Source: Myxococcota bacterium
GTDB lineage: Bacteria > Myxococcota > JACRCW01
DNA length: 19,985 nt
Assembly (NCBI GenBank): GCA_040752415.1
Contig: JBFMGU010000199.1
Location: 1 to 19,985, forward strand
Reading direction: 5' to 3'
The translations under genes were made by a program, and so were the position numbers. Position 1 is the stretch's first letter; every line of letters begins with the position of its first letter. This document shows positions 1 through 19,985 of the stretch, one piece after another. A model generated the notes under the pieces. It was not told where the DNA came from and made no database searches. It was given only the letters and a program-made list of their open reading frames with translations.

Positions 1-678
1 GGGAGCGGTTGTCGTGGCGGGGGCGGGGGACGTGGTGGCGGGAGCGGGAGCGGCCGCGGCGGGTTGGGCCGGTTGCGCAGAGGGTGTGGCTGCGCGCTGG
101 GCGGCCGCCGCCTCCGCTGCCACGTCACGCTCCAACTTCTCCGCCGCCTGCTGGGCCTTCTGAACCCATTCCATCTCGGACGGGCGCTTCTCCAGCTCCA
201 CGTACTTGCGGAAGTCCGCGGCGGCCTCGCGCTTCATCCCCAGCGCCTGCTCGCTCTCCGCCAGGCCGTAGTACGCGTCGGGGTCACCGGGTTTGAGCTG
301 CAGGTATTGCTGGTACTGCTTCACCGCCTCCGGGTACCGACCCGCCTTCCGCAGCGAATAGGCCAGGTTGTAACGCGCGCTGGCCTCCGCCGGGTCCATG
401 TTCGCGGCCACCTCGAACACGGTCGCGGCGTCGGAGTAGCGGTCGGTGTTGAAGAGCAGCTCACCCAGCGCCATTGCCGCGTCGAAGTACTTGGGGTCCT
501 GGGTGATGGCTTCCTTGTAGGCCTGCTCCGCGCCCGCCACGTCATTGCGCGCGGCGGCGGCGTCACCACGCTGCTTGGCGGACAGTGCTGCGGGATTCTT
601 GCTGGGCCCCGCCGCCAGGAGCGGGGATGCGGCCAGCTGCAGGATGATGAGGGAGGAGGGAAGGAGGCGTCGTGCCAT
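1..678 (-). CDS. Secreted tetratricopeptide-repeat (TPR) protein, 3'-truncated by the window edge
   Basis: Not in the ORF track because it has no stop in the window. Manual translation from ATG at 678 gives MARRLLPSSLIILQLAASPLLAAGPSK (signal peptide), then TPR-like helices (AEQAYKEAITQDPKYFDAAMALGELLF; ARYNLAYSLRKAGRYPEAVKQYQQYLQLKPGDPDAYYGLAE), then an Ala/Pro/Thr-rich linker open to position 1. Confidence 0.85.
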   Translation of the reverse strand, partial: MARRLLPSSLIILQLAASPLLAAGPSKNPAALSAKQRGDAAAARNDVAGAEQAYKEAITQDPKYFDAAMALGELLFNTDRYSDAATVFEVAANMDPAEASARYNLAYSLRKAGRYPEAVKQYQQYLQLKPGDPDAYYGLAESEQALGMKREAAADFRKYVELEKRPSEMEWVQKAQQAAEKLERDVAAEAAAAQRAATPSAQPAQPAAAAPAPATTSPAPATTTAP

Positions 679-726
679 GGCGGGGCGCGAGACTACCGCA
701 GATGGCCCCGGGCGCTACCCATCACG

Positions 727-2250
727 TCAGCGTCGTTGGGCGGGGCGCGGGGCCACCAGGTCCAGGGGATGGATGGCCGGACCGGCATGGGCGGAGATCT
801 CCAGGGAGAAGCTCTGCGTCATCTTCACTTCCAGCTCCAGGGGACCGGGGTTGAGGGCCAGCCAATCCGCCTCCACGCGCACGCTGCCCAGGATCTCGCG
901 GTCCACGCTGGCGGCCTCCAGCGCCTCGTACAGCACCAGCGCCAGCGGCATGCCCGGCGGCGGCCGGTTCTCAATGGGCATCCGACGTGCGCACGGCACC
1001 GCCGTGTTGGCACCAATGGCCTCCATGGGGCCCTTGCCCGGGACCATCATCCAGATCGGGACACTCACCACGTCCACCAGGCCCGGACCCGCCGGCATGT
1101 CCAGGCTCCGACCCAGCATGGCCGCGCCCGCCGCCACGCTCAGCTCGGGGTTGATGTTCTTGGCCGGGTCGGTGCGGAAGACCGCCTGCAGTCGGCGCTG
1201 CAACGCGGGCGTCCGCGTCTGACCACCCACCAGGATCAGCTCACCCACGTCGGAGGCCTTGAGGCCCTTGCGTGCCAGCAGCTCCTCGCACGCGCCCACG
1301 CACCGCTCGATCAGCGGGGCAATCATCTGCTCCAGCATCTCGCGGTTCATGGCGTAGTCCAGGTCAATGGGCCGGCCGTTCTTCTCGCCGGCAAACACCA
1401 CGCGCACGTTGGCGCGCTCCTCGCTGCTCAGGATGATCTTCGCCAGCTCCGACGCGAAGATCAGCCGCTGCATCACCACCTTCTGGCTGGACAGGTCAAT
1501 CCCGTAGTCATTCTGGAACCGACGCGCCAACGCCCCGGCAATCCGCTCGTCAAAGCCCGCGCCGCCCAGGAACGCGTCCCCGCCGGTGGCCAGCACCTTC
1601 ACCAGGTGCCCCTCGATGGCAATGAGCGTGGCGTCAAACGTGCCACCGCCCAGGTCAAACACCAGCAGCGTCTGCTCCCCGCCGCGTGAGCGCGTGTAAT
1701 AGAGGGCCGCCGCGGTGGGCTCGTTGATCATCGCGCGGACTTCCAGGCCCGCCATCTCCGCCGCGGTCCGCACAATCTGGCGCTGCCGGTAGCCAAAGTG
1801 CGCCGGCACGGTCAGCACGCACTCCTCGAACTCCTGGCCCGCGCCCGCCGCCGCGTTCGCCAGTTCCACGATGCGGTGGATGATGTTGAAGCTGATGGTG
1901 GTCAGCGACTTCACCTCGCCATGCACTTCCGCGGCGCAGGTTCCGTCGGGGCCTTCCACGATCTTGAAGAGGTGCCGGTCCTTGTTCCGCGTCACGAACT
2001 CACTGCGGTACTGCCGGCCCAGGAAGCGCTTGAGGCCAAAGACGGTGTTCTGCGGGTCGTCGACGATCTTCTGGCGCGCCCCGGCGCCCACCACGAACCG
2101 GTCGCGGGAGGCGTACCAAACCACCGACGGGAGGACGTGATCCACCTCCGTCACCGGCACCATGTGCAGGTTGGCCTTGCGGTCCACCCAGGCGGCGGAC
2201 GTGTTGGTGGTCCCGAAGTCGATTCCCAGCACCGGTTTCATGCGAGCCAT
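727..2250 (-). CDS. Hsp70/DnaK-family protein, atypical, with a short C-terminus
   Basis: Hsp70 ATPase motifs GIDFGTTN, TVPAHF, INEPTAAAL, FDLGGGTFD, LVGGQTRTP and NPELSVAAGAA. Only about 110 aa follow the linker (LVDVV). The start could be ATG 2250 or 2241. Confidence 0.9.
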   Translation of the reverse strand: MARMKPVLGIDFGTTNTSAAWVDRKANLHMVPVTEVDHVLPSVVWYASRDRFVVGAGARQKIVDDPQNTVFGLKRFLGRQYRSEFVTRNKDRHLFKIVEGPDGTCAAEVHGEVKSLTTISFNIIHRIVELANAAAGAGQEFEECVLTVPAHFGYRQRQIVRTAAEMAGLEVRAMINEPTAAALYYTRSRGGEQTLLVFDLGGGTFDATLIAIEGHLVKVLATGGDAFLGGAGFDERIAGALARRFQNDYGIDLSSQKVVMQRLIFASELAKIILSSEERANVRVVFAGEKNGRPIDLDYAMNREMLEQMIAPLIERCVGACEELLARKGLKASDVGELILVGGQTRTPALQRRLQAVFRTDPAKNINPELSVAAGAAMLGRSLDMPAGPGLVDVVSVPIWMMVPGKGPMEAIGANTAVPCARRMPIENRPPPGMPLALVLYEALEAASVDREILGSVRVEADWLALNPGPLELEVKMTQSFSLEISAHAGPAIHPLDLVAPRPAQRR

Positions 2251-2290
2251 GGGTTCCAGTCTGGAGCCCGCTCACCGGTGGCAGCAAGGG

Positions 2291-4183
2291 TTATCGCGTC
2301 TGGACGTTGGCGCTCGCGGCCCCACCCGCCAGCGTGACCGCGGGCTTGGAGGTATCCGCCACCACCAACTGCGTGGTGGGGTCCAGCTTCTCGGCCAGAC
2401 CGCGCAGCACGCTGCCGCGCAGCACCGTCCACAACGGATTTCTCTCGGAGGTGCCCACCATGACCACGCGCGTGGCCAGGCGACGCGCCGCGCTGGCAAT
2501 GGATGCGGGTGCGTCGTGGGCCATGCGCCAGATGGGGAGCGCCTCCACCCCGCGGTCCACCAGGTAGTTGGTGCAGCGTGCCAACGTGCGGATGGCCTCC
2601 GGGCTGGGGCCCACCTTGGGCGGGTAGAAGAGACCGGGGACCTCGTCGACGAAGAGCAGGTGGATGGCGTTGAACCCGCGCTCGCGCGCCAGGGTCAGGG
2701 CCGCGTCCATCATGGGCTGACGGAAACCGCGGACGGGGAGGAGCAGGGCGCCGGGGTAGACGGCCAGCAGGTCCTGCGCCTCCTGCAGGGAGAGGATCTT
2801 GCGCATGGCCGGGGCCTGCTCGGCGGCGGACTCGGCGGCTTCCGCGGTGAGGAACGGGATGAGGTTGGTCTCCCCGCGAATCCAGCCGCGCTTGACGGAG
2901 ATGGCCAGGCCCATGCCCAGCGCCAGCAGCCCGCCGCCAAAGAGGGTGGACTTCAGCTTGAAGACCAGGTTCACCGACCAGGCCAGGGCCACCAGCAGCG
3001 TGGTCACCAGGCCCAGGAAGAACCAGACGCCCCGTCGACGCTCCCGCCACGCCACCACATCCAGGCTCAGGGAGCTGAGCGTGAACGCGCCCAGCAGGCC
3101 AAACGCGTAGAGGCTGCCCAGGAACGCCAGCGAGCCACCGGTGGCGAGGATGATGAGGATGGGGAAGAAGACCGCCAGCGCAATGGCCTGGTGCGGCGTG
3201 CCGAAGCGGTAGTTGATGTTGGACAGCGCCGCGGGGAGGTAGCGGTCGCGCGCCATGACCACGAACACCTGGTAGCCGCCGATGATCGCGGTGTTGGCGG
3301 CGAACAGCAGCAGGGTGCTGGCGCTCACCACCACCAGGGTCCGCAGCGGGAGCCCGCCGGCCAGCATGCCCAGGTTGGAGATGAAATGGTCCGGGTTGGT
3401 CTGGGCCAGGTCCAGCATGGACAGCGAGAGCGCGGTGAGAACCGGGCTGGTGATGAGGATGCTCAGGGTGACGCCGGCCATCGCCACCATGGCCACGCGG
3501 CCCTTGGGCTCCACCAGCGCCGGCGAGAGGTGGCTCATGGATTCCAGCCCGCTGAATGCCAGCCACGCGCCCGCAAAACCGTGCAGCAGGTGCATGGGCT
3601 CCATGTGCTGCATGGCCGTGACGTCGGTGGCCATCTGCTGCCACTGGGCGGGCGTGGCCTGGATGGCGCACAGGGTGATGGTCAACAGGCTCACCGCCAG
3701 CGCAAAGACCGCCATCACCGCGCTGAAAACGGCCGACTCCTTGAGGCCCACCACGTTCAGCGCGCCCAGCGCCATGAGGGCCACGCAGGGCAGGGCCAGC
3801 TTCCAGCTGCCCAGCGGCACGAGGGTGGAGATGTATTCGAAGCCGCTGACCGCGCTGATGGCGCTGGTCAGGAAGTAGTCCACCGTGATGAGCATGCCGC
3901 CCACGGCGCCCATCAGGGACCCGAACGCGTCGCTGGTGACGCTGACCACGCCGCCGCCGTCCTGGTAGCGGGCCGTGATGTCCACGTACTTGCGCGCCAA
4001 CAGCAGCACGCACAGACCCGTCAGCAGCACGAACCCCGCCGCGGACCGGCCAATCTCACCGTAGAGGATGCCTGGGACGTAGTACTGGCTGGTGCCGATG
4101 TCGGCGAAAACCACGGCCCAGCACAGGAACGCCCCGATACGTTTACTGCCACCGCCTGATGTACTGCTCACCTGTTTAGCCAC
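2291..4183 (-). CDS. APC-superfamily permease with a C-terminal USP-like domain; probable K+ transporter (KUP/KimA-like)
   Basis: About 12 hydrophobic segments. Motifs VVFADIGTSQYY, YQDGGGVV, TVDYFLTSAIS and FSGLESMS. The soluble C-terminus has a USP-like pattern (IHLLFVDE...IASAARRLATRVVMVGTSERN...LRGSV). Confidence 0.8.
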   Translation of the reverse strand: MAKQVSSTSGGGSKRIGAFLCWAVVFADIGTSQYYVPGILYGEIGRSAAGFVLLTGLCVLLLARKYVDITARYQDGGGVVSVTSDAFGSLMGAVGGMLITVDYFLTSAISAVSGFEYISTLVPLGSWKLALPCVALMALGALNVVGLKESAVFSAVMAVFALAVSLLTITLCAIQATPAQWQQMATDVTAMQHMEPMHLLHGFAGAWLAFSGLESMSHLSPALVEPKGRVAMVAMAGVTLSILITSPVLTALSLSMLDLAQTNPDHFISNLGMLAGGLPLRTLVVVSASTLLLFAANTAIIGGYQVFVVMARDRYLPAALSNINYRFGTPHQAIALAVFFPILIILATGGSLAFLGSLYAFGLLGAFTLSSLSLDVVAWRERRRGVWFFLGLVTTLLVALAWSVNLVFKLKSTLFGGGLLALGMGLAISVKRGWIRGETNLIPFLTAEAAESAAEQAPAMRKILSLQEAQDLLAVYPGALLLPVRGFRQPMMDAALTLARERGFNAIHLLFVDEVPGLFYPPKVGPSPEAIRTLARCTNYLVDRGVEALPIWRMAHDAPASIASAARRLATRVVMVGTSERNPLWTVLRGSVLRGLAEKLDPTTQLVVADTSKPAVTLAGGAASANVQTR

Positions 4184-4341
4184 TCCAAGTCAGGCCCCTC
4201 ACAAAACACCCCACGATCCCGCTGTCCACTCGCCGGCGCCCTTGCCAAACGGGCCGGATGTGGGGGTGGGTGCGCAGGCCCCACCGGGGTGAGCTGGAGC
4301 CTGAGGGGAGGGCGTGGCCGCCCAGGTGGCGTGCCGCCGGT

Positions 4342-5326
4342 TCACCACCAGCCCTGACGACGTGACCACCACAGCATCCCGCTCATCAGCAGGCCCATGG
4401 TGGCCAGCGCCTGGGCCAACTGGGCCAGGTTGGTCTGGTCGTTCACGATCACGTTCATGCCGTAGACGGAGGCCACCGCGGTGACGGGCAGGACCACGGC
4501 CGCAAGCAGGGCCAGGCGCTCCATGGCCAGGTTGATCCGGCTGGTGGCCCGGGTCTGGTGGAAGTCCAGGACCCCCTGCACGAACTCCCGCTCCGCCTCG
4601 CACAGCGCGGAGAGGCGCTCCATCTGGTCGCGCGTGTCCTGCACGTAGGGCTGCCAGGTGGCGGCCGGGAACCGGGGAGCCAGGGCCGCCAGCCGGGCGC
4701 ATATCTCGCGGTCCTGCGCGGCGATGGTCTTGAGGACCAGCAGCTCGTGTCGCACCTGGTAGAGCTCTTCCACCAGGGGCTCGGTGGAACGAGGCGTGCC
4801 CTGGGTGGCCCGCTGCTCCAGCAACCCCGCCTTTTCGTCCAGGTCCCCAATCTGGGCCTCCATCCGCCGGAAGGGCGCAGTTGATGGCGTAGGCAAGCTC
4901 GCCCGCGGACCCCGGACGGAGGCGACCCGAGGCCATCCGCTCCAACACCGCCTGGGTCTCCCTCACAGTGCCCTCGGGGGTCGGTCCGCCGTCCGCCGCG
5001 CCGTGCACGGTGACGAGGTAGCGCGGCCCCAGGAACTGGCTCAGCTCCAACCGACGCACCTGCCCCGGCGCCAGACGCTCCGGGAAGTGCAGCACCACGA
5101 AGACGTGGTCGGCGTACGCGTGGACGCGGGGCACGTGGCCGGACCGCCGTCGGTCCTTCACCGCCAGGGGGTGGAAGCGGAACGTCTCCCGCAGCACGCC
5201 GGTGGCACGGTCATCCAGCGCGGGCACGTCCAGCCAGAGGAAGCCATCTTGTCGGTGGAGGAGGGACTCCAGCTCGGTCAGGGGGTACGCCACCAGCCCG
5301 TCCGCCGTGAACCCGTGCAGCTGCAT
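4342..5326 (-). pseudogene. corA: CorA-family Mg2+/divalent cation transporter split by a frameshift near 4870 (pseudogene or sequencing error)
   Basis: The N-terminal half (FLWLDV...FRFHPLAVKD...HVFVVLH...FLGPRYLVTVH) is in the 5326 frame. The C-terminal half (RRMEAQIGDLDE...INLAMERL...VYGMNV plus two TM helices, ending RRQGWW) is in another frame. The minus-strand junction reads GCC CTT C CGG CGG ATG. Confidence 0.8.
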
Positions 5327-5427
5327 CCGCGTCTCCGAGGGAAAACCGCTTCCTCTCGTTTAGCGGTGACGCGGTTGGGAGCGCAGACCGCGGGCCCGAT
5401 CACCCGTTCAGCAGGCGGCTGGGGCGG

Positions 5428-5868
5428 TTACTTGATGAAATAGCCGGAGACCTTCCACTTCCCGTCCTTGTCGCGCATGGGCGTGATGGTCTCCACCGCC
5501 TGCTTCTTGTTCGCGAACACGGTGTCGAACTGGATGATGACGTACTCACCGTCGGGTCCGCCGGGCACGGAGCGGGTGTACGTGGCGCTCTTGAGCTTGC
5601 GGGAGATCACCTTGCCCAGCGGCTGGCGCACCGCCTTGACGGTCTGCGACCACTGCTCGCGGGTCACCGCCCCCTTGAACAGCGGCGCGGCGTCCTCCCA
5701 GCTCTTCCCGTAGCTGCCCCCGTCGACCTGGGCCAACCACGCCTCCGCCGCCTTTTGGGCCTCCGTCTCGTTGGACGCCGCGGGTTCGGCGGCAACCGCG
5801 GGGGCGGGTTGGAAGCTCGCCATCACGGCCGCGGACAGGAGCAGCGCACCAAGCAGAACGTTCTTCAT
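5428..5868 (-). CDS. Secreted DUF4019-like protein (146 aa)
   Basis: ATG at 5868 follows AGGGAGAAGACG. Signal peptide MKNVLLGALLLSAAVMA. Mature sequence AAEAWLAQVDGGSYGKSW...R.PLG...PGGPDGEYVIIQFDTVF...AVETITPMRDKDGKWKVSGYFIK resembles DUF4019 as I recall it. Confidence 0.8.
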   Translation of the reverse strand: MKNVLLGALLLSAAVMASFQPAPAVAAEPAASNETEAQKAAEAWLAQVDGGSYGKSWEDAAPLFKGAVTREQWSQTVKAVRQPLGKVISRKLKSATYTRSVPGGPDGEYVIIQFDTVFANKKQAVETITPMRDKDGKWKVSGYFIK

Positions 5869-6022
5869 CGTCTTCTCCCTTTGTGTGGTCAGCCTGGTCG
5901 AACCAGAGCACCCGGCGACGCGGTCGCCAAGTCCATCCCTGCGGTCGCTGGGCCACGTCGGTACACCGTGGATGTCGACGAGCGTTGGCGGCTCATGCGG
6001 TGGCGTCCCCCTATGGGCCGAG

Positions 6023-6038
6023 TGGCATGGCGGTGGCA
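6023..6038 (+). promoter_or_regulatory. Possible sigma-54 (-24/-12) promoter for the porin gene
   Basis: TGGCATGGCGGTGGCA keeps the GG-N10-GC spacing of TGGCACG-N4-TTGCW. It would put the transcription start only a few nt before ATG 6052, downstream of the AGGAG at 6041. Confidence 0.3.
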
Positions 6039-6051
6039 TCAGGAGTTGGGC

Positions 6052-7296
6052 ATGCGCACCGTCTCGAAATGCATCTTCCTGTCCTGCCTTCTCGTCGCGC
6101 GCACTGCCTCGGCGCAGGCACCCCAGCCAGTCGCACCCACCACGACGTCGGCGTGGACCGCGGCGCCGACAGCAACCTCCGCTGCGTCGGGACCGAGCAT
6201 GCTCGTCGAGGAGGTCAAGTCCTCACTGCCGGAATGGCTCTCCGTGGTGCAGGTCCACGGCCTCGTCGACGTCTACTACGCGTTCAACGTGAACCGTCCC
6301 GCGGACGGCGCGAACTTCCCGCCGGGAACGGGGAGCACGGCCAAGCGCTTCAACGAGTTCAACCTCAACCTCGCCGCTCTCGACGTCATCGTCGACAAGG
6401 CCCCGGTGGTCGGCCGGCTGACACTCGCGTTCGGCAACGGCATCGAGGTCCTCCACGCCGGGGAGCCGCGCGCGGTGGCCACGGGCCCCGACGTGTTGCG
6501 CAACGTGCTCACCGCTTCGGTGTCGTTTGCGCCGCCCATGGTCCCGGGACTGGTGCTGGTGATGGGCAAGTTCCCCGCGCACGTGGGCTTCGAGGTGATG
6601 GCCAGCAAGGACAACTGGAACTACACGCGCGCCTACCTTGGTGAGTACTCGCCGTATTACCTGGCCGGCGCCAAGGCCACGTACAAGTTCCTCAAGTACT
6701 TCACGTTGTGCGGCATGATCGTGAATGGCTGGCAGAACACCGGCGAGAACAACCTCTGGAAGAGCGTGGGCACGATGGTCGCGTTCAACCACGAGCACGT
6801 GAGCCTGCTGTGGGGCACGCTCGTCGGTCCGGAGCTGCCGGGCACGGTCAACACCATGGTGCCGCAGCTCAACAGCCCGGATACGCGCCTGCGCGTGTTC
6901 AACGACTTCGTCGCGGTGTTGAAGCCGAGCAAGCACCTCAACTTCGCCGCGCAGCTCGACGTGGGCTACCAGCACCCCGCCCGCGACCAACACACCTTCT
7001 GGCACGGCCTGGGCGGCTACGTGCGCATGATGCCCGTGGAGCAGCTCGCCCTGGCTCTGCGCGCCGAGTACTTCCTGGACCCCATGAACGCCGTCACCGG
7101 GTTCGCGCAGAACCTGGTGGAGGCAACGGCCACCGTCGAGCTGAGACCGGCGCCGTTCCTGTCTTTCAAGCTTGAAGGTCGCGCGGACTACTCCACCGCG
7201 CCGGTGTTCAGCGGCTCCGCCGTCGACGCTGCGGGCACGCCGGTGGGTGCCAACAGCCAGACCATGGTCGCCGGCGGCGCGGTGCTGTTTTTCTGA
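6052..7296 (+). CDS. Outer-membrane beta-barrel porin (bbp2/DUF1597, OmpL-like type)
   Basis: AGGAG at 6041-6045, then ATG 6052. Signal peptide ending ASA-Q. Motifs GLVDVYYAFNVNRP, GKFPAHVGFEV..SKDNWNYTR, PYYLAG and VNGWQ, with amphipathic beta-strands and a terminal Phe. Confidence 0.85.
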   Translation: MRTVSKCIFLSCLLVARTASAQAPQPVAPTTTSAWTAAPTATSAASGPSMLVEEVKSSLPEWLSVVQVHGLVDVYYAFNVNRPADGANFPPGTGSTAKRFNEFNLNLAALDVIVDKAPVVGRLTLAFGNGIEVLHAGEPRAVATGPDVLRNVLTASVSFAPPMVPGLVLVMGKFPAHVGFEVMASKDNWNYTRAYLGEYSPYYLAGAKATYKFLKYFTLCGMIVNGWQNTGENNLWKSVGTMVAFNHEHVSLLWGTLVGPELPGTVNTMVPQLNSPDTRLRVFNDFVAVLKPSKHLNFAAQLDVGYQHPARDQHTFWHGLGGYVRMMPVEQLALALRAEYFLDPMNAVTGFAQNLVEATATVELRPAPFLSFKLEGRADYSTAPVFSGSAVDAAGTPVGANSQTMVAGGAVLFF

Positions 7297-7382
7297 ACCG
7301 ACTGTGCAGAGCGCAAGGCATCCTGGGATGTCACCGTCGGGGAGGGTGACGGGGAGCACATCCGCATGTGTCCGTGGGAAAC

Positions 7383-7695
7383 CCGGCAGGGCGGGGCTCT
7401 TTCCCGGCAGGCCCGGGAGGCGTTCCAGCGGGCCTGGGGGGATTACCAGCGCACCCGGCACGCGGCTCCGGCGCGCCCTCCGAGCCTCCCGGCACGGCGG
7501 GGAAGTGGCTCCGGCGCGCCTGGGAAAGCACCCGGCGACTGCCGGACAGTGGCCAGGGTCGGCCGGTGTCACTTCCCGTGCGCGCCGGTACCGGTGCCAG
7601 GGTGTGCCGGGTGGGTTCCGCGGTGAGCCGGGGCTTGGCGGCGGTTGCGCTGGAACAGCTCCGGGCGCGCTGGAGCGCGTTCCCGGGCGCGCCGG
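7383..7695. repeat. Dyad-symmetric, helically phased degenerate repeat array (~21.4-bp period)
   Basis: CCRGC starts at 7383, 7404, 7425, 7446, 7468, 7489, 7511 and 7532. The inverted motif GCYGG ends at 7545, 7566, 7588, 7610, 7631, 7653, 7673 and 7695. Unit consensus is roughly CCRGC-N3-CCYGGG. The central unit is CCGGC-GACT-GCCGG. Confidence 0.8.
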
Positions 7696-7808
7696 TGATC
7701 GTCATCGCGTCGTCGGCGCAAAGATAGCGCTTCCGCACGACGGAGGTGACTTGATATCCGGGCCGCCGAGGGGCGGGACCAACAACAATTCAAGTGGGGA
7801 GGTGTGTC

Positions 7809-8666
7809 GTGGCGGTGGTTTTGACCGACGAGATGAGGGCCGTGCTGGCCGAGCTTCAACCGGCGACCAGCCCGGAGGAGCTGCAAGCACTGATGTCGCG
7901 CCTGGCGGCGCCGTTGCAGAGCTTTGTGCGGGAGGTGATGGAGCCCGATCAGTCCGTCACCGACACGCGGACCGAGCTTCAGGACCTCTACCTGCTGCTC
8001 TACTCGGACCGCGTGGCGCTCAACGCCGTGGGCTTCACGGAAGTGGAACGGCAGCGCCTCCGCGACGCCGTGCGCGCGCTGCTGACGGTCGACGGCGTCT
8101 TCACCAAGCAGATCCGCTTTGGCGAGTGGCGGCCCCGCAGCGTGGAGGAGGTGTGCAAGGCCAGCGTCCCATGGCGGGGCAAGCTGCGCGTCAAGGCGGC
8201 GCAGGCGTTCTTCTTCGACGACGCCAAGGTCGCCACGTACCAGGACCACAACGCCACGGGGACGTTGGAGGAGGAGGAGCTGGACCTGAAGACCCTGGTG
8301 GCGGCGGCCAAGCAGGACGCGGCGGAGCTGGAAGCGGTGGGATTCACGGCGGATGACCTCCGCGAGGGGGAGCGGCTGCTGGCGGAGGCGGAGGGCCGCG
8401 ACATCCTCGGGGTGATCGGGATTCGCACGCAGGCGGACATGAAGCTGACACGGAACAAACTGCTGACGCTGTGCGTGCTCCTGGCGCGACACGCGCGGAC
8501 CGCCGCCGCCAGCGCTCACTGGAACAACCCGGATGCCGCCGCGCGGTTCGAGCGCGTGAGCTTCCGCAACGCCATCCGCCGAATCCGTCCCGCGCGCGCG
8601 ACCAACGGGGCCTCCTCGGGCAACGCGCCCACTCCCACGCCGGTCACCGAGCCCGTGGACGCCTGA
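7809..8666 (+). CDS. Hypothetical, predicted mostly alpha-helical protein (~285 aa) with an internal repeat and a basic C-terminal patch
   Basis: GGGGAGG before GTG 7809 and strong GC3 codon bias. No signal peptide or TM segment. The motif L-x-AVGFT occurs twice, 103 aa apart. The tail is RNAIRRIRPARA followed by low-complexity sequence. Confidence 0.8.
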   Translation: MAVVLTDEMRAVLAELQPATSPEELQALMSRLAAPLQSFVREVMEPDQSVTDTRTELQDLYLLLYSDRVALNAVGFTEVERQRLRDAVRALLTVDGVFTKQIRFGEWRPRSVEEVCKASVPWRGKLRVKAAQAFFFDDAKVATYQDHNATGTLEEEELDLKTLVAAAKQDAAELEAVGFTADDLREGERLLAEAEGRDILGVIGIRTQADMKLTRNKLLTLCVLLARHARTAAASAHWNNPDAAARFERVSFRNAIRRIRPARATNGASSGNAPTPTPVTEPVDA

Positions 8667-8706
8667 GCACTTCCCCGGAGGCGTCCGCGTCATGCGTTGA
8701 CGCCGC

Positions 8707-8869
8707 CTCGTCCTCATCACGGCTGCCCTGACGACAGACTTCCAGGACGCAACGGCCGCCCCCAATGGCGCGCCGCGTCCCGCTCGACGCAGGGCTGGAA
8801 CCCGTCGTTGCGCAGCGTGCCCAGGGCCCATCCGTCGCTGCCGTTGGAGAACAGCCACAGCACGGTCCC
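8707..8869 (-). repeat. Direct repeat copy A (163 bp): an orphan 3' fragment of the gene ending at 18379
   Basis: Aligns without gaps to 18369-18531 with 13 mismatches (92%). Translates as GTVLWLFSNGSDGWALGTLRNDGFQPCVERDAARHWGRPLRPGSLSSGQP*; the homologous 5' part of the gene is absent. Confidence 0.9.
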
Positions 8870-8905
8870 ATGGGAAGGATGGGACAGAGGAGGGCGTGGA
8901 CGGCG

Positions 8906-11017
8906 TCAGGGCAAGCCGAGAATGGAGCTGGGTGTCACCGAGAAACCGCGGCCTGTGCCGGTTGCGCCGCTGCTGTCGTAGCCCCAGGTGGCGACGTTGA
9001 AGTCCGTGTCAATTCCGCCCGGCGCACCCTGTCCGTGACCAAGTTGATCAAAAACAAGATTGGTGGTGACCGGCGTGGGGAAGCTGCGGTTGACGCTGCC
9101 ACCGTAGCCCAGGTTCCCGGTCTCCCCATAGCCCCAGCAGTAGGTGTCATGGGCGAGAGTGGTCATGCAGGTACCCAGTGCGAAGGCACTGAGGTCCAGG
9201 ACCCCGTCGGGAAAGGTCAGGACGGACGCAGGGGTGAGCACGGTGGAATTCGTTGATCCCACACCAAGCTGTCGGTAGGTGTTGCCACCCCAGCATTTGA
9301 TGTTCACGCCGTCGGTGGCGCAGGTGTGATCAAACCCGGCGCTGACGTGGGTGTAGCCGGAGGTGAGGCCGGTGGCGGTTTGGGCGTTCGACCAGTTGAA
9401 GGTGTCGTTGGTGCCAAGCTGGCCGGAGGTGTTGAGGCCCCAGCACTTCACCGCACCGCTCGACGTCCACGCACAGGTATGGGCGTACCCGGCCGACACG
9501 CCCACCGCGCCGGAGATGTTCAGCACACCCGCCAGGAAGGCGTCAGCGGCCAGGACGTCGACGGTGGTGCCGCCGTTGCCCAGCTGGTGGTTGGTGTCCT
9601 GGCCCCAGCACTTGACGTCGCCGGAGCTGAGGACGGCGCACGTGTGGTTCTGACCGCAGGAGATGTCCACCACCCCGGAGCTGAGTCCGTTGGGCTGGAC
9701 CGGAGTTGCGGAGTTGGTTCCCTGGCCATCCCCCAGCTGGCCGTAGATGCCACTGCCCCAGCAGTACATGGCGCCACCGGAAGTCAGAGCACAGGAATGG
9801 CTGACGCCCACGGACACTTTGACCACGTTGCTCAGACCGGAGACCTGGACCGGCACCGCGCGTCGGGCGTCGGTGAAGTTCTGGCCCAGCGCTCCCGCGG
9901 AGTTCTCACCGCTGCAGTAGACGTTGCCCCCCGACGCAAAGCAGCAGTGCTGAGAACCGCAGGAGAGGTCGGCGCCCGCGGCTCCAGCGCTGCCGGCGAC
10001 CGGTGCGGGAACGTAGGAAGAGCCAAAGTACCCATTTCCCATCTGTCCGCCGGAATTCTGGCCCCACGCGCGCACGGAGCTTGCGGTCCGCGCGATGGTG
10101 AAGTCGTAACCGGCGACAATCTCCACCACGTTGCTGAGGCCGGACACCGTCAATGGCACGCCGCTGGATGTCGTCGAGCCGTCGCCGAGCTGCCCGTAGC
10201 CATTGGAGCCAAAGCAGCTGATGTCCCCGTTGGAAAGGATGGCGCACGTATGACTGAAACCGGCGGTGACGTAGGTGGCCGCGCCCACGCCGGTGACCTC
10301 CGCGGGACTGTATTGGGGATTGGTGTTGCCGGCGCCCTGGCCCAGCTGCATGTAGAAGTTGGAACCCCAACAGAACACCTTGCCGCCGTTGGCGGTGTCG
10401 TGCGCGCAGGTGTGACTGCCGCCCGCTGAAATCTGGTCCACCGCCGTCAGAGTTGCCACCGTCACTGGAACGTTGGAATCGGTCCCGGCGCTGTTGCCCA
10501 GCTGTCCGGACCCGCCTTCACCCCAGCAGGCCGCCGTTCCGTCGCTCCGCCTGGCACAGGTGTGGAAGCCCCCAACCGTGACGGTGTCCGCGTTCGTCAG
10601 GGAGCTCACCTGCACCGGAGTGTTCGACGCCGTGAACGTTCCGTTGCCCAGCTGTCCGGAGGTGTTGTCGCCCCAACAGTAGACCACGCCCGTGGAGAGA
10701 CGCGCGCAGCTGTGCTCATAACCGGTCGACACCGCCGTGGCCGTTCCCAGCGCGGTCAGCGCGGTGACTTCCTGTGGGTTGGTCTGGCTGTTGTAGTTGC
10801 CCAGGCCGAGCGCACCGCGGTTTCCAGTGCCCCAGCAATAGACCTTGCCTGACGTCCCCAACGCGCACTGATGGTACAGGCCCTTTGCCACCTGGGTGGC
10901 CGTCTCTGGCATGACAGGCTCAGAAGGCGTTCCGCCCCAGCACTTCACCGCACCGGTGTCGCTGGTCACGCACGTCTGCGTCGCAAGACTGCCCTTGCCC
11001 AGCGCCGCCACGTTGAA
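8906..11017 (-). repeat. 14 RCC1/BLIP-II-like repeats (probably two 7-bladed propellers) in the giant protein
   Basis: Units of about 50 aa with the pattern V..VSAG..HTCA....G.V.CWG.N..GQLG.G.......P..V..L. Confidence 0.85.
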
Positions 11018-14000
11018 CGGATTGGTCCAGGTGTGTTTTGTGTCGAAGGCGGACACCGTTCCAAACGCGTCCGTGGCGCGAACCTGGAAAGAGTGGGACG
11101 CGGCGGTCACGGTGGCGGTGTACGGGGACGTGCACGTCGAGAAACTCGCGCCATCCAGCGAACACTGGAACGTACAGGCCGCCTCACTGCAGACAAAGGA
11201 GATGCTGATGTTGGTGTCGGAGGAGACCTTCGCTGGTGCACTGGTGATGGTGGTGACCGGCGGCGTGGTGTCAATGGTCCAGGAGTACGTCTCCGGCGTG
11301 ACATCGACGTTCCCCGCGCTGTCGGTGCAGTACACCGAGAACGTGTGGAAACCGTCCAGGAGGTAGATGGCTGCCCCAGAGGTGCAGGTGTACGGCGAGC
11401 CTCCATCAATCTGGCAGGTGGCATTGCAGGTCTCCCCGCTCACCGCCCGGAAATTGAAGGTGGAAGACGTGCTGGTGGAGGATGAAGGGGGTGTGACCGT
11501 GATCTGGGTGACCGGCGCAATGGTGTCCTGGGTCCAGGCGCTGGACGTAGGCGTGGCGTCCACGTTGCCGGCAGGATCCACGGCGCGCACTCTCAGGCGA
11601 TTGAACCCCTCCACGGTGTTCCCCTCGGTGATCTGGTACGGCGACGTGCAGGGCGTGTATGGGCCGGTGATGGGGCAATTGTTGTAGCAACACTCAAACG
11701 TGGCCGTGGGGTCGTCTGGCGAGTTGAAGGTGATGGTCGGCGTGGTGTCGTTGGTGGGGTTGGTGGGGCCGCTGACAATGGCGGTGTTGGGAGCCGTCAG
11801 ATCGATCGTCCACGTGTACACGGTTTCCACGCCAGAAAGGCCCACGGCGTCGGTGGCGTAGACGCGGAACGTGTGGGAGCCGGCGGTCTGCCCGCTGTAG
11901 CTCGTCGGGGACGTGCAGCTTGCAAAGGAACCACTGTCCAGGCGACACATGAAGGAACACCCGGATTCGCTGCAGGTGAATTGGAAGGACGGCGCCGTGC
12001 TGTTGGTGGGATTGTTGGGCGCACTGTCGATGGTGACGGTGGGAGCCGTGTAGTCGGTCCGCCACGTGTATGAGGTCGGGCTGCCCTGATTCCCCAGCGT
12101 GTCTGTCGCCCGGACCTGGAAGGTGTGTGTGCCCTCGCTGATGTTGTTGTAGGTCTGGCCGGAGTCGCAGACGGTGAAGCCTCCCGCGTCAAAAGCACAC
12201 TCGTAGCCGCTCACGCCTTCATCGGCGGAGAAGAGGAACACGGCCAGGTTGACGGATGTGGGGTCCTGCGGACCGTCGTTGATCGTGATCACGGGGCCCG
12301 CCGTGTCAATGGTCCAGCTGAATGTGGATTCCGTCGTGTCGGGGTTGCCCGCGGGGTCCACGGCGCGGACATGGAAGACGTGGGATCCATCGCTCAGGCC
12401 CGCCAGTGTGTGGGGCGACGAGCAGGGAGCGAAGGTGGCGGCATCCAGGCGACAATCAAACGTGCTTCCAACCTCGGTGGCGTGGAAAGCGAAGGTCGCG
12501 GCGGTGGCGTTGGTGGGGTGGGCCGGGGTGGAATCCATGACGGTGTCCGGGGGCGTCAGGTCCACCACCCAGCTGTACACGGCCGGTGTTGGATCCACGT
12601 TGCCCACGCTGTCCGTGGCACGCACGCGGAAGTTGTGGGTGGCCTCCGAGAGCCCGCCGTAGAGGCGGGGGTTGCTGCAGGTGAAGAATCCGCCGAAGTC
12701 CAACTCGCACTCAAACGTGCTTCCTCCCTCATTGGAGGTGAAACCAAAGTTGGCGTTGGTGATGTTCGTCGGGTTCCCGGGTTGTTCAATGAGGGTGGTT
12801 TCTGGTGGCGTCAGGTCGATGACCCAGCTGAATGAGGCCATCACCAGGTCTGTGTTCCCCACGGGGTCGGTGGCGCGGACGTCAAACATGTGGCTGCCAG
12901 CGGGCAGCGACGTGAACGTGATGGGGGAAGTGCAGGGGCCAAAGCCCGCGGCATCCAGCTGACACTCAAAGGTGCAGCCCGTCTCCGACGCATCAAAAGT
13001 GAACGTGGCGCTGGTCTGGTTGGTGGGGTCCGCGGGTGTGCCGCTGATGGTGGTGCTGGGGGGAGTCGTATCAATGACCCAGGTGAACGTTGCGTCAGCG
13101 GCATCCGTGTTCCCCGCGGGGTCGGTGGCGCGCACGCGGAACGTGTGAGTGCTCTCGGACAGGCCCGAGAACGCGTGCGGGGACGAGCACGTGGAGAAGC
13201 CACCTCCATCCAATTCGCACTCAAAGGTGCTTCCCGTTTCCGTCGCGGTGAACGTGAAACTCGCGGAGGTCTGGTTGGTGGGGTTGTTGGGCTGCGCGGT
13301 GATGTTGGTGTCCGGCGGAGTGCGGTCCACGGTCCAGGTGAAGCTCGCCGCCGAAGTGTCGGTGTTTCCTGCGGGGTCGGTAGCGCGTACCCGGAACGTA
13401 TGGGTGCTCTCGCCCAGGCCGGTGAAATCGCGCGGGGAAGCGCAAGGTGTGAATCCACCAGCATCCAGCTCGCACTCAAAGCTGCTCCCCGTCTCGGTCG
13501 ACGTGAACGTGAACGTGGCGGAAGTCTGGTTCGTGGGGTTGTTGGGCTGGCCGGTGATGTTGGTGTCTGGTGGTGACTGGTCAATGACCCACGTGTAGCT
13601 GGCGGGGCTGGTGTCGACGTTCCCGGCAGGATCGGTTGCCCGCACTTCAAAGGCATGGCTGGCAGCGCTCAAACCGGAGAAGGTCCGGGGCGACGTGCAG
13701 GCAGAGAACCCGCCGCCGTCCAGCTGGCACTCAAAGGTGCTGCCCGTCTCTGTGGCCGAGAACGAGAAGGATGCGCTGGTGAGGTTGGTGGGGTTGTTGG
13801 GCTGCGCGGTGATGTTGGTGTCGGGCGGCGTTTGATCAATGACCCACGTGAAGGTGGCCGGTGACGCATCGGTGTTTCCGGCGGGGTCGGTGCCGCGCAC
13901 GCTGAAGGTGTGGCTGCCCACGGACAGACCTGAGTAGCTGCGCGGTGCCGTGCACGACGAGAAGCCCGTGCCATCCAGGTCACACTCAAAGCTGCTTCCG

Positions 14001-17000
14001 GTTTCCGTTGCCGAGAAACTGAAGCTGGCGCTGGTCTGGTTGGTGGGGTTGTTGGGTTGCGCAGTGATGCTGGTGTCCGGCGGCGTGCGGTCGACCACCC
14101 ACGTGAAGGTGGCTGCCGATGCATCGGTGTTGCCCGCCGGGTCCGTGGCTCTCACGCTGAACACGTGGGTCGACTCGGACAGCCCGGAGTAGGTGCGGGG
14201 AGAGGTACACGCCGCAAAGCCGCCCCCGTCGAGATCGCACTCAAAGGTGCCGCCCTCCGTCGAGGTGAAGCTGAACGTGGCGGAGGTCTGGTTGGTGGGG
14301 TTGTTGGGTTGTGCGGTGATGCTGGTGTCGGGCGGCGACTGGTCAATGACCCAGGTGAACGTTGCTGCAGAAGCATCGGTGTTCCCGGCGGGGTCGATGG
14401 CGCGGACCTGGAAGGTGTGGCTGGTGGCCGACAATCCCGTGAAGTCGCGCGGAGACGCGCATGTCGTGAAGCCGCCGCCGTCCAGCTGGCACTCAAAGGT
14501 GCTGCCCGTCTCCGTGGCGGAGAACGAGAAGGACGCGCTGCTGAGGTTGGTGGGGTTGTTGGGCTGCGCGGTGATGTTGGTGTCGGGCGGCGTCTGATCA
14601 ATGACCCACGTGAAGGTGGCCGGTGACGCATCGGTGTTCCCGGCGGGGTCGGTGCCACGCACGCTGAAGGTGTGGCTGCCCACGGAGAGACCTGAGTAGC
14701 TGCGCGGTGCCGTGCACGACGAGAAGCCGCCGCCATCCAGGTCACACTCAAAGGTGCTTCCGGTTTCCGTTGCCGAGAAACTGAGGGTGGCGCTGGTCTG
14801 GTTGGTGGGGTTGTTGGGTTGCGCAGTGATGCTGGTGTCCGGCGGTGTGCGGTCGACCACCCACGTGAAGGTGGCTGCCGATGCATCGGTGTTGCCCGCC
14901 GGGTCCGTGGCTCTCACGCTGAACACGTGGGTCGACTCGGACAGCCCGGAATAGGTGCGGGGAGAGGTACACGCCGCAAAGCCGCCGCCGTCGAGATCGC
15001 ACTCAAAGGTGCCGCCCTCCGTCGAGGTGAAGCTGAACGTGGCGGCGGTCTGGTTGGTGGGGTTGTTGGGTTGTGCGGTGATGCTGGTGTCGGGCGGAGT
15101 CTGGTCAATGACCCAGGTGAACGTTGCTGCAGAAGCATCGGTGTTCCCGGCGGGGTCGATGGCGCGGACCTGGAAGGTGTGGCTGCTTGCGGAAAGGCCA
15201 GCAAAGTTCCGCGGAGACGTGCACGCAGTGAACCCCGTTCCGTCCAACTGGCACTCAAAGGTCCCCCCGCCTTCCGTGGCGCTGAAGGTGAAAGACGCAG
15301 TGCTCAGGTTCGTCGGGTTGTTCGGCTGGGCGGTGATGCTGGTGTCCGGCGGGGACTGGTCCACCACCCAGGAGAAGGACGCGGGCGATGGGTCTGGATT
15401 TCCGGCGGGGTCGATGGCGCGGACCTCAAAGGTGTGAGCGCCCTCCGTGACGGTGTAGCTACGCGGCGAAGCGCAGCTGGAGAAGCCACCGTTGTCCAAC
15501 TGGCACTCAAAGGCGCTGCCTGTCTCCGTGCTGGTGAATGTGAAGTTGGCGGCGCCCTGGTTGGTGGGGTTGAGCGGGTGGGTGCTGACGCTGGTGTCAG
15601 GCGGCACGCGGTCAATGTTCCACGTGAACGACGCCGGGGAACCGTCGATGTTGCCGGCGACATCCACGGCGCGCACCAGGAAGTTGTGGCTGCCCCCCGG
15701 CAGTGCGCTGTAGCTGGCGGGTGAGCTGCACGGAGCAAATGCAGCACCGTCCAGAGAGCATTCAAAGGAGGACGTTTCCGACGAGCTGAAGGTGAACGCG
15801 GCGGAATCCAGGTTGGTGGGATCCAGCGGGCCACTTGTGATGCTGGTGTTGGGGGGCGTGCGGTCTATCGTCCAGGTGTGGAGCGCGGCGGTGGCGTCGG
15901 TGTTGGTGGCGGCGTCAGTGGCGCGGACTTCAAAGGTGTGCTCGCCCTCGGAAAGGCCGGAGTAGCTCTTGGGCGACGTGCAGGCGGAGAAGGCCCCAAG
16001 GTCGAGGGAGCACTCGAAGGAGCAGGAACCCTCGTCGCAGGAGAACGTGAAACTGGCCGCGGTGGCGTTGGTGAGGGCGGGCGGGCCGGACGCAATGGAG
16101 GTCTCCGGTCGCGCCGTGTCCACAAACCAGCGGTATTCCGCCGGTGTGGTGTCCGCGTTGCCCACGGAGTCGGTGGCGGCCACGGTGAAGACGTGTTCCC
16201 CGTCGGCAAGGGCGGTGAGGTTTTGGGGGGAGATGCAATCCGCCGGAGCGGCTCCGTCCAGCGAACACCGGAAGGTGCAACCCGACTTGCTGCAGGTGAA
16301 CTCCACGGACACGGAGGTGTGGTTGTCCGGCGTGGGCGGGAACACCGTGATGAGGGTGTCCGGGACCTGCAAGTCCACGTTCCATGCGTGCTGCGCGGGC
16401 GAGGGGTCCGGATTGCCGGCCTCGTCGGTGGCGCGCACCTCGAACAGGTGAGGTCCTTGGCTGAGACCGCTCACCGAGTGGGGCGAGACGCACAGCTCAA
16501 ACGCGCCGCTGTCCAGCCGACACTCCAGCGTGCAGGGAGCCTCATCACAGGTGAATGCAAAGACCGCGGTGTCAAAACCGTTGGGATCCTGCGGAGCGGA
16601 AACGAACGCGACGTTGGGGGCGTCGGTGTCCACGCGCCAGGAATGGTCCGCCAACCCGGAAACATTGCCCGCGGCGTCGGTGGCGCGGACCTGGAACGCG
16701 TGATTGCCGTCCACAACGTTTCCGTAGGCCTGCGGGGAAGTACACGCGGTGAATCCGGCGCCATCCAGGTTGCACTCAAAGCCGCAGGGGTCCTCGGAAC
16801 AGGTGAATGTGAATTGGGCGGTGGAGCTGCCGACGGGATTGGAGGGGCCGCTCGTCACCGTCACACCGGGGCCCACGGTATCCACGGTGAACGTCACCTG
16901 CAGCGGGGAAGGGTCAACGTTGCCCGTCTGGTCCAGCGCGTAGACCTCAAAGACGTGTTGGCCATCCTCCAGGTCACGCAGCGTCTGCGGAGAGGTGCAC

Positions 17001-18235
17001 GGTGCCGGGGCGGCAGCATCCAGCGAGCATTCGAAGGTGCAGCCGGCTTCCGAACAATCAAACTCCACGTTCCACGTTGTCACGTTGGTGGCGGCGGGCG
17101 GACCGCTGATGAGCAAGGTGTCCGGCAACTCCAGATCCACCACCCACACCACCGTCTCAGGGGAGGAACGGTTGCCCACGGCGTCCACCGCCACCACCGT
17201 CACCGTGTGTTCACCCGCGGTCAGTGCCGTCAGCGCCAGCGGTGAAACGCAGGTGGCCTCCGCTCCGCCGTCGACCGTGCAGAGGTAGGTGCAACCCGCC
17301 TCGTCGCAGGTGAACGCCACGGTGTCGTCCTGCTGCCCGGAGGGGTTGGTGGGTGTCTGGGTCAGCGTGACGGAGGGCGGCGACGCGTCCACTTCCCACG
17401 TGAACGAGGCAGGCGAGGGGTCCGCCAGTCCATCCTGCGACACGGCGCGGACGGTGAAGTCGTGAATCCCGCTGGAAAGTGCGTCCACGGTGTGCGGGGA
17501 GCCACAGAGGGTGAAGACCTGGCCGTCCAGTGAGCACTCAAACAGGCACGGGCCCGGTGCGCACGTGAATTCAAACGTCGCGGTCTGCTCTCGCGTGGGG
17601 TCCTGGGGAACCGTTGTCAGTTGGGTGTCCGGCACCACCACTCCGCCCGAGCTGCTGGAGGAGCTGGAGGAGGATGAGCTGGTGGAGCTTGAGGACGACG
17701 AGCTGCTGGAGCTGGCCGACGAAGAAGTCTGGGAGCTGGAGGAGCTGGTCACCTCGGCAGAGCTGCTGGTCCCGTTGGCGCCGGAGGAGGTGCTCCCCGA
17801 CGAGCTGCTGGCAGATGACGTGACGTTGCCCGACGAGGTTCCGGAATTCCCGCTTGAGGAGGTCCCTTGCGCGGAAGACGTGGTGCCCTGGGCGGAAGAA
17901 GTGCTGCTGTCGCTGGCGGAGCCCGTGGACGACGACGTGGAAGAGCCCGATGTCTGACCCGACGAGCTGCTGGTGGCGCTTCCCGAGGACGTGGAGCTTC
18001 CGCCGGTGCTGCTGGACGCGGAGGATGTGCTTGACGCGGAGACCGAGGTTGACGCGGAGCCGCTGGAGGACGACGTCGACGAAGAGGACGAAGACGATAG
18101 GCTGTTGGCGGCATCCCCGGCGTCTGGGACGACTGGGTCCGGAGTTGTTGTGAAACCAGGAGCCAGAAGCTCACAGCCCCACAGGTTGAAAACCGTCCAG
18201 GCAACCACAATGAGACGAAGCCCCGAGCGCGGCAT
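8906..18235 (-). CDS. Giant surface lipoprotein/adhesin (3109 aa): lipobox, Ser-rich linker, 26 Ig-like repeats and a C-terminal RCC1-like double beta-propeller
   Basis: GAGGGAGG before ATG 18235. Signal sequence MPRSGLRLIVVAWTVFNLWG-C. Single uninterrupted ORF. Repeat units were counted by hand. Confidence 0.9.
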   Translation of the reverse strand: MPRSGLRLIVVAWTVFNLWGCELLAPGFTTTPDPVVPDAGDAANSLSSSSSSSTSSSSGSASTSVSASSTSSASSSTGGSSTSSGSATSSSSGQTSGSSTSSSTGSASDSSTSSAQGTTSSAQGTSSSGNSGTSSGNVTSSASSSSGSTSSGANGTSSSAEVTSSSSSQTSSSASSSSSSSSSSTSSSSSSSSSSSGGVVVPDTQLTTVPQDPTREQTATFEFTCAPGPCLFECSLDGQVFTLCGSPHTVDALSSGIHDFTVRAVSQDGLADPSPASFTWEVDASPPSVTLTQTPTNPSGQQDDTVAFTCDEAGCTYLCTVDGGAEATCVSPLALTALTAGEHTVTVVAVDAVGNRSSPETVVWVVDLELPDTLLISGPPAATNVTTWNVEFDCSEAGCTFECSLDAAAPAPCTSPQTLRDLEDGQHVFEVYALDQTGNVDPSPLQVTFTVDTVGPGVTVTSGPSNPVGSSTAQFTFTCSEDPCGFECNLDGAGFTACTSPQAYGNVVDGNHAFQVRATDAAGNVSGLADHSWRVDTDAPNVAFVSAPQDPNGFDTAVFAFTCDEAPCTLECRLDSGAFELCVSPHSVSGLSQGPHLFEVRATDEAGNPDPSPAQHAWNVDLQVPDTLITVFPPTPDNHTSVSVEFTCSKSGCTFRCSLDGAAPADCISPQNLTALADGEHVFTVAATDSVGNADTTPAEYRWFVDTARPETSIASGPPALTNATAASFTFSCDEGSCSFECSLDLGAFSACTSPKSYSGLSEGEHTFEVRATDAATNTDATAALHTWTIDRTPPNTSITSGPLDPTNLDSAAFTFSSSETSSFECSLDGAAFAPCSSPASYSALPGGSHNFLVRAVDVAGNIDGSPASFTWNIDRVPPDTSVSTHPLNPTNQGAANFTFTSTETGSAFECQLDNGGFSSCASPRSYTVTEGAHTFEVRAIDPAGNPDPSPASFSWVVDQSPPDTSITAQPNNPTNLSTASFTFSATEGGGTFECQLDGTGFTACTSPRNFAGLSASSHTFQVRAIDPAGNTDASAATFTWVIDQTPPDTSITAQPNNPTNQTAATFSFTSTEGGTFECDLDGGGFAACTSPRTYSGLSESTHVFSVRATDPAGNTDASAATFTWVVDRTPPDTSITAQPNNPTNQTSATLSFSATETGSTFECDLDGGGFSSCTAPRSYSGLSVGSHTFSVRGTDPAGNTDASPATFTWVIDQTPPDTNITAQPNNPTNLSSASFSFSATETGSTFECQLDGGGFTTCASPRDFTGLSATSHTFQVRAIDPAGNTDASAATFTWVIDQSPPDTSITAQPNNPTNQTSATFSFTSTEGGTFECDLDGGGFAACTSPRTYSGLSESTHVFSVRATDPAGNTDASAATFTWVVDRTPPDTSITAQPNNPTNQTSASFSFSATETGSSFECDLDGTGFSSCTAPRSYSGLSVGSHTFSVRGTDPAGNTDASPATFTWVIDQTPPDTNITAQPNNPTNLTSASFSFSATETGSTFECQLDGGGFSACTSPRTFSGLSAASHAFEVRATDPAGNVDTSPASYTWVIDQSPPDTNITGQPNNPTNQTSATFTFTSTETGSSFECELDAGGFTPCASPRDFTGLGESTHTFRVRATDPAGNTDTSAASFTWTVDRTPPDTNITAQPNNPTNQTSASFTFTATETGSTFECELDGGGFSTCSSPHAFSGLSESTHTFRVRATDPAGNTDAADATFTWVIDTTPPSTTISGTPADPTNQTSATFTFDASETGCTFECQLDAAGFGPCTSPITFTSLPAGSHMFDVRATDPVGNTDLVMASFSWVIDLTPPETTLIEQPGNPTNITNANFGFTSNEGGSTFECELDFGGFFTCSNPRLYGGLSEATHNFRVRATDSVGNVDPTPAVYSWVVDLTPPDTVMDSTPAHPTNATAATFAFHATEVGSTFDCRLDAATFAPCSSPHTLAGLSDGSHVFHVRAVDPAGNPDTTESTFSWTIDTAGPVITINDGPQDPTSVNLAVFLFSADEGVSGYECAFDAGGFTVCDSGQTYNNISEGTHTFQVRATDTLGNQGSPTSYTWRTDYTAPTVTIDSAPNNPTNSTAPSFQFTCSESGCSFMCRLDSGSFASCTSPTSYSGQTAGSHTFRVYATDAVGLSGVETVYTWTIDLTAPNTAIVSGPTNPTNDTTPTITFNSPDDPTATFECCYNNCPITGPYTPCTSPYQITEGNTVEGFNRLRVRAVDPAGNVDATPTSSAWTQDTIAPVTQITVTPPSSSTSTSSTFNFRAVSGETCNATCQIDGGSPYTCTSGAAIYLLDGFHTFSVYCTDSAGNVDVTPETYSWTIDTTPPVTTITSAPAKVSSDTNISISFVCSEAACTFQCSLDGASFSTCTSPYTATVTAASHSFQVRATDAFGTVSAFDTKHTWTNPFNVAALGKGSLATQTCVTSDTGAVKCWGGTPSEPVMPETATQVAKGLYHQCALGTSGKVYCWGTGNRGALGLGNYNSQTNPQEVTALTALGTATAVSTGYEHSCARLSTGVVYCWGDNTSGQLGNGTFTASNTPVQVSSLTNADTVTVGGFHTCARRSDGTAACWGEGGSGQLGNSAGTDSNVPVTVATLTAVDQISAGGSHTCAHDTANGGKVFCWGSNFYMQLGQGAGNTNPQYSPAEVTGVGAATYVTAGFSHTCAILSNGDISCFGSNGYGQLGDGSTTSSGVPLTVSGLSNVVEIVAGYDFTIARTASSVRAWGQNSGGQMGNGYFGSSYVPAPVAGSAGAAGADLSCGSQHCCFASGGNVYCSGENSAGALGQNFTDARRAVPVQVSGLSNVVKVSVGVSHSCALTSGGAMYCWGSGIYGQLGDGQGTNSATPVQPNGLSSGVVDISCGQNHTCAVLSSGDVKCWGQDTNHQLGNGGTTVDVLAADAFLAGVLNISGAVGVSAGYAHTCAWTSSGAVKCWGLNTSGQLGTNDTFNWSNAQTATGLTSGYTHVSAGFDHTCATDGVNIKCWGGNTYRQLGVGSTNSTVLTPASVLTFPDGVLDLSAFALGTCMTTLAHDTYCWGYGETGNLGYGGSVNRSFPTPVTTNLVFDQLGHGQGAPGGIDTDFNVATWGYDSSGATGTGRGFSVTPSSILGLP
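11018..17632 (-). repeat. 26 tandem Cys-containing Ig-like repeats of ~85 aa in the giant protein
   Basis: Consensus PDT.IT..P.NPTN.TSA.F.F...E.G..FEC.LDG..F..C.SP..Y.GL..G.HTF.VRA.D.AGN.D...A.FTW.ID.TP. Confidence 0.9.
13710..15185. repeat. Recent 762-bp (three-domain) tandem duplication inside the adhesin gene
   Basis: 13710-14423 is nearly identical to 14472-15185. Shadow ORFs in the track recur at the same 762-nt offset (13950/14712, 13986/14748). Confidence 0.9.
17648..18103 (-). repeat. Ser/Thr/Gly-rich low-complexity linker (~150 aa)
   Basis: Poly-Ser tracts (SSSSSSSTSSSSGS...SSSSSSSSSSGG) between the lipobox and the first Ig-like repeat. Confidence 0.9.
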
Positions 18236-18368
18236 GCAGCCCTCCCTCAAGTTGGCAGAGCCTAGGCCCAACAACCTCCAAGCTGAAAGGCCGGAGCTCC
18301 CGCGCCCTCAGTTCGCCGGAGTGTGAGCAACGTCAACGCATTCTTTGCCGCGCCATGCCTTCGGTCTT

Positions 18369-18531
18369 CTCGTCCTCATCACGGCTTCTCTGGCGACAGA
18401 CTTCCAGGACGCAACGGCCGCCCCCAATAGCGCGCGGCGACACGCTCGACGAAGGGCCGGAACCCGTCGTTGCGCAGCGTACCCAGGTTCCATCCGTCGC
18501 TGCCGTTGGAGAACAGCCACACCACGGTCCC
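18369..18531 (-). repeat. Direct repeat copy B (163 bp): 3' end of the intact gene plus 10 nt of trailer
   Basis: Matches 8707-8869 at an offset of 9662 bp. Confidence 0.9.
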
Positions 18532-18876
18532 GTTGTTTCCGGTGGCGGACATGCGGAACTCGTGGTCACGCGACTTCGCGCGGATGCGGACGTAGCAGGT
18601 CCACACCCCGGAAGGGTGGTTGGGCGACATGCGAGTTGCCGACGTCAGAAGCCGCAGGAGCTCAGCGCGTTCCTCCTCGGTGAGCTCCACCCTGTCACCC
18701 GAGGAGGAGATTTCCAGCGTGATGCTGATGACATCACCGGGCCGGAGCGCGCGCAGCTCAGCCTGGTAGTTGCGGCTGGCCACCTCCAACGCAAGCAGCC
18801 CGCCCGCGGCCAGGACGAGAAACGCGATCAAGGGCTTGGGAAAAGGGCGCCGCGGGGATCGTTCGGAATGAGGCAC
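18379..18876 (-). CDS. Hypothetical protein with an N-terminal membrane anchor (~165 aa; start uncertain)
   Basis: RRPFPKPLIAFLVLAAGGLLAL, then a globular-looking domain (ELTEEERAELLRLL...SPNHP...WTCYVRI...GWNLGTLRNDG). Possible starts are GTG 18876 or 18909. The track's extension to 19521 overlaps a better gene on the other strand. Confidence 0.6.
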   Translation of the reverse strand: MPHSERSPRRPFPKPLIAFLVLAAGGLLALEVASRNYQAELRALRPGDVISITLEISSSGDRVELTEEERAELLRLLTSATRMSPNHPSGVWTCYVRIRAKSRDHEFRMSATGNNGTVVWLFSNGSDGWNLGTLRNDGFRPFVERVAARYWGRPLRPGSLSPEKP

Positions 18877-19020
18877 GGGATGAGCGTAACAGGGACGTGA
18901 TTCGTTCACCTGGCTCGGGACCTGTGTTCGATCGTGATTCCAATGACCTCGGCACCTGCGTTCGGCCCCGCCCCAATCCGTCCGCGTATGGCGACGCCTG
19001 AGCCAAGGTCGCGTTGCTGT

Positions 19021-19068
19021 CTGCAACCAGGTCGCAGTCTGCCGGTCCAAGATGCAACACTGTCGCAT
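19021..19068. promoter_or_regulatory. Two imperfect 7-3-7 palindromes; Fur-family (Zur-like) operator candidates
   Basis: CTGCAAC-CAG-GTCGCAG (19021-19037) and ATGCAAC-ACT-GTCGCAT (19052-19068). Each is one mismatch from a perfect palindrome. A TTGACG -35-like hexamer follows at 19074. Confidence 0.6.
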
Positions 19069-19110
19069 TAACGTTGACGCAGGGTCCGTGTCAGGGTAGG
19101 CGTTGCCACC

Positions 19111-19536
19111 GTGAAGCCGATGGTGGGAGCCAGCCGCAAGTCGTCCCGCAAGCGCACGTGCTGCGTGACGCGGCTGTCCCTGCTGTTGGCTCTCTGTCTG
19201 TTGGGCCAACTGCTGGCAGGCAGTGTTCACCACTTCGCGTTCACTCACGCCATCTGCCCGGAGCACGGCGAGCTCGTCCACGTCAGCGCCGCGGAATCGG
19301 TCGCACAGGCGCCATCCGCGGCGGATGCAATTGCTCGCTCCTCTGACGGTGAGACGGAACCCGACGAACACTGCACGGTGCTGGCGTCCACGCGCCCCAC
19401 GGGCTCCCTGGCGCCGCTTGTGGAGACGGTGCGGGTCTGGAACGCGCTCCCGGCATGCGTCAGCGTCGTCGCGGCGTCTTCTCACCACGCTCTCTGCGTC
19501 CTGGACGTGGCGCCCAAGCAATCACCCACCGCCTGA
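19111..19536 (+). CDS. Small secreted His/Cys-rich protein upstream of a TonB-type gene (DUF2946-like leader candidate)
   Basis: Basic N-terminus plus a hydrophobic signal (LSLLLALCLLGQLLAG), then HHFAFTHAICPEHGELVH, DEHC, and the C-terminus LDVAPKQSPTA. Start is GTG 19111 or ATG 19120. Confidence 0.7.
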   Translation: MKPMVGASRKSSRKRTCCVTRLSLLLALCLLGQLLAGSVHHFAFTHAICPEHGELVHVSAAESVAQAPSAADAIARSSDGETEPDEHCTVLASTRPTGSLAPLVETVRVWNALPACVSVVAASSHHALCVLDVAPKQSPTA

Positions 19537-19558
19537 CCCCGTCGTGCTTGATGGCGAA

Positions 19559-19646
19559 GGGATGACGCGGCGCACCCGCCGGGGTGGCCGTGGCGTCCTC
19601 CCGTGTGTCCTCGAAAGCCGTGGGGTCCCAGCGTCTCGATGCTGGG
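19559..19646 (+). promoter_or_regulatory. Structured intercistronic region (two hairpins) abutting the ribosome-binding site of the TonB-type gene
   Basis: GGGATGACGC (19559-68) pairs with GCGTCCTCCC (19593-602) with one mismatch, around an inner CACCC-GCCG-GGGTG stem. CCCAGCGT-CTCG-ATGCTGGG (19627-46) ends just before GGAG (19648-51). Confidence 0.45.
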
Positions 19647-19658
19647 CGGAGTGGTGCC

Positions 19659-19985
19659 ATGCCGATGGGCGTGCGCGCGCGGAAGTGGGTCCGCGCCGCG
19701 GTGACATGCTTGCTTTCGCTCGTTCCGTGCCTGGTGCGGGCCGACGAGGTTGTGCCTCCACGCCTGCTGGAGCGGCCTGAACCCGTCTATCCCGAAGCGG
19801 AGCGCGCCCGTCGTGCGGATGCGCGCGTCGTGCTGTTGCTGACGGTGGGAGAGGACGGCTCCGTCCGCGAGGTGGAGGTTGTGGAGTCCGGCGGCGCGTC
19901 CTTTGACCAGGCGGCCGTGGAGGCGGTGAAACGCTGGCGGTTCGAGCCCGCGCGCCTCGACGGCAACGCGACCGCGGTGCGCATC
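19659..19985 (+). CDS. Signal peptide plus TonB C-terminal domain; probably the N-terminus of a myxobacterial-type TonB-dependent receptor (truncated by the window)
   Basis: Not in the ORF track. GGAG at 19648, then MPMGVRARKWVRAAVTCLLSLVPCLVRA-DEVVPPRLLERPEPVYPEAERARRADARVVLLLTVGEDGSVREVEVVESGGASFDQAAVEAVKRWRFEPARLDGNATAVRI, a typical TonB_C pattern. Confidence 0.85.
   Translation, partial: MPMGVRARKWVRAAVTCLLSLVPCLVRADEVVPPRLLERPEPVYPEAERARRADARVVLLLTVGEDGSVREVEVVESGGASFDQAAVEAVKRWRFEPARLDGNATAVRI

Follow-up and report, generated by a model that had tools for sequence, protein, structure and literature searches.

A mirrored, two-turn phased repeat array conserved upstream of an orphan gene family in Myxococcota

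Plasmid iterons, such as those of F, P1, R6K, RK2, and pPS10, are 17-22-bp units that recur with a period of ~22 bp and are accompanied by a Rep gene of ~250-300 codons. In the partition centromeres of R1 (parC/ParR), pBtoxis (tubC/TubR), and F (sopC/SopB), phased repeats located upstream of an operon are coated cooperatively and double as the operator. In the fork trap of Bacillus subtilis, the rtp gene adjoins inverted terminator repeats that are bound by its own product. KfrA of plasmid RA3 is reported to be an oligomeric, autoregulatory protein made up entirely of alpha-helices (PMC7783346). Its helix-turn-helix has been mapped to the N-terminus and its tail is a long coiled coil; it has plasmid partition proteins as partners and, at its own promoter, binds five 9-nt repeats around the -10 box, three oriented one way and two the other (PMC7783346).

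The 19,985-nt stretch of Myxococcota DNA analyzed here (hereafter the window) constitutes an entire contig (C111) of an 11-Mb host assembly comprising 520 contigs. It contains 16 repeat units of ~21 bp, mirrored around one central point and located upstream of an uncharacterised gene. The array is situated in the 512-nt gap between the stop codon of a gene encoding a BBP2-type porin (5755-7296) and the start of the gene at 7809, and a 3122-aa repeat protein is also encoded among the window neighbors. The features discussed below are as follows:

7383..7536, forward strand: distal (left) arm, 8 units, with CCRGC at the start of each
7532..7545, no strand: central dyad, CCGGC-GACT-GCCGG, with inverted anchors exactly 4 bp apart and the midpoint at 7538.5
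7541..7695, forward strand: proximal (right) arm, 8 units, with GCYGG at the end of each
7696..7808, forward strand: leader, 113 nt from the last unit to the start codon
7809..8666, forward strand: orphan-family gene, encoding an acidic protein of 285 aa (pI 5.5), all-helical by model

The element is a conserved phased array linked to a gene, new in itself but of a general kind already known. Array and gene recur together across a group of soil myxobacteria, and the array is probably a platform on DNA for protein docking that has not been described before. No description of it was found in the literature outside subscription journals, in agreement with the first-pass annotation of the window, which had not recognised it as a described element.

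Like iterons, the array combines two-turn phased units, a conserved core with a variable spacer, a variable number of units, an adjacent gene, and private sequences. Unlike iterons, it has two inverted arms arranged around a fixed 4-bp centre and lacks an AT-rich unwinding element, and the modules to which it belongs are chromosomal and occur several to a genome. In the adjacent protein, no Rep or winged-helix signal was found by searches that a divergent fold could have escaped. As in partition centromeres, the phased repeat block of the window and of related loci lies directly upstream of a gene; however, its period is two helical turns instead of one, the protein exceeds ParR-type binders threefold in size, and no ParA-, ParM-, or TubZ-type NTPase is encoded at the 11 scanned loci or in the window. 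Oppositely oriented repeats directly upstream of a gene also recall the rtp fork trap, but the Sorangium modules are positioned at 0.487, 0.508, and 0.307 of three dnaA-started chromosomes, with second paralogues at 0.05 and 0.65, whereas a conserved dif-like word maps to 0.38-0.40, and a role as replication terminus or fork trap was rejected on these positions. The likeness to KfrA consists in an all-helical protein and short repeats in both orientations upstream, whereas the arrays studied here comprise 5-20 units of 21-22 bp, compared with the five 9-nt repeats reported for KfrA (PMC7783346).

Architecture of the array and its background in the host genome

On the forward strand, CCRGC starts at 7383, 7404, 7425, 7446, 7468, 7489, 7511, and 7532 in the left arm, with one additional occurrence at 7455, and is absent from the right arm. 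Its inverse, GCYGG, starts at 7541, 7562, 7584, 7606, 7627, 7649, 7669, and 7691 in the right arm and is absent from the left. Successive steps are 21, 21, 21, 22, 21, 22, and 21 nt on the left (mean 21.29 nt) and 21, 22, 22, 21, 22, 20, and 22 nt on the right (mean 21.43 nt), and the consensus of the left-arm unit, in reverse complement, is about GG....CCCGGGCG.GCCGG. The first-pass annotation had reported 16 such half-sites around a dyad at 7538.5, with distances from the central unit of 21, 43, 64, 86, 107, 128, and 149 bp on the left and 21, 43, 65, 86, 108, 128, and 150 bp on the right, and all of these values were reproduced exactly (8 + 8 units). The secondary CCYGGG-like motif that it placed after most units does exist but is less frequent than claimed, the strict form CCYGG[GC] or its complement being present in 7 of the 14 non-central units. 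A suggested ninth pair is marginal, with CCGCA at 7362 carrying two mismatches and GTCGG ending at 7716 carrying one. The window array was not reported by TRF, because the conserved portion is only part of each unit.

The chains of the real array are longer than those of all 2000 dinucleotide-preserving shuffles of 7340-7740, in which the longest chains reached 3 and 4 units, compared with the observed 8 and 8, and in none of which both chains reached at least 4. Elsewhere in the host assembly, only two other CCRGC/GCYGG chains of at least six units were identified, both of them coding 21-nt repeats (contigs C510 and C312), and neither blastn nor the search for CCRGC chains revealed a second copy of the array region in the host genome. 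Non-codon chains of at least six units with steps of 20-23 nt are confined to 9 loci in the 11-Mb genome, a base rate that counts in favor of the docking platform proposed below.

A survey of any exact 5-mer recurring at least six times, at non-codon periods from 10 to 50 nt, detected 6 loci at a period of 21/22 nt, compared with 0-2 loci at each other non-codon period in the host genome. Eight further 21-22-bp arrays with different motifs are located on other host contigs, and no family gene was found within 3 kb of any of them, indicating that arrays of 21-22 bp can exist without an adjacent protein of this kind. A general reader of such arrays, or a general repeat-forming process, is therefore possible. 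Correspondingly, the window array could be a protein platform that is read by another factor, with the gene downstream merely a regulated target, a reading that we regard as rather unlikely yet worth serious consideration. It is favored by the eight host arrays with different motifs and no family gene nearby, by the enrichment of 21/22 nt alone among the non-codon periods, and by the acidic nature of the adjacent protein, in which no DNA-binding fold is recognisable. Candidate readers would be a general nucleoid protein or a regulator class that favors two-turn site spacing. The evidence against such a separate reader comes from the related loci and is given with them below. Some of the eight other host arrays are two-armed, and several are located at the 3' ends of genes.

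The adjacent gene, its relatives, and the conserved module

The gene at 7809-8666 is preceded by a GGGGAGG ribosome-binding site 6 nt ahead of its start, and its leader contains a box, GCGCAA...GCGCTTCC, resembling one that is conserved after the array in Sorangium loci. An alternative GTG start is present at 7794, and the family alignment fits 7809. No sigma-70 consensus was found at the array or leader. A sigma-54 promoter in or after the units was also considered and rejected, as the spacing, judged by eye, misfits the sigma-54 consensus.

The AlphaFold model of the window protein (pLDDT 87.9) is entirely helical with a disordered tail, and a basic tail motif, FRNA(I/L)RR(I/L)RP, is present in the otherwise acidic protein. 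Members of the family are acidic throughout (pI 4.9-5.8), and their cores have a net charge of -4 to -12. The protein encoded at 7809-8666 had no match in Pfam, NCBIfam, PHROGs, PADLOC, or PDB sequences. Pfam and NCBIfam searches at E<=1 likewise yielded no match, including to Rep-type initiators, and when 24 members were scanned at gathering level, none hit a Pfam family, the KfrA N-terminal family included. A search of the ESM Atlas with a family protein returned nothing informative, and Foldseek returned nothing at E<=0.001. The best VIA-align match, to a helical membrane protein, had a Z of 9.2 over 104 residues, which lies in the uninformative range for helical bundles, and the best VIA Z values across two models (9.2 and 7.6) correspond to generic helical bundles. 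The homodimer prediction score for a family protein was 0.02. In addition, a motif, L.AVG(F/Y)(T/G), followed by a helix occurs twice in the family alignment and appears helix-turn-helix-like by eye. A search of 5.8 billion clusters gave 9 relatives of the window protein, and one of 1.84 billion gave 37 representatives; wherever a source is named, they are hypothetical proteins from Myxococcota or 'Deltaproteobacteria' MAGs, and the named family genomes are Sorangium, Byssovorax, and Polyangiaceae. On these records, the protein appears to belong to a small orphan family that is seen only in Myxococcota.

A two-arm 21-22-bp array is located directly upstream of the gene in 13 of the 14 family loci that have at least 400 nt of upstream DNA (L019, with 74 nt upstream, was left out). 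These loci derive from the window, G001, three Sorangium genomes (including two second paralogues), Byssovorax, and MAG or metagenome contigs, and L015 is the one locus with no array within 2.5 kb of the family gene. The design shared by So ce56, So ce1014, So ceGT47, Byssovorax, and four metagenome contigs consists of 21-22-bp units, (C)TCCCC.GA..TGCTGG, that run outward from a CCAGC-N4-GCTGG centre, and one MAG has GCAGC/GCTGC anchors. G001 represents the one further genus in the host's family. Its homologue is 54% identical, and in its array 5 CCAGC units and 8-9 units of GCTGG type are spaced exactly 22 nt apart around a CCAGC-GCCT-GCCGG centre. Inverted anchors exactly 4 bp apart form the centre of all nine curated arrays, and the same centre is visible by eye in L016, L022, L027, and L028; in L020, by contrast, the innermost anchors are separated by 45 nt. 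The period of about two helical turns, to which the first-pass annotation had drawn attention, is kept at 20-22 bp in every related array.

The arms vary widely in length among these loci (8+8 in the window, then 5+10, 3+10, 2+11, 7+5, 2+5, 12+5, and 3+10), as does the interval separating the start codon from the last unit (88 to 294 nt). The symmetric oligomer that had been proposed at first to spread from the centre, or to wrap ~310 bp of DNA, is a conjecture, and the arms are often very unequal (2 versus 11). Second arrays were detected by pattern scan in So ce56 and So ceGT47, and second paralogues, each with its own array, were detected by profile search in So ce56 and So ce1014. Genes flanking the module encode a peptidase, an aldehyde dehydrogenase, transposases, an antiporter, a channel, a P-type ATPase, and RCC1 and HNH proteins, and are unrelated between loci; a Pfam scan of 124 flanking ORFs at 11 loci identified no conserved neighbor gene. 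Since the flanking genes differ everywhere, the conserved unit is the array plus the gene.

Several loci show decay or rearrangement of this unit. In G001, a second copy of the gene has been broken by mutation of its start, an internal deletion, and a frameshift, and this pseudogene has kept its leader and lost its array; So ceGT47 carries an array of degenerate units without an adjoining family gene; and in L022 and L059, the genes are missing the first ~55-60 codons and the array abuts the break. The joint loss or decay of array and gene in G001 and So ceGT47 argues against a platform read by another factor, as does the lack of a second conserved gene accompanying the module at the scanned loci.

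The same association was found in a sister family, which was entered through a weak profile match in So ce56 to a protein of 293 aa that aligns with the family over its C-terminal half (hhalign 93.3%). Between the two families as a whole, hhalign gave 93.6% with an E of 2e-7 over 102 columns, again in the C-terminal half. The sister family comprises at least 181 hypothetical proteins, with named sources in Sorangium, Minicystis, Polyangium, and Polyangiaceae, and its model is helical (pLDDT 82.9) with fold matches to generic helical proteins only. An upstream array with a period of 20-21 nt is present in all seven sister-family loci of three Sorangium genomes, consisting of 3-15 direct units plus 0-2 inverted units by the gene, with the cores CAGGGAC, TCCTGGAC, CGGACA, ATCTGGAC, and ATCCGGAC. 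Among four weak, distant matches, no array was present at three (L037, L040, and L042). The expectation, raised at first pass, that homologues would carry phased arrays with different motifs in their flanks thus held for 13/14 family and 7/7 sister-family loci.

In an alternative scenario, the module would belong to an element that is integrated or was once mobile, and would serve as its replication origin or partition centromere, composed of iterons and an initiator or centromere-binding protein. By analogy, the 21-22-bp period, the core with a variable spacer, the variable number of units, and the gene of ~285 aa would match iteron/Rep layouts. Transposase genes are located directly upstream at two loci, and the array of G001 directly adjoins the remnant of a gene and a channel gene that is truncated. 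However, the array has a GC content of 0.74-0.75 (0.68 immediately downstream), and no AT-rich stretch that could serve in unwinding is visible within 7200-7810. No partition NTPase, helicase, or recombinase is encoded alongside, and tblastn searches of 72,556 plasmids, 50,697 phages, and IMG/VR revealed no relatives of the protein. Copies are instead located on Sorangium chromosomes, where the two families together account for up to five modules per genome, and an origin or centromere of this kind is accordingly improbable to a high degree. The centromere-, intasome-, or spool-like site envisaged by the first-pass annotation is likewise a conjecture, and no partition, recombinase, or replication gene was found beside the module.

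Unit sequences and the candidate docking platform

Pooling of 98 unique units from 9 arrays yields a unit of roughly ..C.(C)TCCCC.GA..TGCTGG. Information peaks at TGCTGG, at the G at -5, and at CCC at -9 to -7; the positions that separate or follow them carry almost none. About 9-10 bp separate the two boxes, with ~12 bp more to the next unit, a spacing that would place all boxes near one face of B-DNA. Orthologous arrays retain the boxes despite differing unit numbers, and in Sorangium they share individual units at the gene-proximal end and differ in number elsewhere. Between paralogues, the units are specific to each copy. The two So ce56 paralogues have distinct units, GCTCCCCCGAgcTGCTGG versus TACGGCTCCyCGGAnnTGCTGG, and the latter type is also found at the second paralogue of So ce1014. 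A single separate reader would not predict this, and the differences in unit sequence between paralogues of the same genome and between the two families therefore count against a platform that serves another factor. The anchor also resembles the start of the E. coli recombination hot-spot word, a candidate that was rejected because it leaves the fixed period and the second conserved box unexplained.

Slippage could in principle have generated a functionless minisatellite that persists next to the gene by chance. Unit numbers do shift quickly between strains, near-identical runs of units occur (e.g., nine in the second So ce1014 array), and a 43-nt super-period in the window array suggests the duplication of a two-unit block. 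However, the boxes are conserved while the spacers diverge, the architecture and its 4-bp centre persist between proteins that are ~40% identical, and the pairing of array and gene recurs in a second, remotely related family, leaving this origin with a very small probability.

The reading that we favor, although we put it somewhat short of an even chance, is that the array is a double-stranded-DNA docking platform for the product of the adjacent gene, in the manner of iterons or operators. Each unit of ~21.5 bp would offer two boxes about one helical turn apart, (C)TCCC.G and then (T)GCYGG, and the recurrence of units every two turns would bring all boxes onto one side of the helix, with two units head to head across the 4-bp gap and the others continuing outward from them in head-to-tail order along either arm. 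The protein encoded by the adjacent gene may bind the central pair first, and further copies of it may then be added cooperatively along the arms. The resulting one-sided nucleoprotein filament, lying upstream of the leader, could control expression of the gene or store the protein locally, and we propose that array and gene constitute a self-contained two-part module.

The docking platform is preferred because the linkage extends across two remotely related families, because each paralogue has a private motif, because the boxes and not the spacers are under selection, and because gene and array decay jointly. Several observations weigh against it. No DNA-binding domain was recognised in the protein, and its core is acidic, as noted above; L015 is a family locus without an array, three of the four weak, distant matches lack one too, and the eight other host arrays are without a family gene; linkage between array and gene would also be expected from the common descent of neighbors; and the variable 88-294-nt spacing to the start codon is unlike that of a fixed operator. 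A broader version, in which a Polyangia superfamily of helical proteins shares an unrecognised DNA-reading fold and each member polymerises on its own private two-turn array beside its own gene to give self-addressed nucleoprotein modules, is possible but doubtful.

If the protein does read the array, its fold would be a new one for sequence-specific DNA binding, and the naturally matched proteins and sites would allow a recognition code to be derived by comparison and could supply orthogonal parts for myxobacterial genetics. A design known from plasmid replication control and segregation would then occur here on chromosomes, with a protein family lacking any known domain and in several private versions per genome. 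Together with the module, the eight further host arrays suggest that two-turn phased arrays are perhaps an overlooked class of bacterial non-coding elements.

Coding, hairpin, and RNA readings

A coding tandem repeat is ruled out by the mixture of 20-, 21-, and 22-nt steps and by the GC content at the three codon positions, which is flat in the array (0.79/0.76/0.79) compared with the downstream gene (0.71/0.47/0.91), bearing out the initial argument from step lengths. A G-quadruplex or i-motif was likewise discarded, as the C5/G5 runs of Sorangium become CCCGGG in the window and the feature is thus not conserved.

Folded as RNA, positions 7340-7740 reach -262 kcal/mol, compared with -221.6 +/- 6.2 for shuffled sequences (z -6.5), a strong predicted hairpin that arises because the two arms are inverted copies of one unit. 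The array also starts 87 nt past the porin stop codon, and one RNA-library contig from a related strain extends 226 nt further upstream of the leader, in sequence unlike So ce56 and from contigs that give neither starts nor strands. These three observations favor a role of the array as RNA or as an extruded hairpin, either in a structure at the end of the porin transcript or in the 5' leader of the downstream gene, a reading that we nevertheless hold to be improbable. When left spacers are compared with reverse-complemented right spacers, identity is 0.44 in register (n=7) and 0.45 out of register (n=42), and in-register pairing is no better than out-of-register pairing in 7/7 arrays (the window and six related ones). 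The first-pass annotation had noted non-complementary spacers in the innermost pair, and the observation extends to all pairs. A long hairpin under selection is ruled out by this register test despite the strong fold.

Further evidence against an RNA role comes from the relatives, in most of which the arms are very unequal, and from the sister family, whose arrays are almost purely direct repeats and cannot pair. No covariation within units was detected over the 98 unique units of nine arrays, the best excess complementarity being 0.11, and small within-unit hairpins (CAGCTC...GAGCTG by eye) were rejected on the same data. A scan of the whole window gave no Rfam match in the array region at E<=1. 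Across genomes, moreover, the element tracks the downstream gene and not the upstream one. In the RNA-library contigs of the related strain (X16 and X17), no cover was found over the So ce56 array, and the So ce56 homologue is covered from ~40 nt before its start to the end of the gene, at word depths of 400-1900.

Further phased arrays in the host genome

Among the non-codon periods scanned from 10 to 50 nt in the 11-Mb host genome (G000), 21/22 was the sole enriched period. Besides the array in the window, this genome carries eight more intergenic arrays of 21-22-nt period, whose core motifs are unlike those of the window.

Extra 21-22-nt arrays in the host genome G000 (contig: positions)
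C7: 35070-35330
C152: 1795-1965
C247: 9690-9820
C348: 1770-1900
C272: 7330-7480
C31: 150-360
C125: 14550-14790
C390: 8122-8234

The cores among these arrays include TTGCARGCA, GGAGTTGGGTCTC, CCCGCAA, TGCCTGG, CACCCGGGA and CGCGCACC.ATTCCGG, and one core, GGTCGGAGTTGGCC, is common to three of the loci. Some of the arrays have a two-arm layout, and two of the eight adjoin P-type ATPase genes at the 3' end.

Arrays beside shortened and broken genes

At two loci (L022, 2400-2520, and L059, 1440-1500), a gene of the family or of the sister family is cut short by ~55-60 codons at its 5' end, and the break directly borders the array. This arrangement suggests deletions that began inside the array. 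In G001, a genome of another genus in the same family, the distal arm of the array on contig C141 (L011, 1900-2240) adjoins a gene for an MscS-type channel without its first transmembrane helices, and in Sorangium So ceGT47 a gene-less array lies 180 nt downstream of a full-length MscS-type gene. The family gene also has a second, broken copy in G001 that lacks an array (contig C164; L009, reverse complement, 533-1724). The leader of this copy holds a 416-nt MITE-like insertion whose terminal inverted repeats are long. Upstream of the broken copy is an intact gene, and a remnant of its 3' end is still found behind the array that belongs to the intact copy of the family gene.

Neighbors of the window array

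In the window, a short GC hairpin with a T-run after it (7267-7296) overlaps the final codons of the BBP2-type porin gene, forming a terminator-like site 87 nt upstream of the array. Downstream of the family gene lies a long open frame, which probably encodes a giant repeat protein of surface or adhesin-like type:

8906-18274, - strand, open frame of 3122 aa
12954-15628, tandem repeat inside this frame, 10.5 copies of a 255-nt (85-aa) unit, 73% identity

Chromosomal landmarks in Sorangium

The chromosomes of So ce56, So ce1014 and So ceGT47 have in common an identical AT-rich, dif-core-like 14-mer, located at 0.385, 0.397 and 0.381 of chromosome length from dnaA, respectively, making it a candidate terminus marker in these three chromosomes. 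In So ceGT47, a large palindrome (L058, reverse complement, about 790-1160) precedes a sister-family array; the palindrome's arms consist of 7-nt simple repeats, CGTCTC-type and the complement GACGGAA-type, with a GCGCAC-type repeat between them.
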